Below, piece after piece: positions 1-64,000 of a stretch of DNA of 64,000 nucleotides (positions are counted from its first letter, which is position 1; each line of letters opens with the position of its first letter). Origin of the DNA: an uncultured Clostridia bacterium (GTDB lineage: Bacteria; Bacillota; Clostridia; Christensenellales; Borkfalkiaceae). Position numbers and translations under genes: made by a program. Under the pieces are notes generated by a model. It searched no databases and had not been told where the DNA came from. It was given only the letters and a program-made list of their open reading frames with translations. Location of the stretch: assembly GCA_947625865.1 (NCBI GenBank), contig CANQQD010000002.1, positions 39,457 through 103,456 of the forward strand, written 5' to 3'.

Positions 1-871
1 CCGCGGAAAGCTCGGCAAGCTTTTGCTCGGCGCGTACGGTGTTGTAGGGATTGTGCCCCTTGCCCTTTGCGAGAAGCTTTTTGATATTATCACCCTCCGC
101 CAGATAGTACACTGCGTTGGGGGGCGGAACTACCTTATCCTCGCTGCCCTGCACCAAAAGTACGGGCGAGGATATGCTCCGCGCGCTGTCCGCTGCGGAA
201 TCGCCGCCGCACGTGAGGACGATATACGGATAGAGCAGCTTTGCCAAAAATTTGGGGAGCCGCTGCGCCGCCGCGCCGTAAATCGCCTTTTCGGGCTTGT
301 CGGGCGCAGAAAGCGCAACCACCTTTTCGGCGCCGACCTTCTCCGCCGCCACAAGCGCGGCATAGCCGCCCCAACTGTGACCCACAAGATAGATTTTGTC
401 GTACCGTGTTAAGTTTTTCCGTGCATAAAGTATTGCTGCGGCAACGGAATCGGCGCCGTTTTTAAAACTTTTTATGCTCTTGCCGTCGGAGAGATTACAG
501 CCGAAATAGTCGGGAGCGAGCACCGTGTAGCCGAGTTTGCAGAAATATGCTATCTCCGTGGTATAGGCTACGTGCCCCGGGCCCATGCCGTGACAAAAAA
601 TTATGAGCGCGTTTTTTTGCCCGATTCCCTCTTTTTTATACAAAACCGCGCGTATATATTGAGTTTTCCGAGGCTCGGCAATATTCAAAACCCTTTCGGA
701 AAGCCCGAAATCCTCTGCGGAAAAATACTTTAAAAGCGGATTTTTATCGCAACGCTTGCCAAACGCCGTCCTTTTTATGAGAAGTGCGAAAACCAACAAT
801 ATTATGTTTATAAAAATTATTGCGCCGAGGACGGCAATCAAAACTATAAGCGCTATCTTAAGAGGCGTCAT
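1..871 (-). CDS. alpha/beta-fold serine hydrolase with N-terminal membrane anchor (gene 3-prime end lies beyond the left window edge)
   Basis: Absent from the ORF track because it is open at the window edge. My translation of the minus strand from ATG at 869-871 gives MTPLKIALIVLIAVLGAIIFINIILLVFALLIKR (hydrophobic anchor), then HGMGPGH and a GHSWGG nucleophile-elbow motif. The frame stays open where I checked it. Confidence 0.7.
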   Translation of the reverse strand, partial: MTPLKIALIVLIAVLGAIIFINIILLVFALLIKRTAFGKRCDKNPLLKYFSAEDFGLSERVLNIAEPRKTQYIRAVLYKKEGIGQKNALIIFCHGMGPGHVAYTTEIAYFCKLGYTVLAPDYFGCNLSDGKSIKSFKNGADSVAAAILYARKNLTRYDKIYLVGHSWGGYAALVAAEKVGAEKVVALSAPDKPEKAIYGAAAQRLPKFLAKLLYPYIVLTCGGDSAADSARSISSPVLLVQGSEDKVVPPPNAVYYLAEGDNIKKLLAKGKGHNPYNTVRAEQKLAELSA

Positions 872-904
872 ATCTTAAAAATTTATACCTGTATGGCGAT
901 TTTG

Positions 905-944
905 TAATTTTAAAAACCGCGGGGCGGCTGTGCTGCCGCCCCGC
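905..944 (-). terminator. intrinsic terminator downstream of pgi
   Basis: GCGGGGCGGC / GCCGCCCCGC stem (919-944), followed on the minus strand by a T-run. Confidence 0.7.
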
Positions 945-959
945 TTTAAACACTTTTTA

Positions 960-2396
960 TCAAACGATGTACTTGTCGTCGAGAGGAGGCGCGGAAGCGA
1001 TTTCGCGCTTCTTGTCCTCGTAGCCCTTCTTGCCGAGGAGCGCAAACGTTGCCTTTTTGCCGTTCTCCACTCCGGGCTGGTTGAAGGTATTGATGTTCAG
1101 CATTGCGCCCGCATATGCCGTTTGCAATTCGAGAAGATACATGAGTTGGCCGAGCGTGAAGGCGTTGACCTCGGGAAGCTCTATCGTGTAGTTCATTCTG
1201 CCGGCGCGCATGAGCGCATATGCCGTTGCCTTGTTCTCTGCCTGAATGAGCTCCTGCATGGTGTGTCCGCCGAGGAAGCCGACGTCGGGAATATCCTCGC
1301 AGCCGTGAGCTATGGGCATTTCGGTTGCATATTTTTTAACCGATATGAACGTTATTACCTTGTCGAAGGGTCCCTCTATGTAGAGCTGAACCTGCGAGTG
1401 CTGGTCGGTCACGCCGAGACTCTTCACGGGGGTCGTGCCTGCGTTTACGGTGTTGCCCGCATAGTCCACAGCCTTGCCGAGCGATTCAGCCCAAAGCTGG
1501 CAGTACCAGTCCGCCATGAGCTTCAGGTTGTCGGAATAAGGCATGAGCACGTGAATGTTCTTGCCCTGATTCATGCAGATATACTGAAGCGCGGCGCAGG
1601 CAAGCGCAGGGTTCTTTGCTATATTGGGCTTGGAGCAGAGACCGTCCATATAAGCCGCGCCGGCAAGCATGCCCTTTATATCTATTCCCAAAACGGCTGC
1701 GGGAAGAAGTCCCACGGGGCAGAGCTCGGAGAATCTGCCGCCCACGCCGTCGGGAAGTACGTACTTTTTGAACTTTCCGCCGAACTTGTCGTCTATCTTG
1801 ATGAGATTTCCGCGGCAGGCGTCGGTGGTGAATATCATATTGTCGGGAAGGTTTACGCCCTTCTTTTGAAGTATGTCGGCAATAATTAAAAATTGCGTCA
1901 TTGTCTCGGAGGTCGCGCCCGACTTGGAAATTACGTTGAAGCAGGTTTTTTCGGGCTCGATAACGTCGAGAAGAGCCTGCATCCTGACGGGGTCGACGTT
2001 GTCCTCAACATAAAATTTGGGACCGCCGCGCTGCTTCTGGGGAAGCTCGTTATAGTGCAGATGCTTTAATGCGTTGAAAGCCATTATGGGACCGAGCGCG
2101 CTGCCGCCAATGCCGAGAACCACGAAATATTTGAACTTTTTCCTTATTTCCTTTGCAGTTGCAAGAATGTCGTTTACGATCGCGTCCTGATTATAGGGGA
2201 GCTCCGTCCAACCCATAAACAGATCGTCCCTGCCGCGGTTAGCCGCAACATAGTCGAAGGCTTCCTGAGCCTTATCCTTTACCGCACGCAACTCAGAGTC
2301 GGTTATTCCCTTGTCGCCGAGGGATTTGGACATCATATAGTTATAATCTACGGTAACGCGCATCGAATTACGCCATTCTTTAGTTTTATAAGCCAT
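960..2396 (-). CDS. pgi: glucose-6-phosphate isomerase
   Basis: Full-length PGI-like protein (GIGGSALGP, SKSGATSET motifs). Internal start MAYKTKEW chosen because GGAGGAAATTTTAATG gives a proper RBS. The track start at 2453 adds 19 aa without an RBS. Confidence 0.93.
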   Translation of the reverse strand: MAYKTKEWRNSMRVTVDYNYMMSKSLGDKGITDSELRAVKDKAQEAFDYVAANRGRDDLFMGWTELPYNQDAIVNDILATAKEIRKKFKYFVVLGIGGSALGPIMAFNALKHLHYNELPQKQRGGPKFYVEDNVDPVRMQALLDVIEPEKTCFNVISKSGATSETMTQFLIIADILQKKGVNLPDNMIFTTDACRGNLIKIDDKFGGKFKKYVLPDGVGGRFSELCPVGLLPAAVLGIDIKGMLAGAAYMDGLCSKPNIAKNPALACAALQYICMNQGKNIHVLMPYSDNLKLMADWYCQLWAESLGKAVDYAGNTVNAGTTPVKSLGVTDQHSQVQLYIEGPFDKVITFISVKKYATEMPIAHGCEDIPDVGFLGGHTMQELIQAENKATAYALMRAGRMNYTIELPEVNAFTLGQLMYLLELQTAYAGAMLNINTFNQPGVENGKKATFALLGKKGYEDKKREIASAPPLDDKYIV

Positions 2397-2558
2397 TAAA
2401 ATTTCCTCCATTGTTGCTTTAAAAGCAAATTTCCAAATGATATTATATTCCACAAAAACCGCTTAGTCAATAGCAAAGGGAAAATTTGCTCATTTTTTTG
2501 CAAAGCCGCCGATATTTAGTTGCGTAAACGGTTGTTTATAAGCTATAATTTCCGATAT

Positions 2559-3773
2559 ATGGATCATATGTTCACGGAGGACCAGTTTAAAGCGTACAGG
2601 CTTATAGTCGACTGGTTCTTCCGTTCCACAAAACAAATTTTCGTGCTTGCAGGATATGCGGGAACGGGCAAGACCACGCTTCTGAAGCATGTGGTTGCGG
2701 ACGCGCTCGGGCTTGTGCCCGATGAGAGCGCGGCGTTCGTCACGCCCACGGGGAAAGCGGCGACCGTACTCATACGTTCGGGCATACCCGCCACTACCCT
2801 CCACCGCCTCATTTACCAGTCTATGGTCACCGAGCAGGAAGTTGAAGTGAACGGCAAAAAAATAACCATAGAAAAGCTTTCGTTCAAGCGGCGGGAAAGC
2901 ATAGATAAATCCATAAAATTAATTGTTTTGGACGAGGCCTCGATGGTTTCGGACGAGGTGATCGAAGATCTGGCGAGGTTCGGCGTTAAGCTTTTGCTCT
3001 GCGGCGACAACGCGCAGCTCCCGCCGGTTGAGGGGTTCAACAGCAGCCTGATACTGCCCGATTTTACGCTTGAAACTATTGTGCGGCAGGAGCTGGATAA
3101 TCCCATAATCCGCCTTTCGCAAATGGCGCGGGAGGGCGCGTATATCCCGTACGGGAGATACGGCAACACCGTGGCGGTGACCTCAAAAAGAGTTTTTTCG
3201 GGCGAGCGGCGCAGACAGTCGCTTTTGAACGCCGACCAGATAATCTGCGGTATAAACAAGACGCGCGTGCAGATAAACGGCGAGGTGCGCTCGTATAAGG
3301 GCTTGGGCGCGCTGCCGCAGACGGGCGACAAACTTATTTGCACGCAGAACAACTGGGAGACTTTTATCGACGGGGATATGCGGTTCAATCTGGTGAACGG
3401 CATTATAGGCACGGCGTATAAGCCATTTTACGACTCCGAAAAGCGCATCGGGTTTATGATGTTCAAGCCCGATTTTTTGGACGACTACTGCCCCGAGGCT
3501 CTACCCTTTGACGCGGGGATATTTATTGACGGCGAGTACCGCTACAGGCGGGGAGATTACTTTGAGAAATCGGACGAGAACGGCGAGCCCACAGGGGCGT
3601 TCACCCTGAACAGGTTCGAATACGGCTACTGCATTTCCTGCCACAAGGCGCAGGGCTCGGAATTTGACAATGTTCTGGTCTTTGACGAGAGCTACGCCTT
3701 TAAGGAGGATAAAAACCGCTGGCTGTACACGGCAATAACGAGGGCAAAGGAAAAATTGATAATTGTAAGATAA
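2559..3773 (+). CDS. RecD/Pif1-like SF1B DNA helicase (short, about 400 aa)
   Basis: Walker A GYAGTGKTT, Walker B LIVLDEASMV, C-terminal CISCHKAQGSEFDNVLVFDE typical of RecD/TraA-type helicases. ATG 2559 lies about 10 nt after a TATAAT (2544-2549) with no SD, so the start is uncertain and the mRNA may be leaderless. Confidence 0.8.
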   Translation: MDHMFTEDQFKAYRLIVDWFFRSTKQIFVLAGYAGTGKTTLLKHVVADALGLVPDESAAFVTPTGKAATVLIRSGIPATTLHRLIYQSMVTEQEVEVNGKKITIEKLSFKRRESIDKSIKLIVLDEASMVSDEVIEDLARFGVKLLLCGDNAQLPPVEGFNSSLILPDFTLETIVRQELDNPIIRLSQMAREGAYIPYGRYGNTVAVTSKRVFSGERRRQSLLNADQIICGINKTRVQINGEVRSYKGLGALPQTGDKLICTQNNWETFIDGDMRFNLVNGIIGTAYKPFYDSEKRIGFMMFKPDFLDDYCPEALPFDAGIFIDGEYRYRRGDYFEKSDENGEPTGAFTLNRFEYGYCISCHKAQGSEFDNVLVFDESYAFKEDKNRWLYTAITRAKEKLIIVR

Positions 3774-3807
3774 GCGGGCGCGAAATTTCACGCCCGCCTA
3801 TTTTTTT
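3774..3807 (+). terminator. intrinsic terminator of the helicase gene
   Basis: GCGGGCG / CGCCCGC stem followed by CTATTTTTTT, directly after the stop codon. Confidence 0.8.
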
Positions 3808-3814
3808 AAACCTG

Positions 3815-3843
3815 TTGACTTTTTTATATTATAATGATATAGT
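3815..3843 (+). promoter_or_regulatory. sigma-A-like promoter of the LRR lipoprotein operon
   Basis: TTGACT (3815-3820), 17-nt spacer, TATAGT (3838-3843). Confidence 0.5.
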
Positions 3844-4085
3844 TTAAGTACCACATTATTGCAACTAAATACAAGGCACGCTATTTTTATGCCCTTTTTG
3901 GGGTATAGTTTTTTAATAGTGTTAATAATTTATCAAGCTGAATACGGCATTGTGTATCTCTGCTTGAAATTATTAACAGCATTTTCGTGCTTTTAGTTGC
4001 AATTGGTGTGGTAACCGTAAGAGATACCGTGCGGTGTGCTCTTTCGGGAGCACACCTTATTTTTTTACCGCACAAAGGAGATACT
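3844..4085 (+). promoter_or_regulatory. long structured 5-prime leader with intrinsic terminator (candidate cis-regulatory RNA, class unknown)
   Basis: A 12-bp perfect long-range helix (ATTGCAACTAAA 3858-3869 with TTTAGTTGCAAT 3992-4003) encloses a 16-bp bulged hairpin (3921-3938 / 3962-3977). This is followed by the terminator GGTGTGCTC / GAGCACACC (4033-4056) plus TTATTTTTTT, immediately before the RBS AAAGGAG and ATG 4086. Confidence 0.45.
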
Positions 4086-6686
4086 ATGAAGAAAAAACTG
4101 TTGATTTTGTTTTTGACTGTGGTTGCGGCTTTATGCTGTGCAGCTATGTTTTCTGCCTGCAATGTTGAAAATTCGGGCGGCAACGGCGGCACGACCAACC
4201 AAACACAGCAGGGCGGCGGCAACCAAACTCCCGGTGGAAGTCAAACCGAAACGCCCGACGGCGGTGGTAGCTCCACTACTCCCGGCGAAAACAACCCTAC
4301 TCCCACTCCGCCTGAGCATACCCACGAATTTTCCAATGTATGGAGTTCGGACGATACCACTCATTGGCACGCGGCAACCTGCGGTCATACCGATAAGCAG
4401 GACGAGGCGCCCCATACATATGTAAACGGCGTATGCTCTACCTGCAATCACGCCCATGAAAACCATAATTACGGCAATTACACTGCGGACGACAGCAATC
4501 ATACGCATACTTGCACCGTTTGCAAAAAGTCGGAAAGCGCGCCCCATACATATGTAAACGGCGTATGCTCTACCTGCAATCACGCCCACGAAGACCATAA
4601 TTTTGATAATTGGGTAGACAAAAAACAACCAAATTGCACGGAAGACGGCTATAAAGAACACACCTGTTCCGTTTGCGGCAAAACCGAACAACAGCCGCTT
4701 ACTCATTCGGGACACAACTATCAAAACGGCGTTTGCCAAACATGCGGCGATGTGCAGGGATATATCGCGTTTAAAAATTTACAGTTGAACGACGACACTG
4801 CTTATGGCAAAGTTCCCGCAAACACCGAGTATTTTTCGTTCATTGACGAAATTCTCTATGCGGACGGCGTAACTTACGACGTATATACAAGCCGCGATTG
4901 CAAACCTGAAAGTGAAATCCCCAGCGCAACACCCGAACTTGAATTTGGTGATAACGCCTTTTATATCCTCACCCGCAAGGGGAACGACCGCAAGCTCTAC
5001 ACCGTTACAGTCCGCCGCCGCCCCGTGTATACAGTTAATTTTGTTACGGACGGAAGCGCAGTAGATTCTCAGAGTGTTGAAGAAGACCAAAATATCGTTC
5101 AGCCCGCCGCGACAGAAAAAACGGGCTACACCTTTCAAAATTGGACTTTGAACGGAAACGTTGTAACATTCCCCTATTTGGTAGAAGAAGAAATACCGCA
5201 GACGAGTAATTATACTGTCAATTTAAATGCCGTATTTGCGGCAAACGGTTACACGGTCACGCTAAATGCGGCGGGCGGCGACCTCACTGAAAACGAACAG
5301 CCCGTTACTTTTGACGAAAGCTACAACTTCCCCGTTCCCACGCGCACGGGCTATACTTTCCTCGGCTGGTTTGAGGGTGAAAACCAATTTACCAACGCCG
5401 AGGGTGCAAGTCTTGAAAATTGGACGGGCACGACCGATACTACCTTATACGCAAAGTGGCAGGTAAATCAGTATACGGTAACCTTAAATAAAAATTTAAG
5501 TGCGGGCGGCTCGGTTTCCGGCGGCGGCGACTATGCCTATGACAGCCAAGTAACCATAACGGCAAGTACAAACAACGGATATACCTTTGTAGGTTGGTAT
5601 AAGGAAACAGAACAAGTTTCCACCGAATTATCTTATCAGTTTAAAATGGGCTTAGACGTAACATATACGGCAAAGTGGCAAATGCTTCCGGAAATGGAAA
5701 ACTTTGACTTTACTTCTACAACAACTACTTGCTCGGTTTCGGGAATAAAAGATAAAACTGTTAAAGAGATTATAGTTCCCGATTATGTAACCGAAATTAA
5801 ATCGGGTACATTCAAGGGCTGTTCTAAAGTTGAAAGTATAACTTTGCCGTTTGTAGGTGGAAGTATAAAAACGAAATATTATACCTATCAATATCCGTTC
5901 GGTTATATTTTTGGCACATCAAGTTATGAGAGTGCGTCTGCGGTTAAACAAAATTATTACGGAAACAGTACAAGTTCAACTACCAATTCCACCTATTATA
6001 TCCCCAATTCGTTAAAAACCGTAACTATAACGGGTGGCAATATATTGTACGGTGCGTTCGATAATTGCACAAGTCTTACAAGTATAACAATACCTGAAAA
6101 GGTTACTTCTATCGGCGATAGTGCGTTCTCTGGTTGCAAAAACCTTAAAAGCATAACCATACCGAACAGTGTTAATTCTATCGGCGAGTGGGCGTTCTAT
6201 GGTTGCACAAGCCTTACAAGTATAACGATACCCGACAGCGTGACTTCTATCGGCGGCTGTGCGTTCTATAAATGCACAAGCCTTACAAGTATAACGATAC
6301 CCGACAGCGTGACTTCTATCGGTTGGAAGGCGTTCTATAATTGCACAAGCCTTACAAGTATAACGATACCCGACAGCGTGACTTCTATCGGTCGGCAGGC
6401 GTTCGATGGTTGTACAAGCCTTGAAAGCGTAACCATACCAGACAGCGTTACTTCTATCGGCGATTATGCGTTCGATGGTTGCACAAGCCTTGCTACTGTG
6501 TACTATGGCGGTAACAAAACACAATGGAACCGCATTTCAAATAGCTATTATAACCATGAGTTAGAAAACGCTACGCGCTACTATTTCAGCGAAACTGAGC
6601 CCGATGAGGCAAAGTGGGCAGAAAGTAAAAATTGGTGGCACTATGACCCCGTCACGGACGAAATTGACATTTGGAAAAAGGACTAA
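4086..6686 (+). CDS. cell-surface lipoprotein with Cys/His-rich repeats, Listeria-Bacteroides-type (GYTFxGW) repeats and BspA-like leucine-rich repeats
   Basis: RBS AAAGGAG plus ATG 4086. Lipoprotein signal MKKKLLILFLTVVAALCCAAMFSAC, then a Gly/Thr/Pro linker and repeated HTYVNGVCSTCNH units. GYTFQNW, GYTFLGW and GYTFVGW repeats follow, then a C-terminal array of 23-aa LTSITIPDSVTSIG..AF..C.S repeats. The track start at 3987 lies inside the leader. Confidence 0.85.
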   Translation: MKKKLLILFLTVVAALCCAAMFSACNVENSGGNGGTTNQTQQGGGNQTPGGSQTETPDGGGSSTTPGENNPTPTPPEHTHEFSNVWSSDDTTHWHAATCGHTDKQDEAPHTYVNGVCSTCNHAHENHNYGNYTADDSNHTHTCTVCKKSESAPHTYVNGVCSTCNHAHEDHNFDNWVDKKQPNCTEDGYKEHTCSVCGKTEQQPLTHSGHNYQNGVCQTCGDVQGYIAFKNLQLNDDTAYGKVPANTEYFSFIDEILYADGVTYDVYTSRDCKPESEIPSATPELEFGDNAFYILTRKGNDRKLYTVTVRRRPVYTVNFVTDGSAVDSQSVEEDQNIVQPAATEKTGYTFQNWTLNGNVVTFPYLVEEEIPQTSNYTVNLNAVFAANGYTVTLNAAGGDLTENEQPVTFDESYNFPVPTRTGYTFLGWFEGENQFTNAEGASLENWTGTTDTTLYAKWQVNQYTVTLNKNLSAGGSVSGGGDYAYDSQVTITASTNNGYTFVGWYKETEQVSTELSYQFKMGLDVTYTAKWQMLPEMENFDFTSTTTTCSVSGIKDKTVKEIIVPDYVTEIKSGTFKGCSKVESITLPFVGGSIKTKYYTYQYPFGYIFGTSSYESASAVKQNYYGNSTSSTTNSTYYIPNSLKTVTITGGNILYGAFDNCTSLTSITIPEKVTSIGDSAFSGCKNLKSITIPNSVNSIGEWAFYGCTSLTSITIPDSVTSIGGCAFYKCTSLTSITIPDSVTSIGWKAFYNCTSLTSITIPDSVTSIGRQAFDGCTSLESVTIPDSVTSIGDYAFDGCTSLATVYYGGNKTQWNRISNSYYNHELENATRYYFSETEPDEAKWAESKNWWHYDPVTDEIDIWKKD
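4407..4588 (+). repeat. 132-bp-period duplication inside the lipoprotein gene (50-nt identical core)
   Basis: GCGCCCCATACATATGTAAACGGCGTATGCTCTACCTGCAATCACGCCCA occurs at 4407 and again at 4539. Confidence 0.85.
6205..6411 (+). repeat. three near-identical 69-bp tandem repeats encoding LRR units
   Basis: GCACAAGCCTTACAAGTATAACGATACCCGACAGCGTGACTTCTATCGG starts at 6205, 6274 and 6343. Flanking units are more diverged. Confidence 0.9.
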
Positions 6687-6747
6687 AATTCAGCAATCTC
6701 GGCTCCGCCGAAAAAAATAATATAAAACCCAAAGGAGAAAAATTTTT

Positions 6748-7470
6748 ATGACAAAAAAAGAATTGCCTGAAAATTATAAAGAACTTTACAATAAATTTTG
6801 TAATGAAGATGAAACAGGATTAAATTATGAAGACGGCAGATATATGGCTTATAATAAATGTAAAGAAGCCTTTGAAAAATACTGCAACGGTGGACTTGAC
6901 GACGAAGTTATGGCTCTTCACTTGTACGCATTTTTATCAAGCTGGGGTATGACTACGCATAAGCAATATCTTATGAACAAAAACTATACTTGTCTTACCG
7001 ACGTGGTTAAAACATTGAAAAACAATTATCATAAATGGTCTAAATTTAATCATGAATTTTGCCCCGACAAAAGCAAAGAGAGTGAAAGAAAAGATTATGC
7101 AAACACTGTCATTAATATGAAAGAAAAAATAATAGAGGCACTTGGTGGTAATGGTTTGCCCAAAGGGGCGTCGTGTGTGTTAATCAGCAAAATAATAATG
7201 GTTACATATGGGTGTGTTATCGCATTTGATTCAAAGGTCAAAGAGGTTTGGAGAGACTTTGGCTATAAGATACCGAACAATACAACTAAAGACTTAGATA
7301 AAGATTCAAATAAAAATTTTTTAAATGCGCAAGTTTTGGAAGATTTATATGATTATGTTGCCGATAATAGAGAAAGTTTGTTGAATTTGATATCGGATAA
7401 TAATTATTCGGATAAAAATTATTCCGTGTTTAAAAAGTTGGACATGATTTTGTGGGAATACGGGAAATAA
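6748..7470 (+). CDS. hypothetical cytoplasmic protein, no family recognised; visibly AT-rich
   Basis: Strong RBS AAAGGAGAAAAATTTTTATG. It lies 61 nt after the lipoprotein gene with no intervening terminator. No signal peptide or TM segment. Confidence 0.7.
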   Translation: MTKKELPENYKELYNKFCNEDETGLNYEDGRYMAYNKCKEAFEKYCNGGLDDEVMALHLYAFLSSWGMTTHKQYLMNKNYTCLTDVVKTLKNNYHKWSKFNHEFCPDKSKESERKDYANTVINMKEKIIEALGGNGLPKGASCVLISKIIMVTYGCVIAFDSKVKEVWRDFGYKIPNNTTKDLDKDSNKNFLNAQVLEDLYDYVADNRESLLNLISDNNYSDKNYSVFKKLDMILWEYGK

Positions 7471-7502
7471 TTATCGGAAAAGAAGTGAGAATAAATAAAA
7501 TC

Positions 7503-7538
7503 ACCCCCGCCGACGGTTAAAAAACCGTCGGCGGGGGT
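7503..7538. terminator. terminator hairpin after the 6748-7470 gene
   Basis: ACCCCCGCCGACGGTT / AACCGTCGGCGGGGGT perfect stem. Confidence 0.75.
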
Positions 7539-7558
7539 CTCGTTGCTTTATTATACAA

Positions 7559-7590
7559 CAGCCGCCGCGGCAGAATTGCCGCGGCGGCTG
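7559..7590 (-). terminator. hairpin downstream of the DeoC-like gene
   Basis: CAGCCGCCGCGGCA / TGCCGCGGCGGCTG 14-bp stem. The T-run on the minus strand is weak. Confidence 0.5.
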
Positions 7591-7636
7591 TGCTATATTG
7601 GGGGGACACAAATAAAAAGAAATGAAAGCCTTGGGT

Positions 7637-8395
7637 TCAGGCTAAATTTTCGTTTTTGGCGGCGGCTAAGATATAGCGCGCGACGGACGGGGCGTTTTTG
7701 CTGCCAACTATGCCCGCGCCCATATCCACCGCGGCGGAAAGTTCGCTGACGGACGAGACGCCCTCCGCCTTTATGGTGCATTTGTCCTTTACCGCCGAGC
7801 GCACGTCGGCTATGGTCTTGCCCTCCTCACCGCCGTAGCCGCCCGAGGTGGTTTTGACGGAATTTACGTGGCAATCGGCGGCGATTATCGAAAGGCGCAT
7901 TATGTCATGCTTGGTCAAAAGCGAGCACTCTGCCGAGATCCTCAACGAGCGGTTCTTGGCGGCTCTTCTCAGCTTTTTTATTTCGCGCTTCACGTATTGA
8001 AAGTTGCCGTCGCGGATCTGGGCTATGGGGGCGGTCACCTCCACCTCGTCCGCGCCGTCCTTGATTGCCCTTTTTACGGCTTTGACCTTTATATCGGTGG
8101 TGTCGCCGCCGTTGGGATAGCTGATGCAGGCTATAAGCGAGCTCTTCCTTTTGGCGGCTGAGCCAAGGAAAACCGAACACGAACGCACGAAACTCGGGGC
8201 AACGCACACGCCGCCGAGCTGCAGATTGGTCGCGTCGTTGCAGGCGGACTTTAAGGCGGAAAGTCCCGTCGTTATGTCCGAAAGGTTGTATTCTATTTTC
8301 TTTATCTGGGCGTACGCCGCCTGTAAATTGATTCTGCGCCGGAAGTCCTCATAGAGCTCCTTTTCGCTCTTCTGAAACTCGGAAAAATCGTCCAT
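7637..8395 (-). CDS. DeoC/LacD-family class I aldolase-like protein with about 60-aa N-terminal extension
   Basis: GGVCVAPSFV, ISYPNGGDTT, AIKDGADEVEV, SVKTTSGGYG and KAEG motifs are collinear with deoxyribose-phosphate aldolase. Start MDDFSEF at 8395. Confidence 0.65.
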   Translation of the reverse strand: MDDFSEFQKSEKELYEDFRRRINLQAAYAQIKKIEYNLSDITTGLSALKSACNDATNLQLGGVCVAPSFVRSCSVFLGSAAKRKSSLIACISYPNGGDTTDIKVKAVKRAIKDGADEVEVTAPIAQIRDGNFQYVKREIKKLRRAAKNRSLRISAECSLLTKHDIMRLSIIAADCHVNSVKTTSGGYGGEEGKTIADVRSAVKDKCTIKAEGVSSVSELSAAVDMGAGIVGSKNAPSVARYILAAAKNENLA

Positions 8396-8465
8396 AATTC
8401 CTTTTCTCCCAAAAAATAACAATATGTATTAAGTTTTTTGCGGGCGCAGGGTTTATAATCGGGGT

Positions 8466-8690
8466 ATGCTTATGGGACTTCTCTATACCTTTTTGACCTT
8501 TTTGATTTGTTTTATTCTTGTGTGCGCCGTCAAACTTATTTATTTGGGGCTGCTTTCGCTCAAAAAGCCGCCCGAGCCCGAAAAAAAGCCCGAGCCTGAA
8601 AAGAAGCCCGAGCCTGTTTATTACATAGTTGAAAGAAAGCGCACGAAAAAGAAGTATTCAAACCCGCAGGAGTTCGAATTTAAAAAGTAA
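8466..8690 (+). CDS. small single-pass membrane protein with PEPEKK repeats and a Lys-rich tail
   Basis: Hydrophobic N-terminus LLYTFLTFLICFILVCAVKLIYLGLL, then three PEPEKK units encoded by 18-bp tandem repeats (8571-8616). The RBS is weak, and a TATAAT at 8454-8459 would make the mRNA nearly leaderless. Confidence 0.4.
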   Translation: MLMGLLYTFLTFLICFILVCAVKLIYLGLLSLKKPPEPEKKPEPEKKPEPVYYIVERKRTKKKYSNPQEFEFKK

Positions 8691-8728
8691 AATTGCGTTC
8701 GTTTGGGGATATCTGCGGGGCAATTACC

Positions 8729-9079
8729 CTATTCCTCATAGCGGACAAGGTTTTGACCGTCCTCCCAAAGGCGCTCCAGATTATAAAAATCGCGCTCCTC
8801 GTCGCCGAAAATGTGGACTATCACGTCGGCATAGTCCAATACAGCCCAGCGGCCCTCGCGGATGCCCTCCACCCTGCGGGGCGTGAGATCGTGCTCCTTG
8901 CCGAGCTTTTCCTCGAGATATTCGGCAAGAGATTTTACCTGTGTTTTGGACGACCCGCCGCAGATAACAAAGTAATCGCAGATTGAGGTTTTGTCCTCGA
9001 CGGCAAGATACACTATGCCCTTTGCCTTCCTCGATGAGAGAGTTTTGCAGATGAGTTGAGTTTTTTCGAGACTTGTCAT
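8729..9079 (-). CDS. rsfS: ribosomal silencing factor RsfS
   Basis: 116 aa with an Iojap/RsfS pattern (DYFVICGGSS..Q..A, WAVLDYADVIVHIF, FYNLERLW). It sits downstream of nadD-yqeK, as in other Bacillota. Confidence 0.9.
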   Translation of the reverse strand: MTSLEKTQLICKTLSSRKAKGIVYLAVEDKTSICDYFVICGGSSKTQVKSLAEYLEEKLGKEHDLTPRRVEGIREGRWAVLDYADVIVHIFGDEERDFYNLERLWEDGQNLVRYEE

Positions 9080-9090
9080 AATTTTCCCCC

Positions 9091-10218
9091 TTAATGTTGT
9101 TCTTTTAAATATTCGTATGCCCGCCTCGTCAATGAGTAGACGGGCTTATTTTGCTTTTCAAGATAGGCGAGCTGATGCTCCAACGCCGCAAAAAGGCACT
9201 CGTCCATGTCCCTTGCAAAGAGCTTGCGGAGGCGTTCCACCCCCTCGAAATCCCTGCCCTCCTCCAAAAGGTCGGCAAGAAATATGAGCTTTTCGAGGTT
9301 GCCCATGTTCTCCCTGCCGCTCGTGTGGTAGCGGATAGCGTTCAACACGTATTTATCGGTGATCCCGAACGTGTGCTCCGCGACGTATGCGCCCGTGTAC
9401 TGGTGCATGACGGGTGCGGGAACGCCCGCGGGAAATTCAAAGCCCTTCAGCTCGGGCGAGCTTTCGCCGAGGTACTTTGCACAGTCGTGCAGAGCGGCTG
9501 CCGTGATTGCGTCGTATTCGAATACGTTTGCCCGCGGCGCATACCTTGCGGCGAGCAGTGCGACCCCGACGGTGTGGCGCCAGCGCTCCTCCGTCAGGAG
9601 CTTTTTGACCCCCCAGACCTCGGGAATTGCGTATATTTTGCGGGAACGTATTAAGTTTTTGACCTCTTCGGGCACATATGGCGATATGTCCTCGCCGATG
9701 GCGGCAAGTGTTCTGACGCGCGTGGAGCTGACGGCTTTGCCCACATAGCCGAATGAGACGATGTCGCTTTTAAAGCGCGAGGAAAAGGCTTTTAGTCCGG
9801 TTTTCAGTTCCTCTGAGGCTTCGCGGGCGCAGACGAGCGGAGTGGCGCACTTTAAAATCTCCTCGGGCTCCCTCCAACTGTCAAAGCTTTTGAGCATGTC
9901 CGAGCCCATTATAAAATATATTTCGGCTTCGGGATAGAGCTTTTTGAAGCGGCGGCATGTGACGTATGAATAGCTTATGCCTCCGCGCTTTATTTCGCAG
10001 TCGGAGACCTCGAAGCCATCGCGCTTTTCAAAAGCGAGGCGGCACATCTGCAATCTGTCCCTTGCGCTTGCCATAAGGGAGCCGCTCTTGTGGGGGGAGC
10101 GGTTGGTGGGAACGACTATGACCTCGTCCAGCCCCAGTTCGCGCTTTGCAGCAAGAGCCATATTTACGTGTTCGTTGTGGACGGGATTGAACGCCCCGCC
10201 GTAGATAGCGATTTTCAT
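9091..10218 (-). CDS. nadD: fusion of nicotinate-nucleotide adenylyltransferase (NadD) and YqeK-type HD phosphohydrolase
   Basis: N-terminus MKIAIYGGAFNPVHNEHV (nucleotidyltransferase H-x-x-H). The C-terminal half has HD-domain motifs (RWRHTVGVA, ALHDCAKY, IRYHTSG) in one uninterrupted 375-aa frame. Confidence 0.88.
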   Translation of the reverse strand: MKIAIYGGAFNPVHNEHVNMALAAKRELGLDEVIVVPTNRSPHKSGSLMASARDRLQMCRLAFEKRDGFEVSDCEIKRGGISYSYVTCRRFKKLYPEAEIYFIMGSDMLKSFDSWREPEEILKCATPLVCAREASEELKTGLKAFSSRFKSDIVSFGYVGKAVSSTRVRTLAAIGEDISPYVPEEVKNLIRSRKIYAIPEVWGVKKLLTEERWRHTVGVALLAARYAPRANVFEYDAITAAALHDCAKYLGESSPELKGFEFPAGVPAPVMHQYTGAYVAEHTFGITDKYVLNAIRYHTSGRENMGNLEKLIFLADLLEEGRDFEGVERLRKLFARDMDECLFAALEHQLAYLEKQNKPVYSLTRRAYEYLKEQH

Positions 10219-10256
10219 ATAGTATAAATTCCCGCCTTAAGGGCAATAACAAAGGC

Positions 10257-11003
10257 ATGAAAAGATTGAATTTACCCCTCGTTCTCGACACCGTTTTTGT
10301 GGGGATATGTGCCTTTTTACTGTTTTTTACCGCCGTCAGATTTTACACGAAAAGCGTTGCGGCAGCTCTCGTTTTCGGATTTACGGCGCTCCTTTTATTC
10401 GGTGCGCTCGCCTATGTTTACATAAGCGGAAAACAGAATAAAAAGCTGCTTTTGTCGCGCGACGAAAAGAATAAAAAGTTGCTCGCGCTGCACCTCTCCC
10501 TCTCCTCTGACGGATATATCAGGCGGCTTTTCAAGAGCCTTTTGGGCGAGGACGCAAAAATAAGCGGGCGGAAGGTCGTTTTAAATGACACGGCAAGCTT
10601 CTTCTGTTTTAAGATGGAGCCGCTCACCGAGGACGACGTGGCGCAGGTGATAAAGTATCGCTATGAAGGGAAAAAGCGGATATACTGCGCTAAAAGCTCC
10701 CGCGAAGCGGCCGCCCTTGCCGCAAATTTCCTCATCGAAATCGTGGGCATCGACAGCGTTTATTCCTCGCTCAAGGAGAAGGGGCTGCTGCCCGAAAAAT
10801 ATGTTTACGAGGGCGCGGAAAAGACAGGATTTTTTAAAAAGGTGAAGTCGCGCTTCAACCGCAGGCTCGCCGCGCCTCTTTTCTGGTCGGGGATAGGGCT
10901 TATGGCTTTGAGCTATTTCACTTTTTTCCCCGTGTATTATATTGTGAGCGGTTCCCTGCTGCTTATTCTTTCGGCAGTTTCGCTGGTGACGGCTCAAAGA
11001 TAA
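10257..11003 (+). CDS. hypothetical membrane protein (2 N-terminal and 2 C-terminal TM segments around a soluble core)
   Basis: Hydrophobicity pattern only; no family recognised. Its 3-prime end overlaps the yhbY 3-prime end by 10 nt in convergent orientation. Confidence 0.6.
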   Translation: MKRLNLPLVLDTVFVGICAFLLFFTAVRFYTKSVAAALVFGFTALLLFGALAYVYISGKQNKKLLLSRDEKNKKLLALHLSLSSDGYIRRLFKSLLGEDAKISGRKVVLNDTASFFCFKMEPLTEDDVAQVIKYRYEGKKRIYCAKSSREAAALAANFLIEIVGIDSVYSSLKEKGLLPEKYVYEGAEKTGFFKKVKSRFNRRLAAPLFWSGIGLMALSYFTFFPVYYIVSGSLLLILSAVSLVTAQR

Positions 11004-11287
11004 ATGTGCTCTACGTCCTTTCGTGAGGACCGTCTGTACAGCACCGCCTTTCTGCCTATTACGATAACGCACTCGGCGTTCAGCTTTTCGGCGAGCGACC
11101 TGCCGATTTCGCTGGGGTCGCCGTCGGCGTTTTCAAGTATGCTTATTTTTATGAGCTCCCGCTTTTCAAGACAGTCGGAAAAGCCGTCGAGCATATTTTC
11201 GCCTATGCCCTCCTTGCCCACCTGACCGACGGGCGAGAGATTTGCGGCAAGGCTTTTTAATTTTGCACGTTGCCTGGATGTAAGCAT
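10994..11287 (-). CDS. yhbY: YhbY/CRM-domain RNA-binding protein
   Basis: 97 aa, LTSRQRAKLKSLA..L.PV.QVGKEGI.EN pattern typical of YhbY/YqeI. Confidence 0.85.
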   Translation of the reverse strand: MLTSRQRAKLKSLAANLSPVGQVGKEGIGENMLDGFSDCLEKRELIKISILENADGDPSEIGRSLAEKLNAECVIVIGRKAVLYRRSSRKDVEHIYL

Positions 11288-11306
11288 TTTTCTCCTTTTT
11301 CGGGGG

Positions 11307-12584
11307 TTACGGCACGAAGTCGAATTCCACTTCGCCTATTTCTACCGTATCGCCCTCCTTTAATCCCATTTTTATAAGCTCGGAAATTACTCCCTTTTCC
11401 CTCAGTATTTTCTGAAAATACGCCATGGAATCGGGATCGGATAAAACCACGTTGCGGCAGAGCATGTCGACGAGAGTGCCAACCACAACGTAAACGCCGC
11501 CGTCGACGTAGATCTCAAAGCCCAGATCGCCGCTTTTTCTGTATGTGAAGCTCTTGTCGCTCTCCACCCTCTGCACGGGCGGAAGCTTTTCAAGCTCCCC
11601 GAATATGCCCTTCACAAGTTCCTCGAGCCCTCCGCCGTCGACTGCGGAGATTTTGAATATTTTGTATTTTTTACCGTACTTTTTTATAAACGCCCCTGCA
11701 TTTTCCTCTGCGCCGCAGATATCGCATTTGTTCAGGGCTATTATCTGCGGGCGCGAGGCGAGAGCCTGTGAATAGTTTTTGAGTTCGGCGTTGATTTTTT
11801 TAAAGTCGTCTGCGGGATCCCTGCCCTCTATTCCCGAGACGTCTACAACGTGCAAAAGCATGCGCGTGCGTTCGATATGTCTCAAAAAATCGTGCCCGAG
11901 TCCCGCGCCGTCAGCCGCGCCCTCTATGAGCCCGGGGATATCCGCAGCCACAAAGGAATTATCGTAATATCTGACTACGCCGAGATTGGGGGACAGGGTA
12001 GTGAAATGATAGTTTGCTATTTTTGGCTTTGCCGCAGAGATCTTGGAAAGAATTGTAGACTTGCCAACGTTCGGAAAGCCTATGATGCCCACGTCGGCTA
12101 TGACCTTCAGCTCCAAAATCAAGGTGTGCGGCTCGGTTTTTTCGCCCTTCTGGGCAAAATTGGGAGCATGCCTGCGCGAGGTGGTGAAGCGGACGTTTCC
12201 CTTGCCGCCCCTGCCGCCCTCGGCTATGAGCTTTTTATCGCCGTCGGAGAACATGTCGCAAATTATCGCGCCGGTAGCCTCGTCGCGCACGATCGTACCG
12301 ACGGGGACTTTTATTATCACGTCCTCGCCGTATTTCCCGAAGCACTTATTTGATCCGCCGCGCTCGCCGTTGCCCGCAACGTATTTCGAAACGTAGCGGA
12401 ACGGGAGCAGATCGTTGACGGAGGCGTCTGCCTGAACGTATATGTTTCCGCCGTCGCCGCCGTCGCCGCCGTCCGGTCCGCAGGCGGGCTTGCCCTTGTA
12501 GGACTTGAAGGAATTCATGCCGTCCCCGCCGTCGCCGGATTTAATTGTGATCCTGACCTTGTCTGTAAAAAGCTTATCTGCCAT
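11307..12584 (-). CDS. obg: GTPase Obg
   Basis: Gly-rich Obg fold (SGDGGDG, GGDGGDGG), G domain GFPNVGKST and NKCD, C-terminal TGS-like/OCT domain. Confidence 0.95.
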   Translation of the reverse strand: MADKLFTDKVRITIKSGDGGDGMNSFKSYKGKPACGPDGGDGGDGGNIYVQADASVNDLLPFRYVSKYVAGNGERGGSNKCFGKYGEDVIIKVPVGTIVRDEATGAIICDMFSDGDKKLIAEGGRGGKGNVRFTTSRRHAPNFAQKGEKTEPHTLILELKVIADVGIIGFPNVGKSTILSKISAAKPKIANYHFTTLSPNLGVVRYYDNSFVAADIPGLIEGAADGAGLGHDFLRHIERTRMLLHVVDVSGIEGRDPADDFKKINAELKNYSQALASRPQIIALNKCDICGAEENAGAFIKKYGKKYKIFKISAVDGGGLEELVKGIFGELEKLPPVQRVESDKSFTYRKSGDLGFEIYVDGGVYVVVGTLVDMLCRNVVLSDPDSMAYFQKILREKGVISELIKMGLKEGDTVEIGEVEFDFVP

Positions 12585-13857
12585 TTGATATGATCTCCGC
12601 GTTATCGGCGGTGTTTTTAAAAATATTCAATACTTCCACGTCGCTTTTTTTACGCAGCGACCCGACAATTTTAAGCTCCTCCGCGGATTGCAGATATTCC
12701 CTGCCGAGCGTAAAGGAATTTTGGATATCTATGGGGGCGGAGCCGTCCGAAATGACGAGACGCATATTCGCCGCGCTCAACAGCGCCGCGGAATTTTCAG
12801 ACCCATACTCCCCTGCGGCGTTGACAAAGCCTATTACCGTGAGGGAGCCTCCCTCCTCTGCGTTTATCGCCGATGACAAAATATGAAGCGCCGCCTCGCC
12901 GAGAGCCGAGAAGCCGCAGATCATAAGGACGGCGTTCCTGCCGCACTCTGCCATACGGGCACAGTATTGGGATACGAGTTCCGCAGCCCTTGCGTTTTCC
13001 TCCGCGACCGCCGAAAGGGAGGTGGAAAATACTTCTGCTCCCCTTACCGAACGCCGTATATCGGTGATCTCCTCGGGATAGCCGCCGACAAGAAGAATGA
13101 CGGCTTGTGCGCTTTCGTTGAGGCATATTGCCGAGGCAATCTGCTTTATCATCGAAATTTTGCCGAAGCTTGCGGGGGCGGAAATTACCGCGCGCTGACC
13201 GTACCCAAGGGGTGCGAACATATCCGACATGCGGGCGCATATATCGTTATCCCCGCCGCCCAGACAGATGCGGACGCAGGGATAGACGGGCGTCAGGCCT
13301 GCAATCTCCCTGCGGGGAAGGGCGTCGGGGCTGAAGCCGTTTACGGAGGCGATTGCATGCAGAGCCGCGCCGCTTACCGCGCGGCGGCAGACGCCGCCGA
13401 TTTTATCGCCTGACCTCAGACCGAACCTGTTTATTACAGTTTCCGCGACATAGATATCGTCGGGACACGGAAAACAACCGTTCACCCGAAGATAGGCATA
13501 TTTGCCCGTCCTGTCGAGTATTCCGGAGCAGGACTGTTCTGAGTCGTCTGATACTGAATAGCTCTGCTCAATAGGCGCCTCGCCTGCGTGGCAGGCGCCG
13601 AAAAATCTGATACATTCGCGTATATCCGTGACGAGCGCCTCGTCGAAATCGTTGGACTTGGGCGGCGCGCCGCGCGCCGAACGGGGCGCAGGCTGAGCCT
13701 TACACGAGGCTATGGCGATTATTTTATCTATTATGCAATCCTTCTTGCCGTCCGTGGGGCTGTGCACGCCAACAGCGCGGGCTATAAGGCGCACCTCGTG
13801 AATGGACTTTTTGTGCAGCCGTTCACGGATATCGGCAAGCATTGTTTCGCCCGCCAT
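12574..13857 (-). CDS. Rho-like protein with degenerate ATPase motifs
   Basis: Collinear by eye with Rho: an N-terminal Rho_N-like helix pair, DDIYVAETVINRFGLRSGDKIGG (Rho RNA-binding OB), PLGYGQRAVISAP and EEGGSLTVIGF. The P-loop reads APASFGKIS, DERPEE is replaced by GGYPEE, and LLDSITRLARA by MICGFSALGEA. Confidence 0.8.
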   Translation of the reverse strand: MAGETMLADIRERLHKKSIHEVRLIARAVGVHSPTDGKKDCIIDKIIAIASCKAQPAPRSARGAPPKSNDFDEALVTDIRECIRFFGACHAGEAPIEQSYSVSDDSEQSCSGILDRTGKYAYLRVNGCFPCPDDIYVAETVINRFGLRSGDKIGGVCRRAVSGAALHAIASVNGFSPDALPRREIAGLTPVYPCVRICLGGGDNDICARMSDMFAPLGYGQRAVISAPASFGKISMIKQIASAICLNESAQAVILLVGGYPEEITDIRRSVRGAEVFSTSLSAVAEENARAAELVSQYCARMAECGRNAVLMICGFSALGEAALHILSSAINAEEGGSLTVIGFVNAAGEYGSENSAALLSAANMRLVISDGSAPIDIQNSFTLGREYLQSAEELKIVGSLRKKSDVEVLNIFKNTADNAEIISNGR

Positions 13858-13858
13858 T

Positions 13859-14503
13859 CTATGCCCTCCTGAGAACTATTACCCGCGTTTCGCCTGTAAG
13901 ATCGCTGCGGGATAGCTCTATTTCGTCCGAATCGGTCTCGTGCACCTGCTCCTCGTCGAACAGGTCCAGAAATCCGTTGACCTTTTCAATGTCTATTTTG
14001 CAGTCTTTGGAGCGGTAGTGCATTGGAATAACGACCTCGGGCATCAACCTGTCTACATACTCCTTTGCCGTTTCGGCGTCTATCGTATAGTTGCCGCCGA
14101 CGGGGATCAGAAGCACGTCCACGGGCAAAATCAGCTCGAGAAGTTCAGCCGAGCACGCTTCGCCCAGATCGCCGAGATGACATATGTCTATGCCGTCCAT
14201 GCGGAATTTGAAAATCACGTTTTCGCCACGCTTTTTCCCGCGGACGTTGTCGTGAAAGCTCTTTACCGCGTTTATTTCCACGCCCGGAAGGTCGTAGCTG
14301 TCCTCCTTGTCTATAATGCGCGGCGCGCCGCCCACAGCCTTTATATAGTCGTGGTCGAAGTGGTGATGGGATATAGTGACCGCGTCCGCCGTTACGCGCG
14401 GCATCGTATAGCCCACCTCGGGCGCATACGGATCGGTGACGACCGACGTGCCCGTGCTCTCCGTGAGCTTGAAAGAGGAATGTCCGAGATACTGAATTTT
14501 CAT
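13859..14503 (-). CDS. metallo-beta-lactamase-fold hydrolase (UPF0173-like)
   Basis: Start MKIQYLGHSSF with RBS AAGGAGAATATATG; HHHFDH metal motif. The track ORF to 14806 adds an Arg-rich 101-aa extension that overlaps the upstream gene, so it is rejected. Confidence 0.85.
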   Translation of the reverse strand: MKIQYLGHSSFKLTESTGTSVVTDPYAPEVGYTMPRVTADAVTISHHHFDHDYIKAVGGAPRIIDKEDSYDLPGVEINAVKSFHDNVRGKKRGENVIFKFRMDGIDICHLGDLGEACSAELLELILPVDVLLIPVGGNYTIDAETAKEYVDRLMPEVVIPMHYRSKDCKIDIEKVNGFLDLFDEEQVHETDSDEIELSRSDLTGETRVIVLRRA

Positions 14504-14877
14504 ATATTCTCCTTGGGGTATATGGCGGCGGAAAGCCTTAAATTTATTTTTGCTCCGCCGAGAAAATAATCTATGTACACATCCACGCCCGCCTCGCTTT
14601 TTCTTATGACGAGCGCCTCGGTTCTGACGGGTATGCTGCCTGTCAGTTCGCCCGAAAGCAGCATACATACTGTATTTTTGCCCTTTGCAAAGGTTATATC
14701 CATATCGACTTCGCCGCGGCGGCTCTGCGTTACCGTTCCGCCTGCCGCAACGAGCGAGCACCTGTCTTCGCCTATAAAATATTTCAGTTCGAAGCCGCTT
14801 CCGCAAAACCGCAGCTCGCCGTCGGAATGGACCGCGCCGGAGTCATTTGAGCCGTAAATTGTGACCTTGCAGTTCAT
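14500..14877 (-). CDS. DUF1934 (YwiB-like) small beta-barrel protein
   Basis: RBS AAAGGAGGACATATG, 125 aa. The stop overlaps the start of the next gene (ATGA at 14500-14503). The family assignment is by general resemblance only. Confidence 0.55.
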   Translation of the reverse strand: MNCKVTIYGSNDSGAVHSDGELRFCGSGFELKYFIGEDRCSLVAAGGTVTQSRRGEVDMDITFAKGKNTVCMLLSGELTGSIPVRTEALVIRKSEAGVDVYIDYFLGGAKINLRLSAAIYPKENI

Positions 14878-14897
14878 ATGTCCTCCTTTCGGCGCGT

Positions 14898-15752
14898 TTA
14901 TTTTAAATCTGTGACCGTAATATCGCCCCAAAGCGTGCGTTCTTCGCGGCGGGACTCGAAGAGCCGCCTGCCCTCGCGGAGCACGTTTTCGAGTTCCTCC
15001 CTGTTTCCTCCGGCTATCGCGCGGCGGATCTCGTCAAGGGAGCTTATGAGCGAGGAGATGTCCTCTGTAAGGTTTTCGGCGTTTTTGAGATAGAGAGACG
15101 ACCAAACGCTCTCGTCGACGCCCGCGATCCTCGTCATATCCTGAAAACTGCCGCCTGTAAAGCCTATGCAGCCGTCCAACTCGGAATTCTTGACATAAGC
15201 GTTGGAAACTATGTGCGCGAGCTGCGAGGTATAGGCAATTTTTTTGTCGTGCGTGTCGGACGTGCACTCTACTATTCTTGCGAAGCCCATTTTTTTTGTA
15301 AGCTCGGCAATTACCTTTACCGCCCTGTCGTCCGTTTCGCCCGAATAGGTTATTATCATGCTTGCGTTGTCAAAGAGGTCGGCGGACGCGTTATAGATAG
15401 TGGAGACCTCCTTGCCCGCCATAGGATGGCAGCCTACGTAGCGGAAGTTGCGGGGGATCTTATATATTTCTTCCTCTATCCACCCCTTTACGCCGCAGAT
15501 ATCGGCGACTATGGAGCCGTCTTTAAACGTGTGGGAATTTATAAACTCTATGGTGGCTTCGGGCGGGAGCGCCACAAAAACGACGTCAAAAGAGACAAAG
15601 TCGCGGGCAAAGCCGTCTATGACGCCGCTTCTTAAGGCGTAGTCGGTTATTTTTTCGGAACGGTTCCAGCCCCACACATGCTGCCCCGCGCGCTTCAAAG
15701 CCATACAAATAGAGCCGCCTATTAATCCCAGACCCGCAACGCAAATATCCAT
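14898..15752 (-). CDS. tyrA: prephenate dehydrogenase
   Basis: MDICVAGLGLIGGS Rossmann start, HPMAG motif. Internal start chosen at 15752. Confidence 0.85.
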   Translation of the reverse strand: MDICVAGLGLIGGSICMALKRAGQHVWGWNRSEKITDYALRSGVIDGFARDFVSFDVVFVALPPEATIEFINSHTFKDGSIVADICGVKGWIEEEIYKIPRNFRYVGCHPMAGKEVSTIYNASADLFDNASMIITYSGETDDRAVKVIAELTKKMGFARIVECTSDTHDKKIAYTSQLAHIVSNAYVKNSELDGCIGFTGGSFQDMTRIAGVDESVWSSLYLKNAENLTEDISSLISSLDEIRRAIAGGNREELENVLREGRRLFESRREERTLWGDITVTDLK

Positions 15753-15890
15753 ACGCTCTTCCCACAAATAATTATTTACAGAATTATAGCATATCCGACC
15801 GTAAAATTCAATAATTTTACAATAAAAAAAGCGGACTGCAGGCAATATTTGTACGGCTGCACTTATATGCCACATTTTGATTTGATTTGT

Positions 15891-15919
15891 TTGACTTTTG
15901 ATATTTTTTTATCTATAAT
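15891..15919 (+). promoter_or_regulatory. sigma-A-like promoter of pgk
   Basis: TTGACT, 17-nt spacer, TATAAT. Confidence 0.65.
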
Positions 15920-15952
15920 TATCACGAATGAAAATTTAAGGAGTTTTTTGTT

Positions 15953-17263
15953 ATGAACAAGATGTCCGTAAAGGATCTGAAGGACCTTAAAGGCAAGAAG
16001 GTTTTGGTACGTTGCGACTTCAACGTGCCCATGAAGGACGGCGTTATCACAGACGAAAACAGAATTATAGGCGCGCTGCCTACAATCAAATATCTGCTCG
16101 AAGCGGGCGCGCGCGTTACCCTGTGTTCGCATATGGGAAAGCCCCACTCCATTTACTCAGCCGAAGTAAAATTAAATAAAAAGGATAAAGCCAAGGTAGA
16201 AAAGGGCGAGGCTACAGCCGAGGAAATCATTGAAAAGGCTAAAAAGGACGAACCCAAAAAGCTCACCCTTGCGCCCGTTGCAAAGAGACTCAATGAACTT
16301 TTGGGAGGCAAGGTGGTATTTGCCCACGACGTTATAGGTCCCGACGCAACCGCTAAGCGCGACGCGCTCAAAAACGGCGAGGCGGTGCTTCTTGAAAACC
16401 TCCGCTTCCACTGGGAAGAGGAAAAGAAGGACGAGGGCTTCTGCAAGGCGCTCGCCCACGACGCGGAAATTTATGTCAACGACGCGTTCGGAACGGCTCA
16501 CCGCTCCCACGCCTCCACCGCCGCCATTGTTGAATACGGCATTATAAAGACCGCCGTTTGCGGATTCCTCATCGAAAAGGAGCTTACGGTAATGGCTGAC
16601 ACGCTCGACAACCCCAAGCGTCCCTTCGTTGCTATTTTGGGCGGCGCAAAGGTTGCCGACAAGCTGAATGTAATATCAAATCTCCTTGAAAAGTGCGACA
16701 CGCTGATAATCGGCGGCGGCATGGCATATACATTCCTCAAGGCAAAGGGCTATGAAGTTGGCACTTCGCTTTTAGACGAGGAGAAAATCGGCTACTGCAA
16801 GGAAATGATGGAAAAGGCGGAAAAACTGGGCAAGGAGCTTGTGCTGCCCGTTGACACGGTTGTTACCTCCTCCTTCCCCGAGCCCATCGACGCACCCATA
16901 GAGGTTGAAACGGTGCCTGCGAACAAGATCCCCGCAGACAAGATGGGTATGGATATAGGCGAAAAGACCCGCGAACTCTATGCAAGCAAAATAAAGAATG
17001 CGAAGTCGGTAATCTGGAACGGTCCTATGGGCGTATTTGAAAACCCCATACTTGCAAAGGGCACAATTGCCGTTGCGCAGGCTCTTGCAGACGTTTACGG
17101 CAAGTGCACCACCATTATCGGCGGCGGCGACTCCGCGGCGGCTATACAGCAGCTCGGCTTTGCGGATAAGGTTACGCATATCTCCACGGGCGGCGGCGCG
17201 TCCCTTGAATTGTTCGAGGGCAAAGTTCTCCCCGGCATTGCGTGCCTCAACGAAAAGAAATAA
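15953..17263 (+). CDS. pgk: phosphoglycerate kinase (with Lys-rich insertion)
   Basis: RCDFNVP, SHMGKP and FGTAHR motifs. At 436 aa it is about 35 aa longer than typical bacterial PGK. Confidence 0.95.
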
Positions 17264-17445
17264 AAAGCTCCCGCCAAGCGCGGATATACTTCGCATAGCA
17301 TTGTTGCCTTTGCGTTTTTGCTCAGTCATTTACGTTTAAGTAAACTCCTTTCGCAAAAGCCGCAGGCGTCTCGTTCTGCTCGTATCTGCGCGCTTGCTAA
17401 CTTCGTAAGTTCAGAGGGGTTACTGCTTGCAACATTAATTATTTG
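17264..17445 (-). repeat. mosaic intergenic element, copy A (inverted relative to copy D)
   Basis: Begins at the pgk stop codon. AAGCTCCCGCCAAGCGCGGATATACTTCGCA resembles the proS-proximal end of copy D read on the minus strand. CGCTTGCTAACTTCGTAAGTTCAG (17391-17414) resembles the reverse complement of 52955-52980. Confidence 0.7.
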
Positions 17446-17466
17446 GAAAAGGTTCACAACATATAA

Positions 17467-17496
17467 GGCGGCGGGCGCAAAATTTGCGCCCGCCGC
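17467..17496 (+). terminator. GC-rich hairpin, probable pgk terminator
   Basis: GGCGGCGGGCGC / GCGCCCGCCGC stem; the T-run is weak. Confidence 0.6.
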
Positions 17497-17530
17497 TAAA
17501 AGTTTAATGCCGATTAAGCTTGTCAAGCGA

Positions 17531-17559
17531 TTGATTTTAGAAGATCGTTGTGATATAAT
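17531..17559 (+). promoter_or_regulatory. sigma-A-like promoter of tpiA
   Basis: TTGATT, 17-nt spacer ending in TGA (extended -10), TATAAT. Confidence 0.65.
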
Positions 17560-17589
17560 ATTCGGGTAAAAATTTGTGAGGAGATATTT

Positions 17590-18336
17590 ATGAGCAGAAA
17601 ACCCTTTATTGCGGGAAACTGGAAAATGAATATGACGGCGGCAAGCGGCGCAAAACTTATTGAGGAATTAAAGCCGCTTGTAAAGGACGTGAACTGCGAT
17701 GTGGCGTTGTGCGTTCCCGCCATTCTGATACCCGAAATGGTGAAAGCCGCAGCGGGCAGTAATATCAAAATAGGCGCGGAAAACGTGCACTGGGCTCCCT
17801 CGGGCGCGTACACGGGCGAAATTTCCGCCGAGATGCTTAAAGAATACGGCGTGGAATACGTTATTATCGGGCACAGCGAGAGGCGGCAATACTTCGGGGA
17901 GACGGACGAGAGCGTGAATATGCGCCTGCACGCCGCCTTAAAAGCGGGGCTCACCCCCATTGTGTGCGTGGGCGAGATGCTTGCAGAGCGCGAGGCGGGC
18001 AAGACGGACGCGGTGCTCGACAGACAACTCACGGTCGGTTTGGGCGGAATTGACGATATAACAAAGGTTGTGATTGCATACGAGCCGGTGTGGGCTATCG
18101 GCACGGGCAAAACGGCAACCGACGAGCAGGCGCAGGAGACTATTGCGCATATAAGAAAGAAAATTGGCGAGCTGTTCTGCCCCAAGTGCGCGGAAAAGGT
18201 AATCATTCAATACGGCGGCTCCATGAACGCCAAAAACTGCAAGGGGCTTATGGCTCAGCCCGATATCGACGGCGGACTTATAGGCGGCGCTTCTTTGAAG
18301 CTGGACTTCGCTACTATTGTAAATTATGATAAATAG
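17590..18336 (+). CDS. tpiA: triosephosphate isomerase
   Basis: FIAGNWKMN, IIGHSERR, AYEPVWAIGTG, GGASL motifs. Confidence 0.96.
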   Translation: MSRKPFIAGNWKMNMTAASGAKLIEELKPLVKDVNCDVALCVPAILIPEMVKAAAGSNIKIGAENVHWAPSGAYTGEISAEMLKEYGVEYVIIGHSERRQYFGETDESVNMRLHAALKAGLTPIVCVGEMLAEREAGKTDAVLDRQLTVGLGGIDDITKVVIAYEPVWAIGTGKTATDEQAQETIAHIRKKIGELFCPKCAEKVIIQYGGSMNAKNCKGLMAQPDIDGGLIGGASLKLDFATIVNYDK

Positions 18337-18346
18337 TTCACAAAAA

Positions 18347-18376
18347 AGCAGACATTCGACGATGTCTGCTTTTTTG
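18347..18376 (+). terminator. tpiA intrinsic terminator
   Basis: AGCAGACAT / ATGTCTGCT stem plus TTTTTT. Confidence 0.85.
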
Positions 18377-18395
18377 TGATTTTTGGCGGCTCTGC

Positions 18396-18443
18396 TTCTC
18401 ACACGGCGTCAGGAACAACGCCGTATTCGGTCACCGTTCGCGC
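18396..18443 (+). repeat. mosaic element fragment, copy B (module 1)
   Basis: TTCTCACACGGCGTCAGGAACAACGCCGTATTCGGTCACCGTTCGCGC matches 52686-52733 at 43 of 48 positions by my hand alignment. Confidence 0.85.
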
Positions 18444-18466
18444 CTTGCCGACATAATTGTTGTTAT

Positions 18467-18499
18467 GAAAAAATTCACAGAAATTCTGTGAATTTTTTC
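18467..18499. terminator. hairpin at the 3-prime end of the lipoprotein gene
   Basis: GAAAAAATTCACAG / CTGTGAATTTTTTC perfect 14-bp stem. Confidence 0.7.
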
Positions 18500-19437
18500 T
18501 ATAATTTATTGTAATTTATATATTCTTCGTAAGGATGTACCCTATTGACTCTCAGCGGCGCACCAAAAGTGTAACCGTCTCGGTAATCGTGTTTGTAATC
18601 GTTTAAATATTTGCCATATTCGGGATTTTCAACATAATAAACATTATTGTCATAATAACAATCAAAAGCATCAATATCTAACTTGATATCGTTTTTTGCA
18701 ATTATTGTTGTTGCGTACATACTAGCGGACAACCTCCTCCAAATATAAACCAGTTGAGAATTGTCAACAGAAGTGCTTATTATATCTACATCAACACTAT
18801 CATAATTCTTAAAATTGGTTTTATTATCATAATCTATAATATTTTCGTATGCCTTAACAGCAATTTTTTTGTCGCTGACTATGGTCGGGGTGCGGGCGTC
18901 GTCGAGCGCTTGGATAAATAGCAAACCCTCAATGTATTTATTGTCACAAAGATATATGTATTCCTTTCGTTCCTTGTCGCTTACAGAATATTTTAAAATA
19001 TAATTATGATAGTAGTTGCCGTGATAGTCGTTGGAAGGACATTCCGCCTTTACGCTTACATACAGATTGTTCGGCTCGTCCTCATACATAAACGGCGTGG
19101 AAATAATTTTGAGTTCCCCGTTTAAATAGGCGTCGACGTCAAACCCATGCTCGCGCAAAAACCTAAAAGGAATCGGATGCGTTTCGACGGTGCTGTCATA
19201 ATAATTTTCAATAAATTTATCTACTAAAGCTTGATATTTACTGCTTATTAAAAACGTCTTGGTAAATTCACTTAATTGGGTGTTGTCGTTATCATTCGGA
19301 CTGCCTCCATTCCCGCCTGTTTGGGTTTGCCCAAATATGGAGCCGCCGCCTTCAACACGGCAGGCGGTAAATGTAAACGCGGAAAATATAAAAATAAATA
19401 CAAAAATCAAACTTAAAATAATTTTATTTGTTTTCAT
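18499..19437 (-). CDS. hypothetical lipoprotein, visibly AT-rich
   Basis: Signal MKTNKIILSLIFVFIFIFSAFTFTAC with a lipobox Cys, then a Gly/Asn linker and a Tyr/Asn/Asp-rich body. No family recognised. Confidence 0.7.
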   Translation of the reverse strand: MKTNKIILSLIFVFIFIFSAFTFTACRVEGGGSIFGQTQTGGNGGSPNDNDNTQLSEFTKTFLISSKYQALVDKFIENYYDSTVETHPIPFRFLREHGFDVDAYLNGELKIISTPFMYEDEPNNLYVSVKAECPSNDYHGNYYHNYILKYSVSDKERKEYIYLCDNKYIEGLLFIQALDDARTPTIVSDKKIAVKAYENIIDYDNKTNFKNYDSVDVDIISTSVDNSQLVYIWRRLSASMYATTIIAKNDIKLDIDAFDCYYDNNVYYVENPEYGKYLNDYKHDYRDGYTFGAPLRVNRVHPYEEYINYNKL

Positions 19438-19594
19438 ACTATCAAATTCCTTAAAACTTGTATATTTTTAAATTTTACATTATTATAGTTTAGTAATATT
19501 AAATTGTCAAGATAAACTTTATAATAATTTTAAAGATATATTTATTAAGGTTTAAAATTACTATATATTGAACATAAAAATCAAGGTGAAATTT

Positions 19595-19912
19595 ATGTTC
19601 GACGAAAAGGTGATAAGCCAAAATTTAAAAAAGTATCTGAACCGTTCACGGATACAGCAAAAAGAACTTGCGGTAGCCTGCGGAAAAACCGAGGGAACCA
19701 TCTCCCATTGGGTGGAAGGCAGAGTGAGTATCCCCATAAAATATATCCCTTTGATTTGCGAAATGCTTGACATTACCTTATACGAGCTTTTTGGACTGCC
19801 TGACCCGAGTTTGCTTTCGGAAACGGAAAAGAAAGTTTTAAACGCTTATCGCTCTGACCAGGAATTCAAAATGATATCAAACAGAATATTGAATATAAAA
19901 ATAAACGGCTGA
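19595..19912 (+). CDS. XRE-family HTH transcriptional regulator
   Basis: RBS AAGGTGAAATTTATG. QQKELAVACGKTEGTISHWVEG HTH. Divergent from the lipoprotein gene. Confidence 0.8.
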   Translation: MFDEKVISQNLKKYLNRSRIQQKELAVACGKTEGTISHWVEGRVSIPIKYIPLICEMLDITLYELFGLPDPSLLSETEKKVLNAYRSDQEFKMISNRILNIKING

Positions 19913-19940
19913 GGAAAATTCCGCAGCCGTTTATTTTATG
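19903..19940. terminator. bidirectional terminator between the XRE gene and cls
   Basis: AAACGGCTG / CAGCCGTTT stem flanked by A/T runs. Confidence 0.7.
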
Positions 19941-19950
19941 CGTAGTTTTA

Positions 19951-21468
19951 TTAAAACATGGGCGAGAACATATTAAATACGGCGTTTGTAAGCCACGCAA
20001 ACCTGCCCATTTTGAAATTTTGCAAAGTTACTTGCTGCGATACCGAAAAGATGGCGGTAAAATCGGACTTTATATCGCTTATGCATGGCGTGTTGCACAT
20101 TACCGCGCCACATTCATAGTGGTGCACAAGGCTGCGGTAGTCGAGGTTTATGGTGCCTACAAAGGCAAGACTGTCGTCGGATATGAGCATTTTTGCGTGA
20201 ATAAAGCCCGGGGTATATTCATATATCTTTACTCCCGCTTTCAATAAATAGGGATAGTTTGAGCGGGTGATATTGAAAACGAGCTTTTTATCGGGGATAT
20301 GCGGGGTGACGACGCGGACGTCAACGCCGCGAAAAGCGGCATTGCGGAGAGCCGAAGTGAGATTATAATCGAGAATGAGATAGGGCGTTGTTATATAGCA
20401 ATAGCGCTTTGCGGCGTTTATGAGGTTTATATAGTTGTTTTCGCCTATCTGCTCGGTGTAGAAGGGCTTGGGACCGTCGCCGAAAGGGTGGATATAGCCG
20501 CCGTTTTCAAAGACGGGATGCTCTATTAAAAAGTATTTGCCGTAATCGCCCGCGGGTTTTTTGGCGTTCATATCGAACAGCTGCAAAAACAGGGCGATAA
20601 GGTTGTTCACCGCCGAACCTTCGATTTTTACAGCCGTGTCCTTCCAGTGACCGAGGCGGTGGTTTTGGTTGATATATTCGTCGCCGAGATTTACGCCGCC
20701 CGTAAAGCCGACCTTGCCGTCTATTACGGTAATTTTGCGGTGGTCGCGGTTGTTGTGCACGCCCGAAACAACGGGGCGGAAAGGGTTGAACTTGCGGCAG
20801 TCAATGCCCGCTTTGCGCATTTTTTTGCAAAAACCGCGCTTTGTGGCGCCCAGCGAACCGATATCGTCGTACATAAGGCGAACCTCCACTCCCTCCGCGG
20901 CTTTGCGCAAAAGAATTTCCTCTATGGAGTTCCACATTGTGCCGCTGTGGACGATAAAGTATTCCATAAATATATATTTTTCGGCGCGGTCAAGCTCGGC
21001 AAGAAGGTCCCGCCAAAAATCTTCGCCAACTTTGAAGTAGGTTACGCGGTTGCCCGTGTGCCCGCGCATTGCGCCGACGTTGTTAAGGTAGTTTTCTATT
21101 CCCGAATTTTCGCCCAAGACAGCCGCGCAGTCTCCGCCGCCGGAGATATATTTATCCGTTTCTGCCTGAATGGCTTTTAAGCGGGCGTACTCCTTTTTGG
21201 TCATTTTGGGGTTTGCAAAAAGCAAATAGACCATTATGGTGAAGAACGGAAGCAGGAAAAGAAGGACGAGCCAAGGAATTTTGAACTCCGGGGATTCCTT
21301 TTTGTTGACTATATGGAGAAATACGGCCAGCGCAATTATAACGCTTACCAGATGAAAGAGCGGGAATATCTGCAAAAAAGCGACGGTTCCGAAGATTAGA
21401 GCAACCTGTATGAGAAACAAAAGCGCAACGACTATGATTTTGCTGAACAGCAGCTTTATAATTTTCAT
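19951..21468 (-). CDS. cls: cardiolipin synthase
   Basis: Two N-terminal TM segments and two HKD motifs (HRKITVIDG, HAKMLISDD). Confidence 0.92.
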   Translation of the reverse strand: MKIIKLLFSKIIVVALLFLIQVALIFGTVAFLQIFPLFHLVSVIIALAVFLHIVNKKESPEFKIPWLVLLFLLPFFTIMVYLLFANPKMTKKEYARLKAIQAETDKYISGGGDCAAVLGENSGIENYLNNVGAMRGHTGNRVTYFKVGEDFWRDLLAELDRAEKYIFMEYFIVHSGTMWNSIEEILLRKAAEGVEVRLMYDDIGSLGATKRGFCKKMRKAGIDCRKFNPFRPVVSGVHNNRDHRKITVIDGKVGFTGGVNLGDEYINQNHRLGHWKDTAVKIEGSAVNNLIALFLQLFDMNAKKPAGDYGKYFLIEHPVFENGGYIHPFGDGPKPFYTEQIGENNYINLINAAKRYCYITTPYLILDYNLTSALRNAAFRGVDVRVVTPHIPDKKLVFNITRSNYPYLLKAGVKIYEYTPGFIHAKMLISDDSLAFVGTINLDYRSLVHHYECGAVMCNTPCISDIKSDFTAIFSVSQQVTLQNFKMGRFAWLTNAVFNMFSPMF

Positions 21469-21471
21469 AAG

Positions 21472-22245
21472 TTAAACCTCCGCTTCCGCCGCGCTGATTT
21501 TGCGGGCGTCGGTCATATCCTCGTTGAAGCGTTTGCGCCAGAAATAGAATATGCAGTATATGAGGGGCATGCCGAGGTTTGTTTCGAGGCAGGAATTGAC
21601 TATGAGGGTGCGTATACTTGCCTCGTTCATGGGACGGATGCCGTTGACGAGCAGCGAAAACTCCCAGCCGAACTGCACGGCAAAGCCGATAAGGCAGAGA
21701 TATAATACGTTGACAAACGCCTTTTTGGGAGATTTACGCATTAATAAAATAATCAAAATGAGATAGCTTACAATGAGGGCTACTCCCATCCAGCCGTGAT
21801 ATGCGCCCGTAGTTCTGGACGTGGTTATGGTGGCTTCGCCGCCGAGCTCGGATATGGAAGGGCAGATCATCCACCACATTAAAATCAAAAATATCCAATA
21901 CTTTGCATAGCTGTCCTTGCCGACAAGGATCCATATGAACGCAAAGTTGGTGAAGCCGTAGCTCATTGACATCCACAGAAGCACCCAAAAGGTGCCTGCC
22001 GCGCCCTGCAGCTCGCCGTTTATATACACCGTGCGGGTGTGGCTTATAAGATAGAAGCCGCCGAAGTCCACGATTGTGTATAAAACGCCGCCGAAGAGGG
22101 CGAATATCAGCGTGGAATAGCGTTTTTTCCAAATCAAAAGCCCGATATAGACTGCCAGAAATATACAGTCTAAAATTATATACAGCAGATTTAAGTTTCG
22201 GGTGGGAACGATCGCGTTTTCCGCGGCAAGTAAATTTATATCCAT
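21472..22245 (-). CDS. hypothetical polytopic membrane protein (about 7 TM)
   Basis: Hydrophobicity only. Its stop lies 3 nt before the cls start. Confidence 0.65.
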   Translation of the reverse strand: MDINLLAAENAIVPTRNLNLLYIILDCIFLAVYIGLLIWKKRYSTLIFALFGGVLYTIVDFGGFYLISHTRTVYINGELQGAAGTFWVLLWMSMSYGFTNFAFIWILVGKDSYAKYWIFLILMWWMICPSISELGGEATITTSRTTGAYHGWMGVALIVSYLILIILLMRKSPKKAFVNVLYLCLIGFAVQFGWEFSLLVNGIRPMNEASIRTLIVNSCLETNLGMPLIYCIFYFWRKRFNEDMTDARKISAAEAEV

Positions 22246-22359
22246 ATCTTTTGCACTCCGCCTTTAAGGATAACCATGCGGCGGGGTGTTGTCAAGTAAA
22301 AATATGACAAACAGCCGCAGGGCGGGCGGCAAAAAATTATAAAAAGCACCGTGTATCGC

Positions 22360-22388
22360 TTGAAAAACGCGGGCGTTTGTAGTATAAT
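22360..22388 (+). promoter_or_regulatory. sigma-A-like promoter of gpmI
   Basis: TTGAAA, 17-nt spacer, TATAAT. Confidence 0.65.
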
Positions 22389-22418
22389 TTGCGATAGAAA
22401 AAATTTAAGGAAAGCTAT

Positions 22419-23972
22419 ATGAAAAAAACACCTTATGCGATTATAATTATGGACGGCTACGGGCTTGCGCCCGCAGGTCCCGGCAACTGCGTGTGTCTGA
22501 ACGGCAGTAAAAACGTCTGCGAGCTAATGAAGGAATACCCCTCCTCCCGCCTCGGCGCAAGCGGCCTGAGCGTTGGGCTCCCCGACGGACAGATGGGTAA
22601 TTCGGAGGTGGGACACCTCAATATGGGCGCGGGGCGCATCGTATATCAGGACCTCACAAAAATCACGAAAGCCATTCAGGACGGCGACTTTTTTGAGAAC
22701 CCCGCCCTCATAAAGGCTATGGATACGGCGAAAAACAGCGGCAAAAAGCTGCACCTTTACGGACTTTTGGGTCCCGGCGGCGTGCACAGCCACTCCACGC
22801 ACCTCTACGCGCTTTTGAAAATGGCGAAGGAGCGCGGGCTGGAGACGGCGTACGTACACTGCTTTATGGACGGCAGGGACACCTCCCCCACCTCGGGCGC
22901 GGAGTTTATGAAGGAACTCAAGGCCGAGATAGATAAACTGGGCTTCGGCAAGATCGCCTCGATTTCGGGCAGATACTACGCGATGGACCGCGACAATAAC
23001 TGGGACAGAATAGAAAAGGCTTACGATATGCTGACCCTCGGCACGGGCGTTCGCGCCTGCGACCCCGTGGAGGCGTTGGAGGAGAGCTATTTGAAGGGCG
23101 TGACCGACGAATTTGTGTTGCCCACGAAAATTTACGAGAACGGAAAGCCGCTGGGATTGATCGAAAAGGGCGACAGCATTATATGCTTCAACTTCCGCCC
23201 CGACAGGGCAAGGGAAATTACAAGGGCGTTTTCGCAAAGGGAATTTGTTGTGCCCAAGGGCACGGCTTTCGAGAGAAAGACGGGCTTTTTGAACCCCACG
23301 TATGTTTGCTTTACGGTGTATGACGCCGAATTTGAGGGGGTTGAAATAGCCTTCCCCAAGACCTCTTTGGAAAATACTTTGGGCGAATACCTTGCAAAGA
23401 TGGGCAAAACTCAGCTGCGCATTGCCGAGACCGAGAAATACGCGCACGTAACATTCTTTTTCAACGGCGGAGTGGAGGCTCCCAACGAGGGAGAACAGCG
23501 CGACCTTATCCCCTCGCCCAAGGTTGCCACCTATGACCTGCAGCCCGAGATGAGCGCGTACCTCGTTACGGAAAAAGCTCTTGAGGAACTGGATAGCGGC
23601 AAGTTCGACGTTATGATCTTAAACTTTGCCAACTGCGACATGGTGGGACACACCGGCGTGATACCTGCGGCTGTAAAGGCTGTGGGCGTTGTGGACGAGT
23701 GCGTGAAGAAGATAGTAGATAAAATTCTTGCGATGGGCGGCTCGGCGCTGCTTACAGCCGACCACGGGAACGCCGATAAACTGCTCTCGGACGACGGCAC
23801 GCCGTTCACGGCGCACACGACCAACCCCGTGCCCGTTGCGCTTATTTCGGAAAAATACAAAAACGCAACTCTGCGCGACGACGGAATTCTGGCAGACCTC
23901 GCGCCCACTCTCCTTACGGTTATGGGCTTGCCCGTGCCCAAGGAAATGACGGGGAAATGCCTTATTAAATAA
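22419..23972 (+). CDS. gpmI: 2,3-bisphosphoglycerate-independent phosphoglycerate mutase
   Basis: IIMDGYG, GNSEVGHLN(M)GAGR, ADHGNA motifs; 517 aa. Confidence 0.95.
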   Translation: MKKTPYAIIIMDGYGLAPAGPGNCVCLNGSKNVCELMKEYPSSRLGASGLSVGLPDGQMGNSEVGHLNMGAGRIVYQDLTKITKAIQDGDFFENPALIKAMDTAKNSGKKLHLYGLLGPGGVHSHSTHLYALLKMAKERGLETAYVHCFMDGRDTSPTSGAEFMKELKAEIDKLGFGKIASISGRYYAMDRDNNWDRIEKAYDMLTLGTGVRACDPVEALEESYLKGVTDEFVLPTKIYENGKPLGLIEKGDSIICFNFRPDRAREITRAFSQREFVVPKGTAFERKTGFLNPTYVCFTVYDAEFEGVEIAFPKTSLENTLGEYLAKMGKTQLRIAETEKYAHVTFFFNGGVEAPNEGEQRDLIPSPKVATYDLQPEMSAYLVTEKALEELDSGKFDVMILNFANCDMVGHTGVIPAAVKAVGVVDECVKKIVDKILAMGGSALLTADHGNADKLLSDDGTPFTAHTTNPVPVALISEKYKNATLRDDGILADLAPTLLTVMGLPVPKEMTGKCLIK

Positions 23973-24001
23973 ATTTTACGATTTGAAAATCAAGACGGTG
24001 T

Positions 24002-24036
24002 CCGCGGCGGAAATTTTCCGCCGCGGGCGTTTTTGT
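24002..24036 (+). terminator. gpmI intrinsic terminator
   Basis: CCGCGGCGGAAA / TTTCCGCCGCGG stem plus TTTTT. Confidence 0.8.
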
Positions 24037-25031
24037 TTGCCTTATTTCTGAAAATTAAATATAATGATACTGTGATATTCAAGGAACCTGAAAAAACCTT
24101 TTCAAAGACGTGGGTGGTGTGTGTTTGCGCCATATTCTGCTGCATTTTGTGGGGCAGCGCCTTCCCGTGCGTCAAATTGGGATATAAGCTTTTTGAAATA
24201 GACACCTCCTCCCCCGCCTCGCTCATTTTATTCGCCGGCACGAGGTTTTCATTGGCGGGTGCGCTCGTGATAGCGTTCGGGAGTATTTCAAAGAGAAAAT
24301 TTTTGCTGCCCAAAGCCCGCAACTGGTGGCGCGTGGGCGTTGTTGCGCTCTTCCAGACTGCGCTTCAATACACCTTTTTCTATATTGGGCTTGCCAACTG
24401 CACGGGAGTAAAATCGTCCGTTCTGAACGGGCTCGGCGTTTTTTTCACGATAGTTGCGGCATGCTTTATTTTCCGCACCGAAAAATTTAATATCATCAAG
24501 CTTTTCGGCTGCGTTCTTGGGTTCGGCGGAGTTATTTTAATAAATATCGGCGGAGATTTTTCGTTTGATTTTAAGTTTACGGGCGAGGGGTTTATAATCC
24601 TTTCGGGACTTTCTGCCGCCATGGCCGCAGGGTTCGTGAAAATATTTTCCAGCCACGAGGACACTACCGCCATCTGCGGCTGGCAATTCCTCTGCGGCGG
24701 AGTACTGCTGGTAGTCATAGGGCTATCTGCCGGAGGGCGGATAACGCACATAGACGCAGGCGCGGCGTTTATGCTTATATATCTTGCCTTTCTCTCCGCG
24801 TGCGCGTTCACACTGCAGAGCTTTCTTTTAAGATATAATCCCGTTTCGAAGGTGGCTGTGTTCAAGAGCACAAATCCGCTGTTCGGGGCGGTGTTCTCGG
24901 CAATAATTTTGGGCGAGAGCGACCAGCTTCTGAGTTGGTTCACGCTTGTTGCGCTGCTGCTGGTTTGCTCGGGGATATTCGTTATAAATAAATTCGGCGA
25001 AAAAAGACCGCAAATTAAAAAAACGGAGTAA
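24033..25031 (+). CDS. EamA/DMT-family transporter (start uncertain)
   Basis: About 10 TM segments; WGSAFPCVKLGY is typical of EamA repeats. The track start (TTG 24033) lies in the gpmI terminator and upstream of a TTGCCT-17-TATAAT promoter (24037-24065). The true start is therefore probably at or after GTG 24072. Confidence 0.75.
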   Translation: MFALFLKIKYNDTVIFKEPEKTFSKTWVVCVCAIFCCILWGSAFPCVKLGYKLFEIDTSSPASLILFAGTRFSLAGALVIAFGSISKRKFLLPKARNWWRVGVVALFQTALQYTFFYIGLANCTGVKSSVLNGLGVFFTIVAACFIFRTEKFNIIKLFGCVLGFGGVILINIGGDFSFDFKFTGEGFIILSGLSAAMAAGFVKIFSSHEDTTAICGWQFLCGGVLLVVIGLSAGGRITHIDAGAAFMLIYLAFLSACAFTLQSFLLRYNPVSKVAVFKSTNPLFGAVFSAIILGESDQLLSWFTLVALLLVCSGIFVINKFGEKRPQIKKTE

Positions 25032-25058
25032 AAATTTTGTTATTTCGGGCGTTTTTGA

Positions 25059-25087
25059 TTGTAAAATGATTTTCCTTATGATATAAT
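25059..25087 (+). promoter_or_regulatory. sigma-A-like promoter of secG
   Basis: TTGTAA, 17-nt spacer ending in TGA (extended -10), TATAAT. Confidence 0.6.
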
Positions 25088-25120
25088 CGTTAAAGCAACA
25101 GAAAAATTGAGGTTGAAATT

Positions 25121-25402
25121 ATGAACGGATTGTGGTACACATACGTTGTTTTATGTTCAATATGCCTTATACTTATATTTTTAACGGCGCTCGTAACTAT
25201 ACTTATGGTGCTCTTCCAGAAGAGCAACTCCGAGGGTATTCAGGGTATAACCGCTTCGAGCGAGACCTTCTTCGGCAAGCACAAGGGTAACAGCATCGAG
25301 GCAAAGCTCAAAAAATGGACTTGGGTGAGTCTGTCGGTAATGGCGGTCCTTTCCATCGCGGTGTACATCGTACAGATAATATTCCCCTTGATTTTAGGTT
25401 AA
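25121..25402 (+). CDS. secG: preprotein translocase subunit SecG
   Basis: Two-TM small protein with a central Gly/Ser loop (QKSNSEGIQGITASSETFFG), immediately upstream of rnr-smpB as in many Bacillota. Confidence 0.8.
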   Translation: MNGLWYTYVVLCSICLILIFLTALVTILMVLFQKSNSEGIQGITASSETFFGKHKGNSIEAKLKKWTWVSLSVMAVLSIAVYIVQIIFPLILG

Positions 25403-25415
25403 AATAGGTTTTACA

Positions 25416-25446
25416 AAAGGCGGCTTCGAAGCCGCCTTTATTATTA
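25416..25446 (+). terminator. secG terminator hairpin
   Basis: AAAGGCGGC / GCCGCCTTT stem followed by a T-rich tract. Confidence 0.7.
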
Positions 25447-25462
25447 TACGGGCTACATAGAG

Positions 25463-27388
25463 ATGAAAAAGTACTTACGGAAAAAACAGAATACGCCGAG
25501 GGAAGGCGCAGAAACCTCATCGGGCGTCGTGCGGGCGAACGAACGGGGTTTTGCCTTTATCACTCCCGATGGCGGCGGCAAGGATCTGTTTGTGCCGCAC
25601 AGAAACCTGAACGGCGCATATCACGGCGACAAGGTGAATTTTTATCACGTCAAGGGCACCGTGGACGAGGCGGCGATAGTAAACGTAATCGGGCGCAACC
25701 CCTCCCCGCTCGTGGGCACGCTCATTTTCGACAGGCGTTCCGCGAGGGTGTATCCCGACGACGCCAAAAGACCTGCGGCGGCTGTGCCGCGGGATCTGCT
25801 CGGCGGCGCGAGAGACGGAGAAAAGGTCGTGTGCGAGATTTTGTCCTATCCCAAAGGCAGGGCTCCCATCGGCAGGATCGCCGAGATCATAGGCGAGGAG
25901 GGCGACCTTGCGGCGGAGGAGCTCTCGATAATACGCTCATTCGGGCTTGCGGAAGAATTTTCCGCAGAGGCGTTGAGGGAGGCTAAAAAGGAGCAAAATT
26001 CCACACCTGTGTTGCAAAACCGCCGCGATTTGAGAGATAAGATAATATTTACCATAGACGGCGAGGACACGCGGGACATGGACGACGCCGTGAGCATTGA
26101 AGATGTGGACGGCTGCTTTGTTTTGGGCGTTCATATAGCCGACGTAAGCCACTACGTCAAATACGGCTCCCACATCGACAGGGAGGCCTATGCGAGGGGG
26201 ACTTCCGTTTACTTCCCCGACAAGGTTTTGCCCATGCTGCCGAAGGAGCTTTCGAACGGAATATGCTCGCTGAACGAGGGCGAGGACAGATATGCCGTGA
26301 CATGCGAGATGACATTCACAAAAAGCGGCGAACGGCTCGGCTATGAAATTTATGAGAGCATAATAAACAGCCGCCATAAAATGACCTATCCCGAGATTAC
26401 GGCAATATGCGAGGGCGACCCCGATATGCGCGAAAAATACGCAGATATAGCGGAACGTGTTGAGTTTATGAAGCAATTGTGCCTGATACTCGAAGGCAGA
26501 CGAAGCGCCGCGGGAAGCGTGGATATGGAGATAACCGAGGCGCATATTTATGTGGACGGCAACGGAAAAATAGTAATTCCGCCCGCACAGAGGACCATAT
26601 CGCAGCGCATCGTAGAGCAATTTATGATATCCGCAAACGAAGCCGTGGCGGAGTTTATGCAAAAGAAAAAACTCCCCTGCCTCTACCGCATACACGAGAG
26701 CCCGTCGCCCGAAAAAGCTGCGGAATTTTTTGCGTTTTTGCGCGACCTCGGCGTGAACGTGCGGGCGGACAAGGACAATCTGAAGCCCTCCGATTATAAA
26801 AGAATTTTAGACGAAACGGCGGACAAGCCGTACTTCGGCATTATCAACAAGGTTATGCTGAGGAGCATGCAAAAGGCGAGATATTCGGGACAGAACTTAA
26901 AACACTTCGGGCTTGCCTCGGAGTGCTATTGCCACTTCACCTCCCCCATCCGCCGCTATCCCGATCTGTTCGTGCACCGCGTGCTGAAGTGCGCTCTGCA
27001 CGGCGGGGACAACAAAGCGGCGGCGCTCTTTTCGGAGTTTTTAAAGAGCGCGGGGCGGGAGCTTTCCGAAAGGGAGCGCATTGCCGACGAGGCAGAACGG
27101 CGTGTGGACGATCTTTATAAACTCGCATATATGTGCGATAAAATCGGCATGGAATTCGACGGGATAATTTCGGGAGTGACGGCGCATGCCGTTTATTGCG
27201 AGCTTGAAAACACCGTTGAGGGTATGATCCCTCTGGAGGATCTGCCCGCGGACAATTACGAATATGTTGAGGGAAAATTTATTTTAAAGGGCAGAAAACA
27301 CAGGTTCCGCATAGGCGACAGTCTGCGCGTGCAGATAGCGGCGTGCGATTTGGGAAGAATGAAGGTTATTATGAAAGTTTGCCTTTAA
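25463..27388 (+). CDS. rnr: ribonuclease R
   Basis: N-terminal cold-shock-like segments (GFAFITPDGG), RNB core (IDGEDTRDMDDAVS, HFTSPIRRYPD), C-terminal S1 domain. Confidence 0.92.
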   Translation: MKKYLRKKQNTPREGAETSSGVVRANERGFAFITPDGGGKDLFVPHRNLNGAYHGDKVNFYHVKGTVDEAAIVNVIGRNPSPLVGTLIFDRRSARVYPDDAKRPAAAVPRDLLGGARDGEKVVCEILSYPKGRAPIGRIAEIIGEEGDLAAEELSIIRSFGLAEEFSAEALREAKKEQNSTPVLQNRRDLRDKIIFTIDGEDTRDMDDAVSIEDVDGCFVLGVHIADVSHYVKYGSHIDREAYARGTSVYFPDKVLPMLPKELSNGICSLNEGEDRYAVTCEMTFTKSGERLGYEIYESIINSRHKMTYPEITAICEGDPDMREKYADIAERVEFMKQLCLILEGRRSAAGSVDMEITEAHIYVDGNGKIVIPPAQRTISQRIVEQFMISANEAVAEFMQKKKLPCLYRIHESPSPEKAAEFFAFLRDLGVNVRADKDNLKPSDYKRILDETADKPYFGIINKVMLRSMQKARYSGQNLKHFGLASECYCHFTSPIRRYPDLFVHRVLKCALHGGDNKAAALFSEFLKSAGRELSERERIADEAERRVDDLYKLAYMCDKIGMEFDGIISGVTAHAVYCELENTVEGMIPLEDLPADNYEYVEGKFILKGRKHRFRIGDSLRVQIAACDLGRMKVIMKVCL

Positions 27389-27440
27389 ATTCCGCTAACT
27401 TAATTTACTTATAAAAAATATTGTGATATAATTTTTAGCA

Positions 27441-27890
27441 ATGAAGCAGATTGCCTACAACAAGTACGCACTGTACGAATATTTCGTGCTTGAAAAATAT
27501 GAGGCGGGAATAGTTTTAGAGGGCTCGGAGGTCAAATCGCTCCGCGCGGGGAACTGCAACCTGAAGGACAGCTTTTGCCTTCTGAAGGGCGGCGAACTCA
27601 CCCTTAAAAATATGCACATTCCCGTGTACGACAAGGCGGGGGCGTTCAATTCCCGCGACAGCAAAAGGGACAGAAGGCTTTTGATGCACAAGCGGGAACT
27701 GGCAAGGCTTGCGGGCAAAATAAACGAAAAGGGCTATGCCCTCGTCCCCCTCTCCTTATATTTTTCGGGAAGCCTCGTCAAGGTTGAGGTTGCCCTGTGC
27801 AGAGGCAAGCAAAGCTACGACAAAAAACGCGTCATTGCCGAACGCGACCAAAAGAGAGCGCTCGACAGGGAGATCAAACAATACAGATAA
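27441..27890 (+). CDS. smpB: SsrA-binding protein SmpB
   Basis: YEAGIVL.GSEVKSLR and LLMHKRE motifs; 149 aa. Confidence 0.95.
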   Translation: MKQIAYNKYALYEYFVLEKYEAGIVLEGSEVKSLRAGNCNLKDSFCLLKGGELTLKNMHIPVYDKAGAFNSRDSKRDRRLLMHKRELARLAGKINEKGYALVPLSLYFSGSLVKVEVALCRGKQSYDKKRVIAERDQKRALDREIKQYR

Positions 27891-27899
27891 AGGTGAATC

Positions 27900-29174
27900 A
27901 TGGAAAAGAATTACAAACCGGACACGCTGTGCGTGCAGGCGGGGTATTCCCCCAAAAGCGGAGAGGCGAGAATACCGCCCATAGTGCAATCCACTACCTA
28001 CGCCTACGAAAAGGCGCAGGATATGGCGGACCTTTTTGATTTAAAGACCGACGGGTATTTCTACTCCCGCCTTGCGAACCCCACCGTTGCGGCGTTCGAG
28101 GGCAAGGTAGCCGCCCTCGAGCAGGGCGTTTGCGCCATAGGCTGCGCATCCGGAATGTCGGCGACGGCTCTCATGGTCATGACCGTTGCGGGCGCGGGCG
28201 ACAACATTGTTTCCTCCTCGGCTATTTACGGCGGGTCGTATAACCTGTTTTCGGTCACTTTGCCGAAGCTCGGGATAGAATGTAGATTTTTCGATCCCGA
28301 CGCACCCGCGGAAGAGATAGAGAAGCTAATCGACGGCAAGACAAAGCTTATTTTTACAGAGACCATTGCGAACCCCTCTATCGTCGTTCTCGATTTCGAC
28401 AAGTTCGCGGGCATAGCAAAAAAGCACGGCGTTCTGTTCGCGGTAGATAACACGCTTGCAACGCCCGTTTTGTGCAGACCCAAAGAATGGGGCGCAAACC
28501 TCGTTGTGCACTCCTCCTCGAAATATCTTGACGGGCATGCGGCGGCGCTCGGCGGAGTTATAGTGGATCTGGGAACATTCGACTTCAAAAACAACGCGAG
28601 ATATCTGTCGTTCAACGAGCCCGACGAGAGCTATCACGGACTTGTGTACGCCGATCTGCCCGTGGCGTTCGGGACAAAGTGCCGCGCACAGATGATAAGG
28701 GATTTCGGAGCCATAATGAGCCCGCAGAACGGCTTTTTATCGTACATAGGCTGCGACACCCTCGCCCTGCGCATGGAGAGACACAGCCGCAACGCCGCGA
28801 GGATAGCGGAATATCTTGCGCACCACCCGAAGATCGAATGGATAAAGTATCCGTCGCTGGAGAGCAACAAATATCATAAGCTCGCCATGAAATACCTGCC
28901 CGACGGACAGGGCGGAATGATGAGCTTCGGAATAAAGGGAAGCGTTGAAAAGTGCGCGCTGTTTATGGAATCGCTGAAACTTATCACTCAGGAAACGCAC
29001 GTTGCGGACGTGAGAAGCTGCGTGCTGCACCCCGCCTCCACCACCCACCGACAGCTCTCGGAGGAGGATCTGAAGGCGGCGGGCGTACCGCATAACCTCG
29101 TAAGGCTTTCAGTAGGAATAGAGAACGTTGACGACCTTATAGCCGACCTCGGACAGGCGCTCGATAAGGTTTGA
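27900..29174 (+). CDS. metY: O-acetylhomoserine sulfhydrylase (PLP-dependent, Cys/Met metabolism family)
   Basis: YSRLANPT and HSSSKYLDGH (PLP Lys) motifs; 424 aa. Confidence 0.85.
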   Translation: MEKNYKPDTLCVQAGYSPKSGEARIPPIVQSTTYAYEKAQDMADLFDLKTDGYFYSRLANPTVAAFEGKVAALEQGVCAIGCASGMSATALMVMTVAGAGDNIVSSSAIYGGSYNLFSVTLPKLGIECRFFDPDAPAEEIEKLIDGKTKLIFTETIANPSIVVLDFDKFAGIAKKHGVLFAVDNTLATPVLCRPKEWGANLVVHSSSKYLDGHAAALGGVIVDLGTFDFKNNARYLSFNEPDESYHGLVYADLPVAFGTKCRAQMIRDFGAIMSPQNGFLSYIGCDTLALRMERHSRNAARIAEYLAHHPKIEWIKYPSLESNKYHKLAMKYLPDGQGGMMSFGIKGSVEKCALFMESLKLITQETHVADVRSCVLHPASTTHRQLSEEDLKAAGVPHNLVRLSVGIENVDDLIADLGQALDKV

Positions 29175-29212
29175 CAGTAAATAAAAAATAATTTGTAAAA
29201 GGAGATACGAAG

Positions 29213-30142
29213 TTGCCCATAGTCATTGATAAAGAGCTTCCGGCATATAAAATTCTTACGGGCGAGCGGCTGTTCGTGATGGACCACGAGCGCGCTTTTA
29301 ATCAGGACATACGTCCCATAGAGATAGCAATACTTAACCTTATGCCCAACAAGGAGACCACCGAAACTCAGCTTATGCGGCTGCTTTCAAATTCTCCGTT
29401 GCAGGTCAACATAACTTTAATAAACACCTCGTCATACAGCGCGACGCACACGGAAAAGGGGTATTTGGAGAGATTTTACAAAACCTTTAACGAAATAGAA
29501 AACAAGAAATTCGACGGAATGATAATCACGGGCGCACCCGTGGAAAATCTGCCCTTCGAGAAGGTTGCATACTGGAAGGAGCTTGTGGATATTCTCGACT
29601 GGACGAAATCAAACGTTACCTCCACCCTATTCATTTGCTGGGGCGCGCAGGCGGCGCTCTACCACTTCTACGGCATAAGAAAGCACGCCCTCAAGGATAA
29701 ATGCTTCGGGATATTCGCCCACCAGCGCATACGCGACGGAGTGCCCGAGCCGCTGATGAGAGGTATTTCGGACGAATTCCACATGCCGCACTCGAGGCAT
29801 ACCATTATCTATGCCAAGGATATAATGCATGTGAGCGATCTGAAGATACTTGCATATTCCAAAAAGGCGGGCGCCTCCATAATAAAGAGCGTTGACAACC
29901 GCAGGGTGTTCGTGACGGGGCATATGGAGTACGACAGATACACATTGAAAACCGAGTACGAGCGCGACCTTGCAAAGGGGCTGCCCATAAAGCCGCCGGT
30001 CAACTACTTTTCGGACAACGCAATGACCGAAGTCAAGATGAACTGGACTTCGACGGCGAACCTTTTTTACATAAATTGGCTGAACTACTACGTTTATCAG
30101 GTCACGCCCTACGATATCAATACCATCGAGGCAGGCAAGTAA
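29213..30142 (+). CDS. metA: homoserine O-acyltransferase MetA
   Basis: TTG start. IRPIEIAILNLMP, GMIITGAP, ICWGAQAALY (catalytic Cys) pattern. Confidence 0.9.
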   Translation: MPIVIDKELPAYKILTGERLFVMDHERAFNQDIRPIEIAILNLMPNKETTETQLMRLLSNSPLQVNITLINTSSYSATHTEKGYLERFYKTFNEIENKKFDGMIITGAPVENLPFEKVAYWKELVDILDWTKSNVTSTLFICWGAQAALYHFYGIRKHALKDKCFGIFAHQRIRDGVPEPLMRGISDEFHMPHSRHTIIYAKDIMHVSDLKILAYSKKAGASIIKSVDNRRVFVTGHMEYDRYTLKTEYERDLAKGLPIKPPVNYFSDNAMTEVKMNWTSTANLFYINWLNYYVYQVTPYDINTIEAGK

Positions 30143-30146
30143 AACA

Positions 30147-30182
30147 GCGGCGGCGAGCATGTGCTCGCCGCCGCATTTTTTT
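30147..30182. terminator. bidirectional terminator between metA and the protease gene
   Basis: GCGGCGGCGAGCA / TGCTCGCCGCCGC stem plus TTTTTTT. Confidence 0.85.
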
Positions 30183-30212
30183 ACACTTGAAGCCGTTTTT
30201 CCAAAATGCAAT

Positions 30213-31484
30213 TCAGACCATATTTTTGAATGTGGGAGTAAAGTTTATAAGCGTTTCCACTCCGTTGCGGGAAACGGTGTAGGTTATCTTATAGCCGTCG
30301 CGGGCGGATATGAGCGTATCCTTTACGTTATAAAACCTTGTAACGTCCCGATCCTCCACCGCCGTTCCGCCGCCGTCGGTGATCTTTATGTGCTTTAAAA
30401 TATCCCCCGCCCTGAATCCGCCGTAATCGCCGAGAATATAGACCGTGTCCGAAATTTCGGTAAGACCGGCGTCGTTGTTGAAATATGACTTTGTCGAGTA
30501 GCCGTATTCCGCGGAGAAAACGGCGCGCCGGATGCCGTAGGAGCCCGAGGTCGATCTGTAGCCGTCGCGCATGAGCTTATAGAGCCGTTTTACATACGAG
30601 CCACACAGGGCGTAGCCCATGTTCTCGTTCTCGGGATCGGACTCCTTGGCGTTGACTATGCCCAATATTCTGCCGGAGGTATCGAAAAGCGCGCCGCCGG
30701 AGTTGCCGCCGTTTACGCCCGCGTCCGTGCGCATTACACGGTAAATGTTGGATTCGTCGGTCGACGAGGCAAAGTCGAGCGCGACAAGCTCGCTCTCCTT
30801 GCTTATTATGCCCGAGGTTACGGATATGCCCGTTCCGCCGGGGTTGCCCACGGTGTAGACAGGCTCGCCGGCATAGACGTCGTCGCTTTCCGCAAAGACG
30901 GCGGCGCGGACGTCGCTGTTCTTTATCAATTCGCTTCCGCTCACCTTCAGAAGGGCTAAATCATATGTCACCGAATAGTTTACTATCTGCACCCCGTCTA
31001 TGTGCGGGGGAGACAGGGCGAACACGTCGTTGCCGTAAAGATACAGGCTCACCGCTTTTGCCGTGTTCGGATAGGCGTCCTCCTTGTAAACAACGTGCGC
31101 GTTGGTTAAAACGTATGCGTCGCCCGCCGATTTATCCAGATCGACGATCACTCCCGCGCCCGCATATGATTTTTCGGCCGAGAGGTTATAGCCGAACGTG
31201 GCTATGACGTTGACCGCCGAGAGCAGCGAACGGTTCATGACAGTTTGGAGGCTTTTATTTTCGTCATACTCAAAATCGTATTGGAGATACTCTTTCAAAA
31301 AGCCGAGAAAATCGAGCTGTGGAAGCCCCTGCTTTTCGCGTTCTGCGTTAGCCTCTTCGTAGATATCGTAAATATTCAGATCCTGCCCGTCCCTGCCGTC
31401 GGCGCCGTCGAACATGCTGCAACCGGCAAACGCCGCAACGGAGATGAGAAGAGCCGAGAACACAATACATATTATTTTTTTCAT
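30213..31484 (-). CDS. trypsin-like (S1) serine protease lipoprotein
   Basis: Signal MKKIICIVFSALLISVAAFAGC. Catalytic-triad context TNAHVV ... D ... GNSGGALFD. Confidence 0.8.
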   Translation of the reverse strand: MKKIICIVFSALLISVAAFAGCSMFDGADGRDGQDLNIYDIYEEANAEREKQGLPQLDFLGFLKEYLQYDFEYDENKSLQTVMNRSLLSAVNVIATFGYNLSAEKSYAGAGVIVDLDKSAGDAYVLTNAHVVYKEDAYPNTAKAVSLYLYGNDVFALSPPHIDGVQIVNYSVTYDLALLKVSGSELIKNSDVRAAVFAESDDVYAGEPVYTVGNPGGTGISVTSGIISKESELVALDFASSTDESNIYRVMRTDAGVNGGNSGGALFDTSGRILGIVNAKESDPENENMGYALCGSYVKRLYKLMRDGYRSTSGSYGIRRAVFSAEYGYSTKSYFNNDAGLTEISDTVYILGDYGGFRAGDILKHIKITDGGGTAVEDRDVTRFYNVKDTLISARDGYKITYTVSRNGVETLINFTPTFKNMV

Positions 31485-32695
31485 AATTCAAAACCGTTTT
31501 CCTTTAACAGTGCGCGGGCAGTTTCCACACTGTCGGCGCCCTCCGCGTTTTTGACGGGAGCAAATTCCTTATTCCTTTCCACCTCGAACGGGAGACAGTT
31601 TTTCATGGCGTTCACCATATCGACGACAAGCGTTTCGAACTTGTAGCCGCAGGGCTCCGACGGATGGACCTCTACGCCGTTCTCTATATGAGCTATCTTC
31701 TTTTTGGCGAGATGATAGGGGAAGTTTGCGCAGTCCACCTCCTTTAAAGCCTTTAAGCTGAACAGATAATTCAAGGTGATGCCGTTGCAATAGACAAGTT
31801 TGCCGTTCTCCCTCTCGTTCTTTAAAGCTTCGTCCATTTCGTAATATTCTATAACCGACGGCTTGCCGTCCACCTTGCACAAAAGCCCGACGTTCTCCCC
31901 GGGAAGTTCCTTGCGCACGATCTTAGCCGAACAGTCATATCCCCCCGCTACCGTGGCGCCTATGAAGAGCGGATCGCAGAAACTCTGCAAAACGTTGTCG
32001 ACGCCGCAGACGTTGACCCACTCCACGCCCTCGCGCTCCAGCACCCTGTCGAGCCCGCACGAAATGAGCGATTTGTACCAGCCGCCGTTGCCGTTCGGCG
32101 CGGTGAGCACGCGGTATTTCTTTTCGAGATAGACCTTGCCATCCGTGGAGCAGGCGGGGGCTACGTCCTGCACGAAAAAGAAAATTTTATTTTTCGGATA
32201 GCCGAAATAGTTGTTTTCTTCAAAAAAACCGACCGTGTCGTCGTTGTTGGCGCGGCTCGTCATTATGAATACGGGAAACGCCCTGCCCGCGCGCCCCGCC
32301 ACGCCGAGCATATTCCGCATATGCAGACCGAAGATCGGGAGCGGACGGGTGACGCCTATATTGTACATGCCCTTAGGCTTATCGAAGCCGAGGCGGGTGC
32401 CCTGACCCCCGGCAAGTAGAACTGCGGCGACCTTACCTTCCGAAAGGAGCTTCAAGCCCGCCCTTTCGAATATGTCGCTGTTTTTGCGTATCTCCTCCAA
32501 AGAAAGGGGCTTTAAGGGCTCTATGCGCCCGCGCGGCTCGGAGACGCGGCCAATATTTTTAAGCACGGAAAAATCGGCGCTCTCTATGTCCTTTAACAGG
32601 AGCTCCCTCTCCTCCCCGGTCAATTCCCCGTAATATTCGAGGAGCTGCTCCTGACCTATTTCATTGAGATACTTTTTCGCGGTTGTATAATCCAT
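31481..32695 (-). CDS. UDP-sugar / UDP-N-acetylhexosamine pyrophosphorylase (eukaryotic-type UDPGP family)
   Basis: LLAGGQGTRLGFDKPKGMY nucleotide-binding loop and PNGNGG motif; 404 aa. Its stop overlaps the protease start by 4 nt. Confidence 0.8.
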   Translation of the reverse strand: MDYTTAKKYLNEIGQEQLLEYYGELTGEERELLLKDIESADFSVLKNIGRVSEPRGRIEPLKPLSLEEIRKNSDIFERAGLKLLSEGKVAAVLLAGGQGTRLGFDKPKGMYNIGVTRPLPIFGLHMRNMLGVAGRAGRAFPVFIMTSRANNDDTVGFFEENNYFGYPKNKIFFFVQDVAPACSTDGKVYLEKKYRVLTAPNGNGGWYKSLISCGLDRVLEREGVEWVNVCGVDNVLQSFCDPLFIGATVAGGYDCSAKIVRKELPGENVGLLCKVDGKPSVIEYYEMDEALKNERENGKLVYCNGITLNYLFSLKALKEVDCANFPYHLAKKKIAHIENGVEVHPSEPCGYKFETLVVDMVNAMKNCLPFEVERNKEFAPVKNAEGADSVETARALLKENGFEL

Positions 32696-32867
32696 AATAA
32701 CTTTACCTATAAATTTTCAGTTCAATAGATTATACTATATTGTAAAAAATATGTCAACAGATATGCCAAATTGTGCAGAGGGTATTGAAAACGGAAAAAT
32801 TTTGATATATAATATAATGTATATAAGATTTTTTATTATGCGTTGGGATCTCATAAGGAGGAAAAAT

Positions 32868-33359
32868 ATGTTCTGCGTAGAATGTGGCGGACCGCTTACG
32901 CTTATGTATGCGAAGGGCGAAGGGCTTGTGCCCTTCTGCAAAAATTGCGGGGAATTCCGCTTCCCGCAGTTTGCGACTGCCGTGAGTATGGTGGTAGTGA
33001 ACAGGGCAAAGGATAAAATTTTGCTGGCTAAGCACATAGGTCAGGAGGACTATATCCTGTTTGCCGGATACATCAAAAAGGGAGAGACGGCGGAAAAAGC
33101 CGTTTGCCGCGAGTTTAAGGAGGAAACGGGACTGAACACCGTTAAGGCAAAGTTCATGTCCTCCCGCTATCACGAGCCTAAAAACGTGCTTATGCTCAAC
33201 TTCCTGATGATCGCCGAGGACGGCGAAATCACGATAGACACCAAGGAGCTTACGGAAGTCACATGGTTTACGATGGACGAGGCGGCGGAGCGCATAAAAA
33301 AGGACTCCACTGCCGAATACTTCCTGAAAAACGCCATGAACGAAATCAAAAAATTATAA
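32868..33359 (+). CDS. NUDIX hydrolase with N-terminal zinc ribbon (NudC-like)
   Basis: RBS AGGAGGAAAAATATG. CVECGG...CKNCG zinc ribbon. Nudix box GYIKKGETAEKAVCREFKEETGL fits G-x5-E-x7-REUxEExGU. Confidence 0.82.
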   Translation: MFCVECGGPLTLMYAKGEGLVPFCKNCGEFRFPQFATAVSMVVVNRAKDKILLAKHIGQEDYILFAGYIKKGETAEKAVCREFKEETGLNTVKAKFMSSRYHEPKNVLMLNFLMIAEDGEITIDTKELTEVTWFTMDEAAERIKKDSTAEYFLKNAMNEIKKL

Positions 33360-33369
33360 GGAGACGGAT

Positions 33370-33966
33370 ATGTATTTACTTGGCACGTTGTCACCAGGTC
33401 AGATCGCGGCAATTTCGGTAGGCGCGGCGGTCCTGCTTTTGGCTGTCATTTTTGTGGTTTGGGGCTTTGCGGTACACAATAAATTCGTGGCTCTGCGCTC
33501 CAACATCGAGGAAGCATTTTCGACTATGGACGTGCATCTGAAAAAGAGATACGACCTTATACCAAACCTTGTTGAAACGGTCAAGGGCTATGCAAAGCAC
33601 GAGAGCGGGGTTTTGGAGGAGGTAACTAAGGCGCGCGCACACGCCGCCGCGGCGAACACCGCCGCCGAGAAGATAGAGGCAAACGCGCAGCTTTCGCAGG
33701 CTCTGCGCTCCCTCAATCTCGTTATGGAGAGATATCCCGAGCTCAAAGCCAACCAGAACTTTTTGGGATTGCAGGGCGACCTTAAGAGCATAGAAAACGA
33801 GATAGCCAACTCCCGCAGATATTACAACGGGGTGGTGAAGGCTTTCAATACAAAGCGCGAAACGATCCCCTCCAACATAATCGCCAAAATGATGAAGCTG
33901 GAAAAGCAGCCGTATTTTGAGGTCGCGGACGAAGCCGAGAGGCAAAACGTTGAAGTAAAATTCTGA
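33370..33966 (+). CDS. lemA: LemA family protein
   Basis: N-terminal TM segment plus the typical LemA body (KRYDLIPNLVETVKGYAKHE, YPELKANQNF, RRYYNGVV..FN). Confidence 0.9.
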   Translation: MYLLGTLSPGQIAAISVGAAVLLLAVIFVVWGFAVHNKFVALRSNIEEAFSTMDVHLKKRYDLIPNLVETVKGYAKHESGVLEEVTKARAHAAAANTAAEKIEANAQLSQALRSLNLVMERYPELKANQNFLGLQGDLKSIENEIANSRRYYNGVVKAFNTKRETIPSNIIAKMMKLEKQPYFEVADEAERQNVEVKF

Positions 33967-34004
33967 TTTTTACCGAACGCGGACAGCGTTTAAAGGGGAA
34001 AAGT

Positions 34005-35927
34005 ATGAAAAAAAGGGCAGTGAAGCCGCCTTTAACGGCACTGTTGGCTCTTCTTGCGGTGTGTGCCGCCATATGCGCATTTTTCGGCACGACGGCGGCG
34101 GATGCATCCACCCACGAGGCGGGAGATTACAGATATGAATACGTCGCTTACTCTGTGACTTACGACGTGAACCCCGACTGTGAAATTTACGTCACTGAGG
34201 ATATAACGATACACTATCTCGGCAGGGACAGCACGGGCTTCCGTTTGGCTATACCCACAAACGCGGGCGCACAGGTGAAAAACATACGCGTAAAGGGCGT
34301 GCAGGTCGTTGACGGTAAAGCGGCGACCTATGCCGTATCGATAGAGGACAACAACCATGTGACGGTGGATATCGGCGACAGCTCCCACAAGAGAAACGAC
34401 ACCGAACAATACATAGTCACCTATTCCTATTGCATAGGCAACATGTCTGTCAAATCGGGGACGCTTTCCGTAAACCCGATAAGCACCGACAATGCATGTA
34501 AAATTTTAAATGCCGACGTTACAATACTTCTTCCAGACGGATACGTTGACGGCAGAATGTTCAAGGGCGCCAGCCTTGCGGATAAAACGGGCGAAGCGGT
34601 GACGGCAACCACCGAAAGCGGCAGAACGACAATAAAGGCGTCGTTCGATGGGCTGAACGAGTTCGAAGGCGTTTCCTATGACCTGCGGTTTGAAACGGGC
34701 GCTATCAGACCCTACTTCGATTTTGTCCCCTACTACTTCGCGATCGCCGCAGCGGCTCTTATTGTGGCGATCCTGCTGGTAAAGCTGCTGCTTTTCAGCA
34801 AGACAAATCTTACCCCGATAGTCGGCTTCGAGGCTCCCGAGGACATGGATCCCCTGCTCATGGGCAAGCTTATAGACAACAAAGTAAACTCCGAGGACGT
34901 TACGGCGCTTATATTCTACTGGGCGGACAAGGGGTATCTGAAAATAAATCTCGACAATAAGGATAACCCCACTATCATAAAAATAAAAAATCTGCCCGCA
35001 ACGGCAAAAAATTACGAGCAGACGGTGTTTGCGGGACTTTTCCGCGGCGGGGATTCGGTTACGACAAACGATCTGAAGTATGTATTTTACCCCACCTTTG
35101 AAAAGGCGACGGCGCTTGTGAACGATGAAGCCAAGGGGCTCTTTATGAGCTCGAGCATAGGCGTTTCGGTTATATTCGCTCTCCTCGGCGGAATACTGCT
35201 GGGACTTGCGCCGCTGCTCTCGGGGATATTGTTTATCGCTCCCTCGCTGGTATTCTTTTACAGTTTCATTGCCATAATTCCGGCGCTCGTTCTATACGGG
35301 CTGACTGAAACGGTAATGTATAACAGGCTGAAAAACAAGGGCGGGAAAAACGCGCTGTTCTTCGGGCTGCTCGCCCTCGGAATATTAGCCTGCTCCGCGG
35401 TGTTCACGCTGGCAATTCCGGGCGCGCTCATGCCGCTCATACCAAAGCTTTTGCTGAGCGTTCTGGGCTTTTCGGCGGTGGCGGCGGCGGTGGCTATAAT
35501 AAGCCGCACGCGCGAATATACAAATGAATTGAACGGGATAGTCGGATTCAGAAACTTTATAATATACGCCGAAAAGGAGAGGCTGGAGGCGCTTTTGGAG
35601 GACGACCCGCAATATTATTTCCACGTGTTGCCATATGCGCAGGTTTTGAACGTTTCGGACAAGTGGGAGGAAAAATTCAAGGAGATCACCGTGCCCCCTC
35701 CCGTATGGGCGACCTCCTCCCTCGACACCATGCTGAGCTTTGCGCTCCTGAACAGTATGATAAGGCGCTCCACGGTGAGCATTACCGCGGGAATGATCTC
35801 CCGCCCCTCTTCCTCGGGGAGCGGCCTGAACGGCGGAGGCGCCGGCGGAGGCTTCGGAGGGTTCGGAGGAAGCTTCGGAGGCAGCTCGGGCGGAGGCTTC
35901 GGCGGCAGCGGGAGCCGCGGAAGATAG
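34005..35927 (+). CDS. DUF2207-type membrane protein with Gly-rich C-terminal tail
   Basis: Signal/TM segment, large extracytoplasmic domain, several TM segments, and a GGGFGGFGGSFGGSSGGGFGGSG tail. Pairing with LemA is the usual context of this family. Confidence 0.75.
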   Translation: MKKRAVKPPLTALLALLAVCAAICAFFGTTAADASTHEAGDYRYEYVAYSVTYDVNPDCEIYVTEDITIHYLGRDSTGFRLAIPTNAGAQVKNIRVKGVQVVDGKAATYAVSIEDNNHVTVDIGDSSHKRNDTEQYIVTYSYCIGNMSVKSGTLSVNPISTDNACKILNADVTILLPDGYVDGRMFKGASLADKTGEAVTATTESGRTTIKASFDGLNEFEGVSYDLRFETGAIRPYFDFVPYYFAIAAAALIVAILLVKLLLFSKTNLTPIVGFEAPEDMDPLLMGKLIDNKVNSEDVTALIFYWADKGYLKINLDNKDNPTIIKIKNLPATAKNYEQTVFAGLFRGGDSVTTNDLKYVFYPTFEKATALVNDEAKGLFMSSSIGVSVIFALLGGILLGLAPLLSGILFIAPSLVFFYSFIAIIPALVLYGLTETVMYNRLKNKGGKNALFFGLLALGILACSAVFTLAIPGALMPLIPKLLLSVLGFSAVAAAVAIISRTREYTNELNGIVGFRNFIIYAEKERLEALLEDDPQYYFHVLPYAQVLNVSDKWEEKFKEITVPPPVWATSSLDTMLSFALLNSMIRRSTVSITAGMISRPSSSGSGLNGGGAGGGFGGFGGSFGGSSGGGFGGSGSRGR

Positions 35928-35946
35928 CTTTCAGATACAAACGAAA

Positions 35947-35975
35947 TGCGGCGGCGCGAATTTCGCGCCGCCGCA
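35947..35975. terminator. bidirectional terminator between the DUF2207 gene and rplI
   Basis: TGCGGCGGCGCGAAA / TTTCGCGCCGCCGCA palindrome. Confidence 0.8.
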
Positions 35976-36020
35976 AATATTATACTTCCGCTGAGCTTTG
36001 TTAAACCATATGTGCCGCGG

Positions 36021-36464
36021 TTATTCCGCCTGCACCTCCACCTTTATCTTGGCGGATACTCCCTCCATCAATTTAAGCTCTACCTCGTATTCGCCGAGGT
36101 TCTTTATGGGCTGGGGGAGCGTTATCTTCTTTTTGTCGACGTTATAGCCTGCCGACGCCAGTGAATCGGAGATATTGCCCGCGGTGACCGAGCCGAAAAC
36201 CTTGCCGTTCTGCCCCGCCTTGATCTTCACCGTAAATTTTTGTCCCGAAATGGTTTTAGCCATCTCGCGCGTGGCTTTCTCCTCCTCGGCTCTGTGGAAA
36301 TCGGCAGCCGACTTTTTCATGGACATGTCGTTCAGCTTTGCCGCAGTTGCGACCTCTGCCATGCCCTTTTTTATGAGAAAGTTGCGGGCATAGCCCTCGT
36401 TTACGTCCACCACTTCGCCTTTTTTGCCCTGTCCTTTAACATCCTGTAACAGTATAACTTTCAT
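36021..36464 (-). CDS. rplI: 50S ribosomal protein L9
   Basis: [28 protein letters not shown] start with RBS AAAGGAGAAAGCTATG. The track ORF to 36611 is an unsupported extension. Confidence 0.95.
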
Positions 36465-36565
36465 AGCTTTCTCCTTTAGATTATTGTACGTCCTCGGCGG
36501 GGGTTTGTCAAGGGGCTTTGAATAATTTGCGGGCTTCGGCACAAAATAGAATCGGAGGGTTTGAT

Positions 36566-36721
36566 ATGGAAAACAACGTGAATATCGACATAGCCTGCGA
36601 CGTTTCGACATGCAGGCACAACTACCAGAGCTGCAACTGCACCTTGCCCAAAATCAAGGTCGGCTGCACCTGCAATGCGGAAGCCTGCACCTGCTGCCAG
36701 AGCTACTCCGAAAAAATTTAA
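36566..36721 (+). CDS. DUF1540-like small Cys-rich protein
   Basis: RBS GGAGGG plus ATG 36566. 51 aa with 10 Cys ([33 protein letters not shown]). Confidence 0.6.
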
Positions 36722-36727
36722 TTTAAA

Positions 36728-36770
36728 AGGGGCGCGCAGTTTATAAAGCTGCGCGCCCCTGTTCTTTTTT
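36728..36770. terminator. bidirectional terminator
   Basis: AGGGGCGCGCAG / CTGCGCGCCCCT stem plus TTCTTTTTT. Confidence 0.85.
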
Positions 36771-36772
36771 GC

Positions 36773-37840
36773 TTATGCAAATGTGAGCCACTCACGCAGG
36801 GGAATGATAGCGCGCATGCCCATGCTCACCAAAAGGTTATCCTGATAGAAATACCTTGCCACGACGCTCCTTGCGAAATAGCTTGTGAACGGCTGCATGA
36901 AATCGAGGTCGTAGATGGGCTGGACTATATAGCCGATAAAAAGAATTATGCCTGCCGTTATTATAAGCATGACAAGTGCGCCGAGGATACCGTCCGCAAC
37001 ATAGAACGCCGAACCGAGGCGGGCGAACGTGAGCACCCTCGAAACGAAGAAGGATATCAAAAATACCACAACGAGCAAGAGGACGAACAAGCCCGCCGTT
37101 ATTATCCAACGGGCTATCGTGAGGATAACGTCTTCGGAGAGAGAAAGTTTGCCGCCGAACCATCCTCCTACCGTATTGGCAAACGCAGAGCTTGCGTCGT
37201 TGAAGAGCCCCGAATTAAATACGAGGTTATAGGCTATGAAGCCCGCGCCGACCGCAAAACCGAACACGAGCAACGACCACAGCGACGAGGAAATGCCGTT
37301 TGAAAAGCCGTGGCGGACGGCTATATTTATGAAGCCGAGAATTATGAAATCAAACGCAACCGCCTTTAAATTGAGCCACAAGCCGCTTCCGAGCAGTCCG
37401 CCGAGCGACGATTGGAGCCCCGTGATATGCGCGAGATCCAGAACAATGAATACAGGTACGATTATGATGAAGGCTACCATCATGCCCTTTATGGCGAGCA
37501 CGACGCCGCCCCATATCCTGTTTATCACGCCCACGGCTCCATAGGAGCGCATTTCGTCGTCCCGACGTTCGAGCGCATGCCTAATTATCCTTTTAAACAG
37601 GCCCGAAAGACCTATGCACAGGAGCAACAGCAAAACTGCCGCTATTATAACTACAATGCCCGCCGCCGTGGAGCCGACGCCCGTGGCCTTCAATATCACG
37701 CCCACACTGATTGTGAGGAGAGCGGACACAAGATACTCCCCCGCCCACGTCTGTACCTCGGTAAAGCCCTTTACGAGCCCGACTACAAGACCTATGACGG
37801 CAAACAGCGCGGGTATCACTACTAAAAATATTACTGCCAA
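36773..37840 (-). CDS. hypothetical polytopic membrane protein (N-terminus faintly CvpA-like)
   Basis: Hydrophobicity only. It lies 15 nt downstream of glnS on the same strand. Confidence 0.6.
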   Translation of the reverse strand: MAVIFLVVIPALFAVIGLVVGLVKGFTEVQTWAGEYLVSALLTISVGVILKATGVGSTAAGIVVIIAAVLLLLLCIGLSGLFKRIIRHALERRDDEMRSYGAVGVINRIWGGVVLAIKGMMVAFIIIVPVFIVLDLAHITGLQSSLGGLLGSGLWLNLKAVAFDFIILGFINIAVRHGFSNGISSSLWSLLVFGFAVGAGFIAYNLVFNSGLFNDASSAFANTVGGWFGGKLSLSEDVILTIARWIITAGLFVLLLVVVFLISFFVSRVLTFARLGSAFYVADGILGALVMLIITAGIILFIGYIVQPIYDLDFMQPFTSYFARSVVARYFYQDNLLVSMGMRAIIPLREWLTFA

Positions 37841-37855
37841 AATATGTTCTCCGTT

Positions 37856-39502
37856 TTATTTATTATAACTATCTTTTAAAGATACTATCTCTGATAAAAT
37901 AAGTTTGCCGTCTTCCGCGGACTTTTTATAGTAGCCCGTGCGCATGAGCTGGAAGGGCTTGCCGTTTTCGCTTGCGGAAAGATAGGGCTCGGCTTTGCCG
38001 TAAAATATTTTTTCGCTGTTCAGGTTGAGCCGCTCCGCATAGTCCTGATCGGGATACTCCTCGTCCTTTAATAGCGGTTCATACTGTCTGAACTCGGCGT
38101 CTAAGCCGTACTTTGCGTCCACCCATTGAATTACGCCCTTTGCCTTTATATCGCAGGGAAGATTGGAGCCGCTGCGGCTCTCGGGGAAATAGGTGCACAA
38201 AAGCTCTTTTACTTCGCCGTTTTCGTCCAAAACAACATCGTCGCAACGGACGATATACGCCGCCTTGAGGCGCACCGTACCGCCCTTTTGCAGCCTCTTG
38301 TATTTCGGCGGAGGATCGAGCGAGAAGTCGTCCCCGTCTATATATACGCTGCCCGTGAATTTAACTTTACGCGTTCCCTCGTTCTTTACGGGGTTCTTTT
38401 CGAAATCAAGTTCCTCCTCGCCCGTATAGTTGGTGATAGTCAGCTTTATGGGATTTAAAACCGCCATTGCGCGCTCGGCGTTTTCGTTGAGGTCGTCGCG
38501 CACGCAGCTGTCAAGCTGGGCGGAATTGACTATGGAATATGCCTTGGCGACGCCGACGTCGGCGCAGAATTTTTTGAGCGCCTCGGGGGGAACTCCGCGG
38601 TTTTTAAGACCCATTATCGTGGGCATGCGGGGGTCGTCCCAGCCGCGGACAAAGCCCTCGTCCACGAGCTTTTTCAAATATCGCTTGGACATAAGCGTGT
38701 TCGTAATGTTGAGACGGGCAAACTCTATTTGGCGGGGTCTGGGTGCGGGGAAGCCCGCTTTTTCTATAAACCAGTCGTAGAGCGGGCGGTGATTTTCAAA
38801 TTCGAGGGAGCACAGCGAGTGGGTAATTCCCTCGATGGCGTCCGAGACGGGATGCGCAAAGTCGTACATGGGATAGATACACCACTTGTCGCCCGTGCGG
38901 TAATGCGAAACGTGGGCAATGCGGTAGATTATGGGGTCGCGCATATTCACGTTAGGCGAGGACATATCTATTTTTGCACGCAGCGTGCGCGCGCCGTCGG
39001 GATATTTGCCCGCCTTCATTTCGCGGAAGAGCTTTAAATTCTCCTCCACGCTCCTGTTGCGGTAGGGCGAGGGCGTGCCCGGCTCCGTTAAAGTGCCGCG
39101 GGTAGCCGTTATCTCCTCCGCCGAAAGGTCGCACACATAGGCGTTGCCGTCAAGTATATATTTTTCGGCTATTTCGTAGAGCCTGTCGTAGTAGTCGGAG
39201 GCAAAAACAAGCCTGTCGTACTCGAAGCCCAGCCACTTCACCGCCTCGACAATGGAGTTTACATACTCGTAGTCCTCCTTGGCGGGGTTGGTGTCGTCCA
39301 TGCGGAGATTGAGTTCGCCGCCGTACCTCTCCTTTACGCCGAAGTTGATGCACATGGCTTTTATGTGTCCTATGTGCAGATAGCCGTTCGGCTCGGGCGG
39401 GAAACGCACCAGAATTTTATTGCCGCGGGATTCGAATTTGCCTGCCGCAAGCTCTTCGTTTATTATTTGTTCAATGAAATTTGTTGCCTCGGGAAGCTGC
39501 AT
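37856..39502 (-). CDS. glnS: glutamine--tRNA ligase
   Basis: Near-collinear with E. coli GlnRS by eye (NFIEQIINEEL, RFPPEPNGYLHIGH, WCIYPMYDFAH, LMSKR). Confidence 0.95.
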   Translation of the reverse strand: MQLPEATNFIEQIINEELAAGKFESRGNKILVRFPPEPNGYLHIGHIKAMCINFGVKERYGGELNLRMDDTNPAKEDYEYVNSIVEAVKWLGFEYDRLVFASDYYDRLYEIAEKYILDGNAYVCDLSAEEITATRGTLTEPGTPSPYRNRSVEENLKLFREMKAGKYPDGARTLRAKIDMSSPNVNMRDPIIYRIAHVSHYRTGDKWCIYPMYDFAHPVSDAIEGITHSLCSLEFENHRPLYDWFIEKAGFPAPRPRQIEFARLNITNTLMSKRYLKKLVDEGFVRGWDDPRMPTIMGLKNRGVPPEALKKFCADVGVAKAYSIVNSAQLDSCVRDDLNENAERAMAVLNPIKLTITNYTGEEELDFEKNPVKNEGTRKVKFTGSVYIDGDDFSLDPPPKYKRLQKGGTVRLKAAYIVRCDDVVLDENGEVKELLCTYFPESRSGSNLPCDIKAKGVIQWVDAKYGLDAEFRQYEPLLKDEEYPDQDYAERLNLNSEKIFYGKAEPYLSASENGKPFQLMRTGYYKKSAEDGKLILSEIVSLKDSYNK

Positions 39503-39520
39503 ATGTTTCGCCTCGATATA

Positions 39521-41182
39521 TTAAGATAAGCCCGTGATGGTTCCGTTTTCGTCGATATCTATGTGCTCGGCGCAGGGCACCTTGGAGAGCCCCGGCATGA
39601 GCATAATTTCGCCGGCGACCGCAACTATGAAGTTTGCGCCGCCCTTATAAATAACGTCGCGGACGTAAATTTTAAAGCCCGTGGGACGGGCGAGCTTTTT
39701 GGCGTCGTCCGACAGAGAATATTGGGTTTTTGCGATTATGACGGGCAAGCCCTTTATGCCCTTGCCCTCTATTTCGGCTATTTTTTCAAGCGCGAGGTCT
39801 GAAAAATCCGCGCCGTCGCCGCCGTATATATTTTTGACGATGTCGTTTACTTTTTTAACAATTCCGTCGTTCAAATCGTAGGAATAGTGAAGCTTGGAGG
39901 GCTTATCGCAAGCGGCAACAACGGCTTTTGCAAGCTCTACGCCGCCCTCGCCGCCTTTTAAGAACACGTCCGTAAATACAGCCTGCGCCCCCGCCTTTTC
40001 GCATGCGGAGAGCACTTCGTTTATTTCAGCCTCGGTGTCGGTGGCAAATCTGTTCATTGCTACGACTACGGGCTTTTTGTAGACGTTTGTAACGTTTTCG
40101 ATGTGCTTTAAAAGATTGGGCAGCCCCGCGCGCAACGCGGGAATGTTTTCGGCGGAAAGCTCGGCTTTATCCGCGCCGCCGTGGAGTTTCAACGCCTTTA
40201 CTGTGGCGACTACGACTACGCAGTCGGGCTCTATGCCCGCTATGCGGCACTTGGTGTCGAGGAATTTTTCCGCGCCGAGGTCTGCGCCGAAGCCCGCCTC
40301 CGTCACGGTGTAGTCGGCAAGGGTCATCGCCGTATATGTTGCGCGTATGGAGTTGCAGCCGTGGGCGATATTTGCAAAGGGTCCGCCGTGGACGATCGCG
40401 GGAGTGCCCTCCAATGTCTGCACGAGGTTGGGCTTTATGGCGTCCTTCAAAAGGGTAGTCATGGCGCCGTCCGCCTTTAAATCGCGGGCGCGGACGTATT
40501 CGCCGTCCTCGGATATTCCGACTACTATATTGCCTATCCTCTTCTTCAAATCGGCAAGATCGGTAGCAAGGCACAAAATTGCCATAACCTCGGAGGCCGC
40601 GGTAATTTCGAAACCCTCCTCCCTTTCGTAGCTCTGGCAGCCTTTCATATTGCCCGCGGCGTTATGTAAGGTTATATTGCGCAGAGCGCGGTCGTTCATA
40701 TCCATGCAACGTTTGAAGTAAACATGCTTGATCTTTAAAGCGTTGCCGCGGAAAATATGGTTGTCTATCATTGCGCAAAGGAGATTGTTAGCCGCCGTTA
40801 TAGCGTGAAGATCGCCCGTAAAATGCAAATTTATATCAGCCATGGGCACGACCTGCGCATAGCCGCCGCCTGCCGCGCCGCCCTTTATGCCGAACACCGG
40901 TCCCAAGGAGGGCTCCCTTAAAGCAAGACAAACCTTTTTGCCTATCTTCGACATGCCGTCGGCAAGACCTATGGAAACGGTTGTCTTGCCCTCGCCGCTC
41001 GCGGTGGGGTTTATTGCCGTTACCAAAACAAGCTTTGACTTGGGGTTTACCTCACCGAGGTTGATTTTTGCCTTGTATTTTCCATAGAGTTCGAGGTCGT
41101 CCTCGCCTAAACCGAGCTTTGCAGCGATTTCGCGAATGTCCTTCATTTTACAGCTATCTGCAATTTCGATATCCGACAACAT
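39521..41182 (-). CDS. fhs: formate--tetrahydrofolate ligase
   Basis: MLSDIEIA start with RBS AAGGAGAAGCCGCATG; PTASGEGKTT P-loop. The track ORF to 41320 is an unsupported extension. Confidence 0.95.
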   Translation of the reverse strand: MLSDIEIADSCKMKDIREIAAKLGLGEDDLELYGKYKAKINLGEVNPKSKLVLVTAINPTASGEGKTTVSIGLADGMSKIGKKVCLALREPSLGPVFGIKGGAAGGGYAQVVPMADINLHFTGDLHAITAANNLLCAMIDNHIFRGNALKIKHVYFKRCMDMNDRALRNITLHNAAGNMKGCQSYEREEGFEITAASEVMAILCLATDLADLKKRIGNIVVGISEDGEYVRARDLKADGAMTTLLKDAIKPNLVQTLEGTPAIVHGGPFANIAHGCNSIRATYTAMTLADYTVTEAGFGADLGAEKFLDTKCRIAGIEPDCVVVVATVKALKLHGGADKAELSAENIPALRAGLPNLLKHIENVTNVYKKPVVVAMNRFATDTEAEINEVLSACEKAGAQAVFTDVFLKGGEGGVELAKAVVAACDKPSKLHYSYDLNDGIVKKVNDIVKNIYGGDGADFSDLALEKIAEIEGKGIKGLPVIIAKTQYSLSDDAKKLARPTGFKIYVRDVIYKGGANFIVAVAGEIMLMPGLSKVPCAEHIDIDENGTITGLS

Positions 41183-41304
41183 GCGGCTTCTCCTTAATAA
41201 ATCTTTTGATTTATTATAACATATGCGCGCCGTAAATGTACACCGTTTGCAGGCAGTTTTTTGAAATTCGGGATATGTTTTTGAGATGTAAATATTGGAA
41301 TAAA

Positions 41305-41344
41305 CGCCGCCGCGGGACAAGTTGTTGTCCCGCGGCGGCGTTTT
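41305..41344. terminator. GC-rich palindromic terminator
   Basis: CGCCGCCGCGGGACAA / TTGTCCCGCGGCGGCG stem plus TTTT. Confidence 0.8.
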
Positions 41345-41549
41345 ACGCGCTTTCGGCTACGGTTATGCGGAATTTCTGGCCGTTCAAAAACTCCATTTGA
41401 AATGTATTGCCGCTTTGCGAAAATGCACAAACGAACAATTCCTTTAAAGTGGTTACGATCTCACCGCACAACTCGGCTTCGGAAAATTTCTGCTCCAACT
41501 CGGCGGCAAATACCTCCTTTGCCGATATCAGGTTTTTACTTTTGGTCAT
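41343..41549 (-). CDS. hypothetical 68-aa protein
   Basis: Strong RBS AGGAGGTAACAAAGTTATG, followed directly by a terminator. No family recognised. Confidence 0.55.
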   Translation of the reverse strand: MTKSKNLISAKEVFAAELEQKFSEAELCGEIVTTLKELFVCAFSQSGNTFQMEFLNGQKFRITVAESA

Positions 41550-41674
41550 AACTTTGTTACCTCCTTTGTTTTATACGCTTGCAAGCATAATTAAATTATA
41601 TTCTCTACTTTGCCATCAGTCAACAAAATGATGCTAAAACCGATAAGAATATTTTGTAATAAAAGGACTACTTT

Positions 41675-42118
41675 ATGGTTAATTTGTCGAAATTCGCTGA
41701 AAGACTTAAAGAACTAATGTGCGATAAAAGCTTAAACGCGCCTGCGCTTGCAAAAGCTGTCGGCACAGACCGCACGAATATCACAAGATATATGCGCGGA
41801 GAACGCGCGCCGCAGTTTTTGACCTTTGCGGCGCTCATTGAATTTTTCGATTGCTCCGCAGACTATCTTTTGGGACTTACCGATTACCAGAAAGACGGAA
41901 AACACTATCCTGAAGTTCAACCGTTTAATATTTCGCTGATAAAAGCTTTTAAATGTACAGGCAAAAGTCAATACGGTTTGGCAAAACAGCAAAAAATTTC
42001 CGCCTCTCTTATCTATGACTGGCTTACGGGAAAGAGATTGCCCTCAATGGAAAATCTTATTAAATTGAGCGATTATTTTGAAACTTCGGTAGATTATCTG
42101 CTCGGAAGAGAGAAATGA
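41675..42118 (+). CDS. transcriptional regulator with two tandem XRE-type HTH domains
   Basis: Two HTH_3-like units: LNAPALAKAVGTDRTNITRYMRGE ... DYLLGLTD and SQYGLAKQQKISASLIYDWLTGK ... DYLLGRE. Confidence 0.8.
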   Translation: MVNLSKFAERLKELMCDKSLNAPALAKAVGTDRTNITRYMRGERAPQFLTFAALIEFFDCSADYLLGLTDYQKDGKHYPEVQPFNISLIKAFKCTGKSQYGLAKQQKISASLIYDWLTGKRLPSMENLIKLSDYFETSVDYLLGREK

Positions 42119-42169
42119 TGCTGCGCCGAAAAATGCTTGACTTGACAGGATAAATAAAATAAAATGGTT

Positions 42170-42197
42170 AGGTAGCCGAGAGGCTGCCTATTTTATT
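42170..42197 (+). terminator. hairpin with GAGA loop and T-tract between the XRE gene and glyQS
   Basis: AGGTAGCC-GAGA-GGCTGCCT followed by ATTTTATT. It could terminate the XRE gene or act in the glyQS leader. Confidence 0.45.
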
Positions 42198-42236
42198 GCG
42201 GCGCACTAAGCCAAGTGCGTACAAAAGGAGTTATTT

Positions 42237-43619
42237 ATGGCGGAAGAAAAAAGAGCGGTAACAATGGATAAACTTGTGAATTTGTGCAAGACAAGGGGCA
42301 TTATTTTCCCCGGAAGCGAAATTTACGGCGGAATGGGCAACACGTGGGACTATGGCCCCGTGGGCGTGGAAATGAAAAACAACATTAAACGCGCATGGTG
42401 GAAACGCTTTGTGCAAGAGAGCGAAAACAGCTACGGCGTGGACGCAGCCATACTTATGAACTCCAAGGTTTGGGAAGCGAGCGGACACACCTCCTCCTTT
42501 TCCGACCCCAAAATGGATTGCAGGGAGTGCAAGAGCCGTCACCGCGCGGACAACCTCATCGAGGCTCATTCAAAGGGAACGGTAAACCCTGACCTTATGA
42601 CCAACGAGGAGATGGAGGCGTATATTCAGGAGCATCATGTGTGCTGTCCCATCTGCGGAAAATTCAACTGGACGGGCATACGTACCTTTAACCTTATGTT
42701 CGAGACCTCGCGCGGGGTGACCGACGAAAGCCAGAACAAAATATATCTCCGTCCCGAAACGGCGCAGGGCGAATTTGTGAATTTTATGAACGTGCAGCGC
42801 ACTACGCGCGCAAAGGTGCCTTTCGGGATAGCGCAGGTAGGCAAGGCGTTCAGAAACGAGATCACGCCCGGAAACTTTATTTTCCGCACGATAGAGTTCG
42901 AGCAGATGGAGCACCAGTGGTTCTGCAAAGAGGGCACGGACAGCTCATACTATAATGAATTCAAGGAAAAGGCGTGGAAATTCCTTGTCGACCTCGGCTT
43001 CAACGAGGAGCATTTGAGGTTTAAGGATCACGACAAACTGGCGCACTACGCAAAGCAGGCGTGCGATATACAATATTTATTCCCCATGGGCTGGTCGGAG
43101 CTGAACGGCATACACAACCGCACCGACTATGACCTTACGAGGCATCAGGAATACTCCGGCAAGACCATGCAGTACGTTGACCCTGTGACGGGCGAGAGAT
43201 ATATACCGTATGTTATAGAGTATTCCATAGGCGCGGACAGGCTCATGCTTGCAGTGCTCTCCGAAGCCTACGACGAAGAAGCCCTTGAGGAGGGCGACGT
43301 GCGCAACGTTCTGCACCTGCACCCCGCCATTGCGGCTTACAAAGCCGCCGTGCTGCCGCTGCAAAAAAATCTTGCGGACAAGGCGCAGGAAATTTATAAA
43401 AAATTATGCAAGCGTTTCCCCGTTACCTACGACGCGGCGGGCTCGATAGGCAAGCGTTACCGCAGACAGGACGAGATAGGCACTCCCTTCTGCATTACCA
43501 TTGACTTCGACACATTGGAGGACAACACCGTGACCGTGCGCGACCGCGACAGTATGGAGCAGATACGCCTCGGCGCGGACGGGCTTGCGGAATACATCGC
43601 AAAGAAAACAGAATTTTAA
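42237..43619 (+). CDS. glyQS: glycine--tRNA ligase (homodimeric alpha2 type)
   Basis: IIFPGSEIYGG, LRPETAQG, FRNEITP motifs; 460 aa. Confidence 0.95.
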   Translation: MAEEKRAVTMDKLVNLCKTRGIIFPGSEIYGGMGNTWDYGPVGVEMKNNIKRAWWKRFVQESENSYGVDAAILMNSKVWEASGHTSSFSDPKMDCRECKSRHRADNLIEAHSKGTVNPDLMTNEEMEAYIQEHHVCCPICGKFNWTGIRTFNLMFETSRGVTDESQNKIYLRPETAQGEFVNFMNVQRTTRAKVPFGIAQVGKAFRNEITPGNFIFRTIEFEQMEHQWFCKEGTDSSYYNEFKEKAWKFLVDLGFNEEHLRFKDHDKLAHYAKQACDIQYLFPMGWSELNGIHNRTDYDLTRHQEYSGKTMQYVDPVTGERYIPYVIEYSIGADRLMLAVLSEAYDEEALEEGDVRNVLHLHPAIAAYKAAVLPLQKNLADKAQEIYKKLCKRFPVTYDAAGSIGKRYRRQDEIGTPFCITIDFDTLEDNTVTVRDRDSMEQIRLGADGLAEYIAKKTEF

Positions 43620-43636
43620 AAAAATCAATTTCAAAA

Positions 43637-43670
43637 CGCCCCCGACCGTTTATATGTACGGTCGGGGGCG
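43637..43670. terminator. bidirectional terminator
   Basis: CGCCCCCGACCGT / ACGGTCGGGGGCG stem. Confidence 0.8.
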
Positions 43671-43688
43671 AATTTATTTACATGTTAT

Positions 43689-44687
43689 TCAGTCGTCCTC
43701 GTCGTCGGACGAAGCGGCTATATATTTGTCGAGTACCTTTTTGCCTATCCTGGTGCCGACGCCGAGTATGCGCTCCTTCATGGTTCTGTGCTGCTTCTCC
43801 TCTATGCTGCCCTCGAACTTCAGATCGCGGCAAGGGTCGAAAACAACATAACCGCACTCCGCGGCATAGGCAAACACGCTCTTCAATATGCCCTCGATCA
43901 GGGGTCTGTCGGCTTCGGGACAGTTTTCGACAATATTCATGAGCATTGCGGGCTTTATTGCGTTTATGTATTTATCACCGAGCGCAGGGACCAAAGTGTT
44001 GTCTATGAGCGCGCCGATGGGCTCATAGTGCTTTTTTGCCACCCGCGCCTTTGCGCCCTTGACGGGTTCGCCCGTGGTTATAAGTTTGTACCACTCCAGA
44101 ATTACCGTTGTGAAACGGCACTTGATCTTTACGGGAGAGAGCAGCCACCGCGCAAACTTGATCATGCCGCCGAAAAACATCGGGATAAGCTGTATTATCA
44201 TAACGATTACGGAGAGCACTATAAGCGTAACGTCAATCGCAAAATCAAGCTTGCCGCCGCTGCCCGAGGAGGCAATGGCTATTGCTGAAATGGAAATGGC
44301 TATGGAAAGAAGCTTTACCAGCAGCCTGATTATTTTCAGGGTCAGCGAAAACCTTTTCAGGCTCTTTGTCGTAGCCCGCAGGCTGAGGACAAAGAAAATC
44401 ACAAGAAGCACCGCCATAAAAATATAGGTGCCGATTATTATGTAGGTCGCCAACCCCGCGCCAAACGAAACGGTTTTGCTGAGCGTTCTGTAAAGCATGA
44501 ACGTCGTATACAGAAGTGTAAAAATCATGCTTATGGAGAGGGTTACGACGTTTATCCTGCGCGAGATAACGGCACGGTTAGCATAGGCGTTTTTTATAAA
44601 CGTGCGCATGTCGAACACGTCCTTGGCGAGGGTAAACGTCTCCTCGGCGGAAATTGTATGGCGTATTTTTTTATCCTGTTCATCCAT
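43689..44687 (-). CDS. hypothetical membrane protein with acidic C-terminus
   Basis: Start MDEQDKK behind GAGGTGG. Four or more TM segments, then a soluble C-terminal domain ending SSDDEDD. No family recognised. Confidence 0.6.
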   Translation of the reverse strand: MDEQDKKIRHTISAEETFTLAKDVFDMRTFIKNAYANRAVISRRINVVTLSISMIFTLLYTTFMLYRTLSKTVSFGAGLATYIIIGTYIFMAVLLVIFFVLSLRATTKSLKRFSLTLKIIRLLVKLLSIAISISAIAIASSGSGGKLDFAIDVTLIVLSVIVMIIQLIPMFFGGMIKFARWLLSPVKIKCRFTTVILEWYKLITTGEPVKGAKARVAKKHYEPIGALIDNTLVPALGDKYINAIKPAMLMNIVENCPEADRPLIEGILKSVFAYAAECGYVVFDPCRDLKFEGSIEEKQHRTMKERILGVGTRIGKKVLDKYIAASSDDEDD

Positions 44688-44725
44688 GATCCACCTCACG
44701 CTGCGCAAGCTGCACCGCTAACAGA

Positions 44726-46615
44726 TTATATCATATCCGCATAGTCTGTGTAAAGCGCGTCGAGTAAATTTTTTATTTCCGACAGCCGTTCCGAAAGTGC
44801 GAGAACCGTTTTATAATCGGCAAGAACTGCGGAATCGGCAAGGTCGGCGTTGATTTTTGCCTCTTCCTCCTCGAGAGCGGAAATCTGAGCTTCGCATTGC
44901 CTTATACGCTCCTTCCTCTTTGCCTCTTCCGCCCTTTCCCTTTTGGAGCGGTAGCCCTCCGCGCGCTTTTCGCTCTGTTCGGCGTATTCCCGCCGCAGTT
45001 TTTCCTGACGCTCCCGCTCGCGCATTTCCGACTTTTTTGAAGTGTATTGGGCGTAATTTCCCTCATACGTGTTGAGTTTTTGCCCCTCGATCTCCACTAT
45101 TTTGCCGGCGACGGCGGAGATAAAATATCTGTCGTGGGAAACGAAGAGCACTGTGCCCGTAAATTCCTTTAACGCCCTTTCAAGGCTCTCGCGCGCGGGC
45201 AGATCGAGGTGGTTGGTGGGCTCGTCCAAAAGCAAAAAATTGGCGTTTTCGCTCTGCAAAACGGCAAGCGCAAGCTTTGCCCTCTCGCCGCCCGAGAGAC
45301 TTTTTACCTGCTTTTGCATATCCTCCTCAAACAAGCCGGAACGCGCCAACAGAGCGCGCATATCCGTCTGGGTAGCGGCGGCGTGCCGCTCCCAAAGCTC
45401 GGCGAGCACCGTGTTTTCGGGATCGAGATTCAGCCCCTCCTGATCGAAGAGGGCGATTTTTACATATCTGCCCCTGACGATTGCGCGGTCGTTGCCCATA
45501 ACTGCCCGCAAAAAGGTGGTCTTGCCCGTGCCGTTTTCGCCGACAAGGGCGACCTTTTCGCCGCGCGTAATATTTAATTGACCCCCGCATATGAGCGATT
45601 TGCCGCCTATTCCGAGGTTCAGATTTTCCACGGTGAGCACGTTTTCGTAGGGCTTTTCGGTGTAGGTAAACCTGAATTCGGGAGGCTTGGGCGGCAAATA
45701 GGGCTTTTCGAGCACGTCCATTTTTTCGAGCTGCTTTACGCGGCTCTGCGCGGACTTTGCCGTTGTCGCACGGACTATATTCCTTGCAACGTAATCTTGA
45801 AGTTTTGCAATCTCTTCCTTTTGAGCCTCGTATTCCTTTTGGAGGCGGGCGACAAGCTCAGCCTTTAAAACCTTGTATTTTGAATAATTTCCCGCAAACG
45901 TGTTGAGTTTTTTGTTTTCAAGCTCGAAAATGCGGGTACATAATCTGTCCAAAAAATATCTGTCGTGCGAAACCAAGATCATTGCGCCCTTGTAGGACTG
46001 CAAATAGTCCTCGAGCCAGAACAGGGTGGAAATATCGAGATGGTTGGTGGGCTCGTCCAATATGAGAAGGTCGGGCTCCTCCAGCAAGAGACGGGCGAGC
46101 TTTAAGCGGGTTTTTTCACCGCCGGACATTGTGTCTATTATTTGATCGTACCGCCCCTCAAAGCCCATGCCGTTCAATACGGTCTTTATTCTGACCTCCA
46201 CGTTGTAGCTGTCGCGCGAGGAAATAAATTTTTGCAGCGTTTCGATTTTTGCCGAAATGACCGAATAGTCGCGGCTTTTATAATCCAAGGCGGCGAGCTC
46301 CGAAGATAGCCTTGCAAGCTTTTCCACCGCTTCATAGTCCCCGTCGAACACTCTTTGCATTTCGGCAAACACGGTGTTGCCAGAGGAGTAGCCGCCGTTC
46401 TGCGACAAATAGCCTATGCGCGCGCCGTTTTTAATGAAAACCTTGCCCTCGTCGGGAGCAAGTTCGCCCAAAATCACCCTTAAAAGGGTCGTCTTGCCCT
46501 CGCCGTTGGCGCCTATGAGCCCTGCCCGCTCGCCCTCGTTGAACGAGAGGTCAACGCCCGAAAATATTAAATTGTCGCCGTAGGAAAAACCCACGTTCTC
46601 GAGAGAAATAAGCAT
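44726..46615 (-). CDS. ABC-F family ATPase (translation-associated)
   Basis: Two ABC cassettes (GANGEGKTT / MSGGEKTR; GENGTGKTT / LSGGERAK), no TM domain, charged coiled-coil C-terminus. Confidence 0.9.
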   Translation of the reverse strand: MLISLENVGFSYGDNLIFSGVDLSFNEGERAGLIGANGEGKTTLLRVILGELAPDEGKVFIKNGARIGYLSQNGGYSSGNTVFAEMQRVFDGDYEAVEKLARLSSELAALDYKSRDYSVISAKIETLQKFISSRDSYNVEVRIKTVLNGMGFEGRYDQIIDTMSGGEKTRLKLARLLLEEPDLLILDEPTNHLDISTLFWLEDYLQSYKGAMILVSHDRYFLDRLCTRIFELENKKLNTFAGNYSKYKVLKAELVARLQKEYEAQKEEIAKLQDYVARNIVRATTAKSAQSRVKQLEKMDVLEKPYLPPKPPEFRFTYTEKPYENVLTVENLNLGIGGKSLICGGQLNITRGEKVALVGENGTGKTTFLRAVMGNDRAIVRGRYVKIALFDQEGLNLDPENTVLAELWERHAAATQTDMRALLARSGLFEEDMQKQVKSLSGGERAKLALAVLQSENANFLLLDEPTNHLDLPARESLERALKEFTGTVLFVSHDRYFISAVAGKIVEIEGQKLNTYEGNYAQYTSKKSEMRERERQEKLRREYAEQSEKRAEGYRSKRERAEEAKRKERIRQCEAQISALEEEEAKINADLADSAVLADYKTVLALSERLSEIKNLLDALYTDYADMI

Positions 46616-46627
46616 ATGTATTGCGTT

Positions 46628-47485
46628 TTAATAGTCCCACTTGGGGATAAAGTCCTGTTTTGCGCTTTCGAAATCCTGCAAAAATACGTTTTGGAGCCCG
46701 ACCTCCTCCACCGCGGCAAGCACCTTTTTATACTCCCTCCCGGTTATGCCCCTCCGGAGTTCGGGGAGGTTGCCTATGTCGCCGAAGGGCGTGTATTGGC
46801 TCATGAGAGAAAAATATACGGTAGGGGGCAGAGAGGCAACAAATTTAACTATATTCACGCTGTCGTATGCGGCGAGGGGCAAAATCAAATGACGGACAAT
46901 ACAGCCCGAATGCATCTTCCCTTCCTCCATTTTCAGGGGCTTTGCAGCCATAAATTCTATGGCGGGCAGAGCGAATTTTGCATAATCTTCGCGGAGCGTA
47001 TAGCGTTTTGCAAGCAACGGGTCGATAAATTTCAAATCGGGGAGCCATATATCCACAATTTCGGAGGCGAGCTTTAACTGCTCCAATGTTTCGTAGCCGT
47101 GGGTGTTGTAGACTACGGGGATCTTCGGGCGGTAAATTTTCATTGCCCCCATAATATCCCTTAAATAATGGGTGGGATTGACAAGATTTATATTCTCCGC
47201 GCCCATGTTTTCGAGCTCTTCGAAAATAGCCGCGAGCTCCTCCTTCGATATCTCCTTGCCGCGCGTATTGCGGGATAGCTCGAAGTTCTGACAGAACGCG
47301 CACTTTAAAGAACAGCCGCAGAAGAATATGCAGCCGCTGCCGTTTTTATATGATATCGGCGGCTCCTCATATGGGTGGAGATAGTATTTTGCGATCTTTA
47401 TGCCCTTGACTCCGCAGGCGCCGGCTTGCGTTTTTCTGTCGGCGCCGCATTTAACGGGGCACTGCGTACATTTCATATCAACCAT
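46628..47485 (-). CDS. radical SAM protein (PflX / COG1313-like activase family)
   Basis: CSLKCAFC (CxxxCxxC) cluster motif and an N-terminal Cys-rich segment CTQCPVKCG. Start ambiguous between 47485 and 47476. Confidence 0.8.
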   Translation of the reverse strand: MVDMKCTQCPVKCGADRKTQAGACGVKGIKIAKYYLHPYEEPPISYKNGSGCIFFCGCSLKCAFCQNFELSRNTRGKEISKEELAAIFEELENMGAENINLVNPTHYLRDIMGAMKIYRPKIPVVYNTHGYETLEQLKLASEIVDIWLPDLKFIDPLLAKRYTLREDYAKFALPAIEFMAAKPLKMEEGKMHSGCIVRHLILPLAAYDSVNIVKFVASLPPTVYFSLMSQYTPFGDIGNLPELRRGITGREYKKVLAAVEEVGLQNVFLQDFESAKQDFIPKWDY

Positions 47486-47519
47486 TATATAAAAAAATAC
47501 TTTTAAACGCAACTTTTGT

Positions 47520-47548
47520 TTGACAATTATATGGCGAAATGATAAAAT
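47520..47548 (+). promoter_or_regulatory. sigma-A-like promoter of the metK leader
   Basis: TTGACA, 17-nt spacer, TAAAAT. Confidence 0.7.
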
Positions 47549-47559
47549 ACTTTCAAACC

Positions 47560-47690
47560 TATAAAGAGTGTGCGAGAGAACGGCTCGTCGACCACACAGC
47601 AACCTGCTTTACGCAAGGTGCTAATGCCGTACCGATGGGGATATAAACGTTAATTACTCCCCTGCGGCGGCAGAGGAGTTTTTGATTTAC
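47560..47690 (+). promoter_or_regulatory. S-box (SAM-I-like) riboswitch with terminator
   Basis: AAGAGTGTGCGAGAGAACGGCTCGTCGACCACACAGCAACC...AGGTGCTAATGCC is collinear with the SAM-I core (AAGAG..GAGGGA..GGCCC..CAGCAACC..AGGTGCTAA.TCC). Terminator CTCCCCTGC / GCAGAGGAG plus TTTTT at 47657-47685. GGGGA (47637-47641) can alternatively pair with TCCCC. Confidence 0.6.
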
Positions 47691-47699
47691 GGAGGACTT

Positions 47700-48851
47700 A
47701 TGAAGAAATTTTTTACAAGCGAGAGCGTTACGGAGGGGCATCCCGACAAGCTGTGCGACCAAGTGTCGGACGGGATACTCGACTATATTCTGAGCAAAGA
47801 TCCAAACGCAAGGTGCGCCATAGAGTGCTGCGCGGCGTATGACAGAATGTTAATTATGGGCGAGGTAACCTCTACAGCCAAAATGGGCGAGGACGATTAT
47901 ATAGATATTGCGCGGGGGATAATAGAAAAAATAGGCTACAGACACGGCTCGTTCGCCTTTGACAAGTGCAGGATAGAGGTTGCGGTGCACAGCCAGAGCC
48001 CCGATATCGCCATGGGCGTGGACAGCGCGCAGGACGGCAGGGGCGACACCGGCGCGGGCGACCAGGGTATGATGTTCGGATACGCTTGCAGGGAGACCGA
48101 GGAGCTCATGCCCCTCCCCATCGCGCTTGCGCACAAACTTGCAAAGAGGCTTGCCGAGGTCAGGAAAAACGGAACGCTCGCATATCTTCGACCGGACGGT
48201 AAAACTCAGGTCACCGTGGAATACGACGGCAAAAAGCCCGTGCGCGTTGATACGGTGGTTATCTCCGCACAGCATAATACAAAGGTTACGCAGGAGCAGC
48301 TCAGGGAAGATATTATAAAGAACGTGATTCCCGTTATCCCCGAAGAGTTGCTTGTTGATACAAAATTTTTGATTAACCCGACGGGCAGATTCAACATAGG
48401 AGGTCCCGAGGGAGACAGCGGGCTTACGGGCAGAAAGATAATAGTCGACACCTACGGCGGGAGATGCGCGCACGGGGGCGGCTCTTTTTCGGGCAAGGAC
48501 GCAACCAAAGTGGACCGCTCGGCGGCGTATATGGCGAGATATATCTGCAAAAATTTAGTTGCCGCAGGGCTGTGCGACGAGGTGGAATTACAGGTTGCCT
48601 ACGCGATAGGCGTTGCAAAGCCCGTTTCCGTATTTATAGACACCTTCGGCACGGGGAAGCTCGGCGACGACAGAATTGCGGAGATAGTTAAAAAAGAATT
48701 CGATCTGCGCCCCTCCGCCATTATAAAAACGCTCGGGCTGAGGGAGCCGATATTCTCGCAGACGGCGGCATACGGGCATTTCGGCAAGCCCAACCTGCCT
48801 TGGGAGCGCGTGAACAAAGCCGAGAGTTTAAAAAAATATCTCAACATTTGA
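47700..48851 (+). CDS. metK: S-adenosylmethionine synthetase
   Basis: [49 protein letters not shown] motifs. Confidence 0.96.
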
Positions 48852-48869
48852 ATTTTATAATACACAGTA

Positions 48870-48903
48870 AATCGGCGGGCGACCCACAAACGGGTCGCCC
48901 GCA
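48870..48903 (+). terminator. metK terminator; left copy of a 34-bp direct repeat
   Basis: AATCGGCGGGCGACCCACAAACGGGTCGCCCGCA (stem GGCGGGCGACCC / GGGTCGCCCGC) followed by AAAATTTTTT. Confidence 0.85.
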
Positions 48904-48949
48904 AAATTTTTTATTGTTCAAATTTTCCTTTAATACAATTATAACGCAA

Positions 48950-48985
48950 TACTACGGAATTGCCAAGTACTACGGTATTCCGAAG
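48950..48985 (+). promoter_or_regulatory. two tandem 18-bp repeats, candidate operator upstream of the XRE gene
   Basis: TACTACGGAATTGCCAAG followed directly by TACTACGGTATTCCGAAG. Confidence 0.45.
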
Positions 48986-49037
48986 TATAAAAATTTTTTA
49001 AAGATTTATAATATTTTTCATAGACGGAGCAAATATT

Positions 49038-49274
49038 ATGAATCTTGCAGAAGCAGTTGCGGAACGTATAGAGCAGTTGCTGTCGGAGCGCAAAATAACT
49101 CAATACAAGCTGTCCCAACTGAGCGGAGTCCCGCAGGCAACAATCAGCGATTTAAGACTGAAAAAACACGGGTCGGTGAATTTGAGAGTTGTTTATGAAA
49201 TTGCCGACGGGCTGGGGTTGGGACTTGATGAATTTTTTGCAAGTCCGCTGTTTAAAAGAGAAAATATTGAATAG
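49038..49274 (+). CDS. small XRE-family HTH regulator
   Basis: 78 aa; ITQYKLSQLSGVPQATISDL HTH; RBS GACGGAGC is weak to moderate. Confidence 0.78.
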   Translation: MNLAEAVAERIEQLLSERKITQYKLSQLSGVPQATISDLRLKKHGSVNLRVVYEIADGLGLGLDEFFASPLFKRENIE

Positions 49275-49277
49275 CAT

Positions 49278-49311
49278 AATCGGCGGGCGACCCACAAACG
49301 GGTCGCCCGCA
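49278..49311 (+). terminator. right copy of the 34-bp direct repeat (terminator hairpin)
   Basis: Identical 34 nt to 48870-48903, 408 bp downstream, followed by GTTTTGTTTT. Confidence 0.85.
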
Positions 49312-49414
49312 GTTTTGTTTTAATCATTCCAACCGTACATAATCGGTGGTATAGCTGCCTATGCTCGCTATTTTTAAAGTGCCGCATTAAAATGTTGTGG
49401 TGAAATTTATAAGA

Positions 49415-49700
49415 AGCGCCACAGGCACAGATTCTTCGGCTATCGCCTCAGAATGACAGTGTGGGGGAGTTTGCCAGCATGCGCAAAATAGCAGTGTAGC
49501 GTAGGTATTGCAGATACGCGCAGGATGACAAGGAAGGTGGTTGCTCCCACCTGCCCTTTCAGGGCACCCTCCCCCGTTACACGGAAGAGGGCAAGGTTGG
49601 AGGTTGCCGTCTTATCGGACTTCGACCAAGCCACGAGGGAATTATCTCGGGCTCCGCCCTCGAAATGACACGGAGCAAGTTACGTTGCTATTATTAAAAA
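49415..49700 (+). repeat. mosaic intergenic element, copy C
   Basis: Collinear with copy D. CCTCAG..GACAG, CTCCCACC and CACCCTCCCCCGTTACACGGAAGAGGGCAAGGTT (49565-49598; 33 of 34 identical to 52918-52951), followed by GGAGGTTGCCG. Confidence 0.8.
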
Positions 49701-49726
49701 TAATTTATATTCGTTAAAGGGTGAAT

Positions 49727-50458
49727 TCAGTAGGACAGGGATTTTTTGGTGTGGTTTAATTTGAGAATTGCGGAGATTGCAAGCGTTGCCGCGCCCGCAA
49801 CGAAAAGATAGGTCAGATATAGCCAATTCAGCGGCATGCTGCCTATGGTAAAGATGGAGAACGATTCAAATTCCTCGCCGCCGACCGAAACAATGCCGTA
49901 TATGAACAAAAGAACGCTTATTACCACGCTTACGGTAAGAAACGCGATTAAATAGAGCAAGCGGCGCTTTTTTATTGCTACGGCCAGACAGCCCGAACCG
50001 AAACTGTATACGATAAGCCCTGCCGTCATCAGTATTCCGTGGACGTCGAGCTTGGAGACAGAGAACATAAAGCTGTTTAAATAGACCCACCCGTGCCCCT
50101 TGAAGATGAGGATTATAACGCCGTAAAAAGCCAAAAGATATAAAAACACCGCCGCGCTCATAACGACGGCATAGACCGCCGCGCCGAAATATTCGTATAC
50201 TGTCTTGCGCTTGGGGGAAAGGGGATACAGGCAGTACTGCGAGGGGCGCACCTCCGCCTGCAAGCCGTAGACCAACGGAACGAAGAACGAACATACGCTG
50301 AGAAACAGTACGGGCATGCAGTCAAAGGCGACAAAGCCGACGGCAACCATATAGCCGAACAGCGGTAAAACTCCGTATATAAGCATCTTTATGCCGTCGG
50401 GGAATAAGGGCTGAACGCCGCGGAAATAATTGACCCTTAAATATCTTAAAAAATTCAT
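49727..50458 (-). CDS. hypothetical polytopic membrane protein (putative ABC permease component)
   Basis: About 6 TM segments. Its start abuts the stop of the upstream membrane gene. Last gene of the GntR-ABC operon. Confidence 0.65.
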   Translation of the reverse strand: MNFLRYLRVNYFRGVQPLFPDGIKMLIYGVLPLFGYMVAVGFVAFDCMPVLFLSVCSFFVPLVYGLQAEVRPSQYCLYPLSPKRKTVYEYFGAAVYAVVMSAAVFLYLLAFYGVIILIFKGHGWVYLNSFMFSVSKLDVHGILMTAGLIVYSFGSGCLAVAIKKRRLLYLIAFLTVSVVISVLLFIYGIVSVGGEEFESFSIFTIGSMPLNWLYLTYLFVAGAATLAISAILKLNHTKKSLSY

Positions 50459-51205
50459 TCAATACTCCTTGGGGCGCAGATACAGTATGAGGCGCACGAC
50501 TCCCGCCGCAAACAGCCCAACCGCTATGGCGCAGAACACGCCGACATACACCCAGCTATATGGAACTTCGTTGAAGGCTATATACAGATTGCCGTTGCCG
50601 ATGCCGGTCAAGGCGATTATTATATAAAATGGCAAACTTACCATGACGGGAACCATGGCAAGCAGCGCATATTTGAGTTTTCCGCGCTTTATAAAGGAAA
50701 TTATGAGCACCAGCCCCATCATTGCAAAAACTATTGCCGCGGCTATTAAATAGCCCTGCGTGCAGACGAACACCAAAGCCGCCTCCTCCGTTTCCTCGAT
50801 GACGAATATCCACTCCCGCGTGGCAATCAATATTACTAACGCAACGATGAGCATTATAATCAACACCGCGGCTAAAAAAATCACAAAGCTCGCAACGGAG
50901 ACAAAGACAGCCGTGATAAAAAAATACAATACGTTGCGCCTGTGGGTTATCGGCATCAGCGCATACAGGGAGGGTTTGTTCTGTATTGCAAACGTCAAAC
51001 ACAAAAGACCTATAGAAAGTATAAAGCCGAAAACCAAAGATACGGGCATGGCGTTGTTGCCGAGCGGAAACAGAAAAATAATGAACAAGGCGCCGAACAA
51101 CGCGCTTGCACCGCCCGCATAGCTGCGCGCCGTTTTGTTTACGTTCAGATTGTTGCCGTTGACGCACTTAATATAGCTCCAAAGGCTCGGATGAAAATTT
51201 TTCAT
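50459..51205 (-). CDS. hypothetical polytopic membrane protein (putative ABC permease component)
   Basis: About 6 TM segments, same architecture as the downstream gene. Confidence 0.65.
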   Translation of the reverse strand: MKNFHPSLWSYIKCVNGNNLNVNKTARSYAGGASALFGALFIIFLFPLGNNAMPVSLVFGFILSIGLLCLTFAIQNKPSLYALMPITHRRNVLYFFITAVFVSVASFVIFLAAVLIIMLIVALVILIATREWIFVIEETEEAALVFVCTQGYLIAAAIVFAMMGLVLIISFIKRGKLKYALLAMVPVMVSLPFYIIIALTGIGNGNLYIAFNEVPYSWVYVGVFCAIAVGLFAAGVVRLILYLRPKEY

Positions 51206-51217
51206 ATTCTCCTCCCG

Positions 51218-52078
51218 TTATAAATCTTCAAAAGGCTCGCTTTGTTTATTTTCGCCGAGGGTGTGTATGAACAGCTCCTCCACCGTGGGCACCTTGATTT
51301 GCAAGCCCTCGCCCGAAATATCCTTGTTTTTTGTCAAAAACGTGTAGCCGAACATGGACTTCTGAACGCCGAGCGCGTATTTTTTAAGCTCTTCGGTGAG
51401 CTCCGCGCACTGCACGAGGCGATAATTTTCGCAAATGGTCTCCTTTTCCTCGTTCAGCGTGATTTTGCCGTTTTGCATAATGACTATGTAGTCGGCGATT
51501 TTATCCAAATCCTCGGTTATGTGCGTGGAAAACAGAACGGTGTGGTTTTCGTCCATCATAAATTCCTGTATAAGTTCCACCACGTTGCCCCTGTCGTAGG
51601 GGTCTATGCCCGAGGTGGGTTCGTCCAAAATGAGAATTTCGGGCTTTTGGCAGAGGGCGAGAATGAGGCAGTATTTGCGCTGCATGCCGAAGGAAAATTT
51701 GTTTACGCGGATATCGGACGGAAGCTGGAATTTTTGCATCAATTTTTCGTAGAGCTCGGCGTCGAACTGCGGATATATGGACTTATAGAGCTTAAAGAGC
51801 CGCTTGGGCTTTAAAGCAACGTTGAAGTGGGGCGCGTCGAAAACGCAGGCGATTTTATTCAATATCTCCACCTCGTTGCCCTTGAACGGTTTGCCGTCGT
51901 ACAGAATGTGCCCGGCGGAGGCGTCCTGCTGGCGCATTATAGTTTTTATGAGCGTGGATTTGCCCGCGCCGTTGCGGCCGATAAGCCCCGTTATGCAGCC
52001 CTTGCGGATATTCACCGTGGCGTTCATGGTGAATCTTTCAAAGGCTACCGTTAAATTTTCGATTTCAAGCGAATACAT
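51218..52078 (-). CDS. ABC transporter ATP-binding protein
   Basis: Walker A GRNGAGKST, degenerate signature FSFGMQRK, Walker B ILILDEPTSG. Confidence 0.9.
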   Translation of the reverse strand: MYSLEIENLTVAFERFTMNATVNIRKGCITGLIGRNGAGKSTLIKTIMRQQDASAGHILYDGKPFKGNEVEILNKIACVFDAPHFNVALKPKRLFKLYKSIYPQFDAELYEKLMQKFQLPSDIRVNKFSFGMQRKYCLILALCQKPEILILDEPTSGIDPYDRGNVVELIQEFMMDENHTVLFSTHITEDLDKIADYIVIMQNGKITLNEEKETICENYRLVQCAELTEELKKYALGVQKSMFGYTFLTKNKDISGEGLQIKVPTVEELFIHTLGENKQSEPFEDL

Positions 52079-52081
52079 TTT

Positions 52082-52453
52082 TCATTCTCCCAAAATTTGC
52101 TTGAATATGTTTGTCAAAGTTTCCTTGTCTACGCCGTGCTCTTGGGCGTATTTTGTGATTTCCTCAAACATATCCTTGATTTTTTCAAGCTTATAGGCGG
52201 TCAAATCGTCCTTTTTTACCTCGGCGACAAACACGCCCTTGCCCTGCACGGAGTATAAAAAGCCCTCCGCAGACAGGTCGTCATAGGCGCGCTTTGCAGT
52301 GATTATGCCTATTTTCAGTTCCTTTGCGAGCATGCGGATAGAGGGCAGCATCGTGCCCGCTTCAAGCTCGCCCGAAAGGATCTGTGCGCGGATTTGATAT
52401 TTGATTTGCTCGTATATGGGCTGACCCGATTGATACGATAACGCTATATGCAT
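52082..52453 (-). CDS. GntR-family (YtrA-subfamily-like, short) transcriptional regulator
   Basis: Start MHIALSYQSGQPIYEQI. LPSIRMLAKELKIGIITAKRAYDDL winged-helix motif. About 124 aa with a short C-terminal domain. Confidence 0.85.
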   Translation of the reverse strand: MHIALSYQSGQPIYEQIKYQIRAQILSGELEAGTMLPSIRMLAKELKIGIITAKRAYDDLSAEGFLYSVQGKGVFVAEVKKDDLTAYKLEKIKDMFEEITKYAQEHGVDKETLTNIFKQILGE

Positions 52454-52475
52454 ATTCGACCGCCTTTCAACTGTG

Positions 52476-52504
52476 ATTATACGATAGATACAGTTGGTTG
52501 TCAA
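52476..52504 (-). promoter_or_regulatory. sigma-A-like promoter of the GntR-ABC operon with embedded inverted repeat
   Basis: Minus strand reads TTGACA, 17-nt spacer, TATAAT. AACTGT ... ACAGTT inverted repeat spans the spacer and -10 region. Confidence 0.65.
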
Positions 52505-52539
52505 GGGAATTTTTAAACTTTTTTCGGGAGCCGTAAATT

Positions 52540-52575
52540 AATAAATATCCCCGTATACGTACGGGGATATTTATT
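52540..52575. repeat. perfect 16-bp-arm palindrome
   Basis: AATAAATATCCCCGTA-TACG-TACGGGGATATTTATT. Confidence 0.9.
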
Positions 52576-53105
52576 AGCGGCGCGTCGCCGCAACCGGGTT
52601 TCTTAATTGTTTTTGCGCTTAACTTGCTTTAGCACGGGTCCAACGAGAATTGACAATCCCCTCAGTCTCGCTTTGCTCGACAGCGTTCTCACACGGCGTA
52701 AGGAATAGCGCCGTGTTCGGGCACCGTTCGCGCGGGACGTATGCGCTCACTCATCTCGCGCGGCAAAACAGCGCACTGTGCTGTTTTGGGAAATCCGCGC
52801 TCGTCCTACTAAAGGGAGTCAAGGTTGGGGGTGGCGTTGCATTTACGAAGTTATGCGGTGGGTAGAAGCGAGCATCGTCTGCAGGGAATTGGATTACTCC
52901 CACCCGTCACTTCGTGACACCCTCCCCCGTTACACGGAAGAGGGCACGGTTAAGCGTGCAATTACGAAGTCAGCAAGCGGTTAGAAACGAGCAAGACAAG
53001 GAGCGCGCGTAAGCGACGACGGGAGTGTACATAGACGTACACGACCAAGGAGTGCGCAAACGCGACACAGTATTGCGAAGTTTATAATCCGCTTGCCGCG
53101 GTAGC
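52576..53105 (+). repeat. mosaic intergenic element, copy D (longest)
   Basis: About 530 bp without a credible ORF. It contains module 1 (52686-52733), module 2 (52918-52951), an internal imperfect direct repeat around TTACGAAGT (52843-52851, 52962-52970) and several short stem-loops. Its right end abuts the proS stop codon. Confidence 0.8.
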
Positions 53106-54533
53106 TTAATAGGCGCGGGCGAAGATCACCACATGCTCCGCCTTTTTGCCGCACACCGCACATTTTTCGGCAGTCTCGCCCTCGGCGTAGACCCTTGCGG
53201 TGGCGGCGGTTTTTTCCTTTACTTTATCCTCGCATTCGCGGCAGCCGCACCAGCCCGCCTTTACAAAATTGCCGCTCTCGACGCCCTTCAATATTCCGTC
53301 CAGATCTTCGGCGTACACTATCCTGCCGTCGCGGCGAACTCTTGCCGCCTCCAACATATCATTTTGAACGGTCGAAAGAAGCTCCTGCACCGTTTGGGCG
53401 AGGGTCGACAGATCGTAGCTTTCCTTTTGCAATGTATCGCGGCGGAAGATCATCGCCTTGCCGTTCTCTATGTCGCGGGGACCTATCTCTATCCTAAGGG
53501 GCACGCCCTTCATTTCCCACTCGTTGAATTTCCAGCCGGGAGAGGCGTCGGTGTTGTCAAACTCAACACGTATTGACATTTCCTCGAGCTTTTGCTTGAT
53601 TTGTTCGCACATTTCCACTACTCCGCCCTTCTTTGCGGCGATGGGGACTATAACTACCTGAACGGGCGCGACCTTGGGCGGCAGCACAAGCCCGCGGCTG
53701 TCGCCGTGAGCCATTATGAGGGCGCCTATGAGCCTTGTGGATACGCCCCAGCTCGAGGTGTAGGCATATTTCTGCGTGCCGTCCTTGTCGAGATATTTTA
53801 TGTCGAACGCCTTTGCGAAATTCTGACCGAGGTAATGGGATGTGCCGGCTTGCAGGCTCTTGCCGTCCTTCATCATGGCTTCCATGCCGTAGGTGGCAAC
53901 GGCGCCCGCAAACTTTTCCTTTTCGGTTTTTTTGCCGCAGATAACGGGGATCGCAAGCACGTTTTCGGCAAATTCTTTATATACGCCGAGCATCTGCATG
54001 GTTTCCCCGCGCGCCTCCTCCTCGGTGGCGTGGGCGGTGTGACCCTCCTGCCATAAAAATTCGGAGGTGCGCAAGAAAGGTCTTGTGGTCTTTTCCCAGC
54101 GCATGACGTTACACCACTGGTTTATCTTAATGGGCAGATCGCGGTAGGACTGCAGCCATTTTGAATACATGCTGCCGATTATCGTTTCGGAAGTGGGTCT
54201 GATGGCAAGGGGCTCGGCGAGCTCTTCCCCGCCCGCATGGGTGACGACCGCGACCTCGGGCGCAAAGCCCTCCACGTGCTCCGCCTCCTTTGTGAAATAG
54301 CCGATGGGGATAAGCAGGGGGAAATATGCGTTTTTGTGACCCGTCGCCTTAAACCGCGCGTCAAGTTCCGCCTGAATATTTTCCCAGATGGCATAACCGT
54401 ACGGGCGGATGACCATTGTGCCCTTCACGGGTCCGTAGTCCACAAGCTTTGTTTTTAATACTACGTCGGTGTACCACTGCGGGAAGTCCTTTTCTATGTC
54501 GGCTATCTGCTCGACAAAGCTCTCTTTGCCCAT
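53106..54533 (-). CDS. proS: proline--tRNA ligase (archaeal/eukaryotic-like type)
   Basis: Start MGKESFVEQ with RBS AAGAGGAGCATTTATG. FPQWYTDVV and MVIRPYGYAIWE motifs, C-terminal Zn-binding Cys cluster. Confidence 0.95.
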   Translation of the reverse strand: MGKESFVEQIADIEKDFPQWYTDVVLKTKLVDYGPVKGTMVIRPYGYAIWENIQAELDARFKATGHKNAYFPLLIPIGYFTKEAEHVEGFAPEVAVVTHAGGEELAEPLAIRPTSETIIGSMYSKWLQSYRDLPIKINQWCNVMRWEKTTRPFLRTSEFLWQEGHTAHATEEEARGETMQMLGVYKEFAENVLAIPVICGKKTEKEKFAGAVATYGMEAMMKDGKSLQAGTSHYLGQNFAKAFDIKYLDKDGTQKYAYTSSWGVSTRLIGALIMAHGDSRGLVLPPKVAPVQVVIVPIAAKKGGVVEMCEQIKQKLEEMSIRVEFDNTDASPGWKFNEWEMKGVPLRIEIGPRDIENGKAMIFRRDTLQKESYDLSTLAQTVQELLSTVQNDMLEAARVRRDGRIVYAEDLDGILKGVESGNFVKAGWCGCRECEDKVKEKTAATARVYAEGETAEKCAVCGKKAEHVVIFARAY

Positions 54534-54718
54534 AAATGCTCCTCTTTTACCTGAATTTACAGCATTATAACACATATTAACATAAAAATAAAACGTTTTG
54601 GGGCGGTAAACGAAAAATTCGGTCATGCGCCGAGTTGCTGAAAATCACTTTAATAAAAATTTGAGATTTCACTTTTTATTACTTGTAATAAAAAAAACGA
54701 TATAGTATAATAAACACA

Positions 54719-56188
54719 ATGAAAATCAGCGACCTTAAAAAACTGAAAAGCGGCACAGATGTGCGCGGGGTTGCGGTGGGCGACAAAATTACGCTCACCG
54801 ACGAAGCTGTGGCTGCGATCACAAAGGCTTTCTGCCTCTGGCTTTCAAAAAAATTCAAAAAACACGAGCTGAGGATCGCCGTAGGCAACGACCCGAGAAT
54901 TTCCGCGCCGAGGATTTCCGACAAGGTGATTTCGGCGCTGATTTCATGCGGGGCGGACGTGGTTTATACGGGGCTCTCCTCCACTCCGTCGATGTTTATT
55001 CTGCTCAAAGAGAGCGACTTTCTTTGCGACGGCTCAATTATGATCACCGCTTCCCATCTCCCCTACGACAGGAACGGCTTGAAATTCTTTACGCCGCTCG
55101 GCGCGCTTTCGGGAGCGGATATCGACGCCATTCTCGCACTCGCCGCCGAGGGCAAGTGCACGGTCGGCGCGGGAAAATATTTCGAAAGGTCGTTTATGGA
55201 CGAATATTCCCGCATACTCGTAAAAAAAGTTGAGGATGTGTGCGGTTTAAGACCTCTGGAAGGTAAAAAAATAATTGTAGATGCGGGGAACGGCGCGGGA
55301 GGATTTTTTGCCGGAAAGGTGCTTGTGCCGCTCGGCGCGGACGTTTCGGGCAGCCTTTACCTCGAACCCGACGGAACCTTCCCCCACCATGTGCCCAACC
55401 CCGAGGACAAGGCGGCGATAGACTGCATTTCAAACGCCGTGAAAAGCACGGGCGCGGACCTCGGGATCATTTTCGATACGGACGTGGACAGAGCCGCGTG
55501 CGTGGACAAGGGCGGCGAGGAATTGAACAGAAATTCGCTGATAGCCCTGCTCTCCGCGATAGTACTGCCCAAAAAGGGCGGGACGATTGTTACAGATTCC
55601 GTAACCAGCGTGCACCTGACACAATTCATAGAGAGCCTCGGAGGGAAGCATTTAAGATATAAGCGCGGCTATAAGAACGTTATCGATAAGTGCATAGAGC
55701 TGAACAACGGCGGGGAATACTCCCCTCTTGCAATCGAGACGAGCGGGCATGCCGCTTTCCCCGAAAATTATTTTCTGGACGACGGTGCGTATCTTATAAC
55801 GCAAATTTTAATATGCCTTTCCCGACAGGCGAAGGACGGGAAGACGCTTGCTTCGCTTATCGGGGGCTTTAAAAAATCCGCGGACGAGGCGGAGGTGCGC
55901 ATAGGCTTCAACTCCAAGAGCCGCAGTTTCAAAGCCGACGGCGCGAGGGTAATAGAGGAATTGAAGAACGCCGGCTTTAAGACGGCGGACGACAACTACG
56001 AGGGCGTGAGAATATTTTTTGAAAAGGGCAACGCTATTGTGAGAATGAGCGTTCACGACCCCGTTATGCCGTTATACTTCGAGAGCGACGAGAAGGGCGG
56101 CTGCAGGATAGTAGCCATGAAACTGCTGCAATTTTTGAAGCAATACGATTTTCTCGACCTGAATAATTTGATAAAATACTTGAATTAA
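54719..56188 (+). CDS. phosphohexomutase (phosphoglucomutase/phosphomannomutase family)
   Basis: Active-site loop ITASHLPYDRNG, metal loop FDTDVDR, sugar-binding loop ETSGH. Confidence 0.85.
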   Translation: MKISDLKKLKSGTDVRGVAVGDKITLTDEAVAAITKAFCLWLSKKFKKHELRIAVGNDPRISAPRISDKVISALISCGADVVYTGLSSTPSMFILLKESDFLCDGSIMITASHLPYDRNGLKFFTPLGALSGADIDAILALAAEGKCTVGAGKYFERSFMDEYSRILVKKVEDVCGLRPLEGKKIIVDAGNGAGGFFAGKVLVPLGADVSGSLYLEPDGTFPHHVPNPEDKAAIDCISNAVKSTGADLGIIFDTDVDRAACVDKGGEELNRNSLIALLSAIVLPKKGGTIVTDSVTSVHLTQFIESLGGKHLRYKRGYKNVIDKCIELNNGGEYSPLAIETSGHAAFPENYFLDDGAYLITQILICLSRQAKDGKTLASLIGGFKKSADEAEVRIGFNSKSRSFKADGARVIEELKNAGFKTADDNYEGVRIFFEKGNAIVRMSVHDPVMPLYFESDEKGGCRIVAMKLLQFLKQYDFLDLNNLIKYLN

Positions 56189-56254
56189 AATTTATCATGG
56201 CGCAAATCCACCCTGCTTGCGCCGTAAATTATTTTTAAAATAAAGGAGAACCTT

Positions 56255-58237
56255 ATGTCCGTTGCGACCAAAAGCGTAGACACAATCAGAATTTTATCCG
56301 CCGAGGCTATACAGAAGGCAAACTCCGGGCACCCCGGTATGTGCATGGGCGCCGCGCCCATCGGATACGAGCTCTTTGCCGAACATCTGAACTTCAGCTA
56401 TAAAAATCCCAAATGGGACAACCGCGACAGATTCGTGCTTTCGGCAGGGCACGGCAGCATGCTGCTCTACTCCCTCTTGCATCTGTTCGGATATGACCTC
56501 TCCATAGAGGATATAAAGAACTTCCGCCAGCTCGGCTCAAAAACGCCCGGACATCCCGAATACGGCAAAACGGACGGAGTTGAAACCTCCACCGGTCCTC
56601 TCGGGCAAGGCTTGGGCAACGCCGTGGGGTTTGCGCTTGCGGAAGCGCACCTCGCCGCCGTATTCAATAAGCCCGGGTTCCCCATAGTGGACCACTACAC
56701 CTACGTTTTGTGCGGCGACGGCTGCCTTCAGGAGGGCATGGCGTACGAGGCTTGCTCCTTTGCGGGAACCCAGAAGCTCGGCAAGCTGATACTCCTGTAC
56801 GATAAAAACAATATAACGATAGAGGGCGATATAAACACGACCTTCAACGAGGACGTGGCTACAAGGTTCGTTGCCCAGGGCTGGCAGGTGCTGCGCGTAA
56901 ACGACGCAAACAATCTTGCTGCGCTCGGCAGGGCTATCGGACAGGCTAAGTCGGAGCTTTCACGGCCCACTATAATAATCTGCAACACGGTGATTGGATA
57001 CGGATCGCCGCTGGAAAATTCCGCCGCGGTACACGGCGCGCCGATGGGCGAGGAAAATCTTGCAAAAACCAAGGACCGCCTGAATTGGTACTATGCGCCC
57101 TTTGAGGTGCCTGCGGACGTGAAGGAGCATTGCCTTAAAATAGCGGACGAAAAGCTCAAAGCCGAGCAAGAATGGAACGAGCTATTTAAAGCTTATTCTC
57201 AAAGCTACCCCGAGCTCGCACAGAAGTACGAGGAATATATGAGCGGGCAGACGCCCGATATAAAAGCTATTGCCGCAAAACTTGAATTTACCAAGCCCGA
57301 GGCGACAAGGTCGAGCGGCGGCAGAATTTTAAACGAGATCGCAAAGGCGACTCCTAATCTGCTTTCGGGCTCAGCCGATCTTTCGCCCTCGACAAAAACG
57401 GAAATAAAGGGCGCAGGATACTTCTCGCCCGAAAACCGTACGGGCAGAAATATACACTTCGGCATACGCGAGCATGCGATGGCGGCAATATGCAATGGCG
57501 TGCAGCTACACGGAGGCTTGAGGATCCTTTGCTCCACCTTCTTCTCCTTCTCCGACTATATGAAGGGCGGAATGAGAATGAGCGCGCTGATGAATATACC
57601 CGTAATTTACGTTATGACCCACGATTCAATCGGCGTGGGCGAGGACGGTCCCACACACCAGCCCGTGGAACAGCTTATAGCTCTCCGCTCCATTCCCGGG
57701 CTGAAGGTCTTCCGGCCCTGCGACGGCAAAGAGACCGCGGCGGCGTATGTTGAGGCGTTTACCCAAAGCGCGCCCACTGCAATGATACTTTCGAGACAAA
57801 ATCTCGGGCAGTACGAGGGCACGGGCATGAACGCGCTCAAGGGCGGATATGTGATAGCCGACATGCCGAAGCCAGACGTGATTTTAATAGGCTCGGGCTC
57901 GGAGATAGATTTGTGTATGGGCGCAAGAGAGCTGCTTGCAAAGGAGGGTATCCGCGCGCGCGTCGTTTCTATGCCCTGCATGGAGGAATTCGAGGCGCAG
58001 ACAGAGGAATATAAGGAATCCGTGCTGCCTAAAGCGGTCAGGGCGCGCGTGTGCGTAGAGGCTGCCTCGCACTTTGCGTGGTATAAGTACTCGGGCGACT
58101 GCGGCGAGGTGGTCGCGATGAAGTCGTTCGGCGTTTCCGCGCCTGCGGGCGTGCTGTTCGAGTACTTCGGCTTTACCAAAGAAAATATTGTAAAAGCCGC
58201 AAAAAAGTCAATACAGTCTGCCAAAATGAGAAAATAG
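56255..58237 (+). CDS. tkt: transketolase
   Basis: SGHPG, GPLGQG, CGDGCLQEG, HDSIGVGEDGPTHQP motifs; 660 aa. Confidence 0.96.
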   Translation: MSVATKSVDTIRILSAEAIQKANSGHPGMCMGAAPIGYELFAEHLNFSYKNPKWDNRDRFVLSAGHGSMLLYSLLHLFGYDLSIEDIKNFRQLGSKTPGHPEYGKTDGVETSTGPLGQGLGNAVGFALAEAHLAAVFNKPGFPIVDHYTYVLCGDGCLQEGMAYEACSFAGTQKLGKLILLYDKNNITIEGDINTTFNEDVATRFVAQGWQVLRVNDANNLAALGRAIGQAKSELSRPTIIICNTVIGYGSPLENSAAVHGAPMGEENLAKTKDRLNWYYAPFEVPADVKEHCLKIADEKLKAEQEWNELFKAYSQSYPELAQKYEEYMSGQTPDIKAIAAKLEFTKPEATRSSGGRILNEIAKATPNLLSGSADLSPSTKTEIKGAGYFSPENRTGRNIHFGIREHAMAAICNGVQLHGGLRILCSTFFSFSDYMKGGMRMSALMNIPVIYVMTHDSIGVGEDGPTHQPVEQLIALRSIPGLKVFRPCDGKETAAAYVEAFTQSAPTAMILSRQNLGQYEGTGMNALKGGYVIADMPKPDVILIGSGSEIDLCMGARELLAKEGIRARVVSMPCMEEFEAQTEEYKESVLPKAVRARVCVEAASHFAWYKYSGDCGEVVAMKSFGVSAPAGVLFEYFGFTKENIVKAAKKSIQSAKMRK

Positions 58238-58303
58238 ACTAAAGAGAAACGGCGCGCCGAGAGGTGCGCCGTAAGCATATTTATAAAGCATAGAGGTTAA
58301 ATT

Positions 58304-58840
58304 ATGGATTTGGAAAAATTATATCTTACACGCCAGAGCACCCGGGAATACGATCCCGCAAAAAAGGTGACCGACGAGGATCTTCTGGAAATTTGCAGGC
58401 TGGCAAAGCTTGCGCCCTCGGCGGTCAATTCGCAGCCGTACAAACTGCATATTATCACGGGAGAAAAAGCCCCTGCCTTTGCAAAAAACGTGCAGGTACT
58501 CGGCAGCAACAAGTGGACTTCGGACTGCCCTGCCTTTATAGCCATAGAGGAGGGCAAGCCCGCGGTTCTGGAAAGATTGGGGCAGAGATTGGTAAAAACC
58601 GAATTTGTACCAATAGATATAGGTATAGTTTCGGCTTATATCGTGCTCGCCGCGGAAAATATGGGCATACAGACATGTATTTTGGGCATGCGCGACGAAA
58701 AGGGCATTTCCGAATTTCTGGGCTTGAAGGAAAAGAGCAAATTCCCGCTTGTAATTGCCCTCGGATATGCAAAAGAGGGCTACCCCGTGCGTGAAAAAAA
58801 GCGCAGGGACTTCGGCGAAAACGTGACAATTACAAAATAA
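58304..58840 (+). CDS. nitroreductase-family oxidoreductase
   Basis: RQSTREY and APSAVNSQP motifs; 178 aa. Confidence 0.85.
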   Translation: MDLEKLYLTRQSTREYDPAKKVTDEDLLEICRLAKLAPSAVNSQPYKLHIITGEKAPAFAKNVQVLGSNKWTSDCPAFIAIEEGKPAVLERLGQRLVKTEFVPIDIGIVSAYIVLAAENMGIQTCILGMRDEKGISEFLGLKEKSKFPLVIALGYAKEGYPVREKKRRDFGENVTITK

Positions 58841-58861
58841 AAACTCAACATATAACGCTAA

Positions 58862-58896
58862 AAAGAGTGGGAAAGCTAATAACTCCCCCACTCTTT
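58862..58896. terminator. bidirectional terminator
   Basis: AAAGAGTGGG / CCCACTCTTT stem followed by TATTTATT. Confidence 0.7.
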
Positions 58897-58911
58897 TATT
58901 TATTCGCGCGA

Positions 58912-60096
58912 TTATTCCGCCTTGACCTCCTGCGCTATAATGTCGGAGCGTATCCTCCTGCCCGAAAGCGCAAACATCAGTGCGGTGAACGCCGTGAGCA
59001 CGGCAAATGAAAGGAGAGGCACAACCGCCGAGAACGTAGTTCTGAACGACAGCTCGAACACGGTTTCGCACAGGTGCATGAAGTAGATATTGAATAATAC
59101 TCCGAATCCCGATGAAATCAATGTTACGACCAAAAAAATCGCAACGGCTATGCCGAAATAAATGCCAAACACCGTGCCGCTGCCCGCACCCAAAAGCTTG
59201 AGCCGGCAAATAAAGGGCTTACGCTGCCTGTAAAACATTGTCATCAGCGTGTAGACTATTACGACCATAACGGCAAAGAACAGCGCAACTGCCACGTCGA
59301 GCGTCAATTTTATGGGCATAATATTTCTGAAATAATCTGTTATGGGACTCGATAAAGGATACTTTAAGCCGGTTACCGACAAACTGCCAAGGGTATCTTC
59401 ATACTTGCTGAAAGAGGCGTGCGCGGAACGGGCGTCGTAGTAAACCATTCTCGCATTACTGAATTCAAATTCATTGCTTTCGGTAATGTAGTAGTAGAAA
59501 TTGAAAAAATAGTCCTCTTTCAAGGGTTCCCTGTCGAATATGCCGGAAACAACGTAGCTCAACTGCGGCGCCGACGGCTCTTTCGGTATTATAGAAACGG
59601 TATCTCCGACGGCAAGGCTTAAAAACTCCGCCACCTTTTTATCGACGCAAATCTGGCGTTCACCGCTGTTCCACTGCCCCGAGACGAGAGCGTCCGAAGC
59701 AGAATCCAGCTTCGATTTCGTTTTGTCGTTGAGTACGAGAATTGCGCCCAAATCGCTATACAGTCCCGCATTTTCACTTATATCGGTCGTTTCCATAGCT
59801 TGCCCTTCGGCATTTTCAAGCGTGACGGCGCAAGTAAGCCACGTCTTATTATTAAGATAGAGCTCGTCAGGACTTATTTTCATTAAATCGTCTATGGTTT
59901 TAAGCCTATATGCAACTATAACGTATGATGAGAAATTTTCGTCGAGGTAGGAATAAAAGCCGTTGACGAAATCCATGCGTACGGAGAGCGCGCCCATAAA
60001 CGCCGATAAAAATACCGTCAATATTAAGGCTATTATAATTATCGACTTTTTTAAAAGCCGCACTTCCGTTTTAATAAAATAAAGTATTCTTTTCAT
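58912..60096 (-). CDS. FtsX-like ABC transporter permease
   Basis: N-terminal TM segment, large extracytoplasmic domain, three C-terminal TM segments. Its start overlaps the ATPase stop by 26 nt. Confidence 0.72.
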   Translation of the reverse strand: MKRILYFIKTEVRLLKKSIIIIALILTVFLSAFMGALSVRMDFVNGFYSYLDENFSSYVIVAYRLKTIDDLMKISPDELYLNNKTWLTCAVTLENAEGQAMETTDISENAGLYSDLGAILVLNDKTKSKLDSASDALVSGQWNSGERQICVDKKVAEFLSLAVGDTVSIIPKEPSAPQLSYVVSGIFDREPLKEDYFFNFYYYITESNEFEFSNARMVYYDARSAHASFSKYEDTLGSLSVTGLKYPLSSPITDYFRNIMPIKLTLDVAVALFFAVMVVIVYTLMTMFYRQRKPFICRLKLLGAGSGTVFGIYFGIAVAIFLVVTLISSGFGVLFNIYFMHLCETVFELSFRTTFSAVVPLLSFAVLTAFTALMFALSGRRIRSDIIAQEVKAE

Positions 60097-60757
60097 CGCT
60101 TATAACCCTTCCGTCGGCAAGAGTTACTATTCTCTGCGCCATGTGCGCGTCCTGCTCGTCGTGCGTAACCATTAAGATAGTTCTGCCCTGCGCGTGAAGA
60201 TTTTTGAATATGTTCATTATATTTTCGCTGTTTTTACCGTCAAGATTGCCGCAGGGCTCGTCGGCAAGAATAAAGTGCGGGTCGTTTATAATAGCCCTCG
60301 CTATTGCAACGCGCTGCTGTTCGCCGCCCGAAAGCGTTTTTGTCTTGCTCTTCATTTTATCGGAAAGATCGACAAGCTTTAACGCTTTATCAACCTTTTC
60401 GGTATTTTCCTTGCCGAAGCTACCCGCAAGAATGAGGGGGATTTCAACGCACTCGCGCACGGTATATTCGGGCTCCAAATAGAAATTTTGAAAGACAAAC
60501 CCGATCTTTTGGTTGCGGAACCTTGCAAGCTCCTTGCCCTTTAAGCTTCCTATCTCCTCGCCGTCGACGGTTATACTGCCCACGGATATGCTGTCGAGCG
60601 TGCCTATGAGATTCAAAAGAGTGGATTTTCCGCTGCCCGACTTGCCCACTATTGCCACAAACTCGCCGTCGGAAATATCCAGCGTGATATCGTCGACAGC
60701 ACGAAACTCTGTCTGTCCGCTACCGTAAATTTTTGTTACTCCGCGTAAATTGATCAT
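60071..60757 (-). CDS. ABC transporter ATP-binding protein (MacB/LolD type)
   Basis: [28 protein letters not shown] motifs. Confidence 0.92.
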
Positions 60758-60770
60758 AATACACCTTTAT

Positions 60771-62078
60771 TTAATCAGCCGTTGTATTTAAAAGCTCTTT
60801 TATGCTTTTCCTCTTCGTCATAATGAAGATATTAAAAAACAGAAAGAGAGTAACCGCCAAAACCATTGCGAGCCCCACGCCAAACACTATGCAAAAGAAC
60901 ATTCCGTTGAGCGGCATCAATTCCATCCAACCGAAAACATGTCTGTTGAGAACTACCCTTACTACTGCGTACACCGCAGCAGTAAGCACAGCGGAGCAAA
61001 GCACGGCGACGCCGCATAAAATCAAAATCTGGACGATTGTAAGCGCGTTCAGCTCCCGTTCTCCTATTCCTTCGGTTAAAAGCACGCCTCCGCCGCGCAC
61101 GAAATATCTTGTAAATCTATCTGTAAGAAGATAGATTATCAAAAGCAGCCCCACGCCGAAGGAAACGCCGAGAATTATGAACAGATTGGTGGTTATGGTC
61201 TGTATCTGCGCCAAATCTTCTGCTTCATATAACGTTCCGACGCCCATGTATGGCACGCTGCTCAAATGTTCATCCATATCTGATAAATAATCTATCTCTT
61301 CATAGGTAAGCCAGCGGGGAAAGGAATAGAAATAATATTGTGCGTCCCTTACTGCTTCGGCGCTGTCCGCAACAATGATTTCAGGACGAAAACATCCACT
61401 GAATAAATAGCATGTAGGCCGGTGCCCCCGAAGCTTTGTATATTCGGGAATTATTATGCCAGTTACGGTAAAGGGCTCCCACAGCTTGCCATAGTCGAGG
61501 TAGTGAAAGGTTACCTGTTTGCCCAAAACATCCGCATAGGAGAGATTATAATAGCCGAGCAGCGTAGCCGAAATTACCGCTTCGTCCGCGGCTTCGGGCA
61601 TTTTGCCTATAATGAAGTTATTCAGCCCGAAGCTTGCTTTGAGCGCCTTATAGTCGTTTTCCGTGAACGGGTTTTGGCACGCTACCATATCTACATTGTA
61701 AGGGTTATTACTAAACGCATCGCGCATTTCGGAGATAAAAATTTCTCCGCCCACTTCAATTCGCAAAGTCCCGGTATTTAAGTCATAAATTCTTGTATTC
61801 AGCCGCGGGCTGAAGTCTGCGCATTTATACTCTATTATCTGCGTGCCCTCCGGCATAGGTTTATCTATAGATCCGCTATTTAAAGGAAAAAGATAGTTTG
61901 CCGACGCGCTTTTCTCAAAAAGGGTGCTGCGCATATTGGCTATGGATATACCCACAACGGAGAACAAGCTTAAAAGAAAGGTTAAAAAGGTAAGCGCGGC
62001 GGCTATTTTTATATTCAGCCACTTGCGGCATTTTAAATTTTTAAAGGATAAAATAATAAGTTTTTTCAGCGTTTTCAT
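60771..62078 (-). CDS. FtsX-like ABC transporter permease
   Basis: Same 1 + 3 TM topology with a large external domain. Confidence 0.72.
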   Translation of the reverse strand: MKTLKKLIILSFKNLKCRKWLNIKIAAALTFLTFLLSLFSVVGISIANMRSTLFEKSASANYLFPLNSGSIDKPMPEGTQIIEYKCADFSPRLNTRIYDLNTGTLRIEVGGEIFISEMRDAFSNNPYNVDMVACQNPFTENDYKALKASFGLNNFIIGKMPEAADEAVISATLLGYYNLSYADVLGKQVTFHYLDYGKLWEPFTVTGIIIPEYTKLRGHRPTCYLFSGCFRPEIIVADSAEAVRDAQYYFYSFPRWLTYEEIDYLSDMDEHLSSVPYMGVGTLYEAEDLAQIQTITTNLFIILGVSFGVGLLLIIYLLTDRFTRYFVRGGGVLLTEGIGERELNALTIVQILILCGVAVLCSAVLTAAVYAVVRVVLNRHVFGWMELMPLNGMFFCIVFGVGLAMVLAVTLFLFFNIFIMTKRKSIKELLNTTAD

Positions 62079-62212
62079 CTGCGTTCACCTTTAATTCCGG
62101 CACGCCCTGCCAGCTGTTAAAACCGGCAGGGCGATAGCTGAATGGATATTATGTTAGCTTAATACAAAAAAATAATCAACCACCTTTTGTTTACATTTGT
62201 GTAAATTTTTGT

Positions 62213-62707
62213 TTACTTTTTCTTTATTAATAAGACCGACGAAAATATTATACCGCCAAGCAAGACTATGCTGACAGCTAAGCATGCGTAAAACTCAGAC
62301 CTATCGATTCCGCTGGTAGATACGTAGTCTATACCTGCATTATAAGAGTCGGAAAACACTATAAAGCCGGTTCCGACCGTGAAAACCAACGCAATTATAA
62401 GAGCAAACGAAAGCAACACCAAGGCTATTATCGGAATTGTTTTTTTGGTTCCCGGTTTTTGTTTTTCGGAAGATAATGCAATTTCGCCTTTTATATCAGT
62501 CCCGACGGGAATAAAATAATCTGCCTTTACGTTAAAATATCCGCACAAGGCTTTGATATTATCTATGTTGGGCGTTGTTACGTCCGTTTCCCATTTGTTG
62601 ACTGTCTGCCTTGAAACTCCTATTTCAAGACCAAGCTCTTCCTGCGAAATGTCCTTTGATCTGCGTAGCTCGCGTATCCTTTGTCCTATGCTCAGCACTG
62701 CCGCCAC
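62213..62707 (-). CDS. membrane-anchored XRE-family HTH regulator
   Basis: GTG start. ISQEELGLEIGVSRQTVNKWE HTH, then two TM segments in the C-terminal half. Confidence 0.75.
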   Translation of the reverse strand: MAAVLSIGQRIRELRRSKDISQEELGLEIGVSRQTVNKWETDVTTPNIDNIKALCGYFNVKADYFIPVGTDIKGEIALSSEKQKPGTKKTIPIIALVLLSFALIIALVFTVGTGFIVFSDSYNAGIDYVSTSGIDRSEFYACLAVSIVLLGGIIFSSVLLIKKK

Positions 62708-62794
62708 CTTCCCAATCTGATTTAATGCTTATAATTATACAACATAAGCCTGTAAAATGCAAATAATACAGACTGAAATTATATTTTTATACAA

Positions 62795-62818
62795 AAAAGA
62801 GCCTGTAACGGCTCTTTT
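62795..62818 (-). terminator. terminator downstream of the activase-related gene
   Basis: AAAAGAGCC / GGCTCTTTT stem with a T-run on the minus strand. Confidence 0.7.
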
Positions 62819-62848
62819 AAACGTATAGGATGATAAATTCAGCGGCAA

Positions 62849-64000
62849 TCAAACAGCCTTGGAGCTGTTTCCCGTTTGCACGCTGTTTTCGCGTGCGGTG
62901 GCCAACATGAGCTTTATACGGTTTTCCTGATTGACGCGCGTTGCGGAGGGATCATAGTCCACGGCAACTATGTTTTCGTCACGGTATAGCTCCTTGAGGG
63001 TCCTTATGGCGCCCTTGCCGGCTATGTGGTTGGGAAGGCAGCCGAACGGCTGCGTGCAGACGATATTAGGCACGCCCGTTTCGGCGAGCGCAGCCATTTC
63101 CGCAGGGATGAGCCAGCCCTCGCCCATCTTGACGCCCTGGTTCAAAACCTTGTCGGCGCAGCGGCGGAGATGCTCGAAGTCGTGAACGGGCACGAACGTA
63201 CCATCCCTTTCAAACTCCTTTATGATATTTTTCTGCATGCGGTGCACGGCTTTATAGACAACGTTATATAAAAACGATTTGAATTTGCTGTGACCGTAGA
63301 GCTTGCCGTCGTTGACGACGTTGACGATACAATATAAAACAAAATCCAAAAGGGCGGGCACCACCGGCTCGCAATTCTCCGAGAGAAGGAATTTTTCCAG
63401 ATTGTTGTTGCCGAGGCGGGAGTATTTGACGTATATTTCGCCGACTATCCCCACCTTTATCTTCCGGAGGTCCTGCCGCGGCACCGACGCGAAGAGCGCG
63501 ATGAGGCGCTTATTTATTTTTTTGTATTTGGAATAGCCGCCTCTTTTGAACTTGTCCACCACGTATGCCACGGCTTCGTCGCGGGCCTTGTCGGCTGAGC
63601 CGTTCTCCGCCTCGTAGGGCTTGGTCTGGTTGTAGCACCACATTATAGTGTCGCCGTAGAGTATGGAGTATGCGAGCTTTAAAAACAGCTTTGCGCCTAT
63701 TTCGAACGAACTGTCCTTTTCAAGCCCGGAAAAGTTTACCGAAACGACGGGGACCTGCGGAAATTCCGTGTGAATGGCTTTTCTTATGAGGGACATGTAG
63801 TTGGACGCGCGGCAGCCGCCGCCCGTCTGGGTGATCATGAGCGCGGTGTGATCCAAATCGTATTTGCCGCTCTTCAAAGCGTCGATATATTGTCCCACCA
63901 CACAAAGACAAGGATAGCACGTGTCGTTGTGAACGTGCTTCAAGCCCTCGTCTATGACCGTGCGGTTCTCGTTTTTGAGCACCTCGATATCGTAGCCCTC
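62849..64000 (-). CDS. C-terminal part of an acyl-CoA dehydratase activase-related protein (DUF2229-like); 5-prime end beyond the right window edge
   Basis: HNDTCYPC, ITQTGGGCRASNY, CTQPFGCLPNH motifs. The frame stays open upstream of the track start to the window end. Confidence 0.72.
   Translation of the reverse strand, partial: EGYDIEVLKNENRTVIDEGLKHVHNDTCYPCLCVVGQYIDALKSGKYDLDHTALMITQTGGGCRASNYMSLIRKAIHTEFPQVPVVSVNFSGLEKDSSFEIGAKLFLKLAYSILYGDTIMWCYNQTKPYEAENGSADKARDEAVAYVVDKFKRGGYSKYKKINKRLIALFASVPRQDLRKIKVGIVGEIYVKYSRLGNNNLEKFLLSENCEPVVPALLDFVLYCIVNVVNDGKLYGHSKFKSFLYNVVYKAVHRMQKNIIKEFERDGTFVPVHDFEHLRRCADKVLNQGVKMGEGWLIPAEMAALAETGVPNIVCTQPFGCLPNHIAGKGAIRTLKELYRDENIVAVDYDPSATRVNQENRIKLMLATARENSVQTGNSSKAV

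Follow-up and report, generated by a model that had tools for sequence, protein, structure and literature searches.

A rho orthologue with degenerate motor motifs retained beside obg in gut Christensenellales

Gene content of the locus

The 64-kb stretch of DNA analysed here, called the window, carries a rho-derived gene between an MBL-fold hydrolase gene and obg. The same-strand block downstream of obg (yhbY, nadD-HD and rsfS) spans 8729..11287 (-). The features of the locus are:

15783..15811 (-): promoter-like site TTGAAT-17-TATAAT with TG, upstream of the cluster; consensus match only
14898..15755 (-): prephenate dehydrogenase (tyrA-like), first gene of the cluster, by annotation; exact start uncertain
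14500..14877 (-): DUF1934 small protein, by Pfam; 4-nt overlap with the MBL start
13859..14503 (-): MBL-fold hydrolase (Lactamase_B_3)
12574..13857 (-): rho-derived gene, 427 aa, positional rho orthologue with degenerate motor; from the ORF, Rho HMM and PDB matches, AF2 and Foldseek, and its slot
12574..12584 (-): 11-nt overlap of the rho-like stop (TAA) and the obg start (ATG), AATGGCAGATAA
11307..12584 (-): obg (GTPase Obg/CgtA), 425 aa; Pfam GTP1_OBG, MMR_HSR1 and DUF1967
10994-11287 (-): yhbY
10257-11003 (opposite strand): conserved membrane-protein gene
9091-10218 (-): nadD-HD fusion
8729-9079 (-): rsfS
8586..8615 (-): terminator-like hairpin and T-run after rsfS; consensus match only

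The MBL gene stops 1 nt before the rho-like ATG and holds the AGGAGG Shine-Dalgarno of the rho-like gene inside its 3' end. Of the 32 related loci examined, 31 likewise have an MBL gene immediately upstream. At the other end of the gene, the ORF coordinates contain the 11-nt stop/start overlap with obg reported in a preliminary description of this DNA. Of 33 loci, 16 showed a spacing of -11, -8 or -1 nt between the rho-like gene and obg, and 15 more had a gap of <=10 nt. The promoter-like and terminator-like sites are both tentative, as the scan for such sites gave counts no higher than in shuffles. Bacillota are terminator-rich in general, which makes terminator density a poor proxy for Rho loss.

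The product is predicted to keep the Rho fold

The 427-aa product matched Pfam Rho_RNA_bind (6e-12, aa 111-177) and ATP-synt_ab (2.3e-7, aa 210-305), and its OB domain scored 45.6 bits on PF07497, above the cut-off of 27. A PDB search returned M. tuberculosis Rho 7oqh (3e-35) and E. coli Rho (5.5e-28). The NCBIfam Rho models gave 156-159 bits, with an alignment that covers profile positions 4-270 only. These scores lie below the curated cut-offs of both NF006886 (158.8 bits vs 315) and TIGR00767 (156.3 bits vs 509.45). When the AF2 model (pLDDT 88.5, pTM 0.72) was searched with Foldseek, every one of the top 50 PDB matches was a Rho; TM reached 0.81, and the rmsd was 2.6-2.8 A over ~355 residues. 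As modelled, the protein has the three-domain Rho fold, with the N-terminal helical domain, the OB-fold primary RNA-binding site, the RecA-type core and the C-terminal helices all kept. The HMM, PDB and AF2/Foldseek results bear out the preliminary description of a full-length, Rho-collinear product. As for the Rho_N-like start that it proposed, Pfam Rho_N gave no match at E<=1, whereas the NCBIfam alignment begins at profile position 4 and the AF2 model has N-terminal helices. Features of the N-terminus and for RNA binding are:

13579..13857 (-): N-terminal helical domain, aa 1-93; AF2 helices 2-16, 19-29, 39-50 and 73-93
13654..13674 (-): RGAPPKS motif, aa 62-68, in a low-confidence loop (pLDDT ~57); alignment A1 and AF2
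13327..13539 (-): OB-fold primary RNA-binding domain with KYAYLR and DDIYV, aa 107-177; PF07497 and PBS residues

Among the PBS residues, the equivalents of Phe62/Phe64/Arg66/Asp78/Tyr80 are Y/Y/R/D/Y (KYAYLR...DDIYV), and those of Glu108 and Tyr110 are gone from the OB pocket. The pocket residues suggest that the window protein may bind RNA. These residues are unevenly retained across the degenerate family described below, so that the function its members have kept in common may be something other than RNA binding.

Motor motifs are replaced or deleted

Motif positions were taken from HMMER and MAFFT alignments, with residue numbers of E. coli Rho and with aa positions of the window protein. 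All of the following features rest on these alignments:

13153..13179 (-): Walker A remnant APASFGKIS, aa 227-235
13069..13086 (-): GGYPEE, aa 258-263
12910..12930 (-): Walker B remnant VLMICGF, aa 310-316
12886..12906 (-): junction ALG/EAAL, aa 318-324, site of a ~23-residue deletion that includes the Q-loop
12802..12822 (-): shortened R-loop region NAAGEYG, aa 346-352
12697..12720 (-): NSFTLGRE, aa 380-387

Aligned to PPKAGKT, the segment APASFGKIS retains the Gly and the Lys (K233), has Ile at Thr185 and does not fit GxxxxGK[ST]. GGYPEE aligns to DERPEE, with Gly-Tyr in place of the catalytic Glu211 and of Arg212 (the Arg valve), and MICGF aligns to LLDSI, with Cys314 in place of Asp265. 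The gap at the junction corresponds to residues ~273-295 and takes in the whole Q-loop (278-290). The R-loop (322-326) is truncated (NAAG--EYG), leaving no equivalent of Lys326, and the Arg-finger position R366 is Leu (SFTLGRE), with an Arg two residues further downstream. No alternative alignment recovered an intact GK[ST], catalytic Glu or Walker B Asp. The core segments GQR, PEE and EEGGSLT are still present, and nucleotide binding may still be possible because the Walker A Lys is retained.

The alignments confirm the degenerate ATPase and translocation motifs in a full-length Rho-fold protein that the preliminary description had noticed. The P-loop, the catalytic Glu region and the Walker B Asp are replaced, as it had stated, and the Q-loop segment that it put at about 20 missing residues is a gap of 23. 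To its list, the alignments add the loss of the R-loop Lys and that of the Arg finger.

The gene occupies the ancestral rho slot

The slot order tyrA-DUF1934-MBL-rho-obg-yhbY-nadD-rsfS is identical around degenerate rho genes (loci L001-L030 and L093) and intact rho genes of sister lineages (L085, L092, L096 and L097). Intact Rho of the closest type was located between the MBL-fold gene and obg in 4/4 cases looked up (P0060, P0063, P0039 and P0049). A simple NJ tree of three neighbouring genes (Obg+YhbY+NadD) nested the degenerate forms, with bootstraps of 100 for the degenerate clade, 100 for the Q-deleted clade and 99 for the query sub-clade. Since intact relatives fill the identical slot and the tree nests the degenerate forms, the window gene is a positional orthologue of rho rather than an additional copy at another locus. 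The term paralogue used in the preliminary description is not supported. A tblastn search of the 64-kb window with E. coli Rho found this gene only.

Horizontal transfer was ruled out by the conserved synteny and by the gene GC and GC3 of the rho-like gene, which agree with those of its neighbours. Vertical inheritance of rho in the uncultured gut Christensenellales lineage, always between the MBL gene and obg, is part of the explanation that we consider probable as a whole (see Discussion).

The linkage to obg, to which the preliminary description had drawn attention, is conserved across relatives but is equally found with intact rho, so that it is not peculiar to the degenerate form. The intact-Rho locus L092 also has an overlap of -11 nt. 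The obg overlap is ancestral in the lineage and therefore uninformative about the degenerate form.

Motor decay is nested and stepwise

On the neighbour-gene tree, the decay is nested and proceeds in steps. The first step takes away the catalytic Glu and the Arg finger, shrinks the Q-loop and erodes the R-loop. The second deletes the Q-loop outright, and the third, confined to the query sub-clade, removes the Thr/Gly of Walker A and the Asp of Walker B. NF006886 scores step down in parallel from 481-493 bits in intact Rhos through 309, 296, 279, 227 and 211 to 159 in the query, against the cut-off of 315. Motif positions vary even among close relatives (GKIS, NKIS, SKIS, SKIP and GKTA; CG, GS and PG).

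The family comprises 26 species-representative MAGs and, when clustered at 50% identity, about 55 degenerate clusters. The MAGs were counted in a contig scan with the pattern [NC][AF][EA]EGGSLT[VI], which does not match the typical canonical N[IV]EEGGSLT and so is uninformative about second copies. The host MAGs are Christensenellales from animal guts and bear the NCBI names Borkfalkiaceae, Christensenellaceae or 'Clostridia bacterium'. Among the roughly 55 clusters, wrecked P-loops are many and differ from one another. Many family members keep GK[ST] while lacking the catalytic Glu and the Arg finger.

Purifying selection is domain-specific

Compared with the 96%-identical P0001 (dS 0.12), the window gene had a dN/dS of 0.155. 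Four other pairs divergent enough to estimate gave 0.09-0.17, and obg gave 0.02-0.05. The rho-like gene is under purifying selection, 2-5 times weaker than that on obg. At equal Obg divergence (0.75-0.85), degenerate pairs shared a Rho identity of 0.35-0.36, as against 0.61-0.76 for intact pairs; the degenerate family evolves about twice as fast as intact Rho.

This relaxation is domain-specific, and the N-terminal domain alone is conserved as in intact relatives. Mean pairwise identity of the N-terminal domain was 0.55 in degenerate forms vs 0.58 in intact Rho, compared with 0.42 vs 0.72 for the OB domain and 0.45-0.50 vs 0.82-0.90 for the RecA core. None of the 18 substitutions relative to P0001 fall in aa 1-96. 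In the 30 sequences of alignment A1 (~50% mean identity), 28 columns are invariant, including GQR and RGAPPK (R62-K67, 30/30), and S68 is nearly so. Most intact obg-linked Rhos also carry RGAPPK (KGAPPK in four), which rules out RGAPPKS as a neofunctionalisation of the degenerate form. Its distribution suggests a lineage-wide short linear motif that is a candidate interaction site.

Discussion

Rho is regarded as an obligate ATP-driven RNA translocase. In a 2024 survey of 2,730 genomes, the Rho ATPase domain was highly conserved, with no large deletions, and bacteria were classed as having functional Rho or no Rho domains (PMC11347177). The window protein shares its three-domain architecture and fold with canonical Rho (NF006886/TIGR00767; E. 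coli Rho, PDB 3ICE/1PV4), which keeps the Q-loop and motor residues, whereas the window protein lacks them and falls below both curated HMM cut-offs. The closest canonical proteins are the intact, obg-linked, RGAPPK-type clostridial Rhos (P0039-P0063 group, 474-491 aa; e.g. P0060 and P0063), at about 35% full-length identity. They have the operon slot, the RGAPPKS N-terminal domain and the obg overlap in common with the window gene. This group possesses every motor motif and scores 481-493 bits on NF006886, while the query family lost the motifs stepwise.

Other atypical relatives differ in which parts they keep. Group B, or short-form, Rho (NF041509 paralog_Rho2) is likewise an atypical Rho homologue, which lacks the N-terminal domain, keeps the catalytic residues and the BCM pocket and co-occurs with full Rho (PMC11347177). 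Conversely, the window protein, encoded at the primary rho locus, has the N-terminal domain and lacks the catalytic residues; it scored 144.7 bits on NF041509, below the cut-off of 628. F1-ATPase alpha and V1 B, from the same Pfam ATP-synt_ab superfamily, are examples of pseudo-ATPases retained for structure or regulation. Their RecA-like core has lost the catalytic Glu and kept the P-loop, similar to many members of the degenerate family. Their function, however, depends on a catalytic partner within an obligate hetero-hexamer, and the query clade differs further in that its P-loop, too, is wrecked. The Rho_N-only 'Rho-like' proteins (DUF4912 in Cyanobacteria and plant RHON1) resemble part of Rho and, like the query, lack the motor, but they have the N-terminal domain only (PMC13613805), whereas the query keeps three domains as a folded unit. 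The 'Rho-like' proteins of PMC13613805, being cyanobacterial and Rho_N-only, were rejected as a precedent. The preliminary description knew of no function for such a pseudo-Rho, and the literature searched contained no description of a motor-dead Rho or of its function.

The explanation that we favour, and consider probable, is that the window gene encodes a motor-dead Rho orthologue, translocation-incompetent and kept as an RNA-binding scaffold. The Rho orthologue in this lineage has progressively lost its motor parts, and the rest of the architecture was kept. Judging from its motifs, the window protein would be incapable of ATP hydrolysis or RNA translocation, and without translocation, transcription termination by the classical mechanism would be impossible. 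What survives would be an RNA-binding scaffold of Rho shape, probably oligomeric, that owes its function mainly to the N-terminal domain and RGAPPKS and, among members of the query clade, also to the cytosine-recognising OB pocket. It might bind RNA or RNA polymerase passively, act as an RNA chaperone, or have a role tied to the co-transcribed ribosome-assembly genes.

Alternatively, the protein could be a non-catalytic partner of a second, intact Rho encoded elsewhere, forming or regulating mixed hexamers as alpha/B do in the F1/V1-ATPases. The many members with GK[ST] but without the catalytic Glu and the Arg finger do resemble F1 alpha, and Moreira et al. 2024 raised hetero-hexamers for two-rho species (PMC11347177). 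We consider this unlikely: the gene lies in the ancestral rho slot, which is where the 4/4 intact close relatives have theirs, and the 64-kb window holds no second Rho. The repeated and differing P-loop wrecks also speak against a conserved nucleotide-binding role, and two-rho genomes are mainly Actinomycetota and PVC, whose second copies have catalytic residues (PMC11347177). A continued role as an ATP-dependent terminator, using non-canonical residues in motifs that merely look dead, is very improbable. In its favour are the retained Walker A Lys (K233) and PEE segment, the Arg found two residues downstream of where the finger should be (TLGRE), and M. tuberculosis Rho, which is reported to function despite poor ATPase activity. 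Against it, six independent requirements are gone together (the Walker A Thr, Glu211, Arg212, Asp265, the Q-loop, and the R-loop Lys with the Arg finger). The motor positions vary among close relatives as if without constraint, and the functional Rhos of the 2024 survey have no large ATPase-domain deletions (PMC11347177).

The gene might also be a decaying relic without protein-level function, whose ORF stays open only because it must be translated for obg, which it overlaps, to be expressed, or for the operon to stay intact. About 30% of Bacillota have lost Rho altogether. The rho-like gene evolves much faster than all its neighbours, and its stop/start overlap with obg is conserved. A need for coupling alone, however, would leave the amino acids unconserved, whereas dN/dS is far below 1 (0.09-0.17) and 28 columns are invariant at ~50% mean identity. 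ORFs are full-length and free of frameshifts in the 26 species-level genomes and the roughly 55 clusters at 50% identity, and AF2 predicts a well-packed fold. We therefore rate a relic as slightly less likely even than a partner subunit.

Returning to the motor-dead scaffold, it represents a third state besides functional Rho and no Rho: an orthologue long retained under purifying selection after loss of its motor motifs. That selection keeps a motor-less Rho across the family suggests that Rho has a useful job independent of the motor. Natural variants of the locus grade from an intact Rho to a fully motor-dead one, a series that could be used to study translocation-independent functions of Rho. 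The 'tethered-tracking' and 'allosteric, RNAP-bound' models of Rho are still debated, and the series bears on this debate. The conserved RGAPPKS in clostridial Rho N-termini is flagged as a candidate interaction site. For annotation, a Rho-family match in these abundant gut MAGs need not mean Rho-dependent termination. More tentatively, and with rather less confidence than in the scaffold itself, we suggest that a family-level clade of gut Clostridia may have turned its only Rho into an ATP-independent factor, selected for its N-terminal domain, RGAPPKS and Rho-shaped scaffold. If true, this would be a natural separation-of-function experiment, exposing a selectable role of Rho without the motor, for example in passive RNA or RNA-polymerase binding or in a connection, by way of the obg operon, to ribosome assembly.

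A Rho fold that has lost every motor motif

The Rho-like gene is coupled to obg as the preliminary description had claimed: its TAA stop and the obg ATG overlap by 11 nt, with the common sequence AATGGCAGATAA.

11307..12584, minus strand: obg, its ATG overlapped by the Rho-like stop
12574..13857, minus strand: Rho-like gene, ORF of 427 aa
13654-13674, minus strand: RGAPPK(S) motif, aa 62-68, in a loop of the N-terminal region that is predicted to be disordered

Collinearity with Rho over the whole 427 aa, also proposed earlier, was borne out. Pfam searches matched Rho_RNA_bind (6e-12, aa 111-177) and ATP-synt_ab (2.3e-7, aa 210-305), and the closest solved structures were M. tuberculosis Rho (3e-35) and E. 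coli Rho (5.5e-28). Scores against the NCBIfam Rho models were 156-159 bits, well below the cut-offs of 315 and 509, and the alignment was confined to profile positions 4-270. An AF2 model built from 30 family sequences had a mean pLDDT of 88.5 and a pTM of 0.72. Since its best 50 PDB matches were all Rho chains (TM ≤0.81, rmsd 2.6-2.8 Å over ~355 residues), the protein is Rho-like over its full length, and this extends to the C-terminal third, where the HMMs gave no alignment.

HMMER and MAFFT alignments were concordant in assigning the motor motifs (lost residues are numbered as in E. coli Rho). Walker A reads APASFGKIS, in which Gly and Lys are retained and Thr185 is replaced by Ile. Glu211 and Arg212 are gone because DERPEE reads GGYPEE, and Asp265 becomes Cys314 because Walker B LLDS reads MICG. 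The Q-loop is missing entirely, within a 23-residue gap corresponding to E. coli ~273-295. The preliminary description had noted these replacements and the absence of about 20 residues with the Q-loop among them and was, if anything, too mild, having missed that the R-loop is shorter and has no Lys326 equivalent and that the Arg-finger position R366 is Leu. In the OB domain, primary-site residues are mostly retained (KYAYLR for GFGFLR; DDIYV identical) and the Glu108/Tyr110 segment is missing.

The gene occupies the rho locus

A search of 5.8 billion proteins returned ~65 full-length relatives, all unnamed, ahead of canonical Rhos. Every genome-placed degenerate relative lies in the order pgk / tyrA - DUF1934 - MBL-fold - rho-like - obg - yhbY - (membrane protein, opposite strand) - nadD-HD - rsfS (loci L001-L004, 26 species-representative MAGs, L093 and L094). 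The closest intact Rhos, a group of 474-491 aa with PPKAGKT, DERPEE, LMDS, full Q- and R-loops and R366, occupied the identical slot in all four cases looked up (P0060/L085, P0063/L092, P0039/L096 and P0049/L097). Intact and degenerate Rhos also have in common an unusual N-terminus, I(H/Y)xLRQI(G/A)RAVGV...[RK]GAPPKS. The rho/obg junction is -11 nt in the intact L092; it is -11, -8 or -1 nt in 16 of 33 loci, and the genes are ≤10 nt apart in 15 more. Because slot, N-terminus and tight junction are those of the closest intact Rhos, and GC and GC3 match the neighbouring genes, the gene is a positional orthologue of rho and not the paralogue that it had been taken for. Both the degenerate form and its obg linkage are conserved in related Clostridia. 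Intact Rhos also show the obg coupling and the RGAPPKS motif, so both of these traits are ancestral in the lineage and neither is specific to the degenerate form.

Several neighbouring genes are also conserved in arrangement.

14500-14877, minus strand: DUF1934
13859-14503, minus strand: MBL-fold/Lactamase_B_3
10257-11003, plus strand: 248-aa predicted membrane protein between yhbY and nadD
9091-10218, minus strand: nadD-HD, nadD (nicotinate-nucleotide adenylyltransferase) and an HD domain (yqeK-like) fused in one 375-aa ORF

DUF1934 and the MBL-fold gene, directly 5' of rho, overlap by 4 nt, and the MBL-fold stop lies 1 nt from the Rho-like ATG, whose Shine-Dalgarno sequence (AGGAGG, 7-8 nt 5') falls within the MBL-fold 3' end. 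This upstream arrangement is common to intact and degenerate lineages and suggests that DUF1934-MBL-rho-obg is a conserved transcription unit. The nadD-HD fusion is kept in all related loci. The membrane protein had no Pfam match; every related locus with called genes listed has a counterpart of equal size and orientation. Throughout the query's own clade the Rho-like protein keeps its C-terminus ...NG(R) (window 12577-12603, aa 419-427). Where the overlap is 8 or 11 nt, the codons for these residues coincide with the embedded start of obg (AAT GGC AGA TAA / ATG GCA GAT), and the overlapping reading frame may therefore account for some of the conservation. A MAG labelled Christensenellaceae encodes an intact 569-aa Rho (L060, 5461-7170) with a long R/E/A-rich insertion that includes the AT-hook-like KRKRGRPS. 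This rho does not adjoin obg, so the linkage is not universal in records of that name.

Elsewhere in the window, an 899-aa protein (3987-6686, plus strand) with BspA-type leucine-rich and Listeria-Bacteroides repeats is likely a cell-surface or adhesion protein of this gut organism; L001 has a related LRR gene close to the locus. A 339-aa ORF (43689-44708, minus strand), flanked by genes for a class II aminoacyl-tRNA synthetase and an ABC-F protein, weakly matches the phage-integrase central domain (27.1 bits, curated cut-off 27) and may be a mobile-element remnant.

Stepwise decay within one lineage

The degenerate family is present in 26 species-representative MAGs from rabbit, mouse and other guts, labelled in their records uncultured Clostridia, Christensenella, Christensenellaceae or Candidatus Borkfalkiaceae; GTDB places Borkfalkiaceae within Christensenellales (PMC8035907). 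Nearest to the window organism is the rabbit-gut MAG Lapin-027__bin72 (L029: Obg 91%, Rho-like 68%). When 1.84 billion representatives at 50% identity were searched with a profile, ~55 of the 84 best matches were degenerate clusters. Their Walker A remnants are highly diverse (e.g. ISAEADPTE, TPAGVRGLP, APENTAPGN), as would be expected of an unconstrained former active site.

We read the motif table against a simple neighbour-joining tree of the neighbouring Obg, YhbY and NadD (200 bootstraps). All degenerate forms fell in one clade (bootstrap 100), and the intact forms (L085; L092, L096, L097) lay outside it. In one branch of the clade the Q-loop is shorter by 4 residues, and Glu211 and R366 are gone. 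A clade with the Q-loop deleted (bootstrap 100) lacks 13-23 residues and R366 and has an R-loop shorter by 5, but mostly retains GK[ST] and Asp265. Nested in the latter, the query sub-clade (window, L029, L008; bootstrap 99) has additionally lost Glu211/Arg212 (GGY), Asp265 (Cys) and the Walker A Gly/Thr. Since P0005, a member of this sub-clade, still has GKT when Asp265 is already gone, the catalytic residues were lost before the P-loop drifted. The NCBIfam NF006886 score follows the series, from 481-493 bits in intact forms through 309, 296, 279, 227 and 211 to 159.

Two further cases were seen. The obg-linked Rho of L094 (P0043, 6001-7371) is partially degenerate, with Glu211 replaced by Val, a Q-loop shorter by 6 residues and the R-loop lost. 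Because it groups with intact Rhos, a weak placement (bootstrap 60), it may be a separate, independent start of the same decay. P0221 and P0226 (474-475 aa) lack the GAPPK motif and keep a full-length Q-loop, Glu211, Arg212 and Asp265 beside a wrecked Walker A (TSPIADAGA, VSPKTDTAL). They suggest motor-dead Rhos beyond this lineage, or another order of loss.

Purifying selection is focused on the N-terminal domain

Identity to the corresponding protein of the window is 79-91% for Obg, 78-90% for YhbY and 74-93% for RsfS, and 32-68% for the Rho-like protein. Where Obg is equally diverged (0.75-0.85 identity), identity is 0.61-0.76 between intact Rhos and 0.35-0.36 between degenerate ones. Even so, the gene does not evolve neutrally: comparison with a 96%-identical metagenomic allele (L095; dS 0.12) gave a dN/dS of 0.155, and in the four other sufficiently diverged pairs it is 0.09-0.17 versus 0.02-0.05 for obg, indicating purifying selection. 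Relaxation differs by domain. Identity among degenerate versus intact Rhos is 0.55 versus 0.58 in the N-terminal domain, 0.42 versus 0.72 in the OB domain and 0.45-0.50 versus 0.82-0.90 in the RecA core. The window's Rho-like protein and its 96%-identical relative P0001 differ by 18 substitutions, all of them outside residues 1-96.

Invariant in the 30-sequence alignment are RGAPPK, GQR, P261-E262, T340 and N364. RGAPPK falls in a low-confidence loop of the AF2 model, a placement such as a short linear motif would have. Most intact obg-linked Rhos have RGAPPK or KGAPPK, and RGAPPK(S)-type carriers beyond the window include P0039-P0063, P0069, P0071 and P0073. Other clostridial Rho groups have the variants KRGAPPKI and KTGAPPKI, and one reads RRGRPPKP, which is AT-hook-like. 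The 2024 Rho diversity survey makes no mention of the motif.

A Rho by descent and fold, and its possible role

In that survey of 2,730 genomes, by Moreira et al., the Rho ATPase domain was highly conserved and large insertions or deletions were absent; second ('Group B') copies kept the catalytic residues and had no NTD, and ~30% of Bacillota were without any Rho domains (PMC11347177). The Rho-like protein fits none of the survey's categories, and the literature searched yielded no account of a Rho that is motor-dead in nature. Clearly a Rho by descent and fold, the protein stays below the curated family thresholds and passes none of the catalytic criteria.

Could an intact second Rho be encoded elsewhere in the genome, with this protein as its non-catalytic partner? 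The gene's position at the ancestral rho locus, in the slot of all four intact relatives, argues against this, as do the free decay of the P-loop and the survey's finding that genomes with two rho are mainly Actinomycetota and PVC (PMC11347177). The idea of a relic without function, whose reading frame stays open solely to couple translation to obg, is contradicted by dN/dS values well under 1 and by the invariant residues. That the enzyme is still active through unorthodox residues is very unlikely given six simultaneous losses, at positions that vary among close relatives.

Co-transcription with obg, yhbY and rsfS is not specific evidence on the role of the Rho-like protein because it was inherited from intact rho. 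ATP hydrolysis, ring closure on RNA via the Q- and R-loops, and translocation would all have been lost, and therefore classical Rho-dependent termination as well. In function, the protein is most nearly analogous to the non-catalytic alpha/B subunit of F1/V1-ATPases, a member of the same superfamily. We infer that the protein persists as a Rho-shaped, probably oligomeric, scaffold, which in the query clade would still present the cytosine-binding OB pocket and everywhere in the family would present the N-terminal domain bearing RGAPPKS.

What the first reader, a model, noticed from the sequence alone, without database searches (positions are those of the whole stretch)
52576..53105. About 530 bp of ORF-free, hairpin-dense, internally repetitive sequence downstream of proS (element D)
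Between the proS stop (53106) and the palindrome at 52540-52575 there are only 60-71-aa frames without an RBS. The stretch is a chain of short stem-loops: ACGGCG/CGCCGT (52693-52714), GTCAC/GTGAC (52906-52918), CCCTC/GAGGG (52920-52944) and GTGTAC/GTACAC (53025-53042). It also holds an imperfect direct repeat of about 60 nt centred on TTACGAAGT (52843-52851 and 52962-52970). Parts of it recur at three other places in this window (see the separate findings). It is therefore a member of a dispersed modular family rather than simple spacer. Candidate explanations are a REP/BIME-like element, a non-autonomous MITE/PATE-like element, or a structured 3-prime UTR or ncRNA. I could not assign it to any RNA or repeat family I know.
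Basis: seen in the sequence. Interest (0 to 1): 0.65.

Follow-up and report, generated by a model that had tools for sequence, protein, structure and literature searches.

The report
Mosaic of structured repeats after proS
The 530 bases after the prolyl-tRNA synthetase gene are not spacer but a pile-up of at least four families of short, hairpin-forming repeats that are scattered through the genomes of a small group of uncultured gut Clostridia; one 119-base piece behaves like a tiny mobile element and belongs to no described family.

Summary
Both strands fold far better than shuffles (z about -6).

About 96% of 52576-53105 consists of modules that recur elsewhere. Read on the minus (proS) strand these are:
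- R5a, a 149-nt rod hairpin that starts at the proS stop codon.
- R4, 63 nt.
- The 3' remnant of a second R5, which explains the TTACGAAGT direct repeat.
- An "A-element" whose 5' hairpin is split by a 119-nt three-hairpin core, R2 (52804-52686).
- A terminator palindrome.

The modules occur in other orders and orientations in 13 species-level MAGs (rabbit and mouse gut, uncultured Clostridia/"Christensenella"). In gut metagenomes R2 is about 100 times deeper than its flanks.

R2 and R5 show strong compensatory base changes. G-U and tandem G-A pairs favour the proS-sense strand.

Filled/empty comparisons in five backgrounds show R2 is a discrete insertion right after GG, with no terminal inverted repeats or target duplication.

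There is no Rfam, phage, plasmid or literature match, and no linked protein.

Best reading: a BIME/BOX-like mosaic of non-autonomous structured repeats, probably co-transcribed as the proS 3' UTR. The mobilising enzyme and any RNA function remain unknown.

The parts
53106..54626 (-). proS (archaeal-type prolyl-tRNA synthetase). Its stop codon abuts the first repeat module.
   Evidence: Pfam tRNA-synt_2b, HGTP_anticodon and ProRS-C_1; ORF list.
52957..53105 (-). R5a: a 149-nt module that folds into one long imperfect (rod-like) hairpin and ends in ACTTCGTAA. It begins directly after the proS TAA.
   Evidence: 45 profile hits in loci and window. In the alignment 99.4% of cells are paired and 12 of 20 pairs carry compensatory changes; slid controls reach at most 52%. 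Fold -52.2 kcal/mol, z = -5.1. Co-oriented with the upstream gene in 32 of 37 copies.
52894..52956 (-). R4: a 63-nt module with two parts. The first is an invariant 12-bp hairpin CCCUCUUCCGU/ACGGGGGAGGG with three G-U pairs. The second is a small hairpin (GUCAC/GUGAC here, GCCCU/AGGGC in other copies), followed by GGGUGGGAG.
   Evidence: 26 profile hits. The second hairpin has 3 pairs with compensatory changes. Fold -29.1 kcal/mol on minus versus -19.1 on plus. In-window copy at 49542-49598.
52836..52877 (-). 3' remnant of a second R5 copy (subfamily b).
   Evidence: The orthologous spacer in L005 has a full R5b here. The window keeps only its last ~42 nt, at 86% identity.
52805..52835 (-). 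5' arm of the 'A-element' host repeat (..CUUGACUCCCUUUAGUAGG), ending in the GG after which R2 is inserted.
   Evidence: Filled/empty pair L019 versus L013. UCCCUUUAGU (52817-52808) pairs with ACUGAGGGGA (52666-52657) with two G-U pairs on the minus strand only.
52686..52804 (-). R2 core: 119 nt, ACGAGC...GAGAA, forming three hairpins. Each hairpin has a foot of the form (C/U)GA-[stem]-GA(G/A). Invariant stretches are CAGCACAGUGCGCUG and GCGAGAUGAGUGAGCGC.
   Evidence: - 73 covariance-model hits.
- 97.4% of cells paired and 21 of 31 pairs with double changes on the model alignment. On plain MAFFT, 95.0% paired and 11 pairs with double changes.
- G-U 29 versus A-C 10; G-A/A-G 36 versus T-C/C-T 3.
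- Discrete insertion after GG in five backgrounds.
- 119 of 119 identical to L005.
- About 100 times the depth of its flanks in metagenomes.
52576..52685 (-). 3' part of the A-element. It comprises a small hairpin, the ACUGAGGGGA strand, the weakly structured 'R1' body, and a terminal hairpin GCGGCGACGCGCCGC (52591-52577).
   Evidence: 38 profile hits, some in tandem arrays of 3-4 units. In most other copies the terminal hairpin is followed by TTTT. Tightly linked to R2 (13-15 nt apart) in 8 loci.
52540..52575 (.). Perfect 16-17-bp palindrome with A/T-rich flanks. It is the likely (bidirectional) terminator that ends the proS transcript.
   Evidence: Fold -28 kcal/mol, z = -6.6. 97% conserved in L005. 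The consensus terminator scan did not flag it.
52476..52504 (-). Perfect TTGACA-17-TATAAT promoter of the next gene (GntR-family regulator plus ABC transporter operon). It marks the downstream limit of the non-coding stretch.
   Evidence: Promoter scan 12 of 12; Pfam GntR and ABC_tran.
17265..17410 (+). In-window R5 copy. It begins 5 nt after the pgk stop, in the same orientation relative to its upstream gene as R5a.
   Evidence: blastn; profile E = 1.8e-29; sequence.
18396..18447 (-). In-window remnant (the last 52 nt) of an R2 copy downstream of the tpiA terminator.
   Evidence: The orthologous spacer in L041 holds the full R2.
49542..49598 (-). In-window R4 copy.

Best explanation
Element D is a mosaic of short, non-coding, hairpin-forming dispersed repeats. 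They have accumulated between the proS stop codon and its terminator. Read 5' to 3' on the proS strand, the order is:
1. R5a.
2. R4.
3. A truncated R5b.
4. An A-element whose 5' hairpin is interrupted by the 119-nt R2 core.
5. The terminator palindrome.

Each module is a separate multi-copy family confined to a small clade of uncultured gut Clostridia (Christensenellales-like MAGs).

Shown:
- The modules recur independently, in other orders and orientations.
- They sit almost only between genes, mostly in the sense orientation just downstream of a gene.
- R2, R5 and part of R4 keep their stems through compensatory changes.
- The non-Watson-Crick pairs (G-U, tandem G-A) fit only the proS-sense strand.
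- R2 is a discrete unit inserted right after GG, usually in the G-rich arm of a small CCC..GGG hairpin. It has no inverted termini and no target duplication.
- Orthologous spacers differ in module content between sister species.

Inferred:
- No promoter or terminator lies between the proS stop and 52575, so the whole array is probably transcribed as a ~530-nt proS 3' UTR. Its stacked stem-loops would act mainly as barriers to 3'-to-5' exonucleases and as termination or insulation structures, as REP/BIME and BOX elements do.
- The modules spread as non-autonomous elements, mobilised in trans through a single-stranded intermediate. R2's form (no TIR, no TSD, hairpins next to both ends, strand specificity) is closest to IS200/IS605-type PATEs or REP/RAYT systems. 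No enzyme was found.
For: Recurrence and modularity:
- An exact-pattern scan of one genome per species gave 52 loci in 13 MAGs, about 30 of them in one MAG.
- Module maps show solo R2 copies, R2-R1 pairs, R1 tandem arrays and mixed orientations.
- No protein family recurs next to the copies. No transposase appeared among 19 ORFs scanned.

Abundance:
- The R2 core has roughly 100-300 times the depth of the single-copy flanks in six gut metagenomes.

Structure:
- R2: 97.4% paired and 21 of 31 pairs with double changes, against at most 51% paired when partners are slid. The result holds on a MAFFT-only alignment.
- R5: 99.4% paired, 12 of 20 pairs with double changes.
- R4: compensatory changes in the second hairpin.

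Strand:
- G-U 29 versus A-C 10, and G-A/A-G 36 versus T-C/C-T 3 in R2.
- R4 folds at -29.1 kcal/mol on minus versus -19.1 on plus.
- Orientation relative to the upstream gene, same:opposite, is R5 32:5, R2 37:19, R1 21:7, R3 13:0 and R4 12:4. There is no such bias toward the downstream gene.

Mobility:
- Five filled/empty pairs with sharp ACGAGC...GAGAA boundaries.
- GG precedes 60 of 62 cores, in many unrelated flank contexts.
- R2 is found in a 5' UTR behind a promoter (L057), inside a tRNA fragment (L053) and next to tRNA D-arm sequence in metagenome contigs.

Turnover:
- The window has R5a plus R4 where L005 has the 5' part of R5b.
- The tpiA-downstream spacer is 1281 nt of repeats in L014 and 355 nt in L041.

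Transcription context:
- Only the GntR promoter was found and no internal terminator. The palindrome folds at -28 kcal/mol.
- The modules are present in contigs of two RNA-seq runs.
Against: - No mobilising gene (Y1/HUH transposase, RAYT, serine recombinase, reverse transcriptase) was seen in 448 kb of window plus loci. The mobility mechanism is therefore pure inference.
- The empty sites carry 1-3 nt (GGG, ATT, GCG, T) that are absent from the filled sites. This is not the clean junction expected of IS200/IS605 excision or insertion. The compared copies are paralogues about 13% apart, so the direction of the event (insertion or deletion) is not proven.
- The R2 core is 119 of 119 identical between two species whose neighbouring non-coding DNA is 73-97% identical. 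This fits purifying selection on a functional RNA, or gene conversion, better than a neutral selfish relic.
- No stranded RNA data exist. Transcription as a 3' UTR and the RNA (rather than ssDNA) nature of the fold are untested. The RNA runs are unstranded contigs and may contain DNA.
- The loci were chosen because they contain R2, so copy densities and co-occurrence are biased.
- Gene calls for the orientation test were crude (longest-ORF greedy).
Confidence: 0.72

Rival explanations
1. R2, and perhaps R5 and R4, are primarily functional structured RNA domains: a protein-binding platform, a trans-acting regulatory RNA or a ribozyme. Their many copies would be maintained by selection, and mobility would be secondary.
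For: - The R2 core is 100% conserved between species while its flanks diverge.
- It has invariant unpaired stretches and loops (CAGCACAGUGCGCUG, GCGAGAUGAG) next to freely covarying stems.
- Three hairpins share the same tandem G-A foot, an RNA-type motif, and the mismatches are strand-specific.
- Solo copies occur behind strong promoters (L057, L053).
- The P4 loop is UCCUU/CCCUU-like, that is, anti-Shine-Dalgarno-like.
Against: - Dozens of copies per genome sit in unrelated contexts and in both orientations relative to neighbours.
- No gene class is conserved beside the copies.
- Truncated copies are tolerated (window 18396-18447).
- There is no general closing helix.
- No expression or processing data exist.
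Confidence: 0.25
2. R2 is a PATE: a non-autonomous IS200/IS605-type (or related HUH/RAYT-mobilised) single-strand DNA transposon. It may carry a guide-RNA (omega-RNA-like) scaffold that ends at its 3' boundary, and it would be mobilised by a TnpA, and possibly a TnpB/IscB, encoded elsewhere.
For: - No TIR and no TSD, hairpins 4-5 nt from each end with the same foot sequence, insertion 3' of a short motif, and strand-specific folding.
- PATEs lacking genes and often carrying omega-RNAs are described for IS200/IS605 (PMC10055086).
- The size (119 nt) and the sharp 3' end are compatible with a scaffold followed by flanking guide.
Against: - No tnpA, tnpB or iscB was seen in any locus.
- Rfam's HEARO, IS605-orfB and RAGATH-18 models do not hit.
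- The target is only GG, unlike the usual 4-5-nt T-rich motifs.
- Empty sites differ by 1-3 nt at the junction.
- The left and right hairpins differ from each other and covary between subfamilies within one genome, which is unexpected if a single TnpA reads their sequence.
Confidence: 0.15
3. The modules are classical MITEs: deletion derivatives of DDE-transposase insertion sequences, with terminal inverted repeats and target-site duplications.
For: R5 is a near full-length imperfect palindrome (long inverted arms CGGGUGAUAAAC / GUUUCUGACCCG), as many MITEs are.
Against: - The R2 ends (ACGAGCGCGG... / ...CCGUGUGAGAA) are not inverted repeats, and no direct repeat flanks it in five filled/empty pairs.
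- The outermost ~11-15 nt of R5 on each side are not complementary, and no TSD is seen in the copies inspected.
- No IS with matching ends was found.
Confidence: 0.05
4. The stretch is a decayed gene or an assembly chimera.
For: Short ORFs of 60-71 aa exist. MAG assemblies break at these repeats.
Against: - The variation is paired-stem and indel type, not codon type.
- The same spacer architecture from 52877 to the GntR gene is present in an independent MAG.
- The proS-R5a and R4-R5a junctions are found in independent runs with 0-1 differences.
Confidence: 0.02

Closest known systems
REP / BIME mosaics of Enterobacteria (own knowledge)
   Same: - They are extragenic and mostly downstream of genes within transcripts.
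- They are mosaics of several hairpin modules in variable order and orientation.
- They have many copies per genome and no ORF.
- They act as mRNA 3'-end stabilisers.
- They are mobilised in trans, by RAYT, without TIR or TSD.
   Different: - REP units are 20-40-nt single hairpins with a 5' GTAG-type tetranucleotide. Here the modules are 60-150 nt and include a three-hairpin domain and a 120-nt rod.
- There is no sequence similarity.
- No RAYT was found.
- The host is a Clostridia clade.
BOX elements (boxA-boxB-boxC) of Streptococcus pneumoniae; bcr repeats of the Bacillus cereus group (own knowledge)
   Same: - Both are Firmicutes intergenic repeats built from modules.
- Stable RNA folds are predicted, in some cases with compensatory changes.
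- They are transcribed with neighbouring genes.
- The mobilising machinery is unknown or only inferred.
   Different: - BOX has a fixed A-Bn-C order, and bcr1 makes a TTTAT duplication.
- The present modules combine freely and nest within each other.
- There is no sequence similarity.
PATEs, non-autonomous IS200/IS605 elements (PMC10055086)
   Same: - No TIR or TSD.
- Subterminal hairpins and strand specificity.
- Insertion 3' of a short motif.
- No coding capacity.
- Can consist largely of a structured RNA scaffold.
   Different: - No partner transposase or nuclease was found.
- The target is only GG.
- The junctions are not perfectly clean.
- The two end hairpins are dissimilar.
MITEs such as Correia/NEMIS (PMC10969869, PMC3184786)
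   Same: They are small, non-coding, multi-copy elements. They fold into long hairpins when transcribed (as R5 does) and lie in intergenic regions.
   Different: The defining TIRs and TSDs are absent for R2 and were not seen for R5.

Membership tests
Any Rfam 15 RNA family | Covariance-model score at or above the gathering threshold | tested here: not met
   Whole window: only a SAM riboswitch elsewhere. Region at E up to 10: only weak chance hits on the palindrome. 18 repeat-rich loci: only two tRNAs.
MITE (DDE-type) | Terminal inverted repeats | tested here: not met
   The R2 termini ACGAGCGCGG / CCGTGTGAGAA are not inverted copies. R5 has long internal inverted arms, but its outermost 11-15 nt are not complementary.
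MITE (DDE-type) | Target-site duplication flanking each copy | tested here: not met
   Five R2 filled/empty pairs show no duplication. None was seen at the R5 copies inspected. One R2 copy (L017) has a 15-17-nt flanking direct repeat, which is not general.
REP / BIME (RAYT-mobilised) | 20-40-nt GC-rich hairpin units with a conserved 5' tetranucleotide, clustered in mosaics | tested here: inconclusive
   The mosaic clustering and a shared hairpin foot (CGA-stem-GAG) are present. However, the units are larger and more complex, and the GTAG-type motif is absent.
REP / BIME (RAYT-mobilised) | A RAYT (TnpA-REP) gene in the genome, typically flanked by REPs | not testable with these tools
   Only 448 kb of window plus loci was available. 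No recurring ORF family lies near the copies, and no transposase domain appeared in 19 ORFs scanned. Whole MAGs could not be scanned.
IS200/IS605 PATE | No TIR and no TSD, with subterminal hairpins at both ends on one strand | tested here: met
   The hairpins start 4 nt from the 5' end and end 5 nt from the 3' end. G-U and G-A pairs occur on one strand only.
IS200/IS605 PATE | Insertion 3' of a specific 4-5-nt motif, with precise junctions (empty site equals the flanks joined) | tested here: inconclusive
   The 5' flank ends in GG in 60 of 62 copies. The motif is only 2-3 nt, and the empty paralogues carry 1-3 extra nt at the junction.
IS200/IS605 PATE | An autonomous relative with the same ends encoding TnpA (Y1) | not testable with these tools
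   None was found in the loci.
IS607-type (serine recombinase) element | A GG crossover dinucleotide at both junctions | tested here: not met
   GG is present at the 5' junction only. The 3' junction is GAGAA followed by A, C, G or T.
Integron attC site | A single imperfect palindrome bounded by RYYYAAC...GTTRRRY, following a cassette ORF | tested here: not met
   No such boundary motifs are present. The modules cluster without ORFs.
Self-cleaving ribozymes (hammerhead, twister, pistol, hatchet, twister-sister, HDV-like) | A match to the family's conserved core and structure | tested here: not met
   No Rfam hits. R2's UGA-[stem]-GAA resembles only the stem-II foot of a hammerhead; the CUGANGA core is absent (by inspection).

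The most novel reading that the evidence does not exclude
R2 would be a previously undescribed class of mobile structured RNA element. It is a 119-nt three-hairpin domain with tandem G-A feet and invariant loops. It is kept identical across species and copies itself to sites just after GG in small C/G hairpins, including tRNA genes and UTRs. Under this reading the fold is the substrate of an unknown RNA- or ssDNA-based mobility machine, or it is itself a guide-RNA scaffold or ribozyme that makes the insertions harmless or self-propagating.
Probability: 0.15. Interest if true: 0.8.

Novelty: new member of a known kind. Interest (0 to 1): 0.45.

Why it matters
Dispersed structured repeats such as REP/BIME, BOX and PATEs shape mRNA stability, termination, genome rearrangement and assembly quality. 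They have repeatedly led to new enzymology, including RAYTs and TnpB/IscB guide RNAs.

This clade of uncultured gut Clostridia carries a rich, nested set of such elements that no database describes. They fragment its MAG assemblies, since many contigs end in R2.

One of the elements, R2, combines very strong covariation, absolute cross-species conservation and clean insertion boundaries. That makes it a tractable entry point for two searches: for its mobilising enzyme, and for a new structured-RNA function.

For the proS locus itself, the practical consequence is a ~530-nt highly structured 3' UTR that starts at the stop codon. This could affect proS mRNA decay and translation termination.

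Tried and rejected
- Rfam at gathering and at E up to 10 on the region, and at gathering on 18 loci: nothing relevant.
- Viral contigs with two module patterns: 4 chance matches and 0 matches.
- Phage and plasmid collections, blastn 'distant': no match.
- JGI metagenome contigs with a subfamily-tolerant R2 pattern: a single contig, L057. The family is rare outside the rabbit and mouse MAG sets.
- Literature searches by taxon, by repeat terms and by exact sequence strings: nothing specific.
- Exact look-up of the ProRS protein: not on record.
- Search for a protein family recurring beside the copies: only orthologous synteny blocks and a P-type ATPase paralogue.
- A general closing helix (P0) around R2: rejected. 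Own-flank duplex energy is no better than mismatched flanks. P0 exists only in the A-element background.
- A pseudoknot between the 5' GGGACG and the P3 loop CGUCCC: possible in the main subfamily, but absent in the AUAGUGCAAG-loop subfamily, and the GGG is target DNA. Not adopted.
- Hammerhead-like reading of GAUGAGUGA[stem]GAAC: the core is not met.
- Filled/empty pairs for R4, R5 and R1: none found in this sample.
- Polymorphic empty site for the window's own R2 in four more metagenomes: no joint skipping about 119 nt.
- Strand of transcription: only unstranded contig-type RNA runs are available.
Full report
**Setting**

The finding lies between proS and the next gene.
- proS is on the minus strand at 53106-54626, with Pfam tRNA-synt_2b, HGTP_anticodon and ProRS-C_1.
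- The next minus-strand gene is a GntR-family regulator heading an ABC-transporter operon. It has a perfect TTGACA-17-TATAAT promoter at 52504-52476.
- Between them lie the 36-nt palindrome (52540-52575; -28 kcal/mol, z = -6.6) and the 530-nt stretch in question.
- No other promoter-like or terminator-like site was found inside.

**Observation check**

Only 43-71-aa ORFs occur. The stretch folds far better than dinucleotide shuffles on either strand: z = -6.7 and -6.1.

The three in-window recurrences are real:
- 18396-18447, a remnant of module R2.
- 49542-49598, module R4.
- 17265-17410, module R5. It is reverse-complemented, so like the proS copy it starts right after the stop codon of its upstream gene, pgk.

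**Not a known RNA family**

Rfam 15 gives nothing in three searches: at gathering thresholds on the window, at E up to 10 on the region, and at gathering on 18 related loci. Phage and plasmid collections, viral contigs and literature searches (including exact sequence strings) were also negative.

**A dispersed family**

Laying contigs of rabbit-gut and other gut metagenomes on the region shows single-copy flanks at depth 3-70. The R2 part reaches about 100-300 times that depth, and R4 and R5 are also in excess.

An exact-pattern scan of one genome per prokaryotic species (185,579 species) returned 52 loci in only 13 MAGs.
- Eight are rabbit ('Lapin') MAGs labelled uncultured Clostridia.
- Three are 'uncultured Christensenella sp.' MAGs, two of them carrying MGBC-series isolate names.
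- Two are other Clostridia MAGs.
- About 30 of the loci come from one MAG.

A subfamily-tolerant pattern found a single contig in the JGI metagenome set. The family is therefore abundant where it occurs but phylogenetically narrow.

**Anatomy**

Comparison with these loci resolves element D on the minus strand as follows.
- R5a (53105-52957).
- R4 (52956-52894).
- A 16-nt linker.
- The last ~42 nt of a second R5 (52877-52836).
- An 'A-element' (52835-52576) whose 5' hairpin is split by the R2 core (52804-52686).
- The palindrome.

About 96% of the 530 nt belongs to recurring modules.

Elsewhere the same modules occur in several arrangements:
- alone (many solo R2 copies);
- as R2-R1 pairs;
- as R1 tandem arrays;
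- in either relative orientation.

They are therefore independent families that accumulate in the same spacers.

**Structure**

*R2.* The raw alignment of about 60 R2 copies already shows invariant single-stranded stretches separated by stems that change on both sides. Examples are GCGCGG/CCGCGC versus GCAAUG/CAUUGC versus GCAACGC/GCGUUGC, and ACACGGCG/CGCCGUGU versus GCCAACGG/CCGUUGGC versus GGCGGUUG/CAACCGCC. Different subfamilies coexist in one genome.

A covariance model finds 73 copies.
- On its alignment, 97.4% of 2034 cells are standard pairs and 21 of 31 pairs show double changes. With partners slid by 1-3 columns, at most 51% pair.
- On the plain MAFFT alignment the values are 95.0% paired and 11 pairs with double changes.

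All three hairpins share the foot (C/U)GA-[stem]-GA(G/A), that is, tandem G-A/A-G pairs closed by a Watson-Crick pair. One subfamily has a further tandem G-A inside P1.

*R5.* It is a ~120-nt rod-like hairpin with 99.4% pairing and 12 of 20 pairs compensated.

*R4.* It has an invariant 12-bp hairpin with three G-U pairs and a second hairpin with compensatory changes.

*R1.* It is weakly structured except for a terminal hairpin, which in most copies is followed by TTTT.

**Strand**

In R2, G-U cells outnumber A-C cells 29 to 10. G-A/A-G cells number 36 against 3 T-C/C-T. R4 folds at -29.1 kcal/mol on the minus strand and -19.1 on the plus strand. The A-element closing stem UCCCUUUAGU/ACUGAGGGGA needs two G-U pairs on the minus strand. 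The selected fold is therefore that of the proS-sense strand, as RNA or as single-stranded DNA.

Across loci the modules are co-oriented with the gene on their 5' side. The same:opposite counts are R5 32:5, R2 37:19, R1 21:7, R3 13:0 and R4 12:4. There is no such bias toward the gene on their 3' side. This argues for a link to the upstream transcript or terminator rather than to replication direction (crude gene calls).

**Mobility and turnover**

Joining the flanks of R2 copies and searching for them uninterrupted gave five filled/empty pairs in five different host repeats.
- In each pair the inserted block is ACGAGC...GAGAA (117-121 nt).
- It follows GG, and the empty copy carries 1-3 other nucleotides (GGG, ATT, GCG, T) at the junction.
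- There are no inverted termini and no target duplication.
- GG precedes 60 of 62 cores, in many unrelated contexts. It is usually the G-rich arm of a small CCC..GGG hairpin.

R2 also occurs in other settings:
- about 28 nt downstream of a TTGAAA-17-TATAAT promoter in a 5' UTR (L057);
- inside a duplicated tRNA-Arg fragment behind a perfect promoter (L053);
- abutting tRNA D-arm sequence in metagenome contigs.

Orthologous spacers differ between sister species.
- L005 is the proS-gntR spacer of Lapin-021__bin90. It matches the window from 52877 to gntR, but has a full R5b where the window has R5a plus R4 plus a truncated R5b.
- The tpiA-downstream spacer is 1281 nt of repeats in one species and 355 nt in another. 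In the window it retains only a 52-nt R2 stump.

Some R2 and R5 copies contain a 22-23-nt hairpin mini-insert in opposite orientations, which shows nesting at a smaller scale.

**Constraint**

Between the window and L005 the R2 core is 119 of 119 identical. The proS 3' end is 86% identical, R1 79%, and the A-element arms 73-97%. Either the core is under strong purifying selection or it is homogenised among copies.

**What could not be found**

- No protein family recurs next to the copies.
- None of 19 ORFs scanned has a transposase, recombinase or reverse-transcriptase domain.
- Only unstranded, contig-type RNA runs hold the sequence. They do contain R2 and R5, but this proves neither transcription nor its strand.

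**Interpretation**

The best-supported reading is a BIME/BOX-like mosaic of non-autonomous structured repeats sitting in, and probably transcribed as, the proS 3' UTR.

The steps that are shown:
- the modules are repeated;
- they behave independently;
- they lie between genes in the sense orientation;
- their stems covary;
- the strand asymmetry is as described;
- R2 has discrete insertion boundaries;
- module content turns over between species.

The steps that are inferred:
- co-transcription with proS;
- an exonuclease-barrier or termination role;
- the mobilisation route.

In form, R2 is closest to IS200/IS605-type PATEs (PMC10055086) or to REP/RAYT systems. However, the partner enzyme is missing, the target is only GG and the junctions are not perfectly clean. 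Membership is therefore not claimed.

The classical MITE definition (TIR plus TSD) is not met. So are IS607-type, attC and known-ribozyme definitions.

The perfect conservation and RNA-type motifs of R2 keep open a more interesting possibility: that it is a functional or self-propagating structured RNA of a new kind. I give that reading about 15%.

**Verdict**

It is a new, undescribed set of families of a known kind of genomic element. The R2 module is the part most worth experimental follow-up.

Noticed in passing
L026 4616-4635, L047 4993-5012, L036 5345-5364 and 6339-6358, L015 2517-2536 and 3634-3653, L010 1935-1954: A 22-23-nt mini-element (TCGTACCG-AAGGC-NNNN-GCCTT) is inserted inside some R2 copies. 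It also occurs reverse-complemented inside some R5 copies. This looks like REP-sized nested insertion. It is absent from the window.
   Followed up: partly
window 49622-49672 (+): CCAAGCCACGAGGG-AATTAT-CTCGGGCTCCGCCCTCGAAATGACACGG looks like an empty (R2-free) copy of one of the host repeats. In other loci that host repeat carries R2 between ..CCACGGGGGG and CTCTCGGGCTCCGCCCTCGAAATGACAC. The 49300-49700 spacer is another repeat pile-up.
   Followed up: partly
window about 18448-19950: A low-GC segment (0.35-0.41) holds a 312-aa ORF (18499-19437, minus) without any Pfam hit and a small HTH_3 protein (19568-19912). It sits where sister genomes have the rest of an R2 copy. It looks like a window-specific insertion that truncated R2.
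   Followed up: partly
L053 about 800-1200 (minus strand): The order is a perfect TTGACA-17-TATAAT promoter, the first 27 nt of a tRNA-Arg(ACG), an R2 core, the tRNA anticodon-arm fragment, a hairpin, and then the intact tRNA. Metagenome contigs also join the R2 5' end to tRNA D-arm sequence (GGTAGAGCG|ACGAGC).
   Followed up: partly
L017 about 780-960: An R2 copy plus about 19 nt is flanked by a 15-17-nt direct repeat, CATGAAAACTGA(A)GG. It is the only copy seen with something like a long target duplication.
   Followed up: no
window 5983-6534: Six tandem 69-nt repeats lie inside an 899-aa ORF (3987-6686). The ORF carries BspA-type leucine-rich repeats and Listeria-Bacteroides repeat domains, so it is a repetitive surface protein.
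   Followed up: partly
window 48870-48912 and 49278-49320: Two 91%-identical copies of a GC-rich terminator hairpin (CGGCGGGCGACCCACAAACGGGTCGCCCGC) bracket a small ORF region starting near 49039. This is possibly a small inserted cassette downstream of metK.
   Followed up: no
window 47556-47641 (+): A SAM-I riboswitch (54.4 bits) lies upstream of the S-adenosylmethionine synthetase gene (47682-48851).
   Followed up: yes
L010 638-858; L044 269-569: The R1 module forms tandem arrays of 3-4 units of about 70-85 nt in some loci, so part of the A-element can behave as a minisatellite.
   Followed up: no
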